Shown here piece after piece: positions 1 to 64,000 of a stretch of DNA of 64,000 nucleotides. The notes under the pieces are model-generated. The model did not search any database. It worked only from the letters and a program-made list of their open reading frames with translations, and had not been told where the DNA came from. The DNA is taken from NCBI GenBank assembly GCA_963733055.1, contig CAVTBR010000001.1:1056001-1120000 (forward strand), read 5' to 3'. How positions within the stretch are numbered: position 1 is the first letter of the stretch; each line of letters starts with the position of its first letter. This stretch comes from Candidatus Bathyarchaeota archaeon (lineage in GTDB: Archaea; Thermoproteota; Bathyarchaeia; 40CM-2-53-6). Position numbers and translations under genes: made by a program.

Positions 1-564
1 GTTGTAGATGTGAGCCAGAACGCAACCTTCGGCCAATACTCGGTAATTCTGGGACACGTTACAAACGGCGAGCTCGTACCGATCGGACAGATTCCACTCT
101 ACGTTAACGAGAAGGTAAAGTATGACGTTCTCAGCGTAACGCCCTCTACCGTTGGCGTCGGCGATTCAGGTGACGTGATCAGGGTAGACATTAGAAACGC
201 AGGGTCGGTAAAGGCCGACTCGGTTAGAGTTGAGTTACGAGTGGGGAACTACTTCACCGGAACATTAACCGATTTCCTCGGGACGATGCAGGCAAATGAA
301 ACTAAATCAGCGTTCTTCACGGTAGACATCGACAGCAAGGCTCAACCGGGGCAGTATACCATCGACTTACGGTTTGATTGGACTCAGGATAACAACTCAC
401 TCGACGACACGTACCCCATAGTCCTAACCGTCCAACCCTCAGCCCCACCAGTCACGTTGATCGCGGTGCTGGTCATTGTTGTGGTTGGAGGAGGCGGCTT
501 CCTCTATATGAGGAGAAGAAAGGCAAAGGCGGCAGCGCAACGACCCGCCTCTAACGAAAAGTGA
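1..564 (+). CDS. COG1361/CARDB-type S-layer-like surface protein, C-terminal part (5' end outside window)
   Basis: Ig-like segment (IRNAGSVKADSVRV...LGTMQANETKSAFFTVDI...PGQYTI) followed by a TM helix and basic tail RRRK; frame is open to position 1. Confidence 0.75.
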   Translation, partial: VVDVSQNATFGQYSVILGHVTNGELVPIGQIPLYVNEKVKYDVLSVTPSTVGVGDSGDVIRVDIRNAGSVKADSVRVELRVGNYFTGTLTDFLGTMQANETKSAFFTVDIDSKAQPGQYTIDLRFDWTQDNNSLDDTYPIVLTVQPSAPPVTLIAVLVIVVVGGGGFLYMRRRKAKAAAQRPASNEK

Positions 565-609
565 ACTGTCCAGAGCGCGCGATCTAGTTGGCTTGGAGCA
601 GAATAATGC

Positions 610-3600
610 TTGGCTAGAAGGTGGGCCATTGCCCTCCTATTGATGGCCCTCGCACTCTCATTCGCCGCTCCGGTATGGGCTCACACCACTCTTGGAGACT
701 TGACTGGGGCATCCCCATATCGAACAAACGACACTGAACTCACTGCATCGCCACCCGGCAACCACGTCCCCGGCCCACTAGGATATGTCTGGCCTGGAAG
801 CGGACTGAATACATATTCGCGGATACCCTCTAACCCACCAGGTTACCAATCACCCTTCACCGATCAACAGCCTCTTCAAGCCGCGGGCGACTCATACAGC
901 CCTGAGGGAGCGATACTCACTTCAACCGTCGACCACGACAGCGTGGGAGATTTCATTTTCGCATTAAACTTCTCAAAACCGAATGCTTTCCTCCCTAATC
1001 GTAGCCACTTCAACTATACGAGCCTAGCAATCTACATCCCCGCACCTGTCTTCGACAAGACTGGAAAACTGATTCAGGACGGTTTCGAACCCACCGCTGG
1101 AATCAACTGGGGTCTGGGGGATAACACCAACATCGTCACCACCATCACAAACGACTACGGGAGCATATTCGTGACCCGAGCGGACAAGAACGATCCATTT
1201 GAACCCGGTTCATGGATCATATACATCCGGGCGCCACCCTCAGGAATCACGTTCAACTTCAACAAGAACTTCGACAACTGGTACTACATCCGCATCAACC
1301 AAATGAAAGCACCTTTCACTGCTGGAAGATACTTTTTCAAAATGTTCCTCAACGACTCGTACCCAGTTCACAGCAGTACGTCTGGAGGTTTGATCGCCGG
1401 TACCATGCCTATGGAAAACTGGCCTGTGCTCTTGGTCAAGGGCGAGGTTGATCCAGCTATCATATCCGGCACACTCAGGTATGGAGATTTGAACAGCACA
1501 CTCTACGGACAACGAATACAGCTTCCCGGATTGGTGAGAGCGGTTGGGATCGCAAATAACCCGTTGACAAACGAACCGACCGGCCGTGCGGTCGAGGCAC
1601 GAGGATACTTCAACTCAACCGCCCAAGGACACTACGAGATAGAAGGGGTAGCCGCAGGAGTTTATGACATCTATGCCTCGGCTGCCGGGCTTCCTGAGCA
1701 GAAGATTGCCAGTGGCATCCGAGTGGCACGCGGACAATCGCTTCAGGTTGAAGGGTATCTCAAAATAGGGTTCCAGCTTAGCGGCACGATATTCTCAAAA
1801 CAATCATTTGGAGAAGTTCTGTGGCCCGCGCAACGACCACTCTCAATAATCATTTACAACAGCAAATCCTACGACGTCCCAAGCATCGAAACGGAATCGC
1901 CCATCAACCTGACCAACTCACCCTACACATCATACGTGAACGGAAACACGTTCTTCTCAGCCACGGGCTTTAGCGGACTAATTTCAGGAGTGACGGGCCC
2001 GAAAAAAGTCGCTTTTCCTTGGGACGGACCCACAAGCTACTACTCGTACACGAGCCCAAGCGTAAAAGATCCCTTCGGGTTGTTCAACGGTGTGGGCCCG
2101 GCGCAGGTCTGGTGGGTCGATCCACGCAGCAACCTCGACCCAAACACTGGTCTAGGCTCGTCACCTTCTCAGTTCACCTTCCAATTCGGATCCAATAACG
2201 GCTACGGGGTACCAACGCAATTCTCAGGAATGATTCCCCAGGTATTCGCGACGTGGACGGACAGCCTAAGCCCCGGCACCTATTACATCCGAGTCTTCCT
2301 GAACGGGTACGTCCAGACTACTCTCGACGGGACGACGTTCGTGGATTACTCGTTCACCGTCCCAGACGTAGGCCCCTACGACACGCACGTACCAATAGAC
2401 ATCATACAAACATGCGGCGTCAACATCACCGTCCACTTCCACAACAACCCAGCCACCCTCGAAGAGGCTCCGATAGGGGGCCCTGACCCTGCTAGGTTCA
2501 TGATCGCAGAAGCGTTCGCGCGCGACGACTCGCTAGCGGCGTTCAATTTCACCCAGGTCTCTTCGACAAAATCTGAGATGTCGATAGTGCTGAATGGTTT
2601 GGGTATGGCGGGCGATCCACTCAACATATCCCCATTCGACCCTCGCGCCCCAATCAAATATTCGCTCGCAAGGTACAGAGGTGCCTACGACTATGGTCTC
2701 CCAACCGATACGTACACTGTTCGCATATTCATGCGTGGTTACATTCAGGCCCTTCCACCCGCAACATCCTTCGACGAACTAGACCAACCTCTCTCGGTGA
2801 CGGTCGCAGCGGGAAACTGCTTGCTAGTCGCGAGTACCCACATGTACCGAGGCGGCAGCATCAACGCATCGATCATTTCAACCGACTGGGAGAGGCCGCA
2901 GGTCGTAAGAAACTGGGCATGGAACAACACCTCAGTGAACATTCTAGTGTACGACATTTCCTCTCAAAACTTCATTGACGTAATCAACTTCTGGAATGCT
3001 AAGCATTTACAATGGATGATCCCCAGACAGAACTCAATGTTCACAAACCTTCCTTGGTCCGGATGGCTGGCTGCCTACGGATTAGGATCCAGCTATCTCG
3101 TGACAAACGGAAGCGTGCGCGTAGACAGCATCGGTCCTGACTTTCCCAACGTACCATCCACGGACCCCGCGAACAGTATGACGACTTTTGATTTCCTACA
3201 AGAGAACTTCCATGAAGGTTTCCTATTCAATTTCACCTCATACCGATTACCGTCATTCAGATCCAACCTAGCAATCTACCCGGGAACCTACGCCCTCAAC
3301 GCGTGGACGTACGGTTACGTACAAGAGAACGTTGTCACGTTGGGGGACCTTGGCAACGTGTATGTCGCAGTCCCGTGGATTGCCCAAACGGCTGACATAA
3401 ACCTGAAACTCATAGTCGGCGTAAACCTCACGCTCAGTGTCCTTTTCAAGACTGAAAAAATAATCACAGGAACACCATACAACATGTCCGTCAGGATCCG
3501 CATATTCGATGATCAGGACAGATTAGTTGCTTCGGCAACCTCGTTCACGTCGGATGCGGGCATACTCATTCCCTCATCAAACGTTGGCTTCTTCGCAAAT

Positions 3601-4371
3601 GGAAAGAAAATTATGAACCAGGCGCTTCCAGCGGGAACTACCTTGATGAGTTACAAGGATCTCGCAGGGCAATTCAGTTACGTAGAACCCAGTAGTGGCG
3701 CTTCCGGTATCCGAAGTGCCACACTATTCTCCCCAGACCACGGAATATGGGGGAGCGGTGCTTTCGCAGGCAGCTACTTCGGGTCGTGGAGGGTTATGGT
3801 TGATTTTGTGAACTGGTATCAGCCCACCGTCGCGTACCCGCCGGCGCCAGCTCTCCTTCAAGGCGAATCACCATACTTCTTCCCATACAACCATCTCGGA
3901 CCGTACGCCCGGTATGGAGACATCCTCATCCTTAACGCCCCGCTGAGCGGCGAAGCTTCGGCCGAATTTGAGGTAGACAGGCGTGGATACATTCAGGGCA
4001 TCGTACTCGGAATGAATTGGGACGATGAGACCAGAACAATGAGCTGGGTGACGGTTGAGATCGTGGACAGTTCGGGGTACCAATATTACTGGTATACTTG
4101 GGATGGATGGTTCGACGGCTACCTAGACCCAGGTACCTACAAGGTGACGATTACTGAATGGAACCATAACGAAGGGCACCAACAAACCATGTTCACACTC
4201 AATGTAAACCAAGGAGAACAAAACGATGCACTCAACTACATTCTTGAAGAAAGCCAAATCCCGATACCGGAACTAGCATCGATTCCTCTAACCACCTTAG
4301 CAGTCTGCGCAACAGCTGCGCTTCTGCTAAGGCGGAGAAGACGCGGGCAATTAGATCGTCCGTTTCGATAG
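610..4371 (+). CDS. Large secreted beta-rich surface protein with carboxypeptidase-regulatory-like Ig domains and PEF-CTERM-like anchor
   Basis: Signal peptide ending VWA; GHYEIEGVAAGVYDIYASAAG and PGTY motifs; many N-x-S/T sequons; C-terminal IPEL + TM + RRRRR. Confidence 0.75.
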   Translation: MARRWAIALLLMALALSFAAPVWAHTTLGDLTGASPYRTNDTELTASPPGNHVPGPLGYVWPGSGLNTYSRIPSNPPGYQSPFTDQQPLQAAGDSYSPEGAILTSTVDHDSVGDFIFALNFSKPNAFLPNRSHFNYTSLAIYIPAPVFDKTGKLIQDGFEPTAGINWGLGDNTNIVTTITNDYGSIFVTRADKNDPFEPGSWIIYIRAPPSGITFNFNKNFDNWYYIRINQMKAPFTAGRYFFKMFLNDSYPVHSSTSGGLIAGTMPMENWPVLLVKGEVDPAIISGTLRYGDLNSTLYGQRIQLPGLVRAVGIANNPLTNEPTGRAVEARGYFNSTAQGHYEIEGVAAGVYDIYASAAGLPEQKIASGIRVARGQSLQVEGYLKIGFQLSGTIFSKQSFGEVLWPAQRPLSIIIYNSKSYDVPSIETESPINLTNSPYTSYVNGNTFFSATGFSGLISGVTGPKKVAFPWDGPTSYYSYTSPSVKDPFGLFNGVGPAQVWWVDPRSNLDPNTGLGSSPSQFTFQFGSNNGYGVPTQFSGMIPQVFATWTDSLSPGTYYIRVFLNGYVQTTLDGTTFVDYSFTVPDVGPYDTHVPIDIIQTCGVNITVHFHNNPATLEEAPIGGPDPARFMIAEAFARDDSLAAFNFTQVSSTKSEMSIVLNGLGMAGDPLNISPFDPRAPIKYSLARYRGAYDYGLPTDTYTVRIFMRGYIQALPPATSFDELDQPLSVTVAAGNCLLVASTHMYRGGSINASIISTDWERPQVVRNWAWNNTSVNILVYDISSQNFIDVINFWNAKHLQWMIPRQNSMFTNLPWSGWLAAYGLGSSYLVTNGSVRVDSIGPDFPNVPSTDPANSMTTFDFLQENFHEGFLFNFTSYRLPSFRSNLAIYPGTYALNAWTYGYVQENVVTLGDLGNVYVAVPWIAQTADINLKLIVGVNLTLSVLFKTEKIITGTPYNMSVRIRIFDDQDRLVASATSFTSDAGILIPSSNVGFFANGKKIMNQALPAGTTLMSYKDLAGQFSYVEPSSGASGIRSATLFSPDHGIWGSGAFAGSYFGSWRVMVDFVNWYQPTVAYPPAPALLQGESPYFFPYNHLGPYARYGDILILNAPLSGEASAEFEVDRRGYIQGIVLGMNWDDETRTMSWVTVEIVDSSGYQYYWYTWDGWFDGYLDPGTYKVTITEWNHNEGHQQTMFTLNVNQGEQNDALNYILEESQIPIPELASIPLTTLAVCATAALLLRRRRRGQLDRPFR

Positions 4372-5481
4372 AAGAATCGCGATGGGCATCAGTATGAGGC
4401 TGCTGATGAAAAGGATGAGAAGGTCGCCCCCGATCGCGTTCAGCCCAGCCCCGAGATAGATCAAGCGCCTGAGTGCATCATTACCGTACGTCCAGGGGAG
4501 ACTGTCCGCAATTGCTTGACCGCCAGGCGCAAGGAGAAGGGGGGAACTTATTGTTCCGGCTATCGAGAAGAGTGGGAATGTCATCGCTATCTCCAGAACC
4601 GTCAGAGTGGTTGTACTTCGAATTCTCGTTGAAATCGTTAAGCCGAGAGAGAATGTAAAGACGGCGATCAGAATGGTTGTCAGGAAGATGAGTATCAGGT
4701 TTCCGTGAATCACCAAACCGTAGAGGCTGAAGATAACGAGCATCAACGCGGTCCGTAGAATCGTAAGAACTACCGTGGCGGACATTTTACCGGAATAGAC
4801 CGCAAACAGGCTCACTGGGGATAGAGTCAGGCGTGGGAAAGTACCTCGTTCTCGTTCCCTGTTGATCGCGTTAACAATGTCATCAAAACCGCCAAGGATA
4901 GCGATTAGCCCAAGAAAGCCCGGCAGAATCGGATCTCCGCTTGGCGGGCGTCCCGTCAAGGATCTTGTGATTACCTCGATCGGGGCGACCTTGAGCCCGA
5001 AATTAAGACCTTCGCCTGATGTTATCTGATTAACGAGATCCTGAGCGCCTTGGCTGACAGCGCCAACCACGAACTGTGAAGAGGTCAACTTGGAGTTATC
5101 AGTAGATACAATAACGAAAGCGTCTCCAGCCAGAAGTGCGTTCCCGAATCCTTGAGGTATAATTATCGCTCCCACCACTTGGCCGTTAGCAACAGCTTGG
5201 TAGGCTTGGTCTTCGGTTTGTACGAGTTGGGTTACGTGGATGAAGCGGGATCGCGTTAACTCGTTGAGCATCGCATTCGAGGCCGGCGTTCCGTCTAGAT
5301 CAGCCACCACCACGGGTACATTGTGGGTTGTGGCGCTAAAGGCAGCTACGATGACTATGAAGATGCTGATGAGGATTATTGGAAACATAACTGTCAAAAT
5401 CAGCGAGACGGGGTCGCGGCGGAGTTGCTTCAGTTCCTTTGTTGTAATGGCAACCGTGTCGTTTACGAAAGCGTTCTTCAA
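4351..5481 (-). CDS. ABC-2 type transporter permease
   Basis: KELKQLRRDP N-terminus, VADLD extracellular domain, RERERGT motif, multiple TM helices. Confidence 0.9.
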   Translation of the reverse strand: MKNAFVNDTVAITTKELKQLRRDPVSLILTVMFPIILISIFIVIVAAFSATTHNVPVVVADLDGTPASNAMLNELTRSRFIHVTQLVQTEDQAYQAVANGQVVGAIIIPQGFGNALLAGDAFVIVSTDNSKLTSSQFVVGAVSQGAQDLVNQITSGEGLNFGLKVAPIEVITRSLTGRPPSGDPILPGFLGLIAILGGFDDIVNAINRERERGTFPRLTLSPVSLFAVYSGKMSATVVLTILRTALMLVIFSLYGLVIHGNLILIFLTTILIAVFTFSLGLTISTRIRSTTTLTVLEIAMTFPLFSIAGTISSPLLLAPGGQAIADSLPWTYGNDALRRLIYLGAGLNAIGGDLLILFISSLILMPIAILLSKRTI

Positions 5482-6644
5482 GTAACCAACCTCTCCCGGA
5501 AACTGCGAAGCAGGACGAAGGCAAGTCCGAACGAGACGATTATGGATCCAATCATGTATTCTAGATCAAATGTCAAAGAGAGCAAGGGCACACCAAGTAG
5601 GATTGTTCGCCTCAATGCGTCGAATGCATAGGTAAAGGGTAGAGAGTAACTGATGGTTTCCGAAATGCCAACGAGCAAATTGCTGTCAATAACTAGGCCG
5701 CTGAACGCGAAGAGGAATAAGATCAGAAAGAAGGTTATGATCACCACAGCTCTCTGCCCTAACTTCAAGGCAGCCGCAACGAAGCCAATTCCCATCGTAA
5801 CGAGCGCGACGATAAGAGACAACGCGAGAATCGTGCCGAAGTCGGTACTCGGCTTCGCCCCGTACGCGTATAGGCCGATCCCGAGAACAATAAAAGTTCT
5901 CAAAACGCTCAAGACAATATCAAAAAATGTTTTCCCCAACATGATTGAGCCTATAGGAATGGGCGAGGCGAGGAGACGCGCATACGTGCCTTCATCTCGC
6001 TCACGAGCCATTCCTCCAGCAATCTCATAGAACGCTGAAAAAATCTGTACGATCGCGAGTATAGTGGTCAATCCCACGTTGAAGCTGGGGAATACTGCTC
6101 CCTTCCGAACGACCCCAACCCCTGCAACGGATTGCAACTGCAACTGGCTCAGGTGTGGCTGAACTTCTACGTTCGGGTCGAAGTTCTGCGCATAGCCCGT
6201 GAGAGTGCTCTGGATTTGATCGGAGACACCAGGTTCGCTATCATCCGTATAGAGCAATAGCCTCGCCTGGTTTCCGCTCTCCAAATCATTTTGGAAACCC
6301 TTGGGAACGACAATCACAGCGTATACCCGTTTAGTCCCGAGCTCAGCTAGGGCGGCCTGCTCATTGTAGGATTGTATCAAGTTATGGAAGTCGGGTGATC
6401 GACTCAGCGTTTGCCAGAGGCGGAGTGAGGCGAGTGAATTGTCATTATCCACAAAACCAATTGGAATGCCGGCCGTAGGGGAGAAAGATGAACCTGCGCC
6501 ACCTTGACCGGCGCCAAGTGAAACGGTGAAGAATAGTGGTAGAACAACTAGGGAGATGAGTATGGCGCTTCGGTTCCTTCGGAATTGACGAAATTCAGTC
6601 TCAGCAACCGCTAGCGAATCTCTGAAAAATGATGCGACCGACAT
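5478..6644 (-). CDS. ABC-2 type transporter permease
   Basis: EFRQFRRN, VDNDNS, RERDEGT motifs; LPFTYAFDALR; overlaps the next permease. Confidence 0.9.
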   Translation of the reverse strand: MSVASFFRDSLAVAETEFRQFRRNRSAILISLVVLPLFFTVSLGAGQGGAGSSFSPTAGIPIGFVDNDNSLASLRLWQTLSRSPDFHNLIQSYNEQAALAELGTKRVYAVIVVPKGFQNDLESGNQARLLLYTDDSEPGVSDQIQSTLTGYAQNFDPNVEVQPHLSQLQLQSVAGVGVVRKGAVFPSFNVGLTTILAIVQIFSAFYEIAGGMARERDEGTYARLLASPIPIGSIMLGKTFFDIVLSVLRTFIVLGIGLYAYGAKPSTDFGTILALSLIVALVTMGIGFVAAALKLGQRAVVIITFFLILFLFAFSGLVIDSNLLVGISETISYSLPFTYAFDALRRTILLGVPLLSLTFDLEYMIGSIIVSFGLAFVLLRSFRERLVT

Positions 6645-6662
6645 AAGAAAATCGACTGCATT

Positions 6663-7652
6663 CTAAGCCTTTTGTCCCGCACTCTCGAGGAATCGGTCGA
6701 TTTCTTCTTCGCCGCCTGTCAATGCAATGAAAGCTTCTTCCAGCGTCGGATCCTTAGTGTTAATTGTTCTGATCCTCGCCCCTACTTCAAGGAGCGTCGC
6801 TGCCACTTCTTCGGCGAGCGTCTCCGTTCGTTCACAACTAATCTGAAGTTTCGAATCAACATACTTTACGCTACAAACGTGTTTCATGACTTTGAGTTTG
6901 AGTCGTATCTTGTCAAGTTGAGCCTTTGTTAATTCGGGCGTCTCCACTTCCACCATCGAGAGTTCGCTCACACTATGCTTCAGTTCGTTCGGCGTCCCAA
7001 CCTGTACTAGCCTACCCGCGAACATTATCCCGACCCGGTCGCAGATCTTCTCAGGTTCGCCCATGTAATGCGTGGTCCAGATCACCGTCACGCCTTGTTC
7101 GCATTGTTTCTTCGTGAAATCCTGAAGCGCGATCGCTGATTGAGGGTCGAGGCCGGAGGTCACCTCGTCAAGAAATAGGACCTGCGGGCTATGAAGCAAA
7201 GCGGCGCATATCATCGCCTTCTTCGCCCACCCAGTAGAAAGTGCACCTACGAGTCGTGTCGCCTTTTCCCTGAAAGCGAACATATCCATCAACTCCCGTA
7301 TCCTAACCTCTGCTTTGGGGCGGGGGATTTCATAGAGGGTACTCAGCAGTTTCAGGTTCTCCTCGATAGTCAGGTCCTTGTACAGAGAGACTCCCTCAGA
7401 AACCACTCCAATCTGTCGCCTAACCTCAGCCGCCTGGTGGCGAATATCATAGCCCACAACATTCGCAGTGCCACGTGTAGGCTCGATTAGGGTGCAAAGC
7501 ATTCGGACGGTAGTAGTTTTCCCCGCGCCGTTAGGCCCAAGCAGGCCAAACAACTCTCCTTTGCCTACCCCTATGCTTAGGCCATCGACCGCGGGAAAAT
7601 GACCGAAGACTTTGGTCAAATCCCTGGTTACTATTGCTTCCTCGGGCATCAT
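6663..7652 (-). CDS. ABC transporter ATP-binding protein (DrrA-like)
   Basis: Walker A GPNGAGKTT, LFLDEVTSGLDP, TTHYM, C-terminal PTLEEAF; start trimmed to the ATG at 7652. Confidence 0.92.
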   Translation of the reverse strand: MMPEEAIVTRDLTKVFGHFPAVDGLSIGVGKGELFGLLGPNGAGKTTTVRMLCTLIEPTRGTANVVGYDIRHQAAEVRRQIGVVSEGVSLYKDLTIEENLKLLSTLYEIPRPKAEVRIRELMDMFAFREKATRLVGALSTGWAKKAMICAALLHSPQVLFLDEVTSGLDPQSAIALQDFTKKQCEQGVTVIWTTHYMGEPEKICDRVGIMFAGRLVQVGTPNELKHSVSELSMVEVETPELTKAQLDKIRLKLKVMKHVCSVKYVDSKLQISCERTETLAEEVAATLLEVGARIRTINTKDPTLEEAFIALTGGEEEIDRFLESAGQKA

Positions 7653-7707
7653 CAATCGCCCTGCATTATTCTCGTTGAAGTTGGAGCAATGAAACTGACT
7701 CTTGAGG

Positions 7708-8259
7708 TTATTGCCTTGCGTGCCATTCAATGTCGCCCTTATTCTCCCTGTGGTTCGCCACGCGTGCCATTACGAAGAGTAGATCGGATAAACGATTCAT
7801 GTATGGGAGCATTTGCTCATTCACCGTTTCAGCCTTGCTTAGTGTGACAATGCGCCTCTCCGCTCGTCTTGCGACTGTGCGCGCGTTGTGCAGTAACGAG
7901 CCTCCGACGCCCCCGCCAGGCAGTATGAAAGCCTTCAGAGGGGTCAGTTCAGCTTCGAATTTGTCAATCGTCTGTTCCATGCTCGTGATCTTTTCTGCGG
8001 TGATACGCGGGACATTGCGTTGTTGATGATCCCCTGTTGAAGCTAGATCTGCGCCCACTACGAAAAGGTCCTTCTGAAGTTCCGCCAGTAGATCGTCTAG
8101 CTCACGGTCTTTCAGGAACGCCCTCGCGATTCCAAGAACGGAATTCAGTTCGTCCACACTGCCATAGGCATCCACGCGCAACGAGTCTTTGGATACTCTT
8201 GCCCCGCCCACCAGGCCCGTCTCGCCCTTGTCACCCGTCCGAGTGTATATTCTAGCCAA
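7708..8259 (-). CDS. pduO: ATP:cob(I)alamin adenosyltransferase, PduO type
   Basis: IYTRTGDKGET, AYGSVDELNS, FILPGG, RTVARRAER, NRLSDLLF signature motifs. Confidence 0.93.
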   Translation of the reverse strand: MARIYTRTGDKGETGLVGGARVSKDSLRVDAYGSVDELNSVLGIARAFLKDRELDDLLAELQKDLFVVGADLASTGDHQQRNVPRITAEKITSMEQTIDKFEAELTPLKAFILPGGGVGGSLLHNARTVARRAERRIVTLSKAETVNEQMLPYMNRLSDLLFVMARVANHRENKGDIEWHARQ

Positions 8260-8332
8260 CTTCCCGCCCCAGCGTAACAGGACGGGAGAGAAATTTAGGG
8301 ACGGCGGTGTCTACTCCCATCCGTGCACCGAG

Positions 8333-9205
8333 TTGAAAGCAGGCGTCCTACTAGACGAACCGAAAATCCTGCCAGGTTTCGATTACGTATTTTATGAGGT
8401 CAAGCCGTCCAGCGGGAGACCCCTCACACCACTTCCGCACGCCTGGAACGTCGTAAACTGCTTCGCAGATAACACGATGGCCGAGAAGAACCCAAACCTA
8501 GTCGCCACCTGCCGGGGAGAATGGGCGCGGAGAGGGACACCACGGCGGTTCTTGTGGGACTGGATCTGCCCAAGCAAACCAGAGTATCGGGAATATTGTC
8601 TGAAGTTCATCCGGCAGGTCGCCGATCGGGACGTCGCCGGGATCAGATTGGACAGCGTATGCTTTCCAAGGGAAGGATACTGCGACTGCCTAACCTGCAC
8701 ACAAGGCCAACAGAACAGCGGAGGAGATGTCCTTGATTGGCGCGCCGAGCAGATAGGTTCGTTTGTTCGCGAAGTGAGAGAGAATATCTCATGCGAATTA
8801 GGTTTGACCATTGAACCTGACCCTTGCTACGGGAGGGAAAGATTCGGGTTGGACCTAGCGGAGCTTTCAAAATACGTTGACTTCATTTCGACTCCACTCT
8901 ACATGGACTACTCCATCGTATATTGGTTGGACATACTCGCGAACTGCTTCCGAAGAAAAATCGCCAAACCCTATCACCTTGAGCTCTACGCGGGTCACCC
9001 CCGAGCCCCAACTAAGAATCTGATCTCCGCCTTAGCGGTCGCATCAACCTACGCCGACACAATAATCCTCTCAACATACCAAGCTCACATAGCCCAAAGC
9101 CTACAGAAGGAAATAGCCACCGACCCCTCGGTGTGGAAGTTCTTCGAAGAACGCGGTTGTGTAAACATGGTTGAAATCATTGAGCAATGGAAGAAACTGA
9201 TGTGA
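8333..9205 (+). CDS. Hypothetical glycoside-hydrolase-like TIM-barrel protein with Cys cluster
   Basis: WICPSKPEYR, GIRLD and YCDCLTC motifs as in GH42/GHL10-like barrels; TTG start at 8333 avoids overlap with pduO. Confidence 0.55.
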   Translation: MKAGVLLDEPKILPGFDYVFYEVKPSSGRPLTPLPHAWNVVNCFADNTMAEKNPNLVATCRGEWARRGTPRRFLWDWICPSKPEYREYCLKFIRQVADRDVAGIRLDSVCFPREGYCDCLTCTQGQQNSGGDVLDWRAEQIGSFVREVRENISCELGLTIEPDPCYGRERFGLDLAELSKYVDFISTPLYMDYSIVYWLDILANCFRRKIAKPYHLELYAGHPRAPTKNLISALAVASTYADTIILSTYQAHIAQSLQKEIATDPSVWKFFEERGCVNMVEIIEQWKKLM

Positions 9206-9864
9206 CGAAGATCAATCGCCCTCGGAAAGCGAGAGTAAAGGAGGTGCGGTCGAAACCTCTTCTACCACTCATAACGGATTTGATATTCGTTGTAATCGCT
9301 GCGTACCTCCTGCTAAACTACGTACGCTCTCTACTCTTGTACGCGGAGTTGCCGCTGTTCGTAATCCGGCAAGCGTTCTTCATAACCTACCTTCTCATCG
9401 CCCTCATTCTTCTAGCGGCAAGAGACAGGGCGCTATCGTTTACGCCAAAACCGGTTGACTACGTCTATACGGGCATTGGATTGGGTTCGCCCTTACTGTT
9501 CCAATCGGCTCCAAACGGAGAACAACTCATGGTCGGTCCCGTCTTAGAATTCGCGGGTTTGGTCTTGGTTGTAGCTGCTTTCTTATCATTGAATCGTAGT
9601 TTCGGTCTCGCTCCCGAGAACCGAGGTATCAAAACTGCCGGCGCGTATCGCCTCGTTCGTCACCCTATGTATCTCGGTTACATACTGGCCGAGATCGGTT
9701 TTGCTCTCGACAACTCCTCGCCCTATAACCTCCTCATCCTTGGAATGTCGGTTCTATTTCTCCTTCTGCGATTACGAGCTGAAGAGCAACTTCTGCAACA
9801 AGACCGAGCATACAGAAGGTACGCAAAGAAGACCCGCTGGAAGCTTGTACCTTTCGTATTCTGA
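9187..9864 (+). CDS. Isoprenylcysteine carboxyl methyltransferase/PEMT family membrane protein
   Basis: GAYRLVRHPMYLG and EEQLL...Y..Y...RWKLVPFVF motifs. Confidence 0.85.
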   Translation: MEETDVTKINRPRKARVKEVRSKPLLPLITDLIFVVIAAYLLLNYVRSLLLYAELPLFVIRQAFFITYLLIALILLAARDRALSFTPKPVDYVYTGIGLGSPLLFQSAPNGEQLMVGPVLEFAGLVLVVAAFLSLNRSFGLAPENRGIKTAGAYRLVRHPMYLGYILAEIGFALDNSSPYNLLILGMSVLFLLLRLRAEEQLLQQDRAYRRYAKKTRWKLVPFVF

Positions 9865-9911
9865 AACTCGAGGCTTCGGTGCACTTTCGATGAATTCGTT
9901 CGATTGCGGTT

Positions 9912-10481
9912 TCAGGTGTCCTCCGGGGTAGGTTCGATTTTTCTCACGGATGCCTGCGGAAACCTGCCGGATTCTGTTAATTGGATTAATAGGTGCAATT
10001 CCTTTCGAGCTCGTTTTGCTAGAGAGTTGGAGATGACGTGTCTTGCAATCGCCCGTTGGAATTCATCTTCGTCGAGCACTATACAGCGTCCTCCCGGAGT
10101 AATCCAAAGATCCAGGAAGAGGTCTGTAATTATCGAAGTCTTGGCGGTGTTAGAAAGGAGTCTTGAAATCGGCCTGATTATATCACAGTAGTATCCTGTG
10201 AACCTGCGTTTTCTATCGTAGAATTTTCCGACGTCGTACCATCTTCCTCTGAAAATGAACCACTCCGCGACGTACCCTTTAGCAACCATTACCTTGCCGA
10301 ATTCACGTCGCGGGTTTCTCACTCGTAATCGTTGTTCAATTACTAGTCGATTCGGGCTTTCCTCGCGCAGCAGTCCCTGGAATCGCCTGATTCCGCCCGG
10401 TAGACGTCTGTACTGTATGGTTACTCGGCGAGGAAGCACGTTCAAAGGCATGGTGGGACGTTTGTTGCGAGAGCCCAACAT
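9912..10481 (-). CDS. DUF402 domain protein
   Basis: WYDVGKFYD...GYYCDI...DLFLDLWI...VLDEDEF motifs. Confidence 0.8.
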   Translation of the reverse strand: MLGSRNKRPTMPLNVLPRRVTIQYRRLPGGIRRFQGLLREESPNRLVIEQRLRVRNPRREFGKVMVAKGYVAEWFIFRGRWYDVGKFYDRKRRFTGYYCDIIRPISRLLSNTAKTSIITDLFLDLWITPGGRCIVLDEDEFQRAIARHVISNSLAKRARKELHLLIQLTESGRFPQASVRKIEPTPEDT

Positions 10482-10519
10482 TAATTGGGTTTGTGTTCAT
10501 GCTACACAGTACGTAATGG

Positions 10520-11591
10520 TTGGTGACGGTCAGAGTGGTGTCTTCGTTTAGGAGCGTGGCAATTGGTTGCTGTTTCCTACTTGCTACGCTTGTTGGCATC
10601 CTGATGCTCGCGTATGATGATTTGCTGAGGATCACGCCCAATTATCATTGGGTTGTCGTGATTGCGTTCTGCGTTATGGATGCGATACTGGGAGTGCAGG
10701 TGCTGATGACGGCCGCTGTGGGCGTGTGGGAGAAGATTGCAATTCGTGTGGCGGCCGTCTGGTCTCTATTCGTTCTGGTGGCTGTGCTTGGGGATGTTGT
10801 TTTAACGCTTCAACTTCCAGCCGACTATCCGATCATTACTGTTTGGCAATCGTTTCAGTATCTTTTCTTGGGCTTGAACGGAAACCCAGTTCCATTCGCA
10901 GTTCCCGCCCTATTTACGCTCCAAGCCATCGCAGCTTTGCTAGGGCTAGTTCCAGGTAAGGGTGGTAGTTGGTTTCATGTTGACTCATTGCCGACTCGGA
11001 AAACCATCGTAGCAATAGCGTTGATTGCATTGGTTGTGATGGGTATGAGGCCCACCTACCTCTTCTTGGGCTCAAACGGACTGTTGTCCACGGTGGTGCC
11101 CGCTTCGTCGAAACGCGACCCAGATAACACCACCTCCTCTGAAGCAATCTCCCTTGCCTTACGATTTGTCGAACAGGACTGTGTTCGTGACCCTAGTGGC
11201 CGTCGTCAACCCTATGCTGCCTTACAATTTCAACGACACGCGGTTTGGCCATTTGGTAATCTATATTCCCGCAAATTGGACGATACATTTGATCTTCATA
11301 AATCGGGAAGGTTTTCCGCACAGCGCGGTACTGATGGAGGCTAATGCACCTTCGCCCACAACTATCGATCCGACAGCGATCATTCTTGGCCAAATCCCCC
11401 ACGATGCCATGACGGGCGGTTTTCTGCTGAACGGTGAATCGGGTTCTATGATAGTCCATGGTTTAGCGTCGGGAAGATACTGGGTGGTGTGCGCGTTCAA
11501 CTACCCGGTCCCACACGCTGAGGAAGGAATGTGGGTTGTTGTACAGGTTGCAAACCAAGTTAATGCTCCATACTTCGCAATACTCCCGTAA
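10520..11591 (+). pseudogene. Membrane protein fused to a sulfocyanin-like blue-copper domain, split by a +1 frameshift near 11111 (possibly a sequencing error)
   Basis: Removing one A from TCGAAACGCG joins ORF 10520 (about 5 TM helices) to ORF 11154 through the linker SSNATQITPPPLKQSPLPY; Cu ligands H (GFPHS) and CAFNYPVPHAEEGM. Confidence 0.7.
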
Positions 11592-11796
11592 CGTTCTCGA
11601 AAACGTGCTTCCCGCGATCACTATTGTGATTCGTCGAATCTACTCTTCTTCGGCGATAGAGGCTCTACACAGTTATTGCCAAGTTAATGGAATTTTCCTG
11701 GGCGCGATGGCTATACAATATGTGCTCGCAGGTATACAATTCTATTATCTAGTCTCACACGACAGGCGCTAAGACGATACGTACAGCGAACAGGAC

Positions 11797-12090
11797 TTGA
11801 GCGTTGGAATGAAGCGAAGTCGCGAGTCATACTTCGTCTACATTCTTCTCTGCGCCGATGGCAGCTACTACACAGGATACACAAACAACCCAGCCAACAG
11901 ATTCATGCAACATTCGAAGGGCCAAGGAGCCCGTTATACAAAGATGCACAAACCACACGGCATCGCCTACCTCCAAAGCCTCAAAACTCGAAGTGAGGCA
12001 ATGAGACGAGAACGACAAATCAAAACATACACGCATGAGCAGAAACGGAGCCTCATAGAAAGCGTAGCGCGCGTAGAAACCGAAAAGTGA
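11797..12090 (+). CDS. GIY-YIG nuclease family protein (UPF0213)
   Basis: YFVYILLCADGSYYTGYT, R..QH..G.GARYT, EAMRRERQIK. Confidence 0.9.
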   Translation: MSVGMKRSRESYFVYILLCADGSYYTGYTNNPANRFMQHSKGQGARYTKMHKPHGIAYLQSLKTRSEAMRRERQIKTYTHEQKRSLIESVARVETEK

Positions 12091-12155
12091 TGCATACCAA
12101 GACACCCATGCCTCAGGAGTGAAGTCCTAATGTCTCAACTATCTTGCGATTCTAC

Positions 12156-13247
12156 CTATTTGACGATCGTTACGATGTCGTGGTCTTGGACGACGTGATC
12201 CATTCCGACACGCTGCGGGCTGAATCTTACGCTCTTCCCTGAGACTAAGGCGAATTTGGCCTCGCCTGCGAATTTTCTATGGATTTTTTCGCATACATCG
12301 TAGATCGTTGATCCGGCTGTGATGATGAGGGGGTCTTCGAAGTCGGGTGAGCCGTTGCGTGGTTTCAAGTAGACTTTGATCAGCTGTAGGCGATCAAAGA
12401 TTGCTTTCTTCAATTCATCCAAGTTCACGCTGTGATCCGCCGAGATTGGGATTATGTCTTGACCGATTCGTCCTCTTGCTTCGGTTACGTACTTGGGGCT
12501 GACCAGGTCTATCTTGTTGAGAATTGTTACTGAAGGGATGTATTTGCGGTTTCCAACTATTAGGTCGATGAGTTGGTCGTCGGTTATGTCCTCTCGGAGG
12601 ATGATGCTGCCGTGGTTGATTTTGTAGATGTTCATTATTGCGCGGACGGTGGCTTCGGTTAGATGGGTTAGTTTGCAGGCTGCGGTTATGCCCAACCCGC
12701 CCTGAGTGGCTCGGTTTATCGTAACATTAGGAGGTCGCGTGTCGAGCCTGATTCCAATCTCATAGAGCTCCTTGACCAAGGTGCTGACTTGGTCCGGTTG
12801 GAATACATCTAGAACGAGTAGGATTAGGTCAGCGTTCTTCGCAACCGACAGAACCCGTTTTCCTCTACCTGTGCCAGTTGCCGCTCCTGAGATGATTCCG
12901 GGTAGATCAAGAATTTGTATCCTCGCCCCTTGGTACTCGAGCAGGCCTGGGACGACGGTTAAGGTTGTGAACGCGTATGGAGCGACCCTGGATTTGGCGT
13001 TCGTAAGGTGGTTTAGGATGGTTGACTTTCCTACGCTTGGTAAGCCAATCAGGACGACGGTGCAATCCCCACCCTTCTTCAGTTCGAACCCTGCGCCACT
13101 CTGTTTGGAGGATTGCGCGTGTTCTTGTTCCGCCTTGAGTTTAGCAAGTTTGGCCTTCAGCAAACCTATGTGGTGTTCGGTGTGTTTGTGTATCTGAGTA
13201 TGGCTCATCTCCTCCTCGATGGCCTTGATCTTCTCAGGTACTCCCAT
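12156..13247 (-). CDS. DRG/OBG-family GTP-binding protein with TGS domain
   Basis: GLPSVGKST, YAFTTL, DLPGII, NKID, C-terminal TGS domain (VGMDHVVQDHDIV). Confidence 0.95.
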   Translation of the reverse strand: MGVPEKIKAIEEEMSHTQIHKHTEHHIGLLKAKLAKLKAEQEHAQSSKQSGAGFELKKGGDCTVVLIGLPSVGKSTILNHLTNAKSRVAPYAFTTLTVVPGLLEYQGARIQILDLPGIISGAATGTGRGKRVLSVAKNADLILLVLDVFQPDQVSTLVKELYEIGIRLDTRPPNVTINRATQGGLGITAACKLTHLTEATVRAIMNIYKINHGSIILREDITDDQLIDLIVGNRKYIPSVTILNKIDLVSPKYVTEARGRIGQDIIPISADHSVNLDELKKAIFDRLQLIKVYLKPRNGSPDFEDPLIITAGSTIYDVCEKIHRKFAGEAKFALVSGKSVRFSPQRVGMDHVVQDHDIVTIVK

Positions 13248-13311
13248 ACTCGCCTTCTCCAGTTACGAACTTGGTTACAATTGGCAATAAACCGAACTTC
13301 AGAGGCTTCTT

Positions 13312-13632
13312 TCACTTCGGGTTTTCGCAAGTCGGAGAAAGCGCATAGTGGTTCTTCTTCGCCTCTTGGAACGCATTCGCGTCAAACCCCTTGTCAGCCT
13401 TGTAAATTACCTTATGGCAAGTTCCGCATTCAATTCCGGTAGGGTCCAGGGTCGGCGCTTGCCTTCCAGCGCCGGCTAAGAGTAGGCCTTTCGGCGCAAT
13501 ACGCTTGATCGGCCCGCCGAGTTCAACCGAATCCTTTCTGGGGGCTGGTCTCCACTCGGCGCCACCACATCTAGAACATTTCTGCCGATTGGTTTTAGCC
13601 GCTAAACCGCATGATGCGCATATCCAATTCAT
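13312..13632 (-). CDS. Small double zinc-finger protein
   Basis: WICASC...CSRCG at the N-terminus; CGTC...HY...C at the C-terminus. Confidence 0.6.
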   Translation of the reverse strand: MNWICASCGLAAKTNRQKCSRCGGAEWRPAPRKDSVELGGPIKRIAPKGLLLAGAGRQAPTLDPTGIECGTCHKVIYKADKGFDANAFQEAKKNHYALSPTCENPK

Positions 13633-13880
13633 TTCTAAGCCATCGCGTAGGAGAATAGTTGACTCCTAGTGTTTCTATTCAAGTTGTCTTGTGATTGTGA
13701 AACCCTAACAGGAGCATTGGTTACCCAGAAAATCATCGCGTTATATTTGTGGGGATTTCACGTTTAGGTTCACGTTGGGCGTTATCCCCGACCCCAATTG
13801 ATCGGTTAATTGTTTTGGATCACGAGAGAAGGGTAGTGCGTATGTAGAAGATAAAGGGCACGGGTCATTTCCCGCGAGAT

Positions 13881-14036
13881 TCACCATCGTTTGTAGTACT
13901 TTCGGTGTCTACCGCATCGCGTGCAGGTGGCGTCACGGTAGGGTTTGCCGATGGAGGGTTTCTTCCGTTCCCAAGCAAGATCATGTTTCGTTTCGGATTC
14001 GCACTTCTCACAGTAGAGCGTTACCCATTCGACCAA
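13881..14036 (-). CDS. 51-aa zinc-ribbon mini-protein (not in ORF track)
   Basis: TTG start after GGGGATG; MVEWVTLYCEKCESETKHDLAWERKKPSIGKPYRDATCTRCGRHRKYYKRW. Confidence 0.6.
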   Translation of the reverse strand: MVEWVTLYCEKCESETKHDLAWERKKPSIGKPYRDATCTRCGRHRKYYKRW

Positions 14037-14409
14037 GCCCAAACATCCCCTTGGAGTGCGCTAGTTCGCCCCCACGCTTAGGATCCCGCCCGTAACTGTC
14101 TAGTTCCCATAGATTGGAATACTCCGGCGGGAGTTTCTTCAGTTTCTTGATTGAGTGGATCTGGATAGTCGCTTGAGCTAATGGGCCGCTTTTGACGGAG
14201 AACATGTAGGTTGAGGAGGCTTCTCCTCTGCTGCGAATTTCAATCTGCAACCCCTTACAATGAGACTTACCTCGACGTCCAGCAATCAGCAAAGAGTCAT
14301 GGAACCCAGTAAGGCTGAGGTTATGCTTCCTCGCAAGTTGAAGTAGGTAAATCAGATCCCTATCCCGACCCCGAGCAGTCGGAACGTTTCCTATCCCTGG
14401 AATGATGTT
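14008..14409 (-). CDS. Hypothetical protein (start uncertain)
   Basis: Frame stays open about 39 codons upstream of the called start (IPGIGNVPTARGRDRDLIYLLQLARKHNLSL...) with no canonical start codon. Confidence 0.35.
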   Translation of the reverse strand, partial: NIIPGIGNVPTARGRDRDLIYLLQLARKHNLSLTGFHDSLLIAGRRGKSHCKGLQIEIRSRGEASSTYMFSVKSGPLAQATIQIHSIKKLKKLPPEYSNLWELDSYGRDPKRGGELAHSKGMFGLGRMGNALL

Positions 14410-14601
14410 TCAACTCCGCAGGCGGGGCACTACGACGTCATTCGTAATAAAATCGACGGGAATTATGCCCAAGAATCATGCCCGCGCGTGTGAGACCTAC
14501 TTGAACCTTCTGTTTTGCGGAGCCTTCAAAGCTATTATTGAACGGTCCCTTCGCAGTTGGGAAACAAGGTACAGTGCAGTCTCCTGCGGTTGGTGATTTA
14601 G

Positions 14602-16329
14602 CTGGTTGACTTCTGCTCCGAATGCGGGGCTTACATCTCTCCTAAGCAAGGGGGCTGTGCTCATTGCAAACCTCTTCAGGTCAAGGAATTTCAACCGCTC
14701 AACCTCCCAATTGCAAGCCTCACGAATGAGGATGTTCTAAGATACTTCCCATGTGCCACAATGAGAAAGTATCAGCGGGAGATTATTACCCAAACCGTTC
14801 AAGCCTATCAGTCTGGGAAGAAGTGCGTCATCGTAATCGCGCCTACGGGTTTCGGAAAGTCCCTCGTCAACGCCGCATTTACTTCAGTCACCAAGTCGTT
14901 CTACGTCACACCACAGCTAGCCCTCATTGATCAGTTACTCGCGGATCCTAACTTGAGAGGTCGCTTTGTTGAGATTAAGGGCCGCCAAAACTACCAATGC
15001 TACTACAGCCCGCGCCGCGGAGTGCACGTCGGCAAATGTGTGACGGAGGGATATCCTTGCAACGAACGTTTGGATGTCTGCCCATACTGGATGCAGAAAC
15101 ACCTGGCTTCACAATCGCCAAGTATCCTCATGAGCTTAGCCTACCTGATCTTTGAGGGCACGACGGAAGGAAGCGAAACCTACCTTGGAACACGACCCCT
15201 ACTCGTCTTAGATGAGGCCCATAACCTAGAAGAGCAATGCCTCAATCACATCTCCCTAAAATTCACACCCTTCTCAGTCCCATACGAAATCTATCACAAA
15301 CTTCTCCCCAACTTGAAGAATGTGCGTAGCAGGATCGACTTGGATGTCTTCCTAGCCGACGTTGCCGGCTACCTGAAACTAATGCTGGGACGCCTGGAAA
15401 CGAAGAGTGAACAGAACGCGATTTCGCTGATCGAAGCTGAGAATAGACAGCTCATGGAAAGGTTCCTTGAGAACTACAGCCTATTCATGTTCTCAAAATC
15501 CGAATGGGTTTGGAATGTTCGCAACGACCAACTCATCCTCCAACCAGTCTTCGCGAGAGAGTTCATGAAGGATCTGGTTTGGAAGAGAGGCGAGAATTTC
15601 CTGATTTCATCCGCCACTATCCTCGACCCGGATGAATACGTGAAGCTCAACGGCCTAACCGATCTCTTGAAAGAGGACGAGATTGAGATTCTCGAAGCGC
15701 CAAGTACATTCCCACCGGCAAACCGCCCGATAATTGATTCAAGCGTCGGCCCACTTACCATGCAACAATGGGACAACAACATGCCCTTAGCGGTGGCTGC
15801 TGTCGAAAAGATCCTCAACGAAGAGAAGGGTAACGTGGCAATTCATTCGCACTCTTATCGGCATCAACGCGCTCTGGTTGCCCATCTTTCACCGAAATTC
15901 AAAAGCAGGCTCATTGTGCATACAGGCGAGGACCGGGAAGAGAAACTGCAGGAATGGATGAGGTCCCGGGGTAAAGTCTTCGTTTCAGTCGCCTTCAATG
16001 AAGGGCAAGATTGGAAGTATGAAGTATGCTCCGCTCAAATCTTGTTTAAGGTTCCTTTCGCGGACATTGGTGATAGAAGGGTCAAGAGGCGGTTGGAGCT
16101 CGGGCATCGCCAGTGGTACTTGAATCAGGCGATGTTGGAAGTGATTCAAGCGTACGGCCGCGCGGTTAGGGCTGAGGACGATGTTGCGAGGTTCTATGTG
16201 GTCGATGGGAGTTGCACGGAATTGATCAAGAATACGTGGCAGTTCATCCCAGACTGGTTCAAAGCCGCCCTCCCAGCAACCTTCAAGCCGGACCCAATAA
16301 CGAACCCAACTCACGGATCTTCGTCTTAA
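14602..16329 (+). CDS. DinG/XPD-family SF2 helicase with Fe-S motif and N-terminal Zn ribbon (probable CTG start)
   Basis: YFP..TMRKYQ Q-motif region, APTGFGKS, KGRQNYQC...C...C...CPY, LDEAH, SAT, QAYGRAVR; upstream in-frame CSEC...CAHC after an SD-like GGTGAT. Confidence 0.88.
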   Translation: MVDFCSECGAYISPKQGGCAHCKPLQVKEFQPLNLPIASLTNEDVLRYFPCATMRKYQREIITQTVQAYQSGKKCVIVIAPTGFGKSLVNAAFTSVTKSFYVTPQLALIDQLLADPNLRGRFVEIKGRQNYQCYYSPRRGVHVGKCVTEGYPCNERLDVCPYWMQKHLASQSPSILMSLAYLIFEGTTEGSETYLGTRPLLVLDEAHNLEEQCLNHISLKFTPFSVPYEIYHKLLPNLKNVRSRIDLDVFLADVAGYLKLMLGRLETKSEQNAISLIEAENRQLMERFLENYSLFMFSKSEWVWNVRNDQLILQPVFAREFMKDLVWKRGENFLISSATILDPDEYVKLNGLTDLLKEDEIEILEAPSTFPPANRPIIDSSVGPLTMQQWDNNMPLAVAAVEKILNEEKGNVAIHSHSYRHQRALVAHLSPKFKSRLIVHTGEDREEKLQEWMRSRGKVFVSVAFNEGQDWKYEVCSAQILFKVPFADIGDRRVKRRLELGHRQWYLNQAMLEVIQAYGRAVRAEDDVARFYVVDGSCTELIKNTWQFIPDWFKAALPATFKPDPITNPTHGSSS

Positions 16330-16415
16330 AACCTGGAACGCGTCTTCAACAGTAATTCGGGCGTCCCGTGTGGGCGAGTGTTCTGATAGAGCGTTGGGAA
16401 AGTTGCTTCGTCTAA

Positions 16416-17171
16416 TTATGGCGAGATCGAGCTTACCGTCATGTAGTTGCCTGGGCACGCCGCTCCGTTCGGGGCTGAGTTGTAGCCTAGGTGCATCTGT
16501 CCAGTAGCGATCGCCCATGACCCGACTGGGGGAATGGAGGCTGGCAGGTTATGTAGAGTGTAGTATTGGTAGGACAAGAACCCGTATGGGCTGTATATTG
16601 GAATTGCAAGTTCTGTGCATCCGTTCGGGTTCTGATATATGTATCCGACGCATTGCATCGTGCTATTGCCGTTCGGCGATTGGCAGTAATCGTAAATGCC
16701 GTCGCATGCGGTGCCAGTGTAACAACTGGCGTAATTGACGTACTTTGTGTTCGGATCTACTGCCGCGGTTTCAGAAGTATGTAGGATCGGTGACTGTCCG
16801 TTATAGACCGATATTGCGACCCGAACGCTATGCCATTCTTCACTAGAAGACAGCGTAAAGACAAGTTGCCCTTTGTACGTGTTGCTACCGGTCGCTGAGA
16901 GGAGGGTTGTATTAGATGAAGCTAGATTTGCATTTGTAGTGGCTTCATAGGCGTTTCCGGCCGCAGACAATTGGCCACCGGTGAACGAGCATTGTGCTGA
17001 TATCGGCACTATCACGGCGATATTCGGGTTGCTATAGTACGATCCAGTGATGAATGAACCGGTTTGAACAGTGCACGCACTGGCTGAAACTGGGATGCTG
17101 CTTGCGATAGCTCCAACGGCTATTCCCAAAAGCAAGGTTACCAACACTATGCCAAAGCTGCGTGCTGTCAA
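16416..17171 (-). CDS. Secreted Cys-rich hypothetical protein
   Basis: N-terminal hydrophobic helix, Ig-like middle region, Cys-containing C-terminal domain. Confidence 0.65.
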   Translation of the reverse strand: MTARSFGIVLVTLLLGIAVGAIASSIPVSASACTVQTGSFITGSYYSNPNIAVIVPISAQCSFTGGQLSAAGNAYEATTNANLASSNTTLLSATGSNTYKGQLVFTLSSSEEWHSVRVAISVYNGQSPILHTSETAAVDPNTKYVNYASCYTGTACDGIYDYCQSPNGNSTMQCVGYIYQNPNGCTELAIPIYSPYGFLSYQYYTLHNLPASIPPVGSWAIATGQMHLGYNSAPNGAACPGNYMTVSSISP

Positions 17172-17552
17172 GAGATCTCAATCAGCGAAGAGACCGGCGC
17201 TGGTCTTAATTCTAAGTAGCAAAAATCCACTAACCGAAGCCACATTCCACCAGGTAGACATTGAGATTCGAAGACTGCAGAAAGTAAGAGAAAGATCAAC
17301 AATGAAGTCAGGAAAGTCGCAGATCATGACCTATGCGTACAGTCGCAATCGATCTCCTTGAATGTCTAACGTGCTTTAGGCAGCATCACAAACGGCAAGT
17401 GCTCAATGAAATTCACGAAACAATGGCGTGCCACACGAGGCACGTCCAAGAAATTGATCTGAGAGGTCCGAGGTCCCGGGGGGGCGTGGAGCAAAGAGCT
17501 TTAAAGACCTAAAGCTTGACTTGGCTATGTAAGATAGCAGTTACTAAACTAG

Positions 17553-17566
17553 TTAGGTTCATCTAA
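17553..17566. promoter_or_regulatory. Putative DtxR/MntR-family operator
   Basis: TTAGGTTCATCTAA palindrome (TTAG-N6-CTAA) just before the mntH start, downstream of a TTTAAA box near 17500. Confidence 0.5.
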
Positions 17567-17567
17567 G

Positions 17568-18890
17568 TTGGAGCTCAGGCGATTCGTTAGCAAGCATCGT
17601 GCGCTTTTCATGTTTGCGGGTCCGGCACTGATCACTAGTATGGCGTACATGGACCCGGGGAACTATGGGACGGACATTCAGGCTGGGGCGGCTTTCAACT
17701 ATGGTTTGCTTTGGGTTGTCTGGATGGCGAATTTCATGGCTATGCTGCTCCAATATCTGTCCGGAAAATTGGGAATAGCAACAGGTAGTGATTTGGCGGG
17801 TCTCGTCAGAGAATCTCTCAAAAAATCCAGGTTTGACATTCTCTTGAACTGGGTCGGGGCCGAAGCTGCAATCGCAGCTACCGATCTTGCCGAATACTTG
17901 GGGACTGTTATTGCGCTGAACATACTCTTCAACATCCCCCTCCTGTATGCGTCGATCTTCGGAGCAGCTGACATCCTAATTTTGCTAGCTCTGACAAGGC
18001 GGCGTTTCAGGTCGCTTGAATACTTCTTCATGGTATTCATTTCTATCATCGGTTTCGGTTTCCTATACGAAGTCTTCGTGACCGGCCTAAGTCTGACCCA
18101 GCTTGCCCAGTCCTTTGTTTCACCCGCGTTCAGCCCCGACAACATCGTTTTGATCGTTGGCATCATCGGCGCGACCGTCATGCCCCATGCCCTGTACGTC
18201 CATTCCACGCTGACGAGAGACAAGGTGGTGGATCACACCGCTGATGGAAGGAAACACTTGCTGAAGCTCCATACCACCGAAAGTATAATCGCCTTCACGA
18301 TAGCCGGACTGGTTAATGCGGCAATACTGATCGTGAGCGCTCAAGTCTTCTACCCGAAGTTCAGCAACATATCAGAAGTATCTCAAGCATATCGCATAAT
18401 GATACCGATCTACGGCCCGCTTGCAGCTATCGTGTTCGCGGTGACACTGCTTTGCTCCGGCCTTGCCTCCTCGACAACCGGAACATTAGCCGGACAAGCA
18501 GTCATGGACGGATTACTGGGGACAAAAGTAAACAAAACGATCAGGAGGGTTATTACTAGAGGTTTCAACGTCTTCCCCACGACGATAGCAGTGCTTCTAG
18601 GTTTCGATCCGCTGCAGCTGTTGGTCTACAGTCAAGTACTGCTAAGCCTGATGATCGCGTTACCGATGATTCCTTTGTTGCATTTTACCGCTAAGAAGGA
18701 CCTCATGGGCCAGCTTGTTAACAAACGCATAACCACACTCTTCGCCGTGTTAACCGGGGCAGTGATTGTGGCGCTGAACACTTACCTGATATACTATCTT
18801 ATGGCTTCGTTCAGCGTCTACTTGCAGGCTTTGGTTCTAGCTGCTTATGGTGCCTATCACGTGTACCTTGTCTACGCTACGATGCGATAA
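17568..18890 (+). CDS. mntH: Nramp-family divalent metal (Mn2+/Fe2+) transporter
   Basis: AYMDPGN and GATVMPHALY motifs; about 11-12 TM helices. Confidence 0.95.
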   Translation: MELRRFVSKHRALFMFAGPALITSMAYMDPGNYGTDIQAGAAFNYGLLWVVWMANFMAMLLQYLSGKLGIATGSDLAGLVRESLKKSRFDILLNWVGAEAAIAATDLAEYLGTVIALNILFNIPLLYASIFGAADILILLALTRRRFRSLEYFFMVFISIIGFGFLYEVFVTGLSLTQLAQSFVSPAFSPDNIVLIVGIIGATVMPHALYVHSTLTRDKVVDHTADGRKHLLKLHTTESIIAFTIAGLVNAAILIVSAQVFYPKFSNISEVSQAYRIMIPIYGPLAAIVFAVTLLCSGLASSTTGTLAGQAVMDGLLGTKVNKTIRRVITRGFNVFPTTIAVLLGFDPLQLLVYSQVLLSLMIALPMIPLLHFTAKKDLMGQLVNKRITTLFAVLTGAVIVALNTYLIYYLMASFSVYLQALVLAAYGAYHVYLVYATMR

Positions 18891-18919
18891 TGATGGTGAA
18901 AGGAGAAGGCTGCTGAGTT

Positions 18920-19417
18920 ATGGGAAGTGCGAGTGCGATGACACAAAGCTCGGCTCTGAACCCCGTGTTCGACCTCACTAGAGTAGAGGATTACCTTGAG
19001 GTCGTATACGACCTCGTACAGACGAAAGGCTACGCAGGGTCAACGGATATTGCGGAACGTTTGGGTGTCAAATCGCCCAGTGTCACAAACATGCTTCAAA
19101 GATTAGATGGAATGGGACTCATTGTCTATGAACGCTACCGCGGCCTAAGACTCACCCCCAAAGGAGAGGATATGGCGCGATTCATAAAACAGAAACATCT
19201 GACAATAATCAGATTCCTTCAGATTCTAGGCGTCGAGGAGAAGACAACGAAATTGGACGCGGAAGGCATCGAGCACCACGTCCACAAAGAGACGGTAAAT
19301 CGTATGGAACGCTTTGTAGACTTTGTGAACAAACATCCTTCGTGGTTCAAGGTATTCGAGAATGCGGAAGACCGACGACTGAACAAGGGGCGTCAGACTC
19401 GGCATAGACTTCGATGA
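18920..19417 (+). CDS. mntR: DtxR/MntR-family metal-dependent transcriptional regulator
   Basis: EDYLE, DIAERLGVKSPSVTNML, YERYRGLRLT, DAEGIEHH. Confidence 0.9.
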   Translation: MGSASAMTQSSALNPVFDLTRVEDYLEVVYDLVQTKGYAGSTDIAERLGVKSPSVTNMLQRLDGMGLIVYERYRGLRLTPKGEDMARFIKQKHLTIIRFLQILGVEEKTTKLDAEGIEHHVHKETVNRMERFVDFVNKHPSWFKVFENAEDRRLNKGRQTRHRLR

Positions 19418-19757
19418 CAATTAGGGCATACAGGGCGTCCTTGGCCAATACTTTTCCCAACTTGTGTCAAATTCTACCGCGTTCTGCCGCCTGCTTGTCC
19501 CGCTCTACTGGCCATTTTCTTTCGTTTCTTTTGCCATTCAGGTCTCGTCAAATCAAGACCCATCCGTCACATTCAGCTGCATGCTGCGAATTGAAGAACC
19601 TTTCCTGTCTACGCTCGTCTGAATTGCAAAGCACACCGGTTGTCCCCCATCGTGTCATCGGGAGCAATTCTGGTCAGTCGACCGCTAATCCAAAACGTTT
19701 GTAGAAGACGCCTGACATAGGGTAATCGGCAAGAAATCGTAAACGGAGCGGAGAGAG

Positions 19758-19907
19758 TTGGCTGCAGGAACAAAGGAAGCTCACATGAAGTATTGCTCGA
19801 ATTGCGGTAAGAAAATCGAAAAACCTGTTCTTCATGAGGGGTATGCATTCTGCTCAGAACAATGCCGAGAATCATTCACACAGTCGCGACCTGCCCTGAA
19901 GCCGTGA
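19758..19907 (+). CDS. 49-aa TRASH/YHS-like metal-binding mini-protein (not in ORF track)
   Basis: TTG after GGAGAGAG; MAAGTKEAHMKYCSNCGKKIEKPVLHEGYAFCSEQCRESF; paralog at 24653. Confidence 0.65.
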   Translation: MAAGTKEAHMKYCSNCGKKIEKPVLHEGYAFCSEQCRESFTQSRPALKP

Positions 19908-20545
19908 CTGCTTCGGGTTCGAGTACTGAACAGGAGAGGGCGTATTCGCGCACTGACTCCAGTTTCATGAAACCTCGATATGACGAAAGGCGTACTCAGC
20001 AGTAGTTAGTGTGGGTTCGGCTGTGAAAGGAAAGGAGAGACGTAGAGTCAGAAGAATGAAAGAGACCAGCCGCAGAAAGGGAGAGAGAAGAAAGGAACGA
20101 AAACAGGAAAAGAACAGAACGAGGGCTAGCAAGTCTTATGACAAAAAGGAATTACGAAAGAGGGTCGCAAATTCCTAGCTGCGTGATCTGATTGCCTCAA
20201 ACTCAAGAGAAAAAGGCGCGAAGAAGAAAGAGAAGGAAGACCACGAGAGCTCACAACTAACCCAAGGGTTACTTCGAGCGACGTGAGTGCGTCGAGGATC
20301 GACTTTGATTTCACACGGAATCGCATGTGGGTTTTCGGATAGAAATCGTGCAGTTATCGGATTGAGGTTCGGAAGAGAGAGCTTAGTGTGTTGTTAATAT
20401 AGCGCGGACGACATATGTGTTACTAGAGGTAACAGCCAGAAACCGTGTGGCGCAGGCCACAATCTTGAGGCTCTCTAAGAACAGGCCTCTGAGTCTAGGT
20501 CAAGGCCGTTACCTCATTCATAGAAATTACATTTGATGATCGGAT

Positions 20546-22192
20546 ATGTCTACACAAGGAATGCAAGTAATGATCCTGAGAGAAGGATCTCAACGTACTA
20601 CGGGAAAGGAAGCGCAGCGGAACAATATTCTCGCCGCGAAAGTAATCACTGAAACCATCAAGACCACACTCGGGCCGGAAGGGATGGACAAGATGTTGGT
20701 AACTGGGATGGGTGATGTGGTGATAACAAACGACGGAGCTACCATAATGAAAGAGATGGATGTTCAACATCCCGCTGCAAAGATGCTTGTTGAGGTAGCG
20801 AAAAGCCAAGACAGTGAAGTGGGCGATGGCACGACCACCGTCGTCGTTCTCGCCGGCGAACTCCTAGCGAGGGCGGAAAAACTTCTTGACCAAGAAGTCC
20901 ACGCGACCGTCATCGTTGAAGGTTACAAGAAGGCATCTCAGAAAGCTCTGGAGATCCTCCAAAACTTATCAATTGACATACAGCCTGACGACGATAAGAC
21001 GCTTAAGCTCATCGCAATGACCTCGATGGGAACCAAGGCAACTGTAGGAACAAGTGAACACCTCGCAACACTTGCCACGAAAGCCATCCGTCAGGTTATG
21101 GAAGAGAGAAACGGCAAGACCACTGCCGACATAGACCGAATCAAAGTCTTGAAGAAAAAGGGCGAAAGCATGGAGGAAAGCGAACTCGTCAGAGGCATTG
21201 TAGTCGACAAAGAGGTCGCGCACCCTCAAATGCCGAAACAAGTGAAGAACGCGAAGATCGCCCTACTCAATGCGAAACTTGAGATTGAGAAAACCGAGTT
21301 CGACGCTAAGATTAACATCAACTCACCAGACCAAATGAAAGGCTTCCTAGACGAAGAAGAATCGATGATTCGCGAAATGACGGACAAGGTAGCAAAGAGC
21401 GGGGCCAACGTCCTCTTCTGCGAGAAAGGCATTGACGACATGGCATTACACTTCCTCGCCAAGAAGAACATAATGGCTGTGAAGAACGTCAGCAGCGGCG
21501 ACATGGAGAAGCTCTCCAAAGCCACAGGCGGAACCATACAAGCCAGCACAAAAGACATACCCACAGAAGGACTCGGTGAAGCAAAACTCGTCGAAGAAGT
21601 CAAAATAGGGGACGACAAACTCATCTACGTTCGCGACTGCAAAGACCCTCACTCGGTCACCGTGATGATCAGGGGCGGCTCCGACCATGTGGTCGACGAA
21701 GCCGAACGATCATTCCACGACGCGCTTTGCGTAGTCAGAAACGCCGTCGAGGATCGCAAGATTGTAGCCGGCGGAGGGGCACCAGAAGCTGAAACCGCCA
21801 AGCAACTTCGCGACTACGCTCTAAAGGTGGGAGGCCGCGAACAACTCGCGATCGAAGCCTACGCCGAAGCAATGGAAGCCATCCCACTCACAATAGCTGA
21901 AAACAGTGGACTCGACCCAATTGACATAATGGTCGAACTTAGATCAAAACACGCAAACCCAGAAAACAAATGGTTTGGCGTCCAAGTCAAGACCGGCAAG
22001 ATCGCTGACATGCTCGCAGACAACATAGTCGAACCACTCAGGGTGAAACAGCAAGCGGTCAAATCCGCCACAGAAGCCGCCTGCATGCTCCTGCGGATAG
22101 ATGACGTCCTCTCCTCAAAAGGCATGAAGGAAGGCGGACCTCCAGGAGGCCTCGGCGGGATGCCGGGAGGAATGCCCCCGGGCATGATGTAA
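20546..22192 (+). CDS. ths: Thermosome (group II chaperonin) subunit
   Basis: TNDGATI, GDGTTT, GGGAPE, LLRIDD, GGM tail. Confidence 0.97.
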
Positions 22193-22470
22193 CCGCCCCT
22201 AAGTTCTCATAATATTTCGTCCCGCCCGACGTTTTCCTAAATATCAGCTAAGAAATAGCGAGGATGAGTTGCCCTGGTAGTCCGGTGAGTCTGGAATAGA
22301 GGATTCAAACTCGCTTGGAAGGCGTAAGAAAGTACGCTCTAATGAGCCGTCGCTAGGCTCTGAAGGCTTTATTGTGATAACAGGTACTTCCGAGTAACAG
22401 GCTGATAGTGGGTTCATCCTCTTCTATCCTGAGCGTTCGCTTTGTAGGTGCTTAATTTAGAGGGCATTTA

Positions 22471-22623
22471 CTACAATATACGACGTCCTTGAAGTAGTCT
22501 AACTATTATCACTATGACCGCGATTACGAGCAGTATGTTGATCAGAAATCCGCCGATACCGGCAACGAGTCCAATTAACCAGAGAATCACAATGGCTACG
22601 ATTATGGCCACTAATAGGTCCAT
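22471..22623 (-). CDS. lmo0937/DUF5670-like small membrane protein (not in ORF track)
   Basis: MDLLVAIIVAIVILWLIGLVAGIGGFLINILLVIAVIVIIVRLLQGRRIL matches the family pattern LWLLG...GG.I..LLVIA...R..QGRR. Confidence 0.75.
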   Translation of the reverse strand: MDLLVAIIVAIVILWLIGLVAGIGGFLINILLVIAVIVIIVRLLQGRRIL

Positions 22624-22895
22624 CAACGATTCGCCTCAGGACGCAACATAGTTGAATTGCGCTACATATCTATATCGATAAAATTGCCACACGCAAGAAC
22701 CTATGTAGGTTGCGGAACGGGAAAATAATGTAAGAAGAATTACAATTGTTCGAAGGAATGTCTCGCCGACGTTGGGGTACGTGCTGGGTATCATACTTAC
22801 GATAAATGGGTGTCTCCTCGTGAAGTGAATCATAAGCTACGTGGTGGCGCGGAGACAGCATCTGCCGAATCGGTCGTTGAATTGAATTATTATGC

Positions 22896-23123
22896 TCATG
22901 GAGACTTTTCCTTAGGTTTCTTGGGCTTCAGCCCTGTCCCTTTCCGCTCTCGCTCTTCCTCATCCTGCTCCATTCTATCCTCGTCCTTTTCCTCTTCAGC
23001 ACTCTCATCAGCGCCTTCCCGTCCACGATCCTCCTCCTCTTCTTCATCGCGCTGATCCTCTTCATGCGCTTCTTCACTCTGCGTTTCGTCCCCCTCGTCG
23101 GACTCTTCTTCACTCAATAGCAT
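22896..23123 (-). CDS. Very acidic low-complexity small protein with basic tail
   Basis: GGAGG SD; EEESDEGDETQSEEAHEEDQRDEEEEED...KPKKPKEKSP. Confidence 0.5.
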   Translation of the reverse strand: MLLSEEESDEGDETQSEEAHEEDQRDEEEEEDRGREGADESAEEEKDEDRMEQDEEERERKGTGLKPKKPKEKSP

Positions 23124-23342
23124 CGCCTCCGCCGCATTCCCTACCTTATTCACGCTTGCTCTATCATTAATGGCCTTTTCTTGGAGTCTATTCACCGCTT
23201 GGCATGTCGGTAACGCGCTCATTCTGAAAAGCGGAGTACCAGAACCCGCCGGTTCCTTCCTAGTTCACACAACGCAACGAACTTCTTCCTGGACCGCCGG
23301 CATCTAAATGTAGTCTGGTCGCTTACTGGCCATTGAACCATC

Positions 23343-23510
23343 TTGGGTTGGAAGGAAAGTAAAGTTAGCAGAAAGAGGAGGAAGAAGATTGACTTTGACC
23401 TCACCTTGCTTGAAGACAGATCGAGACGCGGGGGCGTTGGACTAACCCAGGTTAGGAGCAAGCGCAAGAAGAATCGGGCACACACATCCAGTGCGACATC
23501 CAATAGGTAG
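23343..23510 (+). CDS. Putative 55-aa basic mini-protein
   Basis: MGWKESKVSRKRRKKIDFDLTLLEDRSRRGGVGLTQVRSKRKKNR...; TTG start. Confidence 0.35.
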   Translation: MGWKESKVSRKRRKKIDFDLTLLEDRSRRGGVGLTQVRSKRKKNRAHTSSATSNR

Positions 23511-23630
23511 CCGAACGCTCTTCAGAAAGGTTGCTTCCACTGGCAATCCGAAAGAACGCCAAGGCAGCGTTCATTTTTGGGCCACCTCTCGCGGTGATTC
23601 TTGTCCACGCCTGAGGTTTCGCCTTCGAAC

Positions 23631-23867
23631 TCATGCTGTTGAGCCCTCGCGGTGTGAGACCTGTACCTGAACCCGAGAGTGGAGTTTGGACGCCATGTCC
23701 AGGGCTAGGTCCACGTATTTCTTCACCTGCCGGCTCGGGTCAACTGGGACACAGTTGAACTGAACCGTGTCCCGGTTCGTTCCAGAGTCTTTGTCATGGT
23801 GGCTGAACCGTAATACGGTGGTTCCGGACTGTATTACAGTGCGTTCCCTGGCTGAACCTGTCCACAT
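23631..23867 (-). CDS. Hypothetical protein
   Basis: ATG ORF with plausible composition; its stop overlaps the ATG of the next small ORF (ATGA). Confidence 0.35.
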   Translation of the reverse strand: MWTGSARERTVIQSGTTVLRFSHHDKDSGTNRDTVQFNCVPVDPSRQVKKYVDLALDMASKLHSRVQVQVSHREGSTA

Positions 23868-23969
23868 CTACTATCAAAAGTCACGGATTTGCCACCCGCG
23901 CTTTCTCTTCAAACCAAGCTCTACTCCGACATGGCTCTCTTTGTTAGGAATGTTCGCTAGCGATTGGGG

Positions 23970-24251
23970 TTAGGAGATAGCACGGGGATCTTTCTCCTTC
24001 TGTCCGGATGCCCTTTTCTTCCTTCTCTCGTTAAACCGCTGATGGGTCTCCGACTGACGTCGTCCGCCTGACGGAAGGCCTTTGATTATGCGTCGCGCTT
24101 CCTCCAAGCCCGCAAGGAAGCCCTGTATGTATTGCGCGTTCAAATTGTATTGCTCTAGTGGAAGGTTATCTTTTTCCGCTTCCTTCTTGACAATTAGGTT
24201 TTCAATCTTCGTCAGCAAGTTTTTCTTGCGAAAACTGTCTTTCTCGCGCAT
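23970..24251 (-). CDS. Hypothetical small basic/helical protein
   Basis: Helical pattern (YIQGFLAGLEEARRII). Confidence 0.5.
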   Translation of the reverse strand: MREKDSFRKKNLLTKIENLIVKKEAEKDNLPLEQYNLNAQYIQGFLAGLEEARRIIKGLPSGGRRQSETHQRFNERRKKRASGQKEKDPRAIS

Positions 24252-24652
24252 AAGTCACACAAAGGAGAGAACTCTGTGCGATATGAAAACGCTTGCTCAA
24301 AATCGCACTCACCTTCCGTTTCGGAACCAGTTCGGCTGCCTCTTTCAACGAATGGTCAGTTTACTGGAGACAAACGCGAACGCAAAAACATCTTGTGTTG
24401 AAACGGTATAATGTTGGCCGGAGGCGAATGCACTCTTTGCACAAGGTACTCCCGAGTGCAACAACTTGGTTCGACCCGTCTTTCAGAGCCGACCATGTTT
24501 GCGCACGGCCAGCAGATACTATATAAGCCTTATGATATTAATTAATGTTGTGATTGGCCAGGTTAACGATAATGTAACCGGGTCTGAGTGGAGTGGGATT
24601 TGAACTGTGAATCGTATGGCTTGATGAGAATCATCAAGGGGCGTGGAGAAGT

Positions 24653-24853
24653 TTGACTAAGATCTTGAACGCCAGTCACGCTAGGTACTGTTCGAACTGC
24701 GGCAAGAAAGTCGAGAAACACATCCGATTCAAAGGCTATGTATTCTGTTCGCAACAATGCCGGGAATCCTTCACGACTCCACGTGGGCGAGCGAGTGGCG
24801 GAAGGAAGAGAAGAAACTGGCGAGGCGGAAAAGCAAGACGAGCGGCAGGGTAA
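24653..24853 (+). CDS. TRASH/YHS-like metal-binding mini-protein with Arg-rich tail
   Basis: YCSNCGKKVEK...GYVFCSQQCRESF; paralog of 19758. Confidence 0.65.
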   Translation: MTKILNASHARYCSNCGKKVEKHIRFKGYVFCSQQCRESFTTPRGRASGGRKRRNWRGGKARRAAG

Positions 24854-24905
24854 ACCAAATTCGTGGACACTCTCTGAATTGGAGCCCTTACAATTCCTCG
24901 GTCAA

Positions 24906-25220
24906 ATGTTGAGTATGCAAAGAGCATTTGATCCGCACACGCAAGACCTGCAGCCGATCCTAATCCTGGAACATAAGCTCGAAATACCTACTCCGCGCAA
25001 GCATAATGACCAAACATTGGAAGTCCATGATGGCATTGTGAGCAGGCTAATTGAGCAAAGGGAAAGACTGAAGGGCGAAGAAAACTGCCCGAAATGCGGC
25101 CATTACAACCAAGAACTCAAGATTCTGCTTGACGAAATTGACAAATTATCCAAACTGCAAAACGCGGTATCGAAAAAGGGTATACAGCGCATGAGAGAGA
25201 CCGACGAAGCGCGCACTTAG
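24906..25220 (+). CDS. Hypothetical protein with CPKC between two helices
   Basis: Coiled-coil-like helices flanking CPKCGH. Confidence 0.45.
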   Translation: MLSMQRAFDPHTQDLQPILILEHKLEIPTPRKHNDQTLEVHDGIVSRLIEQRERLKGEENCPKCGHYNQELKILLDEIDKLSKLQNAVSKKGIQRMRETDEART

Positions 25221-25465
25221 AATTTCGTTGTGATGATGACAGGCGAGCCGTTAGTTATTTACGGAAGGGAGGTATGGAAAAATCATTTCGGGCGCTTTGA
25301 TTCCGTACTTTGCAAGGCGCGGCTGTGTCCCCATGAGTAGGCAATCAATTGGGCCTTGTCACTATGCCGCGAACATGGAGACAATTGGATCTAGCGAGTG
25401 CTGGAAGATGAAAGAAGGACGCAGGACGGAATTCTGCCTGTAGGTGCTAATGCATTGAGGGTTTT

Positions 25466-25792
25466 CTAGATGAAGTGAAGTATCAGACCCAGCAAGCCGC
25501 CTAACAACACTAAGATACCTCCAATGCCTGCGCCGAGAAAACCAACGACGATCAGAACAATGGCCCACAGTGGTTCAAGGACACGTTTAGCTAGGATAAT
25601 TGCCACTATCCCCAGAATCAAGGGGACGAAAGCGAAGCCAAAAGTCATTCCTACCAGCGGGACGCTGAAGGGGAGTGAAATAGCATGTCCGATAAGTGCC
25701 AGTAGGGTCAAGACTACCAGTAGAATGCCGCCAATGAGGACGAGGTAATAAGCAGCCTTAGACAACCCGTGTTGTTTAACCAAGGATCTCAA
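25466..25792 (-). CDS. Small membrane protein
   Basis: Three to four Gly-rich hydrophobic helices (GIGGILVLLGGLLGLI). Confidence 0.7.
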   Translation of the reverse strand: MRSLVKQHGLSKAAYYLVLIGGILLVVLTLLALIGHAISLPFSVPLVGMTFGFAFVPLILGIVAIILAKRVLEPLWAIVLIVVGFLGAGIGGILVLLGGLLGLILHFI

Positions 25793-26009
25793 TCGAGCTT
25801 GTTGTAGGAGCTACTAGATAGCATTATCTATGCTTCCTCTACGCGGCGATTTTGATCTACCCCCAGTGTTTCAGATTTCGTGCATGTCGAACGTCATGAA
25901 AGTTTTTGTATGCACCGTAGGATTGACGTGTCGGTTCTTTCGAGAGTACGCATAACTTTCTCTCTCCGACGTAGTTCGTCGCTCATGCGCTAAGAGTATT
26001 CTGAACTGG

Positions 26010-26051
26010 AAAAAATCAGGGGTAACTGGGAGCGTATGTCTCCCAAGTTAC
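26010..26051 (-). terminator. Hairpin plus U-tract downstream of the AsnC-domain gene
   Basis: GTAACTGGGAG...CTCCCAAGTTAC inverted repeat followed on the minus strand by TTTTTT. Confidence 0.5.
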
Positions 26052-26058
26052 TTTCGGT

Positions 26059-26583
26059 TTATGCCTTAACGTTAGGCTGGTACGCGAATAGTGTTTCGCT
26101 TCTCCAGATGCCATCAGTATGGCCTAGTTGTTCGACGGTTGATTTCATTAGTTGCTCATAATTCTGAGCCTTGTAACTCATGATGATGTCGAACTGACCT
26201 GGAATACTCCACGCGTCGTGTATGGCTGGTAGACTCTTCAGTTTCTGTAATACTTCGGTTAATGGTTTGTTGACTGATAGTAAACTGAATCCCCAAACGC
26301 CTTGCGCGTCAAGTTTCTGACCGTTAACGAATCCGTCATTCGGAGTGAAGGTATTAGTTGCGTTGACTCCGTGGATGCTCCGTATCTTGTTGACCATGTT
26401 AGTTAGTTGCTGTGGGTCACTGTTCTTTATTCGCATAATGATATCGTATCTACCGGTCACTGGTGCGCTGAACTCTATCTCGCTGTACTTGCGTAGTTCC
26501 TCAACCACTTGTGGGACACGGTCACGCTGGACCTTGGCGAACACGTAAGTCGGGAACATTTTGTTTGCTTGCATTAATTTCAC
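26059..26583 (-). CDS. Tandem Lrp/AsnC ligand-binding (RAM) domain protein without HTH
   Basis: Two repeats: VTGRYDIIMRI...IRSIHGV..T.T and IPGQFDIIMSY...GIWRSET. Confidence 0.8.
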   Translation of the reverse strand: MKLMQANKMFPTYVFAKVQRDRVPQVVEELRKYSEIEFSAPVTGRYDIIMRIKNSDPQQLTNMVNKIRSIHGVNATNTFTPNDGFVNGQKLDAQGVWGFSLLSVNKPLTEVLQKLKSLPAIHDAWSIPGQFDIIMSYKAQNYEQLMKSTVEQLGHTDGIWRSETLFAYQPNVKA

Positions 26584-26688
26584 CTACTAACTCCAAGTAT
26601 TGCTAGTACCAGTTATACACGTATCACACTTATAACACTTGTTACCAAAAGATATATTTGTAACATTGGCCTAACTCACGCTTTAGTC

Positions 26689-27366
26689 ATGAAAACCGCC
26701 AAACCCACAATATCCGAAACCGTGATCGACCTCATAAGTCGAAACCATCCGGTTAACGAGCACCTCCGGATGGGGCTGATCAACTACCATGCATTAGCTG
26801 AAAGAATCAAGCCTACGGTGGATCGAATTACTGGTAGAGATGTGAATGTTGGTACTATGGTTGTGGTTATCAAGAGGTTTTCCGATTCGCAGTCGAAGCT
26901 TGGGCTACCTCCTACAATGTCAGTTCTTAGAAATTCGAAGATGACGCTAAGTAGTGGAGTGGTCGACGTAACTATCACCCCCAAAAGAGAAGCTTTCATC
27001 AACGAATTGAAGAGGTTAGTAGAACTATCTGCTGAGCTTCACGAACGCCCTCACATCTTTCCGCTTGTAAACTCGATCAAGATAATAGCCGACGAAAATG
27101 ATTATGGAAAACTGAGAACGGCACTGAAGAGTCGATATCCACTAAAACCTCGTCTGAAGGTGGCGAAGATTTCACTACACCTATCCGAGGAAGCGGAGAG
27201 GTCGCCTGGGATCGCAGCGTACATCACTGACTTGCTCTACCGCAATGGAATAAACATCGTAGATGCATTTCTAGGATACGAAGATATTATTCTGATACTC
27301 GATGAGTCTGATGGACCACGAGCATTCGCAGTATTGGAAGACGCAACCGGCGAGGTACGCAAATAA
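26689..27366 (+). CDS. Archaeal ACT-domain-containing protein
   Basis: GLINYHALAERIKP N-terminus and C-terminal ACT domain (PGIAAYITDLLYRNGINIV). Confidence 0.8.
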   Translation: MKTAKPTISETVIDLISRNHPVNEHLRMGLINYHALAERIKPTVDRITGRDVNVGTMVVVIKRFSDSQSKLGLPPTMSVLRNSKMTLSSGVVDVTITPKREAFINELKRLVELSAELHERPHIFPLVNSIKIIADENDYGKLRTALKSRYPLKPRLKVAKISLHLSEEAERSPGIAAYITDLLYRNGINIVDAFLGYEDIILILDESDGPRAFAVLEDATGEVRK

Positions 27367-27397
27367 GCTAATGGGCGTACGTAGCGGTATCAATCCA

Positions 27398-29185
27398 TTA
27401 ATGATGAGTCGCTGAGCCCGAATTTCCGAGTCTATCTCTCAATTTCGAGAGCTCCCTCCACAACGTACCGGGAAATTGTTCTCCGAGGGTTTTGAAGAAC
27501 AATTCAGAGGATTCGATTTCATTCATCCACGCAGTCCTATTGACTTGAAGCAACTCATCGATCGTGTTGCGCGGCAGGCTCATTTCAGCCACGTTGAGTG
27601 AGTCCGGCGTGGGAACGTAACCTATCGGCGTTTCAATCGCATCAGCCCTATCTCTACACCTGTCAAGAATCCACTTTAGAACCACGAGGTTGTGACCGTA
27701 ACCCGGCCAGAGGAATCTCCCATCCTTTCCCATTCTGAAGGCGTTTATCTGGAATATTCTCGGGAGGTTTTTGCTTCTGCTTCGAAACGAGAGCCAGTGT
27801 CGGAAGTAATCTGCAATGTGGTATCCGCAGAATGGTTTCATCGCCATGGGGTCGTACCTTAGAACTCCAACTTCTCCTGCAGCAGCAGCTGTGGTTTCAA
27901 CTTTAAGCATGGCGCCCATCAGGACTCCGTGTTCCCAGCTGAAAGATTCGTAAACTAGCGGAACGAGATCGGACCTTCTTCCTCCGAAGATTATGGCCGT
28001 GATTGGTACGCCATTCGGATTCGTGTACTCCGGGGATAAGGATTGGTATTGATTGACTGGAGTTGTGAACCTTGAGTTTGGATGGGCGGCGGGTCCCCTG
28101 CCTGCCGTCCATACTCTTCCTTGCCAATCCCAAAGTTTCCTGGGATGCTCGCCAATTCCTTCCCACCAGGGAGTTCTGTCCATCGCCAAGGCGACGTTCG
28201 TGAATATTGTGTTCTTCCTGACAGTTTCCATTATTTTGGGGTTCGTCTTGACGTTGGTGTTAGGCGCCACCGCGAAGAATCCACTCTCGGGGTTGATTGC
28301 TCTGAACCTGCCTTCTGAGTCTAGGTGAATCCAAGCTATGTCGTCACTTACCGCCCAGACTTTCCAGTCTTTCATGTATTCCGGTGGCTTGAGCATGGCG
28401 AGGTTGGTTTTGCCGCTGGCGCTGGGGAATGCCCCCGTCAGGTAAGTCACCGTGCCCTCTGGGTCTTCGACTCCTATCACCAGCATGTGTTCAGCCAGCC
28501 ACCCTTCATCCCTCGCCATCACGCTCGCGAGCCTCAAGGCGTGGCATTTCTTGCTGAGAAGCGCGTTTCCTCCGTAGTTCGAGTTCAAACTCATTATGAG
28601 TTTCTTATCCGGGAAATGACAAATGTACCTGCGATGCGGATCCAACTGGCCGGTCGAATGTATTCCCTTCACAAATTCGCCGTCATTCATGTGCGCTATC
28701 GCAACCTTGCCGACTCTTGTCATAATTTCCATATTCACTGTGACATAGGGGCTATCAGTGAGCTCAACGCCGACCTGAGAATAAGGCGAACCCGTCGGCC
28801 CCAGCAGGTATGGGATGACATACATCGTCCGCCCTATCATGCAACCATCAAAAAGCCTTTGTAACTTGGCTTCTCCTGCATCAGAGGGCATCCAATTATT
28901 CGTTGGGCCCACATCATCACTCTTCTTTGTGCAGATGAAGGTCGCTTCTTCAGTTCTAGCAACGTCATTCGGGTTGCTCCTGTACAAATAGCAGTCTGGA
29001 TATTTTTCCTGGTTAAGCTCAATCAGCGTTCCATCCGCGGTCATCATTTTGATAAGAGAATGAAATTCTTCATCGGATCCATTACACCAGACTACGCCAT
29101 CAGGTTTAGTTATTTTAGCAACGGCAGCTACCCACTCGCGTAAGGGCTGCTCAATCCTATAGTCCGGTGGGTTGCGCGTCATCAT
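27398..29185 (-). CDS. pckG: Phosphoenolpyruvate carboxykinase (GTP)
   Basis: DVARTE, YGGNALLSKKC, WLAEHM, FPSASGKTN, DDIAW, AHPNSRF, FGGRR. Confidence 0.96.
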   Translation of the reverse strand: MMTRNPPDYRIEQPLREWVAAVAKITKPDGVVWCNGSDEEFHSLIKMMTADGTLIELNQEKYPDCYLYRSNPNDVARTEEATFICTKKSDDVGPTNNWMPSDAGEAKLQRLFDGCMIGRTMYVIPYLLGPTGSPYSQVGVELTDSPYVTVNMEIMTRVGKVAIAHMNDGEFVKGIHSTGQLDPHRRYICHFPDKKLIMSLNSNYGGNALLSKKCHALRLASVMARDEGWLAEHMLVIGVEDPEGTVTYLTGAFPSASGKTNLAMLKPPEYMKDWKVWAVSDDIAWIHLDSEGRFRAINPESGFFAVAPNTNVKTNPKIMETVRKNTIFTNVALAMDRTPWWEGIGEHPRKLWDWQGRVWTAGRGPAAHPNSRFTTPVNQYQSLSPEYTNPNGVPITAIIFGGRRSDLVPLVYESFSWEHGVLMGAMLKVETTAAAAGEVGVLRYDPMAMKPFCGYHIADYFRHWLSFRSRSKNLPRIFQINAFRMGKDGRFLWPGYGHNLVVLKWILDRCRDRADAIETPIGYVPTPDSLNVAEMSLPRNTIDELLQVNRTAWMNEIESSELFFKTLGEQFPGTLWRELSKLRDRLGNSGSATHH

Positions 29186-29343
29186 GATCTCCTAAATTGA
29201 CCAGTCCTATCTTAAAGCTGAACGTAAGCGTTAGCATCACTTACTCTCAGCAAAACCTAATGCTCTTCCATCCTGTCTCTCGCGAACTCTTATTAACCAT
29301 AAACCAAACCCCTGAATCCAGATCAAGATTGGACACAGGAAAG

Positions 29344-29496
29344 ATGAGAGGAGAACTCACAGGACTTTTGCAAGATATCGACAAACTCTTCGACCTGGTT
29401 GAACGAAGCCTGGGAGAATTCGACAAGAGCCAAGACTTCAAGCAAATCAAGGACAGTGCCAAACAACACATCAAAGAAATCATGAAAGCGGTCTGA
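29344..29496 (+). CDS. Hypothetical small helical protein
   Basis: Amphipathic helices LLQDIDKLFDLVERSL; start trimmed to ATG 29344. Confidence 0.4.
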   Translation: MRGELTGLLQDIDKLFDLVERSLGEFDKSQDFKQIKDSAKQHIKEIMKAV

Positions 29497-29587
29497 ATCC
29501 CTGAGCATATGCCTCCTAATCAGCCCCCAAAAAGGAAACTCATCGACGCAGCTAGAATCATTAATGGCCGAGGCATAATTCCTTCTC

Positions 29588-30037
29588 ATGCGCGCTAAGA
29601 TGAAGTCAGAAGAACTTCGTCAATACTTGGAACAGCCGTTGCTTGCGAGACTAGCTACGAGCGACTCGGGTTGGCCCCATGTCGTTCCGGTCTGGTTTGA
29701 ATTTGATGGAGAGAATTTCTGGATTCCAGCTCAGGCAAAGACAGTGAAAGTCGGGCACGTTAGGAGAGATAACCGCGTCGGCTTGATAATTGATACTTAC
29801 AAGGAACCTATCAGCAAATTCAACGTAAAACAGGTCATGGTCAAGGGAGAAGCAGAACTAATCAAAGATCACGATTTGGAAACTAATCCATCCAAATCAA
29901 GAACAATCAGCATCTACCGCCGGTATCTGGGGAAAGAATCAGAGAATACTGAGCTTGTGTCAAAGCTTTTGACCATTGAACGATATCTAATCAAAATAAA
30001 ACCTGTGCGTATCGTCGCAATAAGCGAAGAATGGTAA
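29588..30037 (+). CDS. Pyridoxamine 5'-phosphate oxidase-like (split barrel) protein
   Basis: LARLATSDSGWPHVVPVWF...K..HVRRDNRV. Confidence 0.85.
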   Translation: MRAKMKSEELRQYLEQPLLARLATSDSGWPHVVPVWFEFDGENFWIPAQAKTVKVGHVRRDNRVGLIIDTYKEPISKFNVKQVMVKGEAELIKDHDLETNPSKSRTISIYRRYLGKESENTELVSKLLTIERYLIKIKPVRIVAISEEW

Positions 30038-30111
30038 CAAAAGTAGCGCCATATCCTTCACTGGCGCGACGCGCCTGACAGGTGCGGAGGCGCAACATGT
30101 TTTAGCCATGT

Positions 30112-31476
30112 ATGAAAATACACGTTGTGTTGGAGAGACTTTTGGAAGAAAAACTGAGTATTGAAGACATCAGGCGCTTCTCGCGATCGTTCGACAAGAA
30201 CCCGAGCAACAAACTTGCCTTGAATGCTGTTACGGAGAATGGTATAGCCGCAGTTGCATTGAGTAGAGAGGCGGTGGACAGGGAAAACTTCACCTTTAGC
30301 AATCTCATCGAATCCCCAGACGCAGCCAACCAAGAAAGATCGGGAAGATGCTGGTTATTCTCGGGACTAAGTATTCTGTCCCTTGAAGCCATGAAAAAAC
30401 TAAACCTGAAGACATTTGAGCTATCTGAAATATACCAAATGTTTTGGGACAAACTAGAGAAAGCCAACTACTTCTTAGAAACGATTATTGAAACAAAGGA
30501 AGAGCCCTTGGATGGGAGGCTAGTTAATTCGCTACTTTCCGATCCAACATCGGACGGTGGCGAGTGGAATATGTTTGTGAATCTCATAAAGAAGTACGGC
30601 GTTATACCGAAAACGTTCATGCCGGAAACATCGAACAGCAACAATTCCGACCCCATGAATGCTCTACTCGCCTCTAAACTAAGAGAATACGCCAAGGCGC
30701 TGCGAGACATGAACGGAAACGGAAGCTCAGAGTCTGAAATTAGGGAGAAGAAGGGCGAGTTCATGGAAGAATTCTACAGGATGCTATGCATCAACCTCGG
30801 AGTCCCCCAAGAGACATTCAACTGGGAGTGGCGTGACAAAGATGGCTTTTTCCACAGGAGGGGAAACATCACTCCAGTTCAGTTCTACAATGAGTACATC
30901 GGAGTAGCCCTTGATGATTTCGTGACCCTGATCAACGCTCCCAACAAACCATTCAACAAAACATACACGGTCCAATACCTCGGCAACGTGGTCGGCGGAC
31001 AAGATGCCTGCTATCTAAACGTCAACTTGGAGACCCTGAAAAAAGCAACGATAGACATGATCAAAGGAAATCGTGCGGTATGGTTTGGCTGCGACGTGGC
31101 CAAGATGCTTCAGACGGACATGGGGGCGATGGATCTGAGCATATACGATTACGAATCCGTCTACGGCACGAAATTCCAACTCGACAAAGCAGCTAGGTTG
31201 GATTATGAAGATAGTGAAATGACCCACGCCATGGTGATTACGGGGGTTGACCTCGATGAGCAGGGCAAACCGAGGAAATGGCGAGTTGAAAACAGTTGGG
31301 GAGCAGCGATCGGAGATCAAGGGTTCATGTACATGATGGATGAGTGGTTCGATCAATACCTCTACGAGGTCGTTGTCCGAAAGGAGTACCTTTCCCCCGA
31401 ATTGTTGAAGGTCCTCGATTCTAAGCCTGAAGTTTTGTCTTTCTGGGACCCCTTGTGTTCATTGGCAAGAAGCTAA
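30112..31476 (+). CDS. pepC: Aminopeptidase C / bleomycin hydrolase (peptidase C1B)
   Basis: QERSGRCWLF, FWDKLEKAN, MTHAM, WRVENSWG. Confidence 0.93.
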   Translation: MKIHVVLERLLEEKLSIEDIRRFSRSFDKNPSNKLALNAVTENGIAAVALSREAVDRENFTFSNLIESPDAANQERSGRCWLFSGLSILSLEAMKKLNLKTFELSEIYQMFWDKLEKANYFLETIIETKEEPLDGRLVNSLLSDPTSDGGEWNMFVNLIKKYGVIPKTFMPETSNSNNSDPMNALLASKLREYAKALRDMNGNGSSESEIREKKGEFMEEFYRMLCINLGVPQETFNWEWRDKDGFFHRRGNITPVQFYNEYIGVALDDFVTLINAPNKPFNKTYTVQYLGNVVGGQDACYLNVNLETLKKATIDMIKGNRAVWFGCDVAKMLQTDMGAMDLSIYDYESVYGTKFQLDKAARLDYEDSEMTHAMVITGVDLDEQGKPRKWRVENSWGAAIGDQGFMYMMDEWFDQYLYEVVVRKEYLSPELLKVLDSKPEVLSFWDPLCSLARS

Positions 31477-31600
31477 GCTAGACTAACCACTAGCGAATTG
31501 CTTCTCCGAGACGGAGGAGTTGACGGCATGAGGATTCTTGGATACCAACGTAGCTCGTACAAAAGAAACTTAAGCACCCAGCGCCAGCACTCATCCGAAC

Positions 31601-32080
31601 GTGTTGAATTTGCCAGGTGGAAAATACACGAAGACTCACACCATAAAAGTTTCAAAGACAATCAGAGCCCCACTTCATTTTGTCTATGATTGGTGTACGG
31701 ACTATAGAGAAAGCGATCCAAAGATCACCGGTTCAAAGTCCAAACGAAGGATCCTACTCAAGAACAGGCATCGAGCGGTTTACGTTGTGGATTACAAGAG
31801 TCGAGGCAAGCCCAAAAGCGCAGTGGACGTTGTCACCCTCTGCCCTCCTAAGGCGTGGCACTTAGACTTTACCGGTGATGAAGACGACGAGGTGGGCGAT
31901 TATGTCCTCACTTCACTCGGACAACGCAAGACCAGGCTTGACATGAAATTCCAGGAGCATTACAAGATAAACAAGGCCCCTACACAAGCACAAGACGTGA
32001 AAGGGACCCACGAAGTCTGGGACAAATTCGTCGCAGCACTCGAAAGAGATTACGCGCGCAAGAAAATTCGACAGAAATAA
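31601..32080 (+). CDS. Hypothetical SRPBCC/START-like fold protein
   Basis: VSKTIRAPLHFVYDWCTDY start and C-terminal helix WDKFVAALE. Confidence 0.6.
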   Translation: MLNLPGGKYTKTHTIKVSKTIRAPLHFVYDWCTDYRESDPKITGSKSKRRILLKNRHRAVYVVDYKSRGKPKSAVDVVTLCPPKAWHLDFTGDEDDEVGDYVLTSLGQRKTRLDMKFQEHYKINKAPTQAQDVKGTHEVWDKFVAALERDYARKKIRQK

Positions 32081-32331
32081 GCATCCACTTAGCAAAAGGT
32101 CGACTCGAACTCACCACGTAGACTTCATTAAGGATCCAGACGGGAATTTCATTGAGCTGTACGATCAACCCGAATAATCTCCCCGATGGTCCGACTCCGG
32201 ACCACTACTAATTCGGCTTGCAGAATCTAATTTTCGAATTGTTTAGTCATTTCAAAGAACGGGACCATCAAGAGTAAAGTCAGTTATATAGGCCGCTTGC
32301 GCATTGTCCGCAACGCTAGTTGGGCGATTCT

Positions 32332-32451
32332 TTGCACCACGTCAATTGTTCAGAATGCGGATGCCTATTCCTTGCGGGGTCCGATGGGGATACCATCTGC
32401 CTCACCTGCACCTCATTTCTTGGAGCGCAAACCTGGAGACGCTCAACCTAG
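32332..32451 (+). CDS. 39-aa CxxC-CxxC mini-protein (not in ORF track)
   Basis: TTATATA box at 32284, TTG start; MHHVNCSECGCLFLAGSDGDTICLTCTSFLGAQTWRRST. Confidence 0.5.
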   Translation: MHHVNCSECGCLFLAGSDGDTICLTCTSFLGAQTWRRST

Positions 32452-32561
32452 ATCAAGGTCTCAATTATCCTCGACGAGCCAAAGTTTCCATAAACTGCTT
32501 GACTCGCGGCCGTCCTGCGGCGCAAAAGCCGGCGCTGAATAGCGATGCTCGCGCAGTCGAC

Positions 32562-32726
32562 TTAACCTAGGTGGAGAATGCGTCCTCCGCATCTAGCACA
32601 GGTCGGGACGATACTCTTGCCATCTGTCTGAGGAAGGTTCCCGTCACAGGTGCAAATTGAACGTCCTTTGCCCTCTCGTACAATCAGAACATCACGTTCC
32701 TTCAATCGGGGCGTAACTGTGTCCAA
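32562..32726 (-). CDS. 54-aa Cys mini-protein (not in ORF track)
   Basis: TATA-like TTATAA about 20-25 nt upstream; MDTVTPRLKERDVLIVREGKGRSICTCDGNLPQTDGKSIVPTCARCGGRILHLG. Confidence 0.45.
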   Translation of the reverse strand: MDTVTPRLKERDVLIVREGKGRSICTCDGNLPQTDGKSIVPTCARCGGRILHLG

Positions 32727-32831
32727 GGTGGGCGTTACTTCGAGTATTATAAGAAACTCCGCATTATAAGAAACTTTGGAATACGCGAATAGTAGTTGTG
32801 CACATGACTTCGACTGTCGACTTGCTCACGA

Positions 32832-32993
32832 TCAGATTTCAGTGAACCAGCGCAATTTCGGTGGTTCTCGTGTCATGGGTGGCTTTGGCGGTTGCCCACT
32901 CGCCGCCTCCATGCCCCTTTCGAAAGACTCCTTATCTCGCCAGAGCGACAAATCCACCATCGCACTCGATCCTTCCTCTCGTAACACGAACAC
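32832..32993 (-). pseudogene. Possible C-terminal remnant of an ABM/dimeric alpha-beta barrel protein
   Basis: VFVLREEGSSAMVDLSLWRDKESFERGM... preceded by an in-frame stop. Confidence 0.3.
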
Positions 32994-33082
32994 GTTTCAA
33001 AGTTCGACGGATGCACTTTGGCGGTGTTACATTTTAGTCAGTTAGGGAAAGAAAGTATAGTGGGCGGCCTGATTTCGATGAA

Positions 33083-33409
33083 TCATTCTTTGCTCCATGA
33101 GTGACCGCATTTTGTGCAGGTGAATCTCTCCATTGCTCTCTCCTGCCGGACGCCTGCGTGTTCGCCCGAGATGAAGCCTAGGCTGTGGAATGCTTCGTTG
33201 TTGCCGCATATTGGGCACGGTTCGTTGACTTTCATGTATTCTAGCTTCGAAGTGTCTAGAATTTCAGTTGGCCTATCGGCGGCCTTAATTTTCATCACAT
33301 CAACGATCTCAGCCTTCATCTGGTTGCCGCACTTCGAACAAACATAACCTTCCTTGGTCATCGTCATGTAACCTCCGCACTTATCGCAGAATTTCATTTC
33401 ATGTTTCAC
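33083..33409 (-). CDS. TFS/RpoM (RPA12/RPB9/RPC11-like) paralog
   Basis: MKFCDKCG...CSKCG and CPICGN.EA...CTKCGHSW double Zn ribbon. Confidence 0.85.
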   Translation of the reverse strand: MKHEMKFCDKCGGYMTMTKEGYVCSKCGNQMKAEIVDVMKIKAADRPTEILDTSKLEYMKVNEPCPICGNNEAFHSLGFISGEHAGVRQERAMERFTCTKCGHSWSKE

Positions 33410-33525
33410 TCCGACAAATCGGTTTTCTTCTCGGTCTCAGTTCTTAGACAGAGCTTGCTCCGCACTTGATGTGAGAGAATGTTCGAAGTAGGTGCTTGTG
33501 AATCATGCAGGCGCCGTAAATGGGT

Positions 33526-33765
33526 TTACCGGTGCCGGCTCAATTTGTGATCGGTTTCCGAGGACACGACCTTAGGCGAGGCTGGTCTCTCGCCGATTAT
33601 CAGTGATATCCCAATTATAGAGACGGCGATGGAAACGAAAGCAATCATCAGGGCTGTGGGATCCACGTCGGATTTCTGGACGGAAAATGAAATGAAGCAT
33701 CCAAGCAGCCCGATAGTCGTCATTGTCGCTCCTACGGAGGTTTGCAATTTGAGGTGAGCGAACAT
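33526..33765 (-). CDS. Small two-TM membrane protein
   Basis: Two hydrophobic helices. Confidence 0.5.
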   Translation of the reverse strand: MFAHLKLQTSVGATMTTIGLLGCFISFSVQKSDVDPTALMIAFVSIAVSIIGISLIIGERPASPKVVSSETDHKLSRHR

Positions 33766-33790
33766 TCCTTTGTAACCGTATTTATGATGT

Positions 33791-34330
33791 TCAGTCAGCC
33801 ATTTTTCCTTTACCTTTCGGTTTTCGCAGTTTTCCCGGTTTCACTATTAGCGCTAGGCCGATGACGAGGAAGAAGAGGATGATTCCGAGCCAGGGGATCC
33901 AGGGGGCGATCGCTGGGATGACCGTTATGGTCAAGGGAGTTGACACTGTCAAGTTGCCTAAGCTTGCTATGATGTTCGCTGTGAAGTTTTGCGGCGCAGC
34001 TGCCGGTGTAGCTTCAACAATTAATTGCGTACTCGTTTCGGGTTGCTGTATCTGGGTGCACTGTGGAAGGAAGGTGAGAGTGAACCCAGAGTCGGGAAAG
34101 CCTTGTTCCCCAAAACAGACTAGCCCCGACATGCCAACGCTGGTAAGGGTGAGGTTTATCGTCGCCTTATCCCCCACTTTGATTACAGCCGCTGAAGGGT
34201 TGTCTGACAAGCTAAGCTGTGACCCGGCGGCATGAACGAAGGATGTTCCGTTGGGCGTTAGGGGATAATTTAGTAGAAGTGTAACGCAGACGGTCAAGAG
34301 GCAAACGCGCAAACTAGAGCGGAAGGACAT
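33791..34330 (-). CDS. Membrane-anchored Ig-like surface protein
   Basis: Signal peptide, beta-sandwich, C-terminal TM plus Lys-rich tail. Confidence 0.7.
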   Translation of the reverse strand: MSFRSSLRVCLLTVCVTLLLNYPLTPNGTSFVHAAGSQLSLSDNPSAAVIKVGDKATINLTLTSVGMSGLVCFGEQGFPDSGFTLTFLPQCTQIQQPETSTQLIVEATPAAAPQNFTANIIASLGNLTVSTPLTITVIPAIAPWIPWLGIILFFLVIGLALIVKPGKLRKPKGKGKMAD

Positions 34331-34407
34331 GGTTGCGCATGGACGTGCGAAACCAAATAACTCTTGGTTGGCAGGCCGTGATACCGAGGATGCTAGCGTG
34401 AGAGCAT

Positions 34408-34559
34408 ATTTTTGTACGCTGTAGAACTATACATGAGTGTATCACAGGGTAATACCGTAATGCCGCGCCGACGTGAGTGTGTGTGCACCCATGGCCCGGT
34501 GTGTGTACACTCAGAAGAGATGATACAGGATCATGAGGGCACATTTTTGTACGCTGTAG
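34408..34559 (+). repeat. 17-bp direct repeat upstream of the trp operon
   Basis: ATTTTTGTACGCTGTAG at 34408-34424 and 34543-34559; the second copy abuts a TTTAAATA TATA box. Confidence 0.8.
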
Positions 34560-34671
34560 CTTTAAATAACGTATCAGTGTCACAGATGGCACAACCGTTG
34601 GATTAGTGACTGCAAAATGAGGAATAGCCTTTGGGCACGGCGTTCAAACAGTCACACAAACAGACCATAGG

Positions 34672-36021
34672 CTGAAGCTCCAAAAGTTCCCGTATTCAAG
34701 AAACCCGCTCGAAACATTTCTCGCCCTCAGCACTCAAAACGACTACTGCTATCTCTTAGAATCCGCAGAAGGGCCAAGGAAACTCGCGCAATACTCATTC
34801 ATAGGTTTCTCACCTTGGAAGATTGTTGAGTTAAAGAATCGAAAATATGCCGAATCCTCTCCGACCGACAATCATTCAGAGTTTGACACTTCCGATCCGT
34901 TTCTGGCACTTCGCAGAGTTCTGGCCCAGAATTTCACAACCTATCGTGGCCTACGATTCGTTGGTGGACTCGTGGGGTACTTTTCGTATGATGCGGTACG
35001 CTACCTCGAAGCCTTACCTAAACCTCCGAAAGACGATACGGCTCTACCGGATTTCGAATTTGGAGTCTACGACGACGGAATCGTCTTCGATCACATAACC
35101 GACCAAGCGTACTACTACTGGTACAATAACAACAGAATACGAGAGGTCGAACGTTTCCGGAACCAGAAACCCGGAACAAAGAGTTTGGTCGCGAACAAAC
35201 TTCGAACAAATGTGACCCAAGAAGACTTCGAAGCCATGGTCAGAAAAGCGAAACGTTACATCAAATCCGGAGACATTTTCCAAACCGTATTGTCCAAACG
35301 GTTCGAATTCTCATTCAAAGGAGACCTCGTCGAGTTTTACCAAGCCCTGAGAGAAATCAATCCCTCCCCCTACATGTACTTCCTAAAAATGAAGGAACGG
35401 ACAATTGTCGGTTCAAGCCCGGAAATGCTAGGAAGGGTCGAGGGGAAACGTGCCGACACGTTCCCTATCGCCGGAACATGTCCCGTCGGCAAGAACCGAA
35501 ACGAAGATCAGCGTTTAGCAAAAGAACTGCTCAACGATCCCAAGGAGCGGGCGGAACACGTTATGCTTATCGACTTGGCTAGAAACGACCTAGGAAAGGT
35601 AAGTGAATTCGGTACCGTTACGGTTCCAGAATTCATGACCGTTCAAAAATATAGTCACGTGCAGCACATTGTTTCACGAGTATCAAGCCAACTAAGGCCC
35701 GACTGCGATGCTGTGGATACGTTCAAAGCTATCTTTCCAGCCGGAACAGTTTCTGGAGCGCCGAAGAAGAGGGCGATGGAGATCATTGATGAATTGGAAC
35801 CGTGCCGAAGAGGACCGTATGCAGGAGCCGTAGGATACTTCTCATACAATGGCAACGCTGATTTCGCCATAACGATTCGGACGCTGGTCGCTAATGGGAA
35901 TAGGGCGTTCATTCAGGCTGGTGCGGGTATAGTTGCGGATTCTGATCCCACACGTGAATGGTTTGAGACTGAGCAGAAGGCTAATGCGCTCTTGCACGCG
36001 TTGGGGCTTAGAGGGGTTTGA
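34672..36021 (+). CDS. trpE: Anthranilate synthase component I (start uncertain, probably CTG 34672)
   Basis: In-frame upstream YLLESAEG..LAQYSFIG; NPSPYM, SSPE, KERAEHVMLIDLARND, FPAGTVSGAPK, QAGAGIVADS. Confidence 0.93.
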   Translation: MKLQKFPYSRNPLETFLALSTQNDYCYLLESAEGPRKLAQYSFIGFSPWKIVELKNRKYAESSPTDNHSEFDTSDPFLALRRVLAQNFTTYRGLRFVGGLVGYFSYDAVRYLEALPKPPKDDTALPDFEFGVYDDGIVFDHITDQAYYYWYNNNRIREVERFRNQKPGTKSLVANKLRTNVTQEDFEAMVRKAKRYIKSGDIFQTVLSKRFEFSFKGDLVEFYQALREINPSPYMYFLKMKERTIVGSSPEMLGRVEGKRADTFPIAGTCPVGKNRNEDQRLAKELLNDPKERAEHVMLIDLARNDLGKVSEFGTVTVPEFMTVQKYSHVQHIVSRVSSQLRPDCDAVDTFKAIFPAGTVSGAPKKRAMEIIDELEPCRRGPYAGAVGYFSYNGNADFAITIRTLVANGNRAFIQAGAGIVADSDPTREWFETEQKANALLHALGLRGV

Positions 36022-36022
36022 A

Positions 36023-36604
36023 GTGAAAGTTCTGATCATCGACAACTTCGACTCGTTTGTTTACAATCTTGCGCAGTACGTGGGGCAGCTTGGAGCGGAA
36101 CCGTTGATCCGCAGAAACAACGCAATCACAACCCGGGATGTCACAGACATGAACCCCGACCGCATAATCATCTCACCCGGCCCTGGCAGACCAGACGACC
36201 GGAAATATTTCGGCGTTTGCTTAAACGTCCTCAGGGAGATTAGCCCCCATACGCCAACTCTCGGAGTATGCTTAGGGCATCAAGGTGTAGCCTACGCCTT
36301 CGGCGGGTCGATCGTTCCGGCTAAGCGCCTAGTGCACGGGAAAACGAGTCGGATTCAACATGAGAGTGATGGTTTGTTCGAGGGCGTAGAGAACCCGCTT
36401 CAAGCCACTAGATACCATTCGTTAGTCTGTCGTAGACGCGATTTACCGAAGTGTCTGGTGGAGACGGCGACATCAATGGATGATAATGTAATCATGGGGT
36501 TGCGTCACAGGAAGTATCCCATATACGGAGTGCAATTCCACCCAGAATCCATCCTCACCTCGGAAGGTATGAAGATAATGAAGAATTTCCTAGACGGTGT
36601 ATGA
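36023..36604 (+). CDS. trpG: Anthranilate synthase component II
   Basis: IDNFDSFVYNL, SPGPG, GVCLGHQ, RYHSL, QFHPES. Confidence 0.95.
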   Translation: MKVLIIDNFDSFVYNLAQYVGQLGAEPLIRRNNAITTRDVTDMNPDRIIISPGPGRPDDRKYFGVCLNVLREISPHTPTLGVCLGHQGVAYAFGGSIVPAKRLVHGKTSRIQHESDGLFEGVENPLQATRYHSLVCRRRDLPKCLVETATSMDDNVIMGLRHRKYPIYGVQFHPESILTSEGMKIMKNFLDGV

Positions 36605-37668
36605 ACATGATCAAAGACGCCATCCACATCCTCATCGACCGCAAAGAACTCCCACTCGAAGTAGCCCGGGAATCGATGCGAGAAATCATGAGCGGAGAAG
36701 CAACACCTGCCCAAGTCGGTGCATTCCTAACCGCCCTAAGGCTGAAAGGAGAAACCGTTGAAGAGATAACTGCTTTCGCGTTGGTTATGCGCGAGAACGC
36801 CGTCAGAATAAACCCACACGTCAACGGTAGAACGGTAGACACATGCGGCACGGGCGGCGATCAAATCAAAACATTCAATGTCAGCACCACAGCGGCGCTC
36901 GTGGCGGCAGGTTCTGGGATAACGATCGCAAAACACGGCAACCGTTCCGTCACGAGCAAATGCGGCAGCGCAGATGTTCTTGAAGCCGTCGGAGTCAACT
37001 TAAACACTTCACCTCCCCTCGTACAGCGCGCGATTGAACAGGTTGGAATTGGGTTCATGTTCGCACCCGCGTTCCATCCAGCGATGAAAAACGCGATCAT
37101 CCCAAGACGAGAGATCGGCATAAGGACCGTCTTCAACATACTCGGCCCCCTGACAAACCCCGCCAACGCTAACGCCCAGGTTCTAGGCGTCTACGACTCA
37201 AACCTGATCGAGCCTCTGGCAAAAGTATTGCAGAAACTTGGGACGGAGGAAGCGCTGGTTGTACATGGGATGGATGGGCTTGATGAGATCTCAACCATTG
37301 GAAAGACGAGGTTCGCTTGGGTCAAGGATGGAGAGATAACTACGAAGGAGATTACACCTCAAGACCTGAACTTGAGACAAGCGAAACCCACCGAGATCTC
37401 CGGATTTGATGTCGCTCAAAGCGCGAGGCTAATGGTTAAAATCCTGAGCGGTAGCGAAGAACAGAGCTCAAGTCGACTTCAAATGGTGCTTGTCAATGCC
37501 GCAGCTGCGATCTTAGTCGGCGGAAAGACGAAAGACTTAGTCTCAGGAATCGATTCGGCCCGTCAGTCAATCACTAGCGGACACGCGTACGAGAAGCTGA
37601 AGGCACTGGTAGAATTCACACACGGCGACGAAACCAAGCTTGAAAGGATTGAATCGCAGAATGCCTGA
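36601..37668 (+). CDS. trpD: Anthranilate phosphoribosyltransferase
   Basis: DTCGTGGD, FNVST, KHGNR, RTVFNILGPL, GLDE. Confidence 0.96.
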   Translation: MNMIKDAIHILIDRKELPLEVARESMREIMSGEATPAQVGAFLTALRLKGETVEEITAFALVMRENAVRINPHVNGRTVDTCGTGGDQIKTFNVSTTAALVAAGSGITIAKHGNRSVTSKCGSADVLEAVGVNLNTSPPLVQRAIEQVGIGFMFAPAFHPAMKNAIIPRREIGIRTVFNILGPLTNPANANAQVLGVYDSNLIEPLAKVLQKLGTEEALVVHGMDGLDEISTIGKTRFAWVKDGEITTKEITPQDLNLRQAKPTEISGFDVAQSARLMVKILSGSEEQSSSRLQMVLVNAAAAILVGGKTKDLVSGIDSARQSITSGHAYEKLKALVEFTHGDETKLERIESQNA

Positions 37669-38437
37669 CTTCCTCGCCAAACTCATCGAGGACGCCAAGA
37701 AGAGAATTCAGGACGGGTACTACGACATCCAGGAAGAGGTCTCTCATGGACCGGCCAGCCTCATGCGGGCCATCAAATCCGCCCAGAGGAACGCAATCAT
37801 AGCTGAGATCAAACCAATTTCTCCAGCACGTGGGCTCTTGCGTCCCGAAATTGACCCCGTTCGAGCCGCCAAACAAATGGAGGCCGGTGGGGCGGTAGCC
37901 CTTTCGGTATTGACCGAACCAAACAATTTCGGCGGCAGCTTGGGAAACCTTCGGCATGTTCGAGAAAATGTGGAACTGCCCCTGCTGATGAAGGACATAA
38001 TCATTCACGAGAAACAGGTCGAAGCCGGCAGGAAAACCGGCGCAGATAGTATTCTGCTCATTGAATCGGCTTTCTCAAACTACCCTCTCGCATCGTTAAG
38101 CAGAATGATTCGTTGCGCACACGATTCTCAGCTTGAGGTACTCCTTGAAGTGCACAATGGAGACGAACTAACGCGCGCTCTGGACAGTGAAGCCGACATA
38201 GTAGGATTGAACAACAGAGACCTCTCGACCCTCAAAACTGACCTTACAACGACTACACGGCTGATAGCCGGGGCAAGCCGGGATACTGATAAGGTCCTGA
38301 TCAGCGAAAGCGGCTTCGAATCAGCCGAGGACATACGAAAGGTGAAGACGGCAAGAGTCGACGGGTATCTGATAGGATCATCGATAATGCTGTCCGACGA
38401 TTTAGAACGCAAAGTACGAGAGTTCGTACTCGCTTAG
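37661..38437 (+). CDS. trpC: Indole-3-glycerol phosphate synthase
   Basis: IIAEIKPISP, LSVLTEP..FGGS, LEVH, GLNNRDL, ISESG. Confidence 0.95.
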   Translation: MPDFLAKLIEDAKKRIQDGYYDIQEEVSHGPASLMRAIKSAQRNAIIAEIKPISPARGLLRPEIDPVRAAKQMEAGGAVALSVLTEPNNFGGSLGNLRHVRENVELPLLMKDIIIHEKQVEAGRKTGADSILLIESAFSNYPLASLSRMIRCAHDSQLEVLLEVHNGDELTRALDSEADIVGLNNRDLSTLKTDLTTTTRLIAGASRDTDKVLISESGFESAEDIRKVKTARVDGYLIGSSIMLSDDLERKVREFVLA

Positions 38438-38447
38438 GGGGCTCAAA

Positions 38448-39090
38448 ATGCGGGTTAAGATTTGCGGACTGACGGTTAAGTGATGTGAACGCCGCCTTGA
38501 ATGCGGGAGCGGACGCTGTGGGTTTTGTAGTTGAAAGTCCTTCATCACCGCGAAACCTGCCGTTAACCAAAGCACAAAAACTGATGAAGGCGGTCCGAGT
38601 GTTCTCGACAAAAGCAGCGGTAACTTCAGCCCACGACCCAAGGGAAATTGTTGCGATATGTTCGAAGCTGAAACCCGACGCTCTGCAGCTGCACTATTAC
38701 ACGCCACAACTCGTTCAAATGCTTAGGAAGAAACATCCTGCCACTCGCCTCATCTTAGCTACAGCAGTTCGGGACGAGTTATCATTGAAGCAAGCGAAGA
38801 GTGCGTCGAAGTATTCGGACGCGATCCTCGCGGACTCACTAAGCTCCTCAGGAATGGGAGGGACAGGTATAGCCCACGACTGGAGGCTATCAGCTCGGAT
38901 TAGAAATGCAATCCATCCTCAACCATTGATCTTAGCGGGAGGGTTAACACCGAACAATGTTGAAACCGCTATCGAGACTGTGAGACCTTTCGCGGTAGAT
39001 GTTTCGAGCGGTGTTGAGATGACGGTTGGAGTAAAGGATCACAGTAAGATCAAGGAGTTTATCATGAAAGCAAAGGAGAGTTCGTCTTAA
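38448..39090 (+). CDS. trpF: Phosphoribosylanthranilate isomerase with a frameshift after codon ~9 (pseudogene or sequencing error)
   Basis: ATG 38448 gives MRVKICGLT, out of frame with [16 protein letters not shown]...GGTG..HDW...LAGGL...VDVSSGVE. Confidence 0.88.
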
Positions 39091-40286
39091 TGGCCCAGTA
39101 TTCGTGGCCTGTCGCGGGAAAATTCGGCAAGTACGGTGGCCGTTATGTACCAGAGACGTTGATGAGCGCGCTCATCAATTTGGAGCGAGAATACCTACGA
39201 TTAAAGGACGATCTAGACTTTAGAACTCAACTCGAGTTTTATCTGAGAGAATTCGTTGGGCGCCCGACACCGCTCTACTACGCGGCTAACCTAACTCGAA
39301 AGGCGAATGGGGCAAAAATCTACATTAAACGCGAAGACTTAGCTCACGGAGGAGCTCACAAAATCAACAACACGATAGGCCAAGCCCTTCTCGCCAAGAG
39401 TATGGGAAAGAAAAGGATCATCGCCGAAACCGGAGCGGGACAACACGGAGTCGCGAGCGCTATCGCCTGCGCCGCGCTCGGGTTGAAGTGCGAGGTTTAC
39501 ATGGGTTCTGAGGATGTGGAACGCCAGAAGCTGAATGTTTTTCGAATGAACCTACTGGGCACGGAGGTACACCCAGTTCGCTCCGGTTCTAAGACCCTCA
39601 AGGATGCGATCAACGAATCTTTCCGAGACTGGGTCGCAAACGTAGAGACCACCTACTACCTCCTTGGCTCAGTGGTGGGCCCGCACCCGTATCCAATGAT
39701 GGTGAGAGATTTCCAGAGCATTATTGGACGGGAGATCAAGGATCAAATTCTCCGCATTGAGGGACGACTACCTGACGCCGTCGTAGCCTGTGTTGGAGGA
39801 GGAAGTAACTCGATGGGTGCGTTCTACCCATTCATCAGTGACGAGTCTGTTGGACTATTTGGAGTTGAGGCGGGTGGATTGGGACTTGAAACCGGGAAAC
39901 ACGCCGCGACGCTATGCGCGGGTGATGAGGGTGTCTTCCACGGGATGTTGACTTATGTTCTCCAAGACGCTGAGGGACAGATTCAGCCCACGCACAGTAT
40001 CTCGGCTGGCCTAGATTATCCAGGAGTTGGTCCGGAACATGCCTACTTGAAGGCCAGTGGGAGAGCCACGTACACTTCGGTTACTGATGAACAGGCATTG
40101 GAGGGGTTCATGGAGTTGAGCAAGGTAGAGGGCATCATTCCCGCCCTGGAACCCGCCCATGCGGTCCATTATGCAATCGGTTTAGCATCAACGATGTCTC
40201 AAGACCAGATTGTGGTGATTAACCTTTCAGGGCGCGGCGACAAGGACGTTAACGTTGTCGCAAAGAAGTTAGGTGTGAAAATATGA
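39090..40286 (+). CDS. trpB: Tryptophan synthase beta chain (TrpB1)
   Basis: [49 protein letters not shown]. Confidence 0.97.
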
Positions 40287-41104
40287 CCGAGATCTCAGAA
40301 ACATTCCTTGAACTAAAGGAAAGACGGGAGGCTGCTCTAATCGCCTACCTAACCGTCGGAGATCCACAGCTAAAATACACAAAAAACCTCGCCGCCGCTC
40401 TAATCGAAGGTGGAGCGGATTTAATTGAACTCGGAATTCCGTTTTCTGATCCGATCGCTGATGGGCCGACGATACAAGGAGCGGTTACACGTTCACTCAG
40501 GCATGGAGCCAAGCCGTTAGACGCACTCTATGTCGCCAAAACGATAAGGGAACAATACAACGACGTTCCCATAGTGCTGATGACGTACTTCAACCCAATC
40601 TTCAGGGTTGGATTAGAGAAATTTCTGGCTCAGTCAAAGGATGCGGGAATCTCCGGAATTATAGTGCCCGACCTTCCCGTAGAGGAGTCAGCTGATTACA
40701 AGAAGCAGTGCGCCGCGATCGGTGTTGATACCATTTTCCTCGCGGCACCTTCAACCGATCCGCCTAGGCTCAAGAAAATTCTGGATCAAACTTCAGGCTA
40801 CCTATACTTAATCTCACTTTACGGCGTAACTGGCGTCAGAGCCAACATCTCCGACGACGCGGTCAAACTAGTCAGGAGGTTCAGTTCCATGGTTGGAGGT
40901 TCGGTTCCTGTTGCCGTTGGTTTCGGAATCTCGAAGGCAGGCCACGTCAAAGCGTTGGTTGACGCAGGGGCGGATGGAGTGATTGTGGGCAGCGCGTTTG
41001 TGAAGTTGATTGGGGCGAATTCGCGAAATGTGACTCGGGCAGCGTCGAAGTTGAAGGGTCTAGCTCGGGAACTGAAGAAAGCGACTACGAATGCATCTCA
41101 TTAG
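40283..41104 (+). CDS. trpA: Tryptophan synthase alpha chain
   Basis: [34 protein letters not shown]. Confidence 0.96.
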
Positions 41105-41834
41105 GTCGGTGCGGATTCTCCAATTCAATCAATCGCTGAATCCTTCTGAGAACTCTGTCGAACATCGGTTTCGTCAATCGGCGGGTTTGGGTATTCTGTC
41201 TACTCGGGTGGTAGGAGGCGGCTAAGGCTGGGTGGGGATGCGGCGGCTTGTAGAGCGCGCCGTGGTAGAACTTGAAAGCCTTAGTATTCACGCCATAATT
41301 CCTTAGGAACTTAACATAAGTCTCGAATGCGACTCGTCCAAGCGCAAGAACGACTTGTATGTTTGGCAGGAAGCGGAGTTCCTCAGTCCAGTAGCGTTTG
41401 CAAGTTTGAATCTCCTTCAAGGTGGGCTTATTCTTCGGGGGTGGGCACCTCACAATCGCGGTCATGTAGGCATCCCTTAACTCCAGCCCGTCCTTCATGC
41501 TGACGGATGTAGGCTGGTTGGCGAAACCGAAGTCGTACAGCCGCGCCATGAGGAATTGTGCCGACCCGTCCCCGGTAAACATCCGGCCGGTTCTATTGCC
41601 CCCGTGTGCCGCGGGGGCTAGGCCGAGAATTAGCAGTCTTCCTTTCGAATCCCCGAAGCCGGATAATGGTTTACCATAGTAAGTCCAATCCATGTACTGC
41701 CTTCGCTTCGTTCTAGCGACCAAGCGTCGGTAGCGCGTTAGCCTAGGGCATAGCTCGCAGCTAACTACCTCCCTGTTGAGTTGCGCGAGTGTTCGGAAAG
41801 AGGCCTGCTGCGCAGGCAAATCGAACAACCACAA
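41085..41834 (-). CDS. Uracil-DNA glycosylase family 5 (Fe-S)
   Basis: CELCPRL, GLAPAAHGGNRTGRMFTGD, YHPSRQNTQT. Confidence 0.9.
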   Translation of the reverse strand: MWLFDLPAQQASFRTLAQLNREVVSCELCPRLTRYRRLVARTKRRQYMDWTYYGKPLSGFGDSKGRLLILGLAPAAHGGNRTGRMFTGDGSAQFLMARLYDFGFANQPTSVSMKDGLELRDAYMTAIVRCPPPKNKPTLKEIQTCKRYWTEELRFLPNIQVVLALGRVAFETYVKFLRNYGVNTKAFKFYHGALYKPPHPHPALAASYHPSRQNTQTRRLTKPMFDRVLRRIQRLIELENPHRPNEMHS

Positions 41835-41845
41835 TCAGAGATGAC

Positions 41846-42325
41846 TTAGAGACTTTCCCCGGCTAGGCTGACGACTTGGCGTACTCCTTGGTGTTGAGCG
41901 TCGCCGAAGTAGATCATCGTCAACGGCAGCCATCCTGTCCAATTCATTGGAAAGTGTATCTCAAAGTACCCGTTCTGGTCGGTGGTTGCAACTTGGGTTC
42001 TGTAAGCGCCCTGCAAATAGTATTGCACGTAAACACTTGCCCCCGCCACCGGTTGGCCGGAGGGTGTTACTAGGTAACCTTTGACTCCCATCGCAACACT
42101 TCCCTGATTAATCGGGGCTACCGAGGTGAGGACTACCACCTCCCCCGTCTTGGAGACGTTTCCTGCAGGCATCGTAACGAAATCGGAGGGACGAATCTGG
42201 AAGGTGCGGCTAACCGTTACGAGCGCGTATCCGGAGGCGATCGCGGCTAGAAGAATGATTACTAGGATCAGAGCAGTCCGTATGCTCAAGCGCCGCTTTT
42301 TTTCGGCTTCATTTACGTTAGCCAT
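41846..42325 (-). CDS. Membrane-anchored Ig-like protein
   Basis: N-terminal TM; G.L....GQPVAGASV...TTDQNGYF...YFGD. Confidence 0.7.
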   Translation of the reverse strand: MANVNEAEKKRRLSIRTALILVIILLAAIASGYALVTVSRTFQIRPSDFVTMPAGNVSKTGEVVVLTSVAPINQGSVAMGVKGYLVTPSGQPVAGASVYVQYYLQGAYRTQVATTDQNGYFEIHFPMNWTGWLPLTMIYFGDAQHQGVRQVVSLAGESL

Positions 42326-42484
42326 TACTTTTCACGTTAGTGGATTTGAAAATCCTTTGCACAACGATTCTTTCAGAGTTAAAGTCTTTCCGGCGGGACG
42401 GACATCAGAGGGAGTCGCCCCGTTTCGGCGCGAGAAAAGCACTTATCTATTGCGGTTCGCATGCAACCGCGTGAGATTACCGAA

Positions 42485-44149
42485 ATGTCTGAAGGCAATA
42501 TTCCTATCCTTATTCTGAAGGAAGGTTCAACGAGGACGCGCGGCCGAGACGCGCAGCGTAACAATATTCTCGCCGCGAAAGTTGTAACGGAAACTATCCG
42601 AACCACACTCGGCCCTGAGGGTATGGATAAGATGCTGGTAGCCGGCATGGGTGATGTTGTGATAACGAACGACGGAGCCACGATCATGAAGGAGTTGGAC
42701 GTTCAACACCCAGCAGCCAAAATGTTAGTTGAGGTCGCGAAAAGCCAAGACAACGAGGTTGGGGACGGCACAACTACAGCCGTCGTTCTTACCGGCGAAT
42801 TATTGTCTAAGGCTGAGAAACTGCTCGACCAAGAAGTTCACCCCACCGTCATAGTTGAAGGTTACAAGAAAGCTTCCGAGAAGGCGCTGGAAATTCTAGA
42901 AAGTCTCGCGGTCCCTATCAAGGCTGATGACATGAAGATGCTCAAACTTGTCGCCATAACTTCGATGGCGACGAAAGCTACCGTGGGGACTAGTGATCAT
43001 CTTGCTAAGTTGGCAACCGACGCTGTTAGCCAAATCATGGAAGATCGCGCGGGAAAGGTCACCGCCGACATTGACAGAATTAAGGTTGTCAAGAAGAAAG
43101 GAGAAAGTATGGACGAAAGCGAATTAGTCAGGGGTATAGTGGTTGATAAGGAAGTCTCACACCCCCAAATGCCCAAGCAGGTCAAGAACGCAAGAATCGC
43201 TCTTCTTAACGCCAAGCTTGAAATTGAGAAAACCGAGTTCGACGCGAAAATCAACATTAACTCTCCAGACCAAATGAAACTCTTCCTCGACGAAGAGGAA
43301 TCGATGCTCAGGGAGATGACGGACAAGGTAGTGAAGAGTGGGGCCAACGTGATTTTCTGCGAGAAAGGAATCGACGACCTTGCACTCCACTTCTTATCAA
43401 AGAAGAACATCATGGCCATCAAGAACGCCAGCAGCAGCGACATGGAGAAATTAGCGAAAGCCACAGGGGGAGCTATTCTAGCGAGTACGAAGGATATCAG
43501 TGCGGACGCGCTCGGAGAGGCGAAGCTTGTAGAGGAGGTAAAGATTGGTGACGATAAGCTCGTCTATGTTCGCGACTGCAAAGACCCACGGGCTGTCACG
43601 GTGGTGATCCGTGGTGGGTCGGATCATGTTGTGGACGAGGCGGAACGATCATTCCACGATGCACTCTGCGTTGTTAGAAACGCCGTGGAGGACCAGAAGA
43701 TAGTCGCCGGAGGGGGCGCGCCGGAAGCGGAGACCGCCAAGCAATTGCGCGAGTACGCGGTGAAAGTCGGTGGCCGCGAGCAGTTGGCGATTGAAGCGTA
43801 CGCTGAGGCGTTAGAAACCATACCGATAACCATTGCCGAGAACGCCGGCTTGGACCCAATCGACATAATGGTTGCGTTAAGGTCAAGTCATGCGGAGCCG
43901 GGACACAAATGGTACGGCGTTCAGGTTAAGACCGGCAAGATCGCCGACATGTTCGCGGATAATATTATCGAACCGCTCAGAGTTAAACAGCAAGTCATCA
44001 AGTCTGCAACAGAAGCGGCGAGCATGCTACTCAGAATTGACGATGTAGTCTCTTCGAAAGGAAAGGAAGGTCCACCAAGTGGTGGAATGCCGGGAGGAAT
44101 GCCAGGCGGCATGGGCGGAATGGGCGGCATGCCACCAGGCATGATGTAA
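42485..44149 (+). CDS. ths: Thermosome (group II chaperonin) subunit
   Basis: TNDGATI, GDGTTT, GGGAPE, GGM tail; start trimmed to MSEGNIP. Confidence 0.97.
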
Positions 44150-44180
44150 ACTAACTAAGCCCACAAATTTTGGTGGCGCA

Positions 44181-44570
44181 ATGCCCGCCAAACTCGACGA
44201 GAAAGCTATCAGACTAATCGAAGCGAAGAATTTCGCCTTCCTAGGCACCCTCCTTCCAGACGGGTCGCCCCACGTTGCTCCGGTATGGATAGACCATGAC
44301 GGAGACATGGTTCTTGTCAATACTGAGATGGGCCGAGTCAAACAGAAGAATACGGCGAGGGACCCAAGAGTTTCTATCTCCGTCGCGGACCAGAACAACA
44401 TGTACGACAGGGTCGTAATTCAGGGCCGTGTGGTCTCACAGAGTTTCGACGGAGCGGAAGCGCACATAGACAAACTCACCAACAAGTACACGGGCGCCAA
44501 GAAGTATCAACGCTCCACGCAGAAAGAGAAACGGGTCATTATCAAGATTCAGCCCGTTAAGATAAGTTGA
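44181..44570 (+). CDS. PPOX-class (F420-dependent-like) oxidoreductase
   Basis: FAFLGTLLPDGSPHVAPVW...K.KN..RDPRVSISV...HIDKL..KY. Confidence 0.88.
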   Translation: MPAKLDEKAIRLIEAKNFAFLGTLLPDGSPHVAPVWIDHDGDMVLVNTEMGRVKQKNTARDPRVSISVADQNNMYDRVVIQGRVVSQSFDGAEAHIDKLTNKYTGAKKYQRSTQKEKRVIIKIQPVKIS

Positions 44571-44644
44571 GATAATCGCCCACGGGAATTTCGAATCAAT
44601 TTAACCGATCAAAAGTAGTACGGACTCGAACCGGTGGATCGTAA

Positions 44645-45328
44645 TTGAAGTATTGCCGGAATTGTGGAACTGAACTAGGCGACCAGGCGATATTTTGCCA
44701 CGAGTGCGGAGCCTCCTATGCACCGGGGGCTGATTCCTCGCCGCCAGCGCAGTCTGGGCAGCCGTTGACGTTGTCGAAGGAGGTTTTCTACGTCGTGATT
44801 ATCGCGCTCGTCTTAATGGGGATCTTAGTAGCCGGTCTAGCTATTCGCGGCCCTGGGGGGTCGGTGGCGCAGACTCAAACGAATTACGTTACAAATTACG
44901 TAACGCAGATGCAGTACACAACCCTTAGCGCCGGTTTCACCTCAAGCACGACTACGACTCAGGCCTATACGGTGACGGTGGCTTCGTTTACGACGTTGGC
45001 CTCAGGGCCGCCGCCGAGTTGGTTCAGCCAACAGTATTGTGGCTACCCGTTCAACCCGTACGTCTGCAACGAAGGCCCCCCGGTTACTGTTACGGGGTTT
45101 TTGACTGGGGATTCATCCTGTTTGGATTTGTACGTTGCGACGGGGGTGACGTATGTTGTTTGGAATTTGCCTAATTCTACGAAGTACCTGAACAATGCCG
45201 TTCAGGTGTACGGGTTTGTTTACCCTAGCTGGCCGCAGGTTCAGCCCTTCCCGCCGTACCCGTTTCAGAAGACTCTCTGTGTTGGGATTCCGATGTGGTC
45301 GATAGCACCCTACATCCAAATCGCGTAA
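44645..45328 (+). CDS. Zinc-ribbon membrane protein with Thr-rich linker and extracellular Cys domain
   Basis: MKYCRNCG...FCHECG, TM helix, Thr-rich stalk. Confidence 0.75.
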   Translation: MKYCRNCGTELGDQAIFCHECGASYAPGADSSPPAQSGQPLTLSKEVFYVVIIALVLMGILVAGLAIRGPGGSVAQTQTNYVTNYVTQMQYTTLSAGFTSSTTTTQAYTVTVASFTTLASGPPPSWFSQQYCGYPFNPYVCNEGPPVTVTGFLTGDSSCLDLYVATGVTYVVWNLPNSTKYLNNAVQVYGFVYPSWPQVQPFPPYPFQKTLCVGIPMWSIAPYIQIA

Positions 45329-45491
45329 GGTTTTGTTTGAGGAAGACCAATGTTCTACGTGACTTTTTCTACTTGTGACCCCTGGGGGGGCATAGTTTTC
45401 TATGGCGCGGAGTTTGGGGGTTTGACTGTTGAGTGGGGTTGGGTTTGTGATTCTGAGTGTTCGGGTTTGCAGGGAAAGTTGACCACAAGCA

Positions 45492-45713
45492 TCAGCCTTC
45501 TGCCCGCATCTTGTCGAGTAGTTTGACAGCCTCTTCTTTTGTTAGCTTACTCGTTCCAGCCAAGTCAAAAATGGAAGGAGCCTTTGTGAGAATGACCCTG
45601 TCGCCTTCTCCCTCCGCCCTCAGCCTGGAACCTTCCTTGAGCCTCAACTTCTTTCTAACGTCCACAGGTATTGTGATCCGACTTCGCCTGTTGACCACCG
45701 GTTCCTTGGCCAT
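45492..45713 (-). CDS. AbrB/MazE/SpoVT-family antitoxin (orphan)
   Basis: RITIPVDVRKKLRLKEGSRL. Confidence 0.85.
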   Translation of the reverse strand: MAKEPVVNRRSRITIPVDVRKKLRLKEGSRLRAEGEGDRVILTKAPSIFDLAGTSKLTKEEAVKLLDKMRAEG

Positions 45714-45916
45714 GACATCCCTGCGTTGTTCACTAATAATAAGAGAATTCCTACGGCCGCCCCATTCCTACCGACCCACATATCCTACCGTCGGCTTGAA
45801 CACCTCATAAGCTATTCAAAATGGGTCAGGACTCTTCCCCACCACCCAAACCTAACCAGGAACCCGTTTGTTGAGGCGGACGATTAGCCTTTAATGCCAA
45901 GGAGCCGGTTCTTGGC

Positions 45917-46645
45917 TTGGGTTCCAAATTGTCAGATAACAATGCCGAGGTCATGCTTGCGCAGGAGCAGGGGGTTGTCATGCGCGAGGCGGGGGCGGCG
46001 AAGGAGTTGGAAGGACAACTCGGGGGCGAATTAGAAGGCACACTCCTGTTAACCAATCATCGATTGCTATTCGTTTGTAGCAACGAACAGGAGGATGACG
46101 TTAGAGGGGGACTAGGGACGATGCGGTTGGTATACTCAGATGTGGAGGACTTAGCCTCCATCCCAGGCGGGGAGAACAACGTGTTCATCGAACTAACCTC
46201 CATCTCATCCGTGAAAGGCCACACGGGACACGTAACGAAGCCGAGCCTCGAGGTCAAATGGCAAGAAGGAACGGGCGAGAAGGGGAGAGTATTCATCGAA
46301 CATTTGACCGGCCGGAGTAGACGAAGAAATCTGAATGACTGGGCGAAGGTAATGGAACGGTTGAAGACAGGTGAACAGAAACTAGTCCAACTGCCACAAC
46401 CTCCCACAACAGATACGCTCGACGGGAAGGTTTACCGTGTTCTAGCCGATATGCAGAGGAAAGGTGTCTTCGAGATTGAGGAGGAGGCCGAGAAGCAGTT
46501 CGGTTCCAAGCTTGACCCAGATGACGTTCAAGCAGCTTGCGATAGACTAGTGAATAGTGGGCTTCTGAAGAAGATTCCCGACCCCAGTGGGGATAATTAT
46601 TATCAAAAGTGTTCTCCGCTTGGCGAGGACGAATTGAACTCCTAA
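45917..46645 (+). CDS. PH/GLUE-like domain plus winged-helix protein
   Basis: GTLLLTNHRLLF PH-type motif; C-terminal wHTH (DPDDVQAACDRLVNSGLLKK...Y). Confidence 0.65.
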   Translation: MGSKLSDNNAEVMLAQEQGVVMREAGAAKELEGQLGGELEGTLLLTNHRLLFVCSNEQEDDVRGGLGTMRLVYSDVEDLASIPGGENNVFIELTSISSVKGHTGHVTKPSLEVKWQEGTGEKGRVFIEHLTGRSRRRNLNDWAKVMERLKTGEQKLVQLPQPPTTDTLDGKVYRVLADMQRKGVFEIEEEAEKQFGSKLDPDDVQAACDRLVNSGLLKKIPDPSGDNYYQKCSPLGEDELNS

Positions 46646-46737
46646 AATCTCGAAAGCTGATCTGTTTTCTGGTTGCCTGCCCCTGACAACGGATTTGGCA
46701 ACTCCAAGAAGTGCCTCGTGGGGTGAAGGATTAGACA

Positions 46738-47877
46738 ATGCCAGCGACCCCGAACCCCTCAAGCCCAGTCGATATTCTGCGCAGACTAATTGAATTCCCC
46801 ACTTACGAAAAAAGCGGGATGCAGAAGTGCGCTGAATTTCTAGCGGCTGAAATGCAACGGGTGGGGTTTAGGGTTGAGGTTGACGAACTCAACAGCGTCT
46901 TCGCTGAACGAACCTACGAGGGCGGGGAAGGGGCTTTCCTCATTAACTGCCATTTCGACACGGTCCCATCCACGCCAAGATGGACCAAGGACCCGCTTCA
47001 TGCGTCGTTTGAAGGGGATAGGTTGTATGGGCTTGGGTCGTCGGATGATAAGGGCTCCGCGGCCTCAATCCTGCACGTCTTAGCCACGTTGAAGGCTTCT
47101 CGGTTTCGGAAGCTTGAGGTACTGTTTTCGAACTATGAGGACAACAACACGGTCTTCGAAGGTCAAACCTGGCTTGGGACGCCCTACTTTCTAAAACACC
47201 ACCACCTCGAATCAAAGTCCGGCATCAACGTTGAGGGAACAGTCGAGAAGGGCCGGCTGATGGTTTCACTGGGGTGCGGAGGGAGGGTAGGGTTTACGGT
47301 TAAGACGATTGGTAAGGAAGCGCACTCGTCTGATCCGCGGAGGGGCAGGAATGCGATCTATGACATGGTCAAGGTGGTGGAGGCGTTGCGAAAACTTCCC
47401 CCCGTCCGCATGACGCTGGACGGACGTGAGGCATACACGGAACTCAACGTGAGCATGATACGGGGTGGTATAGCGCTAAACATTGTTCCGGGTGAGTGTG
47501 AGATAACTTGTGAACGGCGAGTGTTGCCGAACGAGGAATGGGCCACGGTGAAGGAACAAGTGCAAGGCGCCTTGGATACGGTGAAGGGGGTGGAGTTTCG
47601 AGTCTCATACATGAACCGCCAAAATTCATACGTCATACCACGAGACCACCCAGCCGTCACCCTCGCAACGGACTCGACAAGGCAGGTGCTCGGGTATTCT
47701 CCGGAATTCAAAGTTGAATCAGGCAGAACAGACTCAACCTACCTCAACGAAGCCGGCATCAAAACCGTAATCATCGGACCTGGCGAAGTGGCGCACATAG
47801 CCGACGAATACATCAACGTGAAAAGGCTCGAAGAATTCACCCAAGTAGTCTACCGTATGTTATCAGAAAGAGACTAA
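46738..47877 (+). CDS. M20 family metallo-hydrolase (ArgE/DapE-like)
   Basis: CHFDTV, LYGLGSSDDKG, GKEAHSS, NIVP, GPG..AHIADE. Confidence 0.9.
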   Translation: MPATPNPSSPVDILRRLIEFPTYEKSGMQKCAEFLAAEMQRVGFRVEVDELNSVFAERTYEGGEGAFLINCHFDTVPSTPRWTKDPLHASFEGDRLYGLGSSDDKGSAASILHVLATLKASRFRKLEVLFSNYEDNNTVFEGQTWLGTPYFLKHHHLESKSGINVEGTVEKGRLMVSLGCGGRVGFTVKTIGKEAHSSDPRRGRNAIYDMVKVVEALRKLPPVRMTLDGREAYTELNVSMIRGGIALNIVPGECEITCERRVLPNEEWATVKEQVQGALDTVKGVEFRVSYMNRQNSYVIPRDHPAVTLATDSTRQVLGYSPEFKVESGRTDSTYLNEAGIKTVIIGPGEVAHIADEYINVKRLEEFTQVVYRMLSERD

Positions 47878-47958
47878 CTGTACCGCTTAGTATCGTGGGT
47901 ACAATTCACCCCACGTCAACGACTCTCCGGCTCATTAGTCCAAATGAGTTAGCCAGCG

Positions 47959-48186
47959 CTAGAGCAACTTCAGAAATTCGTCTTTGGAGATTCCTGCTTC
48001 AGCTATGATCTCCATTAGCAGTCCCTTTCCAATCGGATCGTGTCTTGGGACACTAATGCGATTTCCCCCTTGGTTCCGAAGAATTATGTGACTGCCAGAC
48101 TGTCTTACCGGTACAAAACCCATTTTTCTAAGGGCCTTGAGAATGTCTCTCCAAGATAGGCTTGGAAGCTTAGAGGAATTAGGCAA
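47959..48186 (-). CDS. hicA: HicA-family toxin
   Basis: GFVPVRQSGSHIIL...VPRH..IGKGLL..I. Confidence 0.9.
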   Translation of the reverse strand: MPNSSKLPSLSWRDILKALRKMGFVPVRQSGSHIILRNQGGNRISVPRHDPIGKGLLMEIIAEAGISKDEFLKLL

Positions 48187-48396
48187 CTACACGGTTACCT
48201 GGACAAGCTTAGCCTTCTTCTCCTTGGCCTCCGCCTCAACGTCCTCCAAATAGAGCTTTATGGCATCTTGAATGTTCTTGAGCGCCTCCGCCTCTGTCTT
48301 GCCTTCGCTGAGACAGCCAGGCAGCTCGATGCATCTCGCAACAAAGCCCTCCCCGCGTTGGCGTTTGAGGAATACATGATAGTTTCTAGCTTCCAT
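48187..48396 (-). CDS. hicB: HicB-family antitoxin (short form)
   Basis: FVARCIELPGCLSEGKTEAEALKNIQDAIKLYL. Confidence 0.9.
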   Translation of the reverse strand: MEARNYHVFLKRQRGEGFVARCIELPGCLSEGKTEAEALKNIQDAIKLYLEDVEAEAKEKKAKLVQVTV

Positions 48397-48557
48397 GGAC
48401 AGATTTCAATTAGCCCCCGTATTTATTCACGCCGTTCTTTTTTCGAACAACAAAGGGCGGACACGTAATCTAGTGATGCCCAGAGTGATTGTTTGAGGCG
48501 GCTACACGTCAAGTCAGCATCTCAGTGATCTTCTAGTCGAGCCTGTGAACCCCAAAG

Positions 48558-48590
48558 TGGTGGGGCCGGTGGGATACGAACCCTCGACCT
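48558..48590 (-). other. Degenerate tRNA 3'-end fragment (att-like scar)
   Basis: Reverse complement AGGTCGAGGGTTCGTATCCCACCGGCCCCACCA = T-arm, acceptor strand and CCA; no 5' half present. Confidence 0.7.
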
Positions 48591-48639
48591 AGTGTGGAAA
48601 CAGACCTCTGAACAGAAGCGTTCTGGCGCTGCTTCGAGA

Positions 48640-49086
48640 TTAGCAGAAGTTTGGTTCTGAGTTTTCAGGAACGGGCGGCTCTGGCTCAGCGTAGAGTTTG
48701 GGGTTGCCTTTCACGCAAAGGAACGTGAATGGTTCGTCCTTGTTGTTACTGAATTGGTGGATGGCGTTTGAGGGGATGAAGAGCGTGTCCCCTGCCTTGA
48801 GGGTTCGCAGAGATGCGTTTGGTTGTTTTGATTGTCTCAACAACCCCTCCCCACTCATTACGTATACGTGATGTTCGTACGGGTGTTGGTCGAGCGGCGT
48901 ATGCCCTCCCTTCTGAACAATGTAGAGGCGCAGGGCGAATCGGTCAGAACCCTGCCGATCATCAACCAAGTATTGCACTTGAGTCTTTTCCGCACCCTTC
49001 TTGTCCAAGACTTCTATTGGAACGTTCGTAGTGTTGACCAGGAATATTCGTTTCTCCTGCTCCGCTTCCTGTCCCACATTGGTCAC
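48640..49086 (-). CDS. Cupin domain protein
   Basis: GGHTPLDQHPYEHHVYVMSGEG...AGDTLFIPSNAIHQF. Confidence 0.85.
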   Translation of the reverse strand: MTNVGQEAEQEKRIFLVNTTNVPIEVLDKKGAEKTQVQYLVDDRQGSDRFALRLYIVQKGGHTPLDQHPYEHHVYVMSGEGLLRQSKQPNASLRTLKAGDTLFIPSNAIHQFSNNKDEPFTFLCVKGNPKLYAEPEPPVPENSEPNFC

Positions 49087-50711
49087 TACTTGTTTACGAT
49101 CCAGCGTGATTGTTCGCGCATGAATTGTGGCACGTAGTTTGGACCCAACCCACTCTTGCCTGTCGAGCCGCTGCCCTTCCAGCCTCCGAATGAGTTGATG
49201 CCAGGCCAGGCTCCGGTGGTAGCTCCCGCACGCCTATTCGCGTACGTAACGCCGGCTTCGACGTGGTCGAAGAAAGTTGCAAGCTCCTTTCTGTCCTTGC
49301 TATAGATGCCCGCACATAACCCATATTCTGAATCATTTGCCAACTCCAACGCCTCATCGAGGGAACCCACCCCACCGATCACAAGGAATGGAACGAATAA
49401 CTCGTCTCTGAAGAGACGATGGGTTAGGGGAAGGTTGTCAACGATCGCGGGCTCGACGAAATATCCATTCTCGAACCCATCCCGTTTTACTTGGTTGCCC
49501 CCGGACAGGAAATTTCCCTTACCATTTCTCGCTTCCTCAGCCGCCTGCAGGTAAGTTTCCACCGCGCCTTTGTTGATGAGCGGGCCGAGGAACGTTTCCT
49601 TCTTGATCGGGTCGCCTAATCTCACGAGTTTCTCAGTGTAATTCTTCAATGAGGCCGTTAACTTGTCCTTGACCGATTGCTCCACGTAGACGCGGGAGCA
49701 GGCGCTGCATTTTTGTCCTCCGAACCCGAACGCTGCGCGGACGATTCCTTCCGCGGCTTGGTCGATGTCGGCTTCGCTGGTGACTATTGCTGGGTTTTTG
49801 CCGCCCATCTCGGTTATGACGGGTTTGGGGTAGTCTTTCGCGAAGTGATGGTATAACCCGATTCCAACGTCCTTGGAGCCGGTGAAAATCATCCCATCCA
49901 CATCCCTGTTCTCTTGCAGCTCAGCGCCGACAGTTCCGCCCGGGCCGGTGACAAAGTTGAAGACACCTCGCGGAATTCCGGCGTCGACGTAGGCTCGGGT
50001 CAGCTCGTGGCCGAGTACGGAGGATTCGCTTGAAGGCTTGAAGACCACAGTATTCCCCGCTGTCATAGCGCCCGCGGTCATGCCCGTAGACAACGCGAGG
50101 GGGAAGTTCCACGGAGCGATTACCGCCCAAACCCCGTAGGGTCTAAGAACGCTCACCGTCTCCTGTCCGGGGCCGGGGGATTCGAGTGGTTTCACGTAAC
50201 CCCTGTTCAGGTCCATTTGATCGCAATAGTACCGTATCAGTTCCGCAGCCTCGTTCACCTCTGCCAATGATTCGGCTCGGTTCTTGCCGACCTCAAACGC
50301 CATCCACGCCGACAACTCATAACGCCTCGCGACAATGATGTCCGCAGCCTTACGCAGAATTTTCAAACGTTCTTTGTATGGCGTCTCGCTCCATTTCGTG
50401 TAAGCCTCCTGTGCCGCATCTATCGCCGCATTCGCGTCGTCGCGTGTGCCCTTCGGGAAATGACTCACCGTAATGCCTGTGTTGATGGGGCTTTGGTGGG
50501 GGATCTCTTCCCCTGTTCCGACCCATTTTTCGCCGTTAACGTACATCGCGAAATGTCCGCCAAGCTCCGCCCGCACTTTTTCAACGGCGTGATCGTACGC
50601 CCTGTCGTCGTCGGGTGTGATCTTCATCGTAGCGTAGGTAATTCGCAGTACCTTACCCTTTTTCGGGGAAGTTTTCGTCGGTTTCTTCCTAACTTTCTTT
50701 GAAGAAGGCAT
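49086..50711 (-). CDS. Aldehyde dehydrogenase, P5C dehydrogenase (RocA/PruA)-like
   Basis: APWNFP, FTGS, TEMGGKN, GQKCSACSR, ELF.P, FGGWKGSG. Confidence 0.9.
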   Translation of the reverse strand: MPSSKKVRKKPTKTSPKKGKVLRITYATMKITPDDDRAYDHAVEKVRAELGGHFAMYVNGEKWVGTGEEIPHQSPINTGITVSHFPKGTRDDANAAIDAAQEAYTKWSETPYKERLKILRKAADIIVARRYELSAWMAFEVGKNRAESLAEVNEAAELIRYYCDQMDLNRGYVKPLESPGPGQETVSVLRPYGVWAVIAPWNFPLALSTGMTAGAMTAGNTVVFKPSSESSVLGHELTRAYVDAGIPRGVFNFVTGPGGTVGAELQENRDVDGMIFTGSKDVGIGLYHHFAKDYPKPVITEMGGKNPAIVTSEADIDQAAEGIVRAAFGFGGQKCSACSRVYVEQSVKDKLTASLKNYTEKLVRLGDPIKKETFLGPLINKGAVETYLQAAEEARNGKGNFLSGGNQVKRDGFENGYFVEPAIVDNLPLTHRLFRDELFVPFLVIGGVGSLDEALELANDSEYGLCAGIYSKDRKELATFFDHVEAGVTYANRRAGATTGAWPGINSFGGWKGSGSTGKSGLGPNYVPQFMREQSRWIVNK

Positions 50712-51275
50712 AGGAAACTTCTCTACTCCGCGCCGTGTTTCCACGCGGGTATTTAGGATTACGCACAAATTTCGACGTGGACGAGTGAAACAGCCCTCGT
50801 CAAAATGCCTGCCGACGGATCGGGTTCAAATCGAACGGTACTGCGTGTGGCTTGGCGCCTTGACGGAAAATTCTGGTGTGGTTAGACGATGAATCGGAGT
50901 AGTCGAATTAGCGACATGTAGTCTCCGGTCGCGAAGAAGACTATCGCCATGAGGAGTGGAAGGTGTTTTCGCCATCTTCCAACTGCGTCCGTAGTCATAG
51001 CCATCAACATGATTCTAGGCGGGGTGGTAAACAAGAGTGAGTGCAAACAACCAACGCAAAACCCAACCCAGCCAGAAGTCATAACGGGTAGGATCGTTTG
51101 CATGGGTTTGCTTGGGGACCCGCGAATACATGCCAATTGAAACCTCCGAGATCCTCCTCCTTTTCTGGGATTGCACGTGACACAAGATTGAGTCAAGAAA
51201 TAGCCCTTGGCGGATCAATGTTGCATATGTGTGAGTACATGCGGTTGCGCACTCGGGGTACCAGGTAGGAAGGTA

Positions 51276-51314
51276 GGGTGTGCCACACCCCCTCTGAAAG
51301 GGTGGGCCACACCC
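51276..51314. repeat. Tandem pair of 15-bp palindromes
   Basis: GGGTGTGCCACACCC (51276-51290) and GGGTGGGCCACACCC (51300-51314). Confidence 0.7.
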
Positions 51315-51497
51315 GGGAATAGTAAACAGCAGACTTGACTTAAGCGAGCCCTGGGATTGTTTACGCGGTTAAAATAGTTCTAAGTGACGGCGCAATTTTC
51401 GCGCCTTCAGCAGTCGCCGGACAAGTCACCGGCGAGACAGGCGTACCCTAACTAGTCATAGGCCGCGATTCAATTCTTGCGATGGCTGCAGGAGTGT

Positions 51498-52076
51498 CTA
51501 TGACTTGACCGCTTCAACTCGCCTAACGATTTCTTCAAGCATGCCTTTAACACCCGCGGCCTCCGCCCTCTTCCACAAATATTTCTGATCGAGCTTTCCT
51601 TCTTGTCTGGCTAAGACCGAAGCAGCATCTCCCTCATCCTGAGCGCGCCTATCTGATCGAGCTAGTTTGTTCACGATGAAATCCTCAGGGCCAATCACGA
51701 ACACTTGAAAGGTAGGATCATCCTCGAAAGGACACACTTTCCAGCGTCTACCCAAGAGTCCTCGGTCAAAGGATACGCCGTCGGGCTTGGTCCAAATCTC
51801 GACCTCTACCATTCTCTCAAGGTCCGTCACAACAAATACAGGAGCGTCCGGATGAGGGGGAGACGCCAATTGAAAGCCCGTCTTTTGAAGTTCGGCCTGA
51901 AACTTTAACGAGGAGTTGAAGTTTGCGGCTATTGCCAAATCAACGTCCTGCGTCGCCCTGATCTGACCGTAGGCGGGAAGCGCGAGACCGCCAATTAGCA
52001 TGTAGGGAATGGATTGGCTATCGAGCAGCTGTATTACGTTGCGCAGCGTTAGAGATATTCCTCGCAAGTTCGACAA
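51498..52076 (-). CDS. Nucleotidyltransferase-family protein (AbiEii/MNT-like)
   Basis: YMLIGGLA...GQIRATQDVDL, EDFIVNKL...R.QD..D. Confidence 0.8.
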   Translation of the reverse strand: MSNLRGISLTLRNVIQLLDSQSIPYMLIGGLALPAYGQIRATQDVDLAIAANFNSSLKFQAELQKTGFQLASPPHPDAPVFVVTDLERMVEVEIWTKPDGVSFDRGLLGRRWKVCPFEDDPTFQVFVIGPEDFIVNKLARSDRRAQDEGDAASVLARQEGKLDQKYLWKRAEAAGVKGMLEEIVRRVEAVKS

Positions 52077-52428
52077 TCTCGTTGAATCGGGTGTATGGAG
52101 ATATACCTGACTCTTCAAGTCGTTTCGCTAGTTCGGCTTGGTGAACGGCCGCCCTGATGTCGCTCAAATTGCTTCGCAGCTGCAATTTCATCAGCCGTTT
52201 ATACCCTTGAATGAAGTGTTCGCCAAGAGTCGTGGTCTCCATGATGCATTGAGGGCGCCCTCGTCTCTGTTTTTGTTCACGTCGCGTCAGTAACCCACCC
52301 ATCTCTAGTTCCTTAAACAGATCTAGCAAGTCTTCGTGGCTTCCCTCGATCTTGCTTACGAGCTGTGAGACTGAAGACGGATATTTCATGCATGTTGAAA
52401 GGATTTTGGCAGCTCGATCGGTCTGCAG
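52018..52428 (-). CDS. Winged-helix regulator/antitoxin paired with the NTase (probable CTG start)
   Basis: LFKELEMGGLLTRR...RGRP...TTLGE; in-frame extension QTDRAAKILSTC after GGAGG. Confidence 0.7.
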   Translation of the reverse strand: MQTDRAAKILSTCMKYPSSVSQLVSKIEGSHEDLLDLFKELEMGGLLTRREQKQRRGRPQCIMETTTLGEHFIQGYKRLMKLQLRSNLSDIRAAVHQAELAKRLEESGISPYTRFNEIVELARNISNAAQRNTAAR

Positions 52429-52448
52429 CTCTCACAGCCTCCAACACT

Positions 52449-52461
52449 TTATTCTGAATAA
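52449..52461. promoter_or_regulatory. Putative autoregulatory operator of the wHTH-NTase pair
   Basis: Perfect palindrome TTATTC-T-GAATAA between an AT-rich TATA-like box and the SD. Confidence 0.45.
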
Positions 52462-52765
52462 GGAATTAATTAACTATGTGCTCAAATTTGTTTGAACGGT
52501 TAGCGGTTCCATGACGCAGGTTTAGATTATCCACAACGAGTGGACCAGTCTGGCTTTGACGTTGGTTTCGTAAATTCTAGCATTTCGTGTTGGGATAGGG
52601 TGGGTTTGGGTGTCAACGGGCTGAGGAAACTAAGGGGACACAGCAAAGTTGCGCACGTATCCCTTTGTTGTGAGTTCCACTTTGTGGAACTACCTCGCAG
52701 AATGTGAATGATTCTACTTACCGCTATAGTCGTTTCCATACTTTACGCGGCTTAGTGGAGCTTCA

Positions 52766-53515
52766 ATGAGAACCGCCATGTTTGTAGCCCTAATCCTACT
52801 ATCCCCCGTAACCCTACTTCTTCCGTTCTCGAATTCTGCGCCCGTTGCAACGACCTACGTAACATCGGAACGAACAGCTACCGTCACTTACACCTCGACC
52901 GCTTTCGAGACGACTGTCGACTCAACGACTGGAACCGTGATGCTTCAGTCACCACTGAGCATCCCTCCACAGGTAGTAGGGTTCATGACCCCAAAAGGCA
53001 GGTGCAGTCAGGACATTATTCCTCTGAACGTAAACGTTGGATCGAACCTTAACCTAGAATTAACATCCACTAACCCCGCAAACCTCTACCTGCTTTCAAC
53101 AGCCCAATACCAAACTTCCCCCAACGGATGCGACCTAATCGGCAGCTCCCTGTTAGCTGAGAACAATTTCACCTCCTACACTCTAAAGTGGAGCGCGACT
53201 GAGGATAGCGAGGTGTACCTCTTGCTGACTGGGCCAAATACGATAATCATGCTGAGGAATCACGGAAGCATAGAATCTTTGAAACAACTCGCAACGGTAA
53301 CCCGCACGAGTACAGAAGCAAACCTCAACGTCTATTCGTTAACAAAAGTTGCAAACTATACAACATCCACGACAAGCGCCTCTCAGCCTTACCTTCCACC
53401 CTTGTTAGGTTCGAAAGTATCATTCGTCGCATTCCTCCTCGCACTTCTAGGCCCCCTCGTCCTACTCTCATCCACCAAGAGGCTTGCGAAGCTGAAAGGT
53501 CACGAAGCAAGTTGA
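52766..53515 (+). CDS. Secreted/membrane-anchored Thr-rich protein with beta-sandwich domain
   Basis: Signal peptide, Thr-rich stalks, Cys pair, C-terminal TM. Confidence 0.65.
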   Translation: MRTAMFVALILLSPVTLLLPFSNSAPVATTYVTSERTATVTYTSTAFETTVDSTTGTVMLQSPLSIPPQVVGFMTPKGRCSQDIIPLNVNVGSNLNLELTSTNPANLYLLSTAQYQTSPNGCDLIGSSLLAENNFTSYTLKWSATEDSEVYLLLTGPNTIIMLRNHGSIESLKQLATVTRTSTEANLNVYSLTKVANYTTSTTSASQPYLPPLLGSKVSFVAFLLALLGPLVLLSSTKRLAKLKGHEAS

Positions 53516-53705
53516 CAGGATGTGTGTGGGCCTAGTGATGCGCACCGCCCCCAAAAAACAAACAAACTAAGAACCGGTTCAAATTTGGACGGTCGAAATA
53601 TTAGAAATCGAATGTTTCTAACCTCATCGAGTCAGGAGTGGCTATTAGCACAATGAGGGTAACAAGTAAATACTCCTCGGCTTCCCGATTAGGGTCGGTG
53701 TTTTT

Positions 53706-53909
53706 GTGGATAAGGCAATCGTCTCGGCAGGGATTTTCTTATTTCTCGCTGGCCTAACCGGATTGATTTACGGTGTGGGCGTAAACCTTCAAGGAATGCT
53801 AGCTAGAGGTGCGTCTGATTACTCATTCATTAGCGCTTACATAACTCAATGGACGCTTGTCCTGCTCGCAGGAGTGACATTGATCGTAGCAGGAAGCAAA
53901 AGGAAATAG
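53706..53909 (+). CDS. Small two-TM membrane protein
   Basis: Two hydrophobic helices and KRK tail. Confidence 0.55.
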   Translation: MDKAIVSAGIFLFLAGLTGLIYGVGVNLQGMLARGASDYSFISAYITQWTLVLLAGVTLIVAGSKRK

Positions 53910-54107
53910 AACTTTCTCACTAGGGCGCACTTCTTTTAGTGATCCTGTGTCTCAGTAGCGACCGAGGACGTCGAGTGCATAGCCAATAAACGTGGTCTGT
54001 ACACGTTTTCTTAATTCACTTTAATGATGAGATCCTAGACACCAGGGTGCCTTTAGGCGAGGTACGCACCTTTTATTATGCCCACTAGTTGCTATGAAAA
54101 ACTGATC

Positions 54108-54549
54108 GTGGTCGAAGCCTACGCAACTAAAACCTCAAGAGATCTTCGATAAATACCCTGAAGTCAGATGGGCAGCTCTAATCACCGGTAAGGGAAATGT
54201 GCTTTTCTCCGTCATGAGACAAGGCTTGCAGTCACTCGTACCCGAGAATGAAATTACAGGTTTCATGGAAGCGAACAGATCAAGATCCATTCTCAAGGCA
54301 GCCGAGGGCCTAAGCAAGTGGGCTGGTAAGGTAGAAGGCGCCCTAGTCCGATATGAGAAAGTTTTCCTGTACGTGATTCAACTTCAAGCCGATGTCCTAG
54401 TATTGAGCATTGACAGAGGAACGCCCTTCGAGCGGATAGCACAAATCGCAGGAATCCGTACTCCATCACCTGCAAATAGCGTAGGTGTTCCATCACCCGA
54501 CGATTTGTGGTTAGGTCCGTTAGCGAATCTGTCAACAAGAAATGTTTAG
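54108..54549 (+). CDS. DUF6659/roadblock(profilin)-like protein; start apparently offset by 1 nt
   Basis: In-frame upstream QEIFDKYPEVRWAALITGKGNVLFSVMRQG...ALVRYEK; GTG at 54108 is out of frame. Confidence 0.55.
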
Positions 54550-54708
54550 AATATCGTGAATTGTCGAACTAAATCGGGGGTTTTCAAATTGCCAGGTTGT
54601 AACTCGGGGAAGGATGCTTGAGTCACACTGGTAATAATTGCGTGGCCGCGTTTCTGATGGGGACAGGAATAAGTGGGCCTGACATGATTACGGGCGCGGA
54701 GGGATTGT

Positions 54709-54876
54709 TTGACTATCCAGGAATTGGAGGCTAAACCCGTCCTCTGCCCGCCCTGTTTGAAACAGGAGGAAGCTCTGAGAAAGCTCTGGTCTCAGATCCA
54801 AGACCGTCCCCATCCTACGGTCTTCAATTGGCACTGTGCTATTTGCGGCCAGGAACGCAAGTTGGTCCTAGACTGA
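54709..54876 (+). CDS. 55-aa CxxC-CxxC mini-protein (not in ORF track)
   Basis: GGAGGG SD then TTG; MTIQELEAKPVLCPPCLKQEEALRKLWSQIQDRPHPTVFNWHCAICGQERKLVLD. Confidence 0.6.
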   Translation: MTIQELEAKPVLCPPCLKQEEALRKLWSQIQDRPHPTVFNWHCAICGQERKLVLD

Positions 54877-54924
54877 GAGCGGTTTGTTCTCTCCATTTGC
54901 TTAGGTCTGGTTGAAGAGCCTGAT

Positions 54925-56973
54925 CTAGGGCTTATGTTTTCTCCGCCTAGTCGAGATTGTCACGATTGCCCAGATCAGTATCCCTATGGGTATTAGTGCG
55001 CCTACGATGCCCGCGATGATCAGCTGTTGCGATATGACTCTCGAAGAAGGAATAACCTTGAGCGCATACGCGTCCATTGCCTGCCCCGCGTTCCCGTAGC
55101 GGTCAACGGCGTTGAAGGAGAACGTGAAGTTTCCCTGCTCGGGGGTCTGGAAGTACATGTGCCAGGTACTGTTGGTGGCATTGTATGCGAGCGGAAGAAA
55201 GAATGTGTACCCCGTAGAGTTTTGGTAGGAACCCGTAACGTTGCCTAAGCTAACGTTGCCGAAAGTGCTTCTTAGACCCGTTCCGTTTGGGTACGTAACA
55301 ATCACGGGAAGGTCTAGGTTGCTGAATGCGCTTAAAGTGGAATTGTTTGATTTGAGCAGAAACATGAACTGCGCGGGGATCAGCTGAGTCGTAGAGTTGA
55401 TGCTCCCCATGTTCCCATATTGATCCTGTTCCGACCAGGTAACGTTGTATGGGCCGAGTGTCGTGTTCTGGTCGAAGTAGTGGGACGCGGACCAGGTTAA
55501 GGTTGTTGAGTTGAAACTGAGGTTCGGTACAATAGTTTGGTTTCCATGCGAAATTACTAGAGTGAGTGTTTTGTTGATTGGGGTTCCGTCTGGATAGGAG
55601 ACTTTGGTTGTGACGTTCAGAGATGTTGTACGTTGAGTCGTTGGAGGCGTGTTCAATTGAAAAACGGGTACGGCCAGCAAGACTTGGAACGTGAATTTGC
55701 CAGATGCCCCGTTACCCCAGGGATCCCGCATGCTCCAAGTACCGGTCCAATTGCCGAGCGTCGCGTTGACGGGGATTTTGAAGGTGGCGACTGGACTGGT
55801 GCCATTCAGTGACATCGTAGTTTTTGTGTGCGTCCCGCCGGGTTGAGTGACGTTGACGGTTACTTGGGTGAGGTTTGCGACGTTTGCTCCGTTATGGTAG
55901 GTGGCCATGAACCCAATCGTGACGTTTTGTGTGCGCTGCCAGGAGGGCTGTGTTTGTATGGTTGGTTGAAGTTTCGCTAAGACTACGCCGAACCCGTTTG
56001 AGGCCACGGGGGAACCCGCACCGCTGTTTCCGTAAGGATCCGTTAGACCTGTTGGGTTGAGTTGGAAGTGGTATGTGGTAATGTTTGCGGATGGAGGCGG
56101 AACCCAGGAGGCTACCCATTCGCCGATCGTAGCGTTGAGAGGAGTCAAAGGTACGCTGATTAGTTTCTGGCCGCCTGAGAGGATATCAACCGTGCCGGTT
56201 ACGTTCGTAACGGCAGATGCGTCTGGGTAAGAGAGGATGTAGGTCGCGTTGACCTGGGCCGTTCTCTCGATTTGGAGCGGCAACGTGTTGTTTGATCTTA
56301 CGCTGATCGTTGCGGGTGCGATAATGAATTCGGAGCTAACAGTTGTAGCTTGGTGCTTGTCGAAGGTCAGCCCGGTTTCGGTTGCTTTGAAGGTTCCGTC
56401 AGGGGCGGATGGCGAGAGTTTGAAAGTGTACTTGTACTCTCCAGTGGCTCCAGCTGTAATGTTCATTGGGAATCCTGGAAAAGTCTTGTTCGCTCCCGCA
56501 ACCTCCAACGCGATTGAGGAATTGGCCGCGAAGCCCCCACCCGCAACTACTACCGTTCTCGTTCTCTCGTATGATTGCGAATCCGTTCCTGAAACCCCGA
56601 AGTGTACCGTGGCTTCTTTTGTATCTGTTATTGGAGAGGTCGATAGGGTGAGATCGTAGGTTCCCGGAGGGTCCGATGAGGCTATGGTCAACTGGACCGG
56701 GGGTACGGAGGCGCCGTTTACGGAGGTGAAATGAACACCCAAGGCGTAGGGTAGGAGTTGCGTTGGTTTTTCGAGCCAGAGGTAATAGGTGACATTTGTC
56801 GCGAGATTCTGAAAGGTAACCCTGACCGTCCCGCCAACCCCCCATATGGGATAAATGGCCTGATCCGTGGAGATTTGCCCAGACACGGCCTTAACATGCT
56901 GACCGCTCCCAAAGAGCATTGTAACATAGATGAATGCAACAAGGCAGGCCGAAATAGCTCTCATTTTCTTCAT
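54925..56973 (-). CDS. Large multi-Ig-domain surface glycoprotein with C-terminal TM anchor
   Basis: Signal peptide, repeated YPD/YPNG...DxYGN.G units, many sequons, TM plus RRRKHK. Confidence 0.8.
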   Translation of the reverse strand: MKKMRAISACLVAFIYVTMLFGSGQHVKAVSGQISTDQAIYPIWGVGGTVRVTFQNLATNVTYYLWLEKPTQLLPYALGVHFTSVNGASVPPVQLTIASSDPPGTYDLTLSTSPITDTKEATVHFGVSGTDSQSYERTRTVVVAGGGFAANSSIALEVAGANKTFPGFPMNITAGATGEYKYTFKLSPSAPDGTFKATETGLTFDKHQATTVSSEFIIAPATISVRSNNTLPLQIERTAQVNATYILSYPDASAVTNVTGTVDILSGGQKLISVPLTPLNATIGEWVASWVPPPSANITTYHFQLNPTGLTDPYGNSGAGSPVASNGFGVVLAKLQPTIQTQPSWQRTQNVTIGFMATYHNGANVANLTQVTVNVTQPGGTHTKTTMSLNGTSPVATFKIPVNATLGNWTGTWSMRDPWGNGASGKFTFQVLLAVPVFQLNTPPTTQRTTSLNVTTKVSYPDGTPINKTLTLVISHGNQTIVPNLSFNSTTLTWSASHYFDQNTTLGPYNVTWSEQDQYGNMGSINSTTQLIPAQFMFLLKSNNSTLSAFSNLDLPVIVTYPNGTGLRSTFGNVSLGNVTGSYQNSTGYTFFLPLAYNATNSTWHMYFQTPEQGNFTFSFNAVDRYGNAGQAMDAYALKVIPSSRVISQQLIIAGIVGALIPIGILIWAIVTISTRRRKHKP

Positions 56974-57037
56974 AGAGACGGCAACGTGCCCGGTGCGGTG
57001 ACGGATTACTTATATTTGCTGTGACTCACGCGATGCA

Positions 57038-58225
57038 ATGAGACGATCACGAGTGCCTTCTAGTGAGCCGGCCGTTGACCCTCTAGGCGACATAGAGGCA
57101 TTGACGCACGAGCTCGCTAGCCTTGAGGTTCAAATGAATTCTCGGAAGATAAGCAACCAAGAGTACGAGACTGCCTCAAAGCGGCTACGAGAGCGAATTT
57201 CCCAATCTGAAGCTATGGCGTATTCGATGGCGAAGACAAACGAATCGATCGCCGAAAAACTGAGAGGTAGGAATTACGGCCTTCCCGAAGTCCAACAGTT
57301 GTGCAATCATTTCATCTACGGTTCAAGAAGGGCGCTTGACCCTGAATTTGGTGCAGACCGTGTTCCCAAGTATTTTGTGGAAGCCGAAGGAGGAGCTAAA
57401 GCTCTCATGGACACCGCTCTTCTTGAGCGGATGGTCGACATTGGCATTCTGAAAGCCTCATTATTCGAGAAGATACTCGTTTGCCCGAAGTGCGGTACGC
57501 CCTCGAACGTTTTTGCGCGATTCAAATGTACGAATTGTGCCTCCATCGATATTGCGATTAACCGGATGCTTGAGCATCTTGCATGCGGAACTATCCATAA
57601 TGAGAAATCGTTTCGCGTCGGCCGTAGCATGATATGCCCGACGTGCAAGAAGTCGCTTCAGAAACCAGAGGAACAGCGGCTCATTGGGCTCGTCTGCACT
57701 TGTAACAAGTGCGGTGCCCACTTCGAGGATCCGGCGCAGAGTTTCTATTGCAGAAAATGCGAAACTGATTTCAACCTTCAAACAGGCATCATCACAGACA
57801 TCCAAGTTTACGATATGAACGAGAAGATAATTGGCGAGATTCGATCACAACTGGGTGTGCCCATAATCGCCGATATGCTCGAAAAGAATAATTTCCAACT
57901 GGACATCCCCGGACGACTTGCTGGAAAGGGAAGGAACGTTCAGTTCTCGATTGTTGCACGAAAGGATGCGTCTGTTGCAGCCATAGATTTGGCTTCGAGC
58001 GATTCCGAGATCTCCGTCGGACCCGTCCTGGAATTCTACGTGAAATTACTGGAGGCAAAGCCGAGCTTTGCTATTTTCGGAGCAATTCCGCGACTGTCGG
58101 AGCAGGCTAAAGATGTTGCCGAGACCAATAGAATATCTGTCGCGGAAGGCGCGACAGCCGAAATACTTGCACGGAATATTCTCGAGGTCTTCGGCGAAGG
58201 CGTGTTTCAAAAGGTGACCAAGTAG
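57038..58225 (+). CDS. TackOD1-type multi-Zn-ribbon protein with N-terminal coiled coil and C-terminal PD-(D/E)XK-like domain
   Basis: CPKC, CTNC, HLAC, CPTC, CNKC, CRKC (5 CxxC + HxxC); restriction-fold-like C-terminus. Confidence 0.75.
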   Translation: MRRSRVPSSEPAVDPLGDIEALTHELASLEVQMNSRKISNQEYETASKRLRERISQSEAMAYSMAKTNESIAEKLRGRNYGLPEVQQLCNHFIYGSRRALDPEFGADRVPKYFVEAEGGAKALMDTALLERMVDIGILKASLFEKILVCPKCGTPSNVFARFKCTNCASIDIAINRMLEHLACGTIHNEKSFRVGRSMICPTCKKSLQKPEEQRLIGLVCTCNKCGAHFEDPAQSFYCRKCETDFNLQTGIITDIQVYDMNEKIIGEIRSQLGVPIIADMLEKNNFQLDIPGRLAGKGRNVQFSIVARKDASVAAIDLASSDSEISVGPVLEFYVKLLEAKPSFAIFGAIPRLSEQAKDVAETNRISVAEGATAEILARNILEVFGEGVFQKVTK

Positions 58226-58236
58226 GAGGCATCAAG

Positions 58237-59733
58237 ATGACTGCAACTCGATTGAGCGAACCAACTCAGTCCCGTGAGGCTGTGGTGGGCCATGTGATCT
58301 TCGATGAGGGTTTAGCGAAGGGTGAGAGCAATTATTGTTACATGGAATGCGAACATTCGAAGCCCCCCCGCGGCGTCTATGTGCAGGTGAATGATCCGTC
58401 GGGCCCAGTTTTTGTTGCTAGAATTGTCGACGGACCCTTCTACCCCAAAGGATCGCGGTCAACCTATTTCGCGTTAGAGTTGAGTGCAATGATAGTGGGC
58501 GGGCGAAAGACAGCCATCCAAAGTCGGCCCCAACCCGAAAGCGCAGTCACGTTACTCGATGCCGAAAGCACCCAAGACTACCTTGGAGCTACAGGCGACT
58601 TGAAACTGGGACGGTTGCTGGGCCAACCTGGAGTCAACGTCTCACTCCACTCAACCTCCCTGGTCAGACATGTTGGCATCTTCGGGACAACTGGAAGCGG
58701 AAAATCAAACACCCTCCAAGTTATCGTCGAACAGACAATTCAAACAGGACGGGGAGTTCTGATCTTCGATATCGAGGGCGAGTACGTCAGGATGAACGAA
58801 CCTACAGGAGAACTAGTCACAACGCTCGCTGAATTCGGCGAGAAACCCGAGGGAGTCAAAGACCTTCGCGTCTACGTACCCGCCCCGAACAGCAGCCTCA
58901 ACCCCGACGCAAAGAAGTTCGGTATTCCCTTCTCAGAGCTAGACTTGGAGATATTCTCCGAAGTTCTAGGTTTAACACCTTTCGAGCGCGTCTATTTCCT
59001 CGACATCGCGAAAAAGACCAAGGACATGTCGGGGAGCTTCCAAGCCTACGCCCTGAGCAGCGTATTGAGTACGTTGAAGAAGCGGATTGAGGGACAGATC
59101 GATAAGGCAACTGTCCCAGAGGTCGTGGCTGAAGCCCACATGGGCCTCTTCACCAAACTCTCCCTCGCAGACCGAACCGGAATCATCGACGCCCCATACG
59201 AGAAGATCACGGCCGAGATGCTGTGCGTTCCGGGAAGAATCTCGGTTATCGATGTAAGCGAATCCTCAGACCTTTTGCGAAACCTCTGCGTTGCCCATTA
59301 CCTTAGGGAAGTTTTCAAGTACAAAACAAACCACCCACAATCACCCCCGCTCATGCTCTTCGTTGAAGAAATTCACACATTCATCAGTAAAGGAAAGAGC
59401 GACCGCATGCTCGCGACAATCTCGATGCTTACCGAGATGGCGCGGCAAGGAAGGAAGAGAGGATTGGGACTAGGAATCGTTTCACAACAGCCAGCCCTTC
59501 TCCCGTCGGAACTGATAGAATTATGCAACACCCGATTCGTTCACAAGTTGGGATCAACCCCGAACCTACAAGCCCTACGCCAATCTACAGGAAACGTATC
59601 AGATTCGTTATGGGCTCTTCTACCCTCCTTGGGGAAGGGTGAAGTGTTGCTTGCATCTCCGGAATTCGAGCAGGCTATCGTAGCGGTGATTAGACCCAAC
59701 AAATCAAAGCGACTTCGAGTTGAGTTTGGATGA
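58237..59733 (+). CDS. HerA/FtsK-family (DUF87) ATPase with HAS-barrel-like N-terminus
   Basis: HVGIFGTTGSGKS, IFDIEGEY, LFVEEIH, ARQGRKRG, SQQP. Confidence 0.88.
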   Translation: MTATRLSEPTQSREAVVGHVIFDEGLAKGESNYCYMECEHSKPPRGVYVQVNDPSGPVFVARIVDGPFYPKGSRSTYFALELSAMIVGGRKTAIQSRPQPESAVTLLDAESTQDYLGATGDLKLGRLLGQPGVNVSLHSTSLVRHVGIFGTTGSGKSNTLQVIVEQTIQTGRGVLIFDIEGEYVRMNEPTGELVTTLAEFGEKPEGVKDLRVYVPAPNSSLNPDAKKFGIPFSELDLEIFSEVLGLTPFERVYFLDIAKKTKDMSGSFQAYALSSVLSTLKKRIEGQIDKATVPEVVAEAHMGLFTKLSLADRTGIIDAPYEKITAEMLCVPGRISVIDVSESSDLLRNLCVAHYLREVFKYKTNHPQSPPLMLFVEEIHTFISKGKSDRMLATISMLTEMARQGRKRGLGLGIVSQQPALLPSELIELCNTRFVHKLGSTPNLQALRQSTGNVSDSLWALLPSLGKGEVLLASPEFEQAIVAVIRPNKSKRLRVEFG

Positions 59734-60502
59734 ATCGAGGAATGGAAGAAGGGTTGAAGAATTGAGTGCGACTGCGCGAGCCAAAACTGGAATTACAGGC
59801 TTAGACGAGGCGCTGGAGGGAGGGCTGCTAAGAAACTACGCCTATTCAATCATAGGCGCCCCAGGGACCGGAAAAACGACTTTGGCTGCACAATTTATTT
59901 TCAGGGGAGCAACGCAGCACGGCGAGAGCGGCGTTTACGCCTCGCTTGAAGAACAACCATTCGTCATAGCCAATAATATGATGCGTTTCAATTTCAACCT
60001 GTTCGACTTGGAAAGCCAAGGAAGACTCGTGCTACTAGACGCGGCCCCATACCAAGAACGGCCTGGTGCAGAGCTGAAGATTCGGGGCGGCGTTCTGGCG
60101 AGCGAGTCGTTCAACTTGGATGGCCTTCTCGGGGCGATAGCGAGCGCGCGAAAGAGGGTAGCGGCGAAGAGATGCGTGATTGACTCCCTGGACGCCATCG
60201 CCGGTGTCTACAAAACCAAGTCCGAGTACAGGTTCAAGCTGCTCCAATTCTTCCGCGCACTCTCCGAACTAGAACTGACAACTCTTGTCCTAACCGACAC
60301 GACGACTCCTACTGTTGAGAAGTTCGGGGTCGAGACGATGCTAGCTAGCGGTTGCTTCGTACTCCACGACGCCGAGAATAAGGACGCTCAGGCTCGGGTC
60401 ATGGAAATCCAGAAGATACGTGGGATCCGAGTTGCGAAGCGGATGCTCGGTTACAGGATTACACCAGACGGCTTCGAGGTTAGCCTACAGACAACAACAT
60501 AG
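59720..60502 (+). CDS. Single-domain KaiC/RecA-superfamily ATPase
   Basis: TGITGLDEALEGG, GAPGTGKTT, YASLEE, VIDSL, IQKIRG. Confidence 0.9.
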   Translation: MSLDESRNGRRVEELSATARAKTGITGLDEALEGGLLRNYAYSIIGAPGTGKTTLAAQFIFRGATQHGESGVYASLEEQPFVIANNMMRFNFNLFDLESQGRLVLLDAAPYQERPGAELKIRGGVLASESFNLDGLLGAIASARKRVAAKRCVIDSLDAIAGVYKTKSEYRFKLLQFFRALSELELTTLVLTDTTTPTVEKFGVETMLASGCFVLHDAENKDAQARVMEIQKIRGIRVAKRMLGYRITPDGFEVSLQTTT

Positions 60503-60504
60503 GG

Positions 60505-61530
60505 TTGAGCGAGTTGGTTGTGGCGAGTGAAGTAAAGGAAACGGCTCCGACTGGAATTTACGCGAAACCTGAGGCACGGAAGCTTCTGGAATTTCTACTC
60601 GAATTCCCTCAAACCATACTGACGGCAACGCTACTTCCCTCGGACGAGTTCAGATTCGAGCAGGTCGAAAAAATCCTAGGCGAAACCTCTACAGATGTCG
60701 TTCAATTGCTTGACGAAATGACCTCCGCCAACGTCCTAATCTCTCAGCTCGTCGACAAGGTCCCCGCCTGTCCGAACTGTGACTCAACGCAGGTGAGTAC
60801 ACGTTATTTCTGCCCGCAATGCGCCTCGCACGATATCAACCGTACACACCTTTTCGAGCACCTGAAGTGCGGTAAAGTGGGGAACGAGGAGAGCTTCAGG
60901 AAAGGGGAGCAGATAATCTGCCCCAAGTGCCAAACCGTACTCCATGATTTCGGGGTGGAGTACAGGGCTATCGGTGTCTGGTATGAATGTAATAAGTGCA
61001 AGAACTCGTTCAACAACCCAAACCACTCACACTTCTGCAGACCAAAACACCACGAGTTCCCAACCGAGCGCGTAACTCTCGTCCCAGTCTACCAATACGA
61101 GCTTAACAGAGACTTGATGGACAGCATCAGGCGAGAAGTGCTCGTTTACGCGGACGCAATCGCGTACCTAGAAAACTTAGGCTTGACCGTGAAAGCACCA
61201 TACTCGCTTGTGGGTAAATCGGGTCAGTCCCATTCTTTCAATATCGTGCTGACCTTGGCAAAGAAAGGTTGGAGGGGCGAAGAAAGAACCGTCGCGATCG
61301 ATGTGATCGTCAAAGGTTACGCAACAGAACCGGACGTTTTCAAGAATTACATCGCCAAAGCGAGAGACGTGAAACCTTCCCAAGCATATCTTATCGCTAC
61401 GCCTGCCTTACCGGAAGACACCAAGGCGCTGCTTAAGGACGCAAAACTACCATTCTTCGAGGGACCATCACTTAGGGAGGCTATGCAAGCCTTCTGCGAC
61501 GGAAGCGTACTGAAGGAACACTTGACCTAA
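60505..61530 (+). CDS. TackOD1-type multi-Zn-ribbon protein with wHTH-like N-terminus and PD-(D/E)XK-like C-terminus
   Basis: CPNC, CPQC, HLKC, CPKC, CNKC, C..KH; GKSGQSHSFNI...AIDV. Confidence 0.75.
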   Translation: MSELVVASEVKETAPTGIYAKPEARKLLEFLLEFPQTILTATLLPSDEFRFEQVEKILGETSTDVVQLLDEMTSANVLISQLVDKVPACPNCDSTQVSTRYFCPQCASHDINRTHLFEHLKCGKVGNEESFRKGEQIICPKCQTVLHDFGVEYRAIGVWYECNKCKNSFNNPNHSHFCRPKHHEFPTERVTLVPVYQYELNRDLMDSIRREVLVYADAIAYLENLGLTVKAPYSLVGKSGQSHSFNIVLTLAKKGWRGEERTVAIDVIVKGYATEPDVFKNYIAKARDVKPSQAYLIATPALPEDTKALLKDAKLPFFEGPSLREAMQAFCDGSVLKEHLT

Positions 61531-61556
61531 GCCAGGTCCCCGGAGGCCAACTGAAG

Positions 61557-62039
61557 ATGTTAGGGCGCAGAGGAGCTTCCGAAATCATAGCCGCTATGCT
61601 ATTGATTCTGATAACCGTAGCGGCGGCAGTTCTATTGTACGCTTACTCCTCAGGCCTCATGGGACGCCTCCAAGGCGCAGCCGTTTCACAACCGTACCTA
61701 GAACAGGTCTCATTAGACTACTACGATTGGACCTCTTGCAACTCCAACCCTTGCCCCCCCTTAACCACCCAGCTGAACCTAACTCTCAGAAACGTTGGAG
61801 CAGCTAAGGTGACGATGTCCGATTTCTACATCTCAGGAACCAGAAATACAACCGCCCTCAAGTTTGGGACCGGATGCAAGTCGCCACAAGGCGTGTTGAA
61901 CGTGCAAGGGACATGCTGGGTGTCTTTCCCGTTACCGACCGGCTTCTCGGCCAGTCCCGGTATCGCCTATACGGTGAAGATCGTATCAAGGGACGGCGCA
62001 ATCTTCTCCTATTCTTGTATCGCTGGACAAGCAGCGTAA
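61557..62039 (+). CDS. Archaeal type IV pilin (class III signal peptide)
   Basis: RRG/ASEIIAAMLLILITVAAAVLLYAY; LRNVG motif. Confidence 0.88.
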   Translation: MLGRRGASEIIAAMLLILITVAAAVLLYAYSSGLMGRLQGAAVSQPYLEQVSLDYYDWTSCNSNPCPPLTTQLNLTLRNVGAAKVTMSDFYISGTRNTTALKFGTGCKSPQGVLNVQGTCWVSFPLPTGFSASPGIAYTVKIVSRDGAIFSYSCIAGQAA

Positions 62040-62157
62040 CTCAAGGAGAATCGCCGTATGCTTTGCTGACTGCAAATCCAGTTGTTGGACTTATTGGTCA
62101 CTCAAATCTGAATATAACTTTTTTATAGCTATTCGTTATACATTCGCCAGATGCGAA

Positions 62158-62415
62158 ATGACCCAGGAAAAGCTTCTGCTAAGGCTAAGTGGAACAACTG
62201 CTGAAATTCTTAACGAGCTCGTTCAGAGAGGTTACTTTGGCACAAAATCAGAGGCCCTCCGAGCCGGGATCCTGAAGCTCGGCGAATCTTACGGGCTGAT
62301 CAGGCCTGCAAGCGACTACTGGAAGCAACTCGGCGAAGCGGTCAGCAGAAGTGGCAAGAAACTGTCCCACGCGGAAATCACTCGGGCGTTGAGAAGACTT
62401 GAGCAAGAGGCCTAG
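62158..62415 (+). CDS. Ribbon-helix-helix antitoxin (VapB-like)
   Basis: LNELVQRGYFGTKSEALRAGI. Confidence 0.8.
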   Translation: MTQEKLLLRLSGTTAEILNELVQRGYFGTKSEALRAGILKLGESYGLIRPASDYWKQLGEAVSRSGKKLSHAEITRALRRLEQEA

Positions 62416-62839
62416 CGTGGCCTTCCTCGACTCCAACGTTTTCATTTATGGGCGTCTGGAAGCCTGCAATTCGAGGTTGGTCATACTTCTCGCGCAGCTG
62501 GGAGAATTCGAGGTGGTTGTTTCGGACCTCGTTGTAGAGGAAGTTGAGCGCTTCTTCAGGGAGGAAGTGAGCAGAGAAGCGGCATACCTCGCCAGACGGT
62601 TTATTGAAACCCTTGCCCAGAGAATAGTCCACCGCGAAATCACGTCGCGGAAAATGAGAGAGTTGAAGGGCACAATTAAGGAAAAAGACCTTGAAAACCT
62701 TGTCGCGTTGAGACATCTCAAGCTCGAGTACCTCGTCTCCTTCGACGAAGATTACAAGAAGGCTCGTGTAAGAGAATACATCACCCCGAAGGAGTTTGTA
62801 AAACTGTTCAGCATGGAGCCCTATCCGACCTACTATTGA
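62399..62839 (+). CDS. vapC: PIN-domain toxin (VapC-like)
   Basis: AFLDSNVFI, VVEE, KDL...LVSFDEDY. Confidence 0.85.
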   Translation: MSKRPSVAFLDSNVFIYGRLEACNSRLVILLAQLGEFEVVVSDLVVEEVERFFREEVSREAAYLARRFIETLAQRIVHREITSRKMRELKGTIKEKDLENLVALRHLKLEYLVSFDEDYKKARVREYITPKEFVKLFSMEPYPTYY

Positions 62840-63089
62840 ACGAGAGGGAAGGATTCTGGGTACCAGAGATTCGTGATATCTCAGGCTCTCTTAGGAATGA
62901 TCTTTTTCGAGAGGGACCCTCGTCTCAGAAGCCGCCGTCCTCACGTGCCTTCTTCGCTGACTGAACGCTTATCTACATTGCGGATGCATGATCGAAGTTT
63001 AGTCGTGATCTCAGATATTTCTTGGTAACTCGTATTCTTCTCACAGCTTATTGCCAAGACGTTATTCTCAATCGTCGTAATATAGAGTG

Positions 63090-64000
63090 TCAAGGAGTGA
63101 ATGTGGCGCAGGGTCGCGCGTAGAGGCCGGCTGTAAATCCGAGAAGTGATGAATATCCGATGCCTGGCGCTGCATTGTTTATGGCTATGCTGCCCACGAA
63201 TATCGCCCCGTTCGGTACTCCGCCGCTGGAAAGACTTTGGTCATACGTTGCCAGTTGAAATAGCGCTATGAATGTGCCATTCATTCCACTGGCTGCGTTT
63301 GGGTTCAAGGGGTCTATTGTTGCGGTCGCACTTAGAGTGGGTGAAGTGACGGGGTAGTATGCCCCGACATAGGGACCGCCGATGAAGTACATCTTTGAAT
63401 TCGACCCTGAGTCGGCTGCCTCTAGAATGATCGTGCCGTGGCTCACTTGGAGAGTGCCTCCGGAGGTATTGTTCAGTCTGACATAAACATAAATGAGTTC
63501 AGAGGGGCTGCTCGCAGCAGCATTCTGGATGATTGTAGGATCAACCCAGGGGTTCACGAAATAGAGGGTCCCCACGGAGCTCGGTCCGGATCGGGGCTCA
63601 GGGGCTTCGGCATGGCATGTAGATGACTGACTACTGTCAACGGGAAGAGAACAATTTGAGGAGGTACACCAAGCGATCTTAGTATCTCCTCTGATTAGGT
63701 TCGGTACAAAGCCGGGGATGGCCAGGGGGTTCGCCGCGAAAGGAAATTGGAAATTGAAGATTCGCCCTCTCGAGGTAACAATCCAGAGAGTGTTAGCGGG
63801 AGAGGAAGGTCCCTGGAGGCCGGAGTTCGGCAAATTGAAGGGTAGCCAGAAACGGACAGTATGGTTAAACTCCCCCGCGTTGAGATAAGAGTCGCTTTGG
63901 CTGAACCTGAAGTTGGCGGGCAAATTCGCTAGAGGGGCTGGTCCCAAAGCACACGGTCCTATGTTTCCTGTTGGAGGAGCAAAAGTGCACCCCGCAGCCC
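63090..64000 (-). CDS. C-terminal part of a secreted/surface (possibly pilin-associated) protein; 5' end outside window
   Basis: Beta-rich Ser/Asn/Gly/Pro sequence with WIVTSRGRIF (resembles pilin C-terminal strands); frame open to the window end. Confidence 0.6.
   Translation of the reverse strand, partial: AAGCTFAPPTGNIGPCALGPAPLANLPANFRFSQSDSYLNAGEFNHTVRFWLPFNLPNSGLQGPSSPANTLWIVTSRGRIFNFQFPFAANPLAIPGFVPNLIRGDTKIAWCTSSNCSLPVDSSQSSTCHAEAPEPRSGPSSVGTLYFVNPWVDPTIIQNAAASSPSELIYVYVRLNNTSGGTLQVSHGTIILEAADSGSNSKMYFIGGPYVGAYYPVTSPTLSATATIDPLNPNAASGMNGTFIALFQLATYDQSLSSGGVPNGAIFVGSIAINNAAPGIGYSSLLGFTAGLYARPCATFTP

Follow-up and report, generated by a model that had tools for sequence, protein, structure and literature searches.

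A HerA-family ATPase encoded with TackOD1 and KaiC genes in the Tad-like type IV pilus locus of a Bathyarchaeia genome

Pilus loci already described in the TACK group of Archaea encode a PilB/VirB11-type ATPase, TadC, pilins, a possible surface protein and a cysteine-rich TackOD1 protein (arCOG06883), with a KaiC-family ATPase encoded close by, and, as far as the accessible parts of those reports extend, the locus described here resembles them in all these features (PMC4858521; PMC5847659). TackOD1 is also used as an output domain of response regulators, according to the accessible part of PMC5847659. A HerA-family ATPase is not named as a pilus-locus component in the accessible parts of either report, PMC4858521 having HerA purely as the name of a superfamily, and their supplements might show one. 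The original prediction that this combination of genes is undescribed consequently fails for TackOD1 and KaiC, whose association with archaeal pilus loci was in print, and stands, supplements aside, for HerA. A DNA-pump-type ATPase of the HerA family, undescribed for such pilus clusters, hints at a pilus-coupled DNA-handling machine.

The window, a 64,000 nt stretch of a Bathyarchaeota contig, has five co-directional ORFs on the + strand that span positions 57038-62039 in the order TackOD1, HerA, KaiC, TackOD1 and pilin. They encode TackA (ORF1, 57038..58225, 395 aa), a HerA-family ATPase (ORF2, 58237..59733, 498 aa), a single-domain KaiC-family ATPase (ORF3, 59720..60502, 260 aa), TackB (ORF4, 60505..61530, 341 aa) and a small type IV pilin with a class III signal peptide (ORF5, 61557..62039, 160 aa). 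The intergenic gaps of 11, -14, 2 and 26 nt and the two GGAGG sequences, located 8 nt 5′ of the HerA ATG and 10 nt 5′ of the pilin ATG, agree with those predicted, with the -14 nt overlap of HerA and KaiC dependent on the TTG start codon of ORF3. As the KaiC orthologues are 245-253 aa long and start ~20-25 nt after HerA, the true KaiC start may be downstream of this annotated TTG. A TATA-box-like element, TTATATTT, at 57010..57017 on the + strand, 20 nt 5′ of the TackA ATG, is a candidate promoter for the array, as read from the sequence. The divergent neighbour of TackA, Surf682 (54925..56973, - strand), is a 682-aa secreted protein in which the hydrophobic segments 3-21 and 645-663 have the appearance of a signal-like segment at the N-terminus and a membrane anchor at the C-terminus. 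Surf682 has a weak match to the MG2 domain (30.5 bits, under the Pfam cut-off of 32.8), and an orthologue is present in 8 of the 9 same-genus loci.

ORF5 matches the NCBIfam archaellin/type IV pilin N-terminal domain (TIGR02537, 29.9 bits; cut-off 20), consistent with the class III signal-peptide pilin that had been predicted, and does not reach the UpsA model (37 of 130 bits, NCBIfam). Its N-terminus reads RRG followed by ASEIIAAMLLIL. This pilin is a paralogue of a second pilin, P160, encoded just past PilB, and its orthologues in relatives adjoin TackB or TackA. The pilus assembly half begins with U407 (63090..64000, - strand, cut by the window end) which, with U416 and U425, makes up three paralogous pilin-like proteins of ~410 aa each; these are followed, at window-equivalent positions 64334-76689 (L038 coordinates are window coordinates minus 62000), by a small pilin, a DOT1-like methyltransferase, TadC_b, TadC_a, PilB, P160 and a prepilin peptidase. 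Past the window end, Pfam recognizes the two TadC genes (T2SSF, 68 and 59.9 bits) and PilB (T2SSE, 126.4 bits), the prepilin peptidase gives a Peptidase_A24 match (44.2 bits) at G000:C1:1132342-1132650, and class III-like 'RRAVS' N-termini are present in pilin-like proteins of the assembly half. PilB, both TadC and the pilin-like genes are 1-10 kb downstream of the five-gene array, and no other strong match to PilB occurs in the genome. The organism has a single Tad-like type IV pilus locus, of which the five genes form the cytoplasmic accessory half. That locus encodes the PilB ATPase, a split TadC platform, a pair of small pilins, the three large pilin-like proteins, a surface protein and the prepilin peptidase. 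The predicted link to a pilus is borne out, both by this position inside a complete locus and by the co-occurrence of HerA with the locus across genomes.

Both ATPases were called correctly from the sequence: ORF2 matches the DUF87/HerA central domain (97.2 bits; Pfam cut-off 23.2), and ORF3 matches PF06745 (171.9 bits; Pfam cut-off 26.6) with a single domain, its closest solved relatives being KaiC CI-type domains and PH0186. The AF2 model of ORF2 (pLDDT 86.2) has a full-length HerA fold with the N-terminal barrel, a complete HerA architecture; the best Foldseek match is S. solfataricus HerA (4d2i, E 2e-30, TM 0.71/0.76), and neither Walker A (GTTGSGKS) nor the EE of Walker B varies among 13 orthologues. 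The scores fall short of every NCBIfam equivalog (HerA_Thermprot, 102.6 of 800 bits; CedD, 97 of 600; CedB, 15.6 of 700), the NCBIfam anti-phage HerA models give 54-57 bits relative to cut-offs of 800-850, and the match to the PADLOC HerA models (98 bits) is one of general family membership only. The orthologues form one clade, present in 19 of the 301 genomes of the class, all from the window's order of Bathyarchaeia, and separate in the tree from CedB, CedD and, as the original prediction required, NurA-linked HerA. With the CedD and CedB scores above, and with true CedD proteins in a clade of their own and a joint clade with the window HerA rejected (p-AU 1e-39), assignment of ORF2 as a Ced protein was rejected. 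ORF2 is a hexameric-translocase-type HerA-family ATPase of a pilus-locus-specific clade and, to our knowledge, all characterised members of the HerA family act on DNA or on pilus/secretion substrates. The absence of NurA from the locus was correctly noted, Mre11 and Rad50 are also absent there, and each of the other three HerA paralogues in the genome is within ~1 kb of a NurA match; given these three HerA-NurA pairs elsewhere, the window HerA is an extra, specialised paralogue. The nearest outgroups of the clade, from Chloroflexi (L086) and Thermoplasmatales (L083), adjoin defence-type genes, one for a helicase like DpdJ/MkoA and one for an OLD/GajA-like ATPase. In a different order of the phylum, another HerA lineage, highly divergent, is encoded 23-35 nt after a TackOD1 gene; in L176 the pair belongs to a pilus locus and KaiC is encoded a few kb upstream, and in L128 the contig ends before any PilB/TadC. 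An exclusive clade of both TackOD1-linked HerA lineages is marginally rejected (p-AU 0.045), which suggests that the HerA-TackOD1 pairing arose twice.

As predicted, the gene set is conserved in related genomes. PilB/TadC are present in 20 of the 23 loci that have a HerA of this clade, the other three being cut by contig ends. In 13 of the 14 loci outside the genus, HerA is immediately preceded by TadC_b in the same orientation, at a distance of -43 to 147 nt, and the conserved unit there is PilB-TadC-TadC-HerA, usually with one TackOD1 gene nearby; the TadC-HerA synteny is stable, at 42-50% identity, over six of the families in the order. Among the genomes searched, the clade HerA is almost always encoded in a pilus locus and is confined to one Bathyarchaeia order. 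KaiC adjoins HerA in all nine same-genus loci and is near HerA in one of 14 loci outside the genus (L035); it is in the window's genus that KaiC and a second TackOD1 copy, TackA, are added to the locus. HerA is present in 9 of the 22 genomes of the genus. An orthologous PilB (at least 73% identity) is present in seven of these nine, the other two having fragmentary contigs, and in none of the 13 genus genomes without HerA, with four of the five checked giving no match whatever. HerA has been gained or lost along with the entire pilus locus and not alone. PilB orthologues at 50-63% identity occur without HerA in other genera, so that the pilus works without HerA.

Both TackOD1 proteins match PF18551 (ORF1, 79.9 bits; ORF4, 125.7 bits; Pfam cut-off 32). 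TackA, with orthologues at 48-62% identity in six relatives, has an N-terminal coiled-coil-like extension (~aa 1-95), the TackOD1 module and a C-terminal restriction-endonuclease-like domain, with no TM segment found. Sequence and alignment confirm the predicted multi-Zn modules, with five CxxC and one HxxC in TackA (CPKC, CTNC, HLAC, CPTC, CNKC, CRKC), and CPNC, CPQC, HLKC, CPKC and CNKC in TackB, in which the C-terminal-most element is reduced to CRPKHH. The TackB AF2 model (pLDDT 87.8, pTM 0.72) has a winged-helix-like N-terminus (16-74; a moderate match, Z ~7-8), a Zn-rich beta domain (78-200) and a restriction-endonuclease-fold C-terminus (202-340). The latter, also predicted, is confirmed by fold, with VIA-align Z-scores of 10.8 to AF1548 and 10.6 to the nuclease domains of Can2 and Cdn1 and a Foldseek match to EndoMS/NucS (E 3e-5); the sequence match is weak, Mrr_cat giving 17 bits on TackA aa 260-395, below the cut-off of 21, and no match on TackB. 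Over 28 sequences C89, C92, C103, C106, H119, C122, C139, C142, C162, C165, C178, F245, D266 and K285 of TackB are invariant. Of 23 TackB-type sequences, 20 have D at position 246, where the window TackB has N (N246), and in TackA-type sequences S or A replaces the first of the acidic residues in the nuclease motif. Both window copies thus lack this residue, the (D/E)xK lysine is unconserved, and the restriction-endonuclease fold of the two proteins, lacking the canonical catalytic motif, is probably non-catalytic. Linkage of TackOD1 genes to pilus loci extends across the phylum and is present in 21-23 of 40 sampled loci, with PilB/TadC operons adjoining TackOD1 in 13-14 of 20 class loci and 8-9 of 20 phylum loci, mostly without HerA. 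A HerA-like gene is absent from 38 of the 40, so the basic role of TackOD1 cannot depend on HerA.

We tentatively propose a pilus-coupled DNA-handling motor, a mechanism that, taken as a whole, we consider a little short of probable. On its cytoplasmic side, the pilus machine would be tied to the handling of DNA. The pilus would draw DNA, or else a partner cell, to the surface, and a HerA hexamer, docked near the PilB/TadC platform, would pump double-stranded DNA. The TackOD1 proteins, with a winged helix, a Zn domain and a probably non-catalytic nuclease fold, would bind the pumped DNA, standing where NurA, Sir2 or DUF4297 stand with other HerA proteins, and/or would set transcription of the pilus locus, and the single-domain KaiC would be an ATP-dependent switch, as ArlH is for the archaellum ATPase ArlI. 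Counted in favour are the membership of the pilus locus, conservation, co-occurrence with PilB, the HerA fold and motifs, the TackOD1 folds and the recurrent HerA-TackOD1 pairing. Counted against are the degenerate nuclease motif, the defence-type genes beside the outgroups, the occurrence of TackOD1 mostly without HerA and of PilB orthologues without HerA, and the fact that no ComEC-like or CedA-like membrane DNA channel is seen among the annotated genes of the locus. With a winged helix and published use as a response-regulator output domain, TackOD1 also fits a plain transcription factor.

The last point belongs equally to an account, possible and on balance unlikely, in which no DNA is transferred and the locus serves regulation and mechanics: the TackOD1 proteins would be transcription factors of the locus or PilB-binding regulators, KaiC an ArlH-like switch of PilB, and HerA a second pilus motor for retraction or pilin extraction, by analogy with PilT beside PilB or VirB4 beside VirB11. 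The frequent position of TackOD1 beside PilB/TadC operons that mostly lack HerA fits this account, as do the published KaiC companions of archaeal pilus loci and the position of HerA directly behind TadC, like a machine subunit. The complete HerA architecture, N-terminal barrel included, speaks against it, as does the repeated pairing of HerA with TackOD1, a nucleic-acid-type partner, which mirrors HerA-nuclease pairs, and we know of no HerA-clade protein that acts on pilins. Archaea, according to the accessible part of PMC4858521, encode no PilT family member, which counts in favour of this account. Improbable, in our view, is a guard derived from defence, with a HerA and nuclease-fold pair, formerly active against viruses or mobile elements, settled in the pilus locus to counter viruses or foreign DNA entering via the pilus and with KaiC sensing the state. 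Pili are the adsorption site of many archaeal viruses, the solved HerA complexes beyond HerA-NurA are the defence systems SIR2-HerA and DUF4297-HerA, the outgroups have defence-type neighbours, and the whole locus is patchy in the genus. The TadC synteny is, however, stable, unlike that of typical defence islands, HerA comes and goes only with the whole pilus locus, PADLOC models have no match to TackA or TackB and recognize HerA only as a family member, and the nuclease motif is degenerate in both TackOD1 copies. The original prediction of a free-standing five-gene operon, a machine in its own right, is scarcely credible. The tight co-directional spacing, the TATA-like element in front and the equal gene order in four further genus genomes (L025, L039, L041, L042) are in its favour, but it is contradicted by three of the nine same-genus loci (L027, L028, L040), in which the HerA-KaiC-TackB block has the opposite orientation and extends the PilB-TadC-pilin array, with HerA 6-15 nt behind pilin-like genes in one long co-directional array from PilB, and with TackA and the pilin on the opposite strand. 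Outside the genus, KaiC is non-adjacent in 13 of 14 loci, there is usually a single TackOD1 gene and the conserved unit is that of PilB, TadC and HerA, and a lone pilin could not be assembled without PilB/TadC, which are encoded solely in this locus.

The proposed DNA motor shares parts with several known systems. The HerA that follows TadC sets the window clade apart from the published TACK-group pilus loci. As in the HerA-NurA end-resection complex (4d2i, 9x1l/9x1m), there is a HerA with the same overall fold and ATPase motifs, and a partner gene with a nuclease-type fold is immediately upstream; unlike that complex, there is no NurA, Mre11 or Rad50, the clade is distinct and the HerA equivalog cut-offs are far off. 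Structural matches of the window HerA to HerA defence systems are strong, and SIR2-HerA/Nezha and DUF4297-HerA also combine a HerA hexamer with an effector that has a nuclease-like or NADase domain, whereas the synteny of the window HerA is with pilus assembly genes. ArlH (FlaH), beside ArlI, is likewise a single-domain KaiC-like ATPase encoded next to a T2SSE-family filament ATPase, but the window KaiC adjoins HerA and TackB, not PilB, and does not reach the ArlH equivalog (40.8 of 215 bits, NCBIfam). Bacterial competence uses a pseudopilus together with a translocase, ComFA, and ComFC, which binds Zn, and type IV secretion uses the ATPases VirB11, VirB4 and VirD4. The likeness is functional only and consists in the combination of a T2SSE-family filament ATPase, a distinct motor for nucleic acids and a DNA-binding helper that binds Zn; ComFA and ComFC have no known homology to HerA and TackOD1. 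In Sulfolobales, the Ced and Ups genes are not known to be together in one locus, whereas the window ATPase is encoded inside the pilus operon. Ced and the Ups pili, which in the accessible part of that report join a HerA/VirB4-superfamily ATPase, with CedD a soluble ATPase, to type IV pili in DNA exchange (bioRxiv 10.1101/2024.09.27.615246), are by analogy the nearest functional precedent for the mechanism proposed here.

The five + strand ORFs predicted at 57038-62039 were recovered as such in the ORF listing, with TackA, HerA, KaiC, TackB and a pilin separated by 11, -14, 2 and 26 nt, and reading the sequence placed GGAGG motifs upstream of two of the start codons, those of HerA and the pilin. 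The overlap of -14 between HerA and KaiC may not be real, given that the KaiC start codon is TTG and that orthologous KaiC proteins (245-253 aa) begin about 20-25 nt downstream of HerA. A TATA-like sequence, TTATATTT, is located 20 nt upstream of the TackA ATG. The domain content also agrees with that originally proposed. Pfam identifies TackOD1 (PF18551, cut-off 32) in ORF1 (79.9 bits) and ORF4 (125.7 bits), a HerA central domain in ORF2 and one KaiC domain in ORF3, and ORF5 has an archaeal pilin N-terminal domain (NCBIfam, 29.9 bits) with a class III-type N-terminus, RRG/ASEII. The cysteine patterns are likewise as first described, with five CxxC plus HxxC complete in TackA and the last CxxC of TackB replaced by CRPKHH. 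No hydrophobic segments were found in the four cytoplasmic proteins, TackA, HerA, KaiC and TackB. The KaiC (PF06745, 171.9 bits) is a one-domain protein of 260 aa, unlike the double-domain clock KaiC, and falls below the equivalog scores of the archaeal filament regulators ArlH (40.8 of 215) and FlaH (PRK06067, 39.9 of 194). A search of sequencing runs listed no RNA run, and one soil-metagenome DNA run contained 0.24 of the sampled words.

The end of the window falls inside the system to which these genes belong. Minus-strand pilus genes run from 63090 into L038, the fetched continuation of the contig, in which positions are window coordinates minus 62000. They begin with three tandem paralogous pilin-like proteins of 407-425 aa (63090-64000 and L038:1090-4883), with RRAVS class III-like N-termini and no Pfam family, that probably serve as minor pilins of large size or as tip adhesins. 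These are followed in L038, on the same strand, by a small pilin grouped with a DOT1-like/class I methyltransferase (175 aa, L038:5611-6138, window-equivalent 67611-68138) with one N-terminal hydrophobic segment, then two TadC genes (T2SSF, 68 and 59.9 bits) and PilB (T2SSE, 126.4 bits), with another pilin next to it. An A24 prepilin peptidase (Peptidase_A24, 44.2 bits) is encoded ~5 kb beyond PilB. Upstream of TackA, a divergent gene encodes an anchored surface protein of 682 aa, also conserved among relatives. Class III-like N-termini are present in five proteins in addition to ORF5, and the archaeal type IV pilus set of T2SSE, T2SSF, class III pilins and A24 peptidase is complete in one locus. 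Profile searches across all 2.88 Mb of the genome revealed no second strong PilB or TadC, so this ~22 kb region is the only type IV pilus locus of the organism, with the five genes forming its cytoplasmic accessory part.

Several features of the locus deserve separate mention. Across the genus, the three pilin-like genes are conserved together. The methyltransferase gene, located between TadC_b and the pilin genes, has an orthologue at the same position in a related locus (L040), and its product could be a pilin-modifying enzyme. TadC_a is a protein of 304-311 aa in relatives, and here is represented by two overlapping ORFs (223 and 119 aa) in different frames that both match the TadC_a profile (G000:C1:1125061-1125982, - strand, window-equivalent 69061-69982), so that this platform gene has either undergone a frameshift or been misassembled. 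Between the pilin and pilin-like genes there is an insertion of an 85-aa gene (62158-62415, +) that overlaps a 146-aa PIN-domain gene (62399-62839, +; PIN 21.9 bits, slightly below the cut-off of 23.6) and resembles a VapBC-type toxin-antitoxin pair. In the related locus L039, only 46 nt separate the pilin (14031-14492) from the first pilin-like gene (14539-15804), leaving no space for such a pair.

HerA orthologues (E <= 1e-80) were identified in 19 of 301 sampled genomes of the class, all within the order to which the window organism belongs (families f1, f2, f5, f8, f9 and f10), with none in the other orders sampled; within the genus, 9 of 22 genomes have one. A scan of species representatives returned 15 HerA loci at >=40% identity, all labelled Bathyarchaeia or Bathyarchaeota except for one Nitrososphaerota and one designated only 'archaeon'; the next matches were at ~25%. 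The 23 distinct loci of the HerA clade that were compared, 9 in the genus and 14 outside, bear out the conservation of the gene neighbourhood on which the original prediction depended. Of these loci, 20 contain PilB and/or TadC, and the remaining three end at contig edges (L009 and L036 with 1-2 nt upstream of HerA, L042 inside TackB). Outside the genus, 13 of the 14 loci encode PilB-TadC_a-TadC_b-HerA in this order on one strand, the gap between TadC_b and HerA ranging from -43 to 147 nt. The fetched DNA contains a TackOD1 gene in all nine genus loci and in 8 of the 14 others; four of the six loci that lack it extend <2.2 kb past the end of HerA. KaiC adjoins HerA in 9/9 genus loci and is nearby in 1/14 outside.

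There are two gene orders in the genus. That of the window is also found in L025, L039, L041 and L042, whereas in L027, L028 and L040 HerA-KaiC-TackB is inverted, with TackA and the pilin on the opposite strand, and the inverted block extends the array PilB-TadC-TadC-methyltransferase-pilin-three pilin-like genes. The bracketing of HerA-KaiC by two Zn proteins, described in the original prediction, is thus a genuine feature of the window but is not fixed, being the product of a three-gene inversion. Orthologous PilB (>=73% identity) is encoded in 7 of the 9 genus genomes with HerA, the other two having HerA on truncated contigs, and in none of the 13 without HerA, indicating that the whole locus is gained or lost as a unit. 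In other genera, PilB homologues at 50-63% identity occur without HerA, which argues that HerA was added to a pilus already functional without it.

The added ATPase belongs to the HerA clade of the FtsK-HerA superfamily (DUF87, PF01935, 97.2 bits against a cut-off of 23.2). Its AF2 model (pLDDT 86.2) has an N-terminal beta-barrel (strands 16-106), a RecA-like core and a helical insert, and Foldseek aligns it with Sulfolobus HerA (4d2i, E 2e-30, TM 0.71/0.76 over 518 columns), with HerA-NurA, SIR2-HerA and DUF4297-HerA complexes as lower-ranked matches. The Walker A (G150-T159, GTTGSGKSNT) and Walker B (E377 E378) motifs are invariant in 13 orthologues. No NCBIfam equivalog was neared (HerA_Thermprot 102.6 of 800, helicase_HerA 90.8 of 970), and the only names given to these proteins in source records are 'DNA helicase HerA-like ATPase' and 'ATP-binding protein'. 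As originally noted, there is no NurA in the pilus locus. The genome has six DUF87 matches and, of the other five, three are within ~1 kb of a NurA match; this HerA, with no adjacent NurA and scores short of the equivalogs, differs from the HerA of HerA-NurA-Mre11-Rad50 repair systems. Complex predictions pairing HerA (alignment A1) with TackA (alignment A3) scored 0.00 in two runs that lacked controls and have no bearing on binding.

In a quick-search tree of 65 superfamily members (LG+G4, SH-aLRT support only), with rows that we chose from 71 matches plus reference loci, several on long branches, the pilus-linked HerA proteins cluster together (19 rows, support 93). Its sister is a pair of non-pilus archaeal proteins, from loci L051 and L052 (support 99), and further out are one Chloroflexi and one Thermoplasmatales protein, both with defence-type neighbour genes. 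CedD, CedB and the Sulfolobales repair HerA are placed elsewhere, on a backbone that is not resolved, and the phylogenetic check called for at the outset sets the window HerA apart from both the repair enzyme and CedB. Its scores also fall short of the Ced models (CedD 97 of 600, CedB 15.6 of 700). True CedD proteins (688 and 657 bits by NCBIfam), which a pattern-based locus scan also picked up from Sulfolobales, form a separate clade. Orthology with CedD was considered and dropped, a joint clade being rejected with p-AU 1e-39 in an AU test for which the group was named only after the tree had been seen. In two further loci, from a Thermoproteota MAG and a Methanomethylicota MAG (L114:5774-11068 and L115:5843-11068), a PilB/VirB11-like ATPase is encoded ~2 kb from a 600-aa ATPase of the clade that contains CedD, and these may be Ced/Ted-like DNA-transfer loci outside the Sulfolobales.

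The TackB model (pLDDT 87.8) has three parts. The helical N-terminus aligns with ArsR/MarR/HxlR winged-helix regulators at moderate Z scores of 7-8, in a range (Z <8) that the aligner cautions can reflect a common arrangement, residues 78-200 are modelled as a Zn-rich beta domain, and the C-terminal alpha/beta domain has a PD-(D/E)xK nuclease fold (Z 10-11). For the latter, VIA-align matched AF1548 (Z 10.8, rmsd 4.2, 116 aligned), Can2 (Z 10.6, rmsd 2.8, 113 aligned) and Bax1 (Z 10.0), and Foldseek matched EndoMS (E 3e-5). The best named matches in the Protein Atlas, at 0.75-0.76 (Mrr_cat, 15%; pPIWI_RE_REase), are leads only and leave the fold result unchanged, and a sequence search of TackB against solved structures gave only chance-level matches (E >=0.49). 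The Zn ligands, F245, D266 and the helix lysine K285 are invariant in 28 aligned TackOD1 sequences. At position 246, that of the first acidic residue of the motif, the window TackB has N and TackA-type sequences have S or A, K270 is not conserved and there is no conserved (D/E)xK across the 28 sequences. The nuclease-fold domain of both window copies is probably without catalytic activity. The restriction-endonuclease-like C-terminus originally proposed thus stands as a fold, but not in its catalytic residues or at the Mrr_cat Pfam threshold of 21 (17 bits for TackA, no match for TackB). Some TackOD1 orthologues do score 25.1 bits with Mrr_cat, or 26.7 of 27 with NA-iREase1, an 'inactive restriction endonuclease' family.

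Across the phylum, 187 of 301 genomes encode TackOD1. Among 40 loci of <=20 kb each, picked non-randomly from the best matches across families, PilB/TadC accompany TackOD1 in 13-14 of the 20 class loci and in 8-9 of the 20 drawn from elsewhere in the phylum, and just two of the 40 include a HerA-like gene. This agrees with two earlier surveys, in which arCOG06883 proteins are mostly from thaumarchaeal pilus loci (PMC4858521; PMC5847659). In ammonia-oxidising archaea, TackOD1 is used by response regulators as an output domain (PMC5847659). Some relatives encode longer TackOD1 proteins, of 482-497 aa (L035:14030-15478, L045:7180-8667, L048:6199-7692), with membrane-anchor-like hydrophobic N-termini that would tether the Zn protein to the membrane beside the pilus machine in some families. 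A third TackOD1 gene (~459 aa) is located outside the window at G000:C1:142839-144218 (-), with no PilB, TadC, HerA or KaiC matches nearby in the genome profile scan. A Pfam Actin match (E 6e-17) identifies an actin-family gene at L032:14875-16149, ~350 nt from the TackOD1 gene of the pilus locus there and on the opposite strand.

HerA and TackOD1 are paired a second time in G062 and G174, two genomes of one genus in another order of the class, in which a HerA-like protein of 569-572 aa on a long branch is encoded 23-35 nt downstream of TackOD1, with KaiC a few kb upstream of the pair. Locus L176 (1482-13395) has KaiC, TackOD1 and the divergent HerA, with a convergent pilin-TadC-TadC-PilB operon downstream, and L128 (4164-10519) has KaiC, a 933-aa secreted protein, TackOD1 and the divergent HerA-like ATPase. 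An exclusive clade of the divergent and pilus-linked HerA proteins was marginally rejected (p-AU 0.045). If the two were recruited independently, this is the best comparative evidence for HerA and TackOD1 cooperating at a pilus.

From the locus membership, co-occurrence, folds and motifs observed, we infer a mechanism of pilus-coupled DNA handling, a reading that we favour tentatively, as plausible rather than probable, because no part of the DNA-translocase architecture is missing from the added motor, because its recurring partner, TackOD1, carries three nucleic-acid-type modules and because the sole functional precedent for a HerA-superfamily ATPase with archaeal pili is in DNA exchange, by Ups pili with Ced, as presented in the abstract of bioRxiv 10.1101/2024.09.27.615246. 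Several observations count against it. No membrane DNA channel was identified among the annotated genes of the locus, in which the membrane proteins are TadC_a, TadC_b, the pilins and the methyltransferase with its one hydrophobic segment; TackOD1 accompanies pilus loci across the phylum without HerA; and the nuclease motif is degenerate. The winged helix and response-regulator fusions would suit a plain transcription factor, and the main rival, possible if somewhat unlikely, has TackOD1 and KaiC as regulators and HerA as a second mechanical motor. The HerA outgroups that look defence-related also speak against DNA handling. A guard module derived from defence is improbable, and no PADLOC model was matched by TackA, TackB or the pilin. 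That the five genes form a strictly stand-alone system, as their compact array might suggest by itself, is very improbable given their place in the pilus locus.

Of the combination originally thought to be new, the type IV pili themselves and the presence of TackOD1 in their loci, with KaiC in the vicinity, were already described in PMC4858521 and PMC5847659, the former also stating that PilT is absent from archaea. In the literature searched, we found no account of a HerA-family ATPase conserved as part of a type IV pilus operon, a negative on which the supplements of these two papers may bear. The models provide a first structural reading of TackOD1, a widespread domain that has so far been without explanation. 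To our knowledge, DNA transport across the archaeal membrane beyond the Sulfolobales Ced system, and the powering of archaeal type IV pili beyond a single assembly ATPase, are mostly not understood, and the pilus-operon HerA with TackOD1 is a concrete, cloneable candidate for one or the other.

The most specific form of the DNA-handling reading, possible but doubtful, is a one-locus archaeal machine for DNA uptake or exchange in one Bathyarchaeia order. HerA would be a double-stranded-DNA pump built into the PilB-TadC-TadC-HerA operon, and the TackOD1 proteins would be its DNA-binding adaptors. If so, the divergent HerA-TackOD1 pair of L176 would have arrived at the same machine independently. 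An organelle dedicated to DNA exchange would affect gene flow in the Bathyarchaeia, which abound in soils and sediments. Such a machine would be functionally equivalent to the Ups pili with Ced, and to the bacterial competence pilus with ComFA/ComFC, but constructed from different parts.
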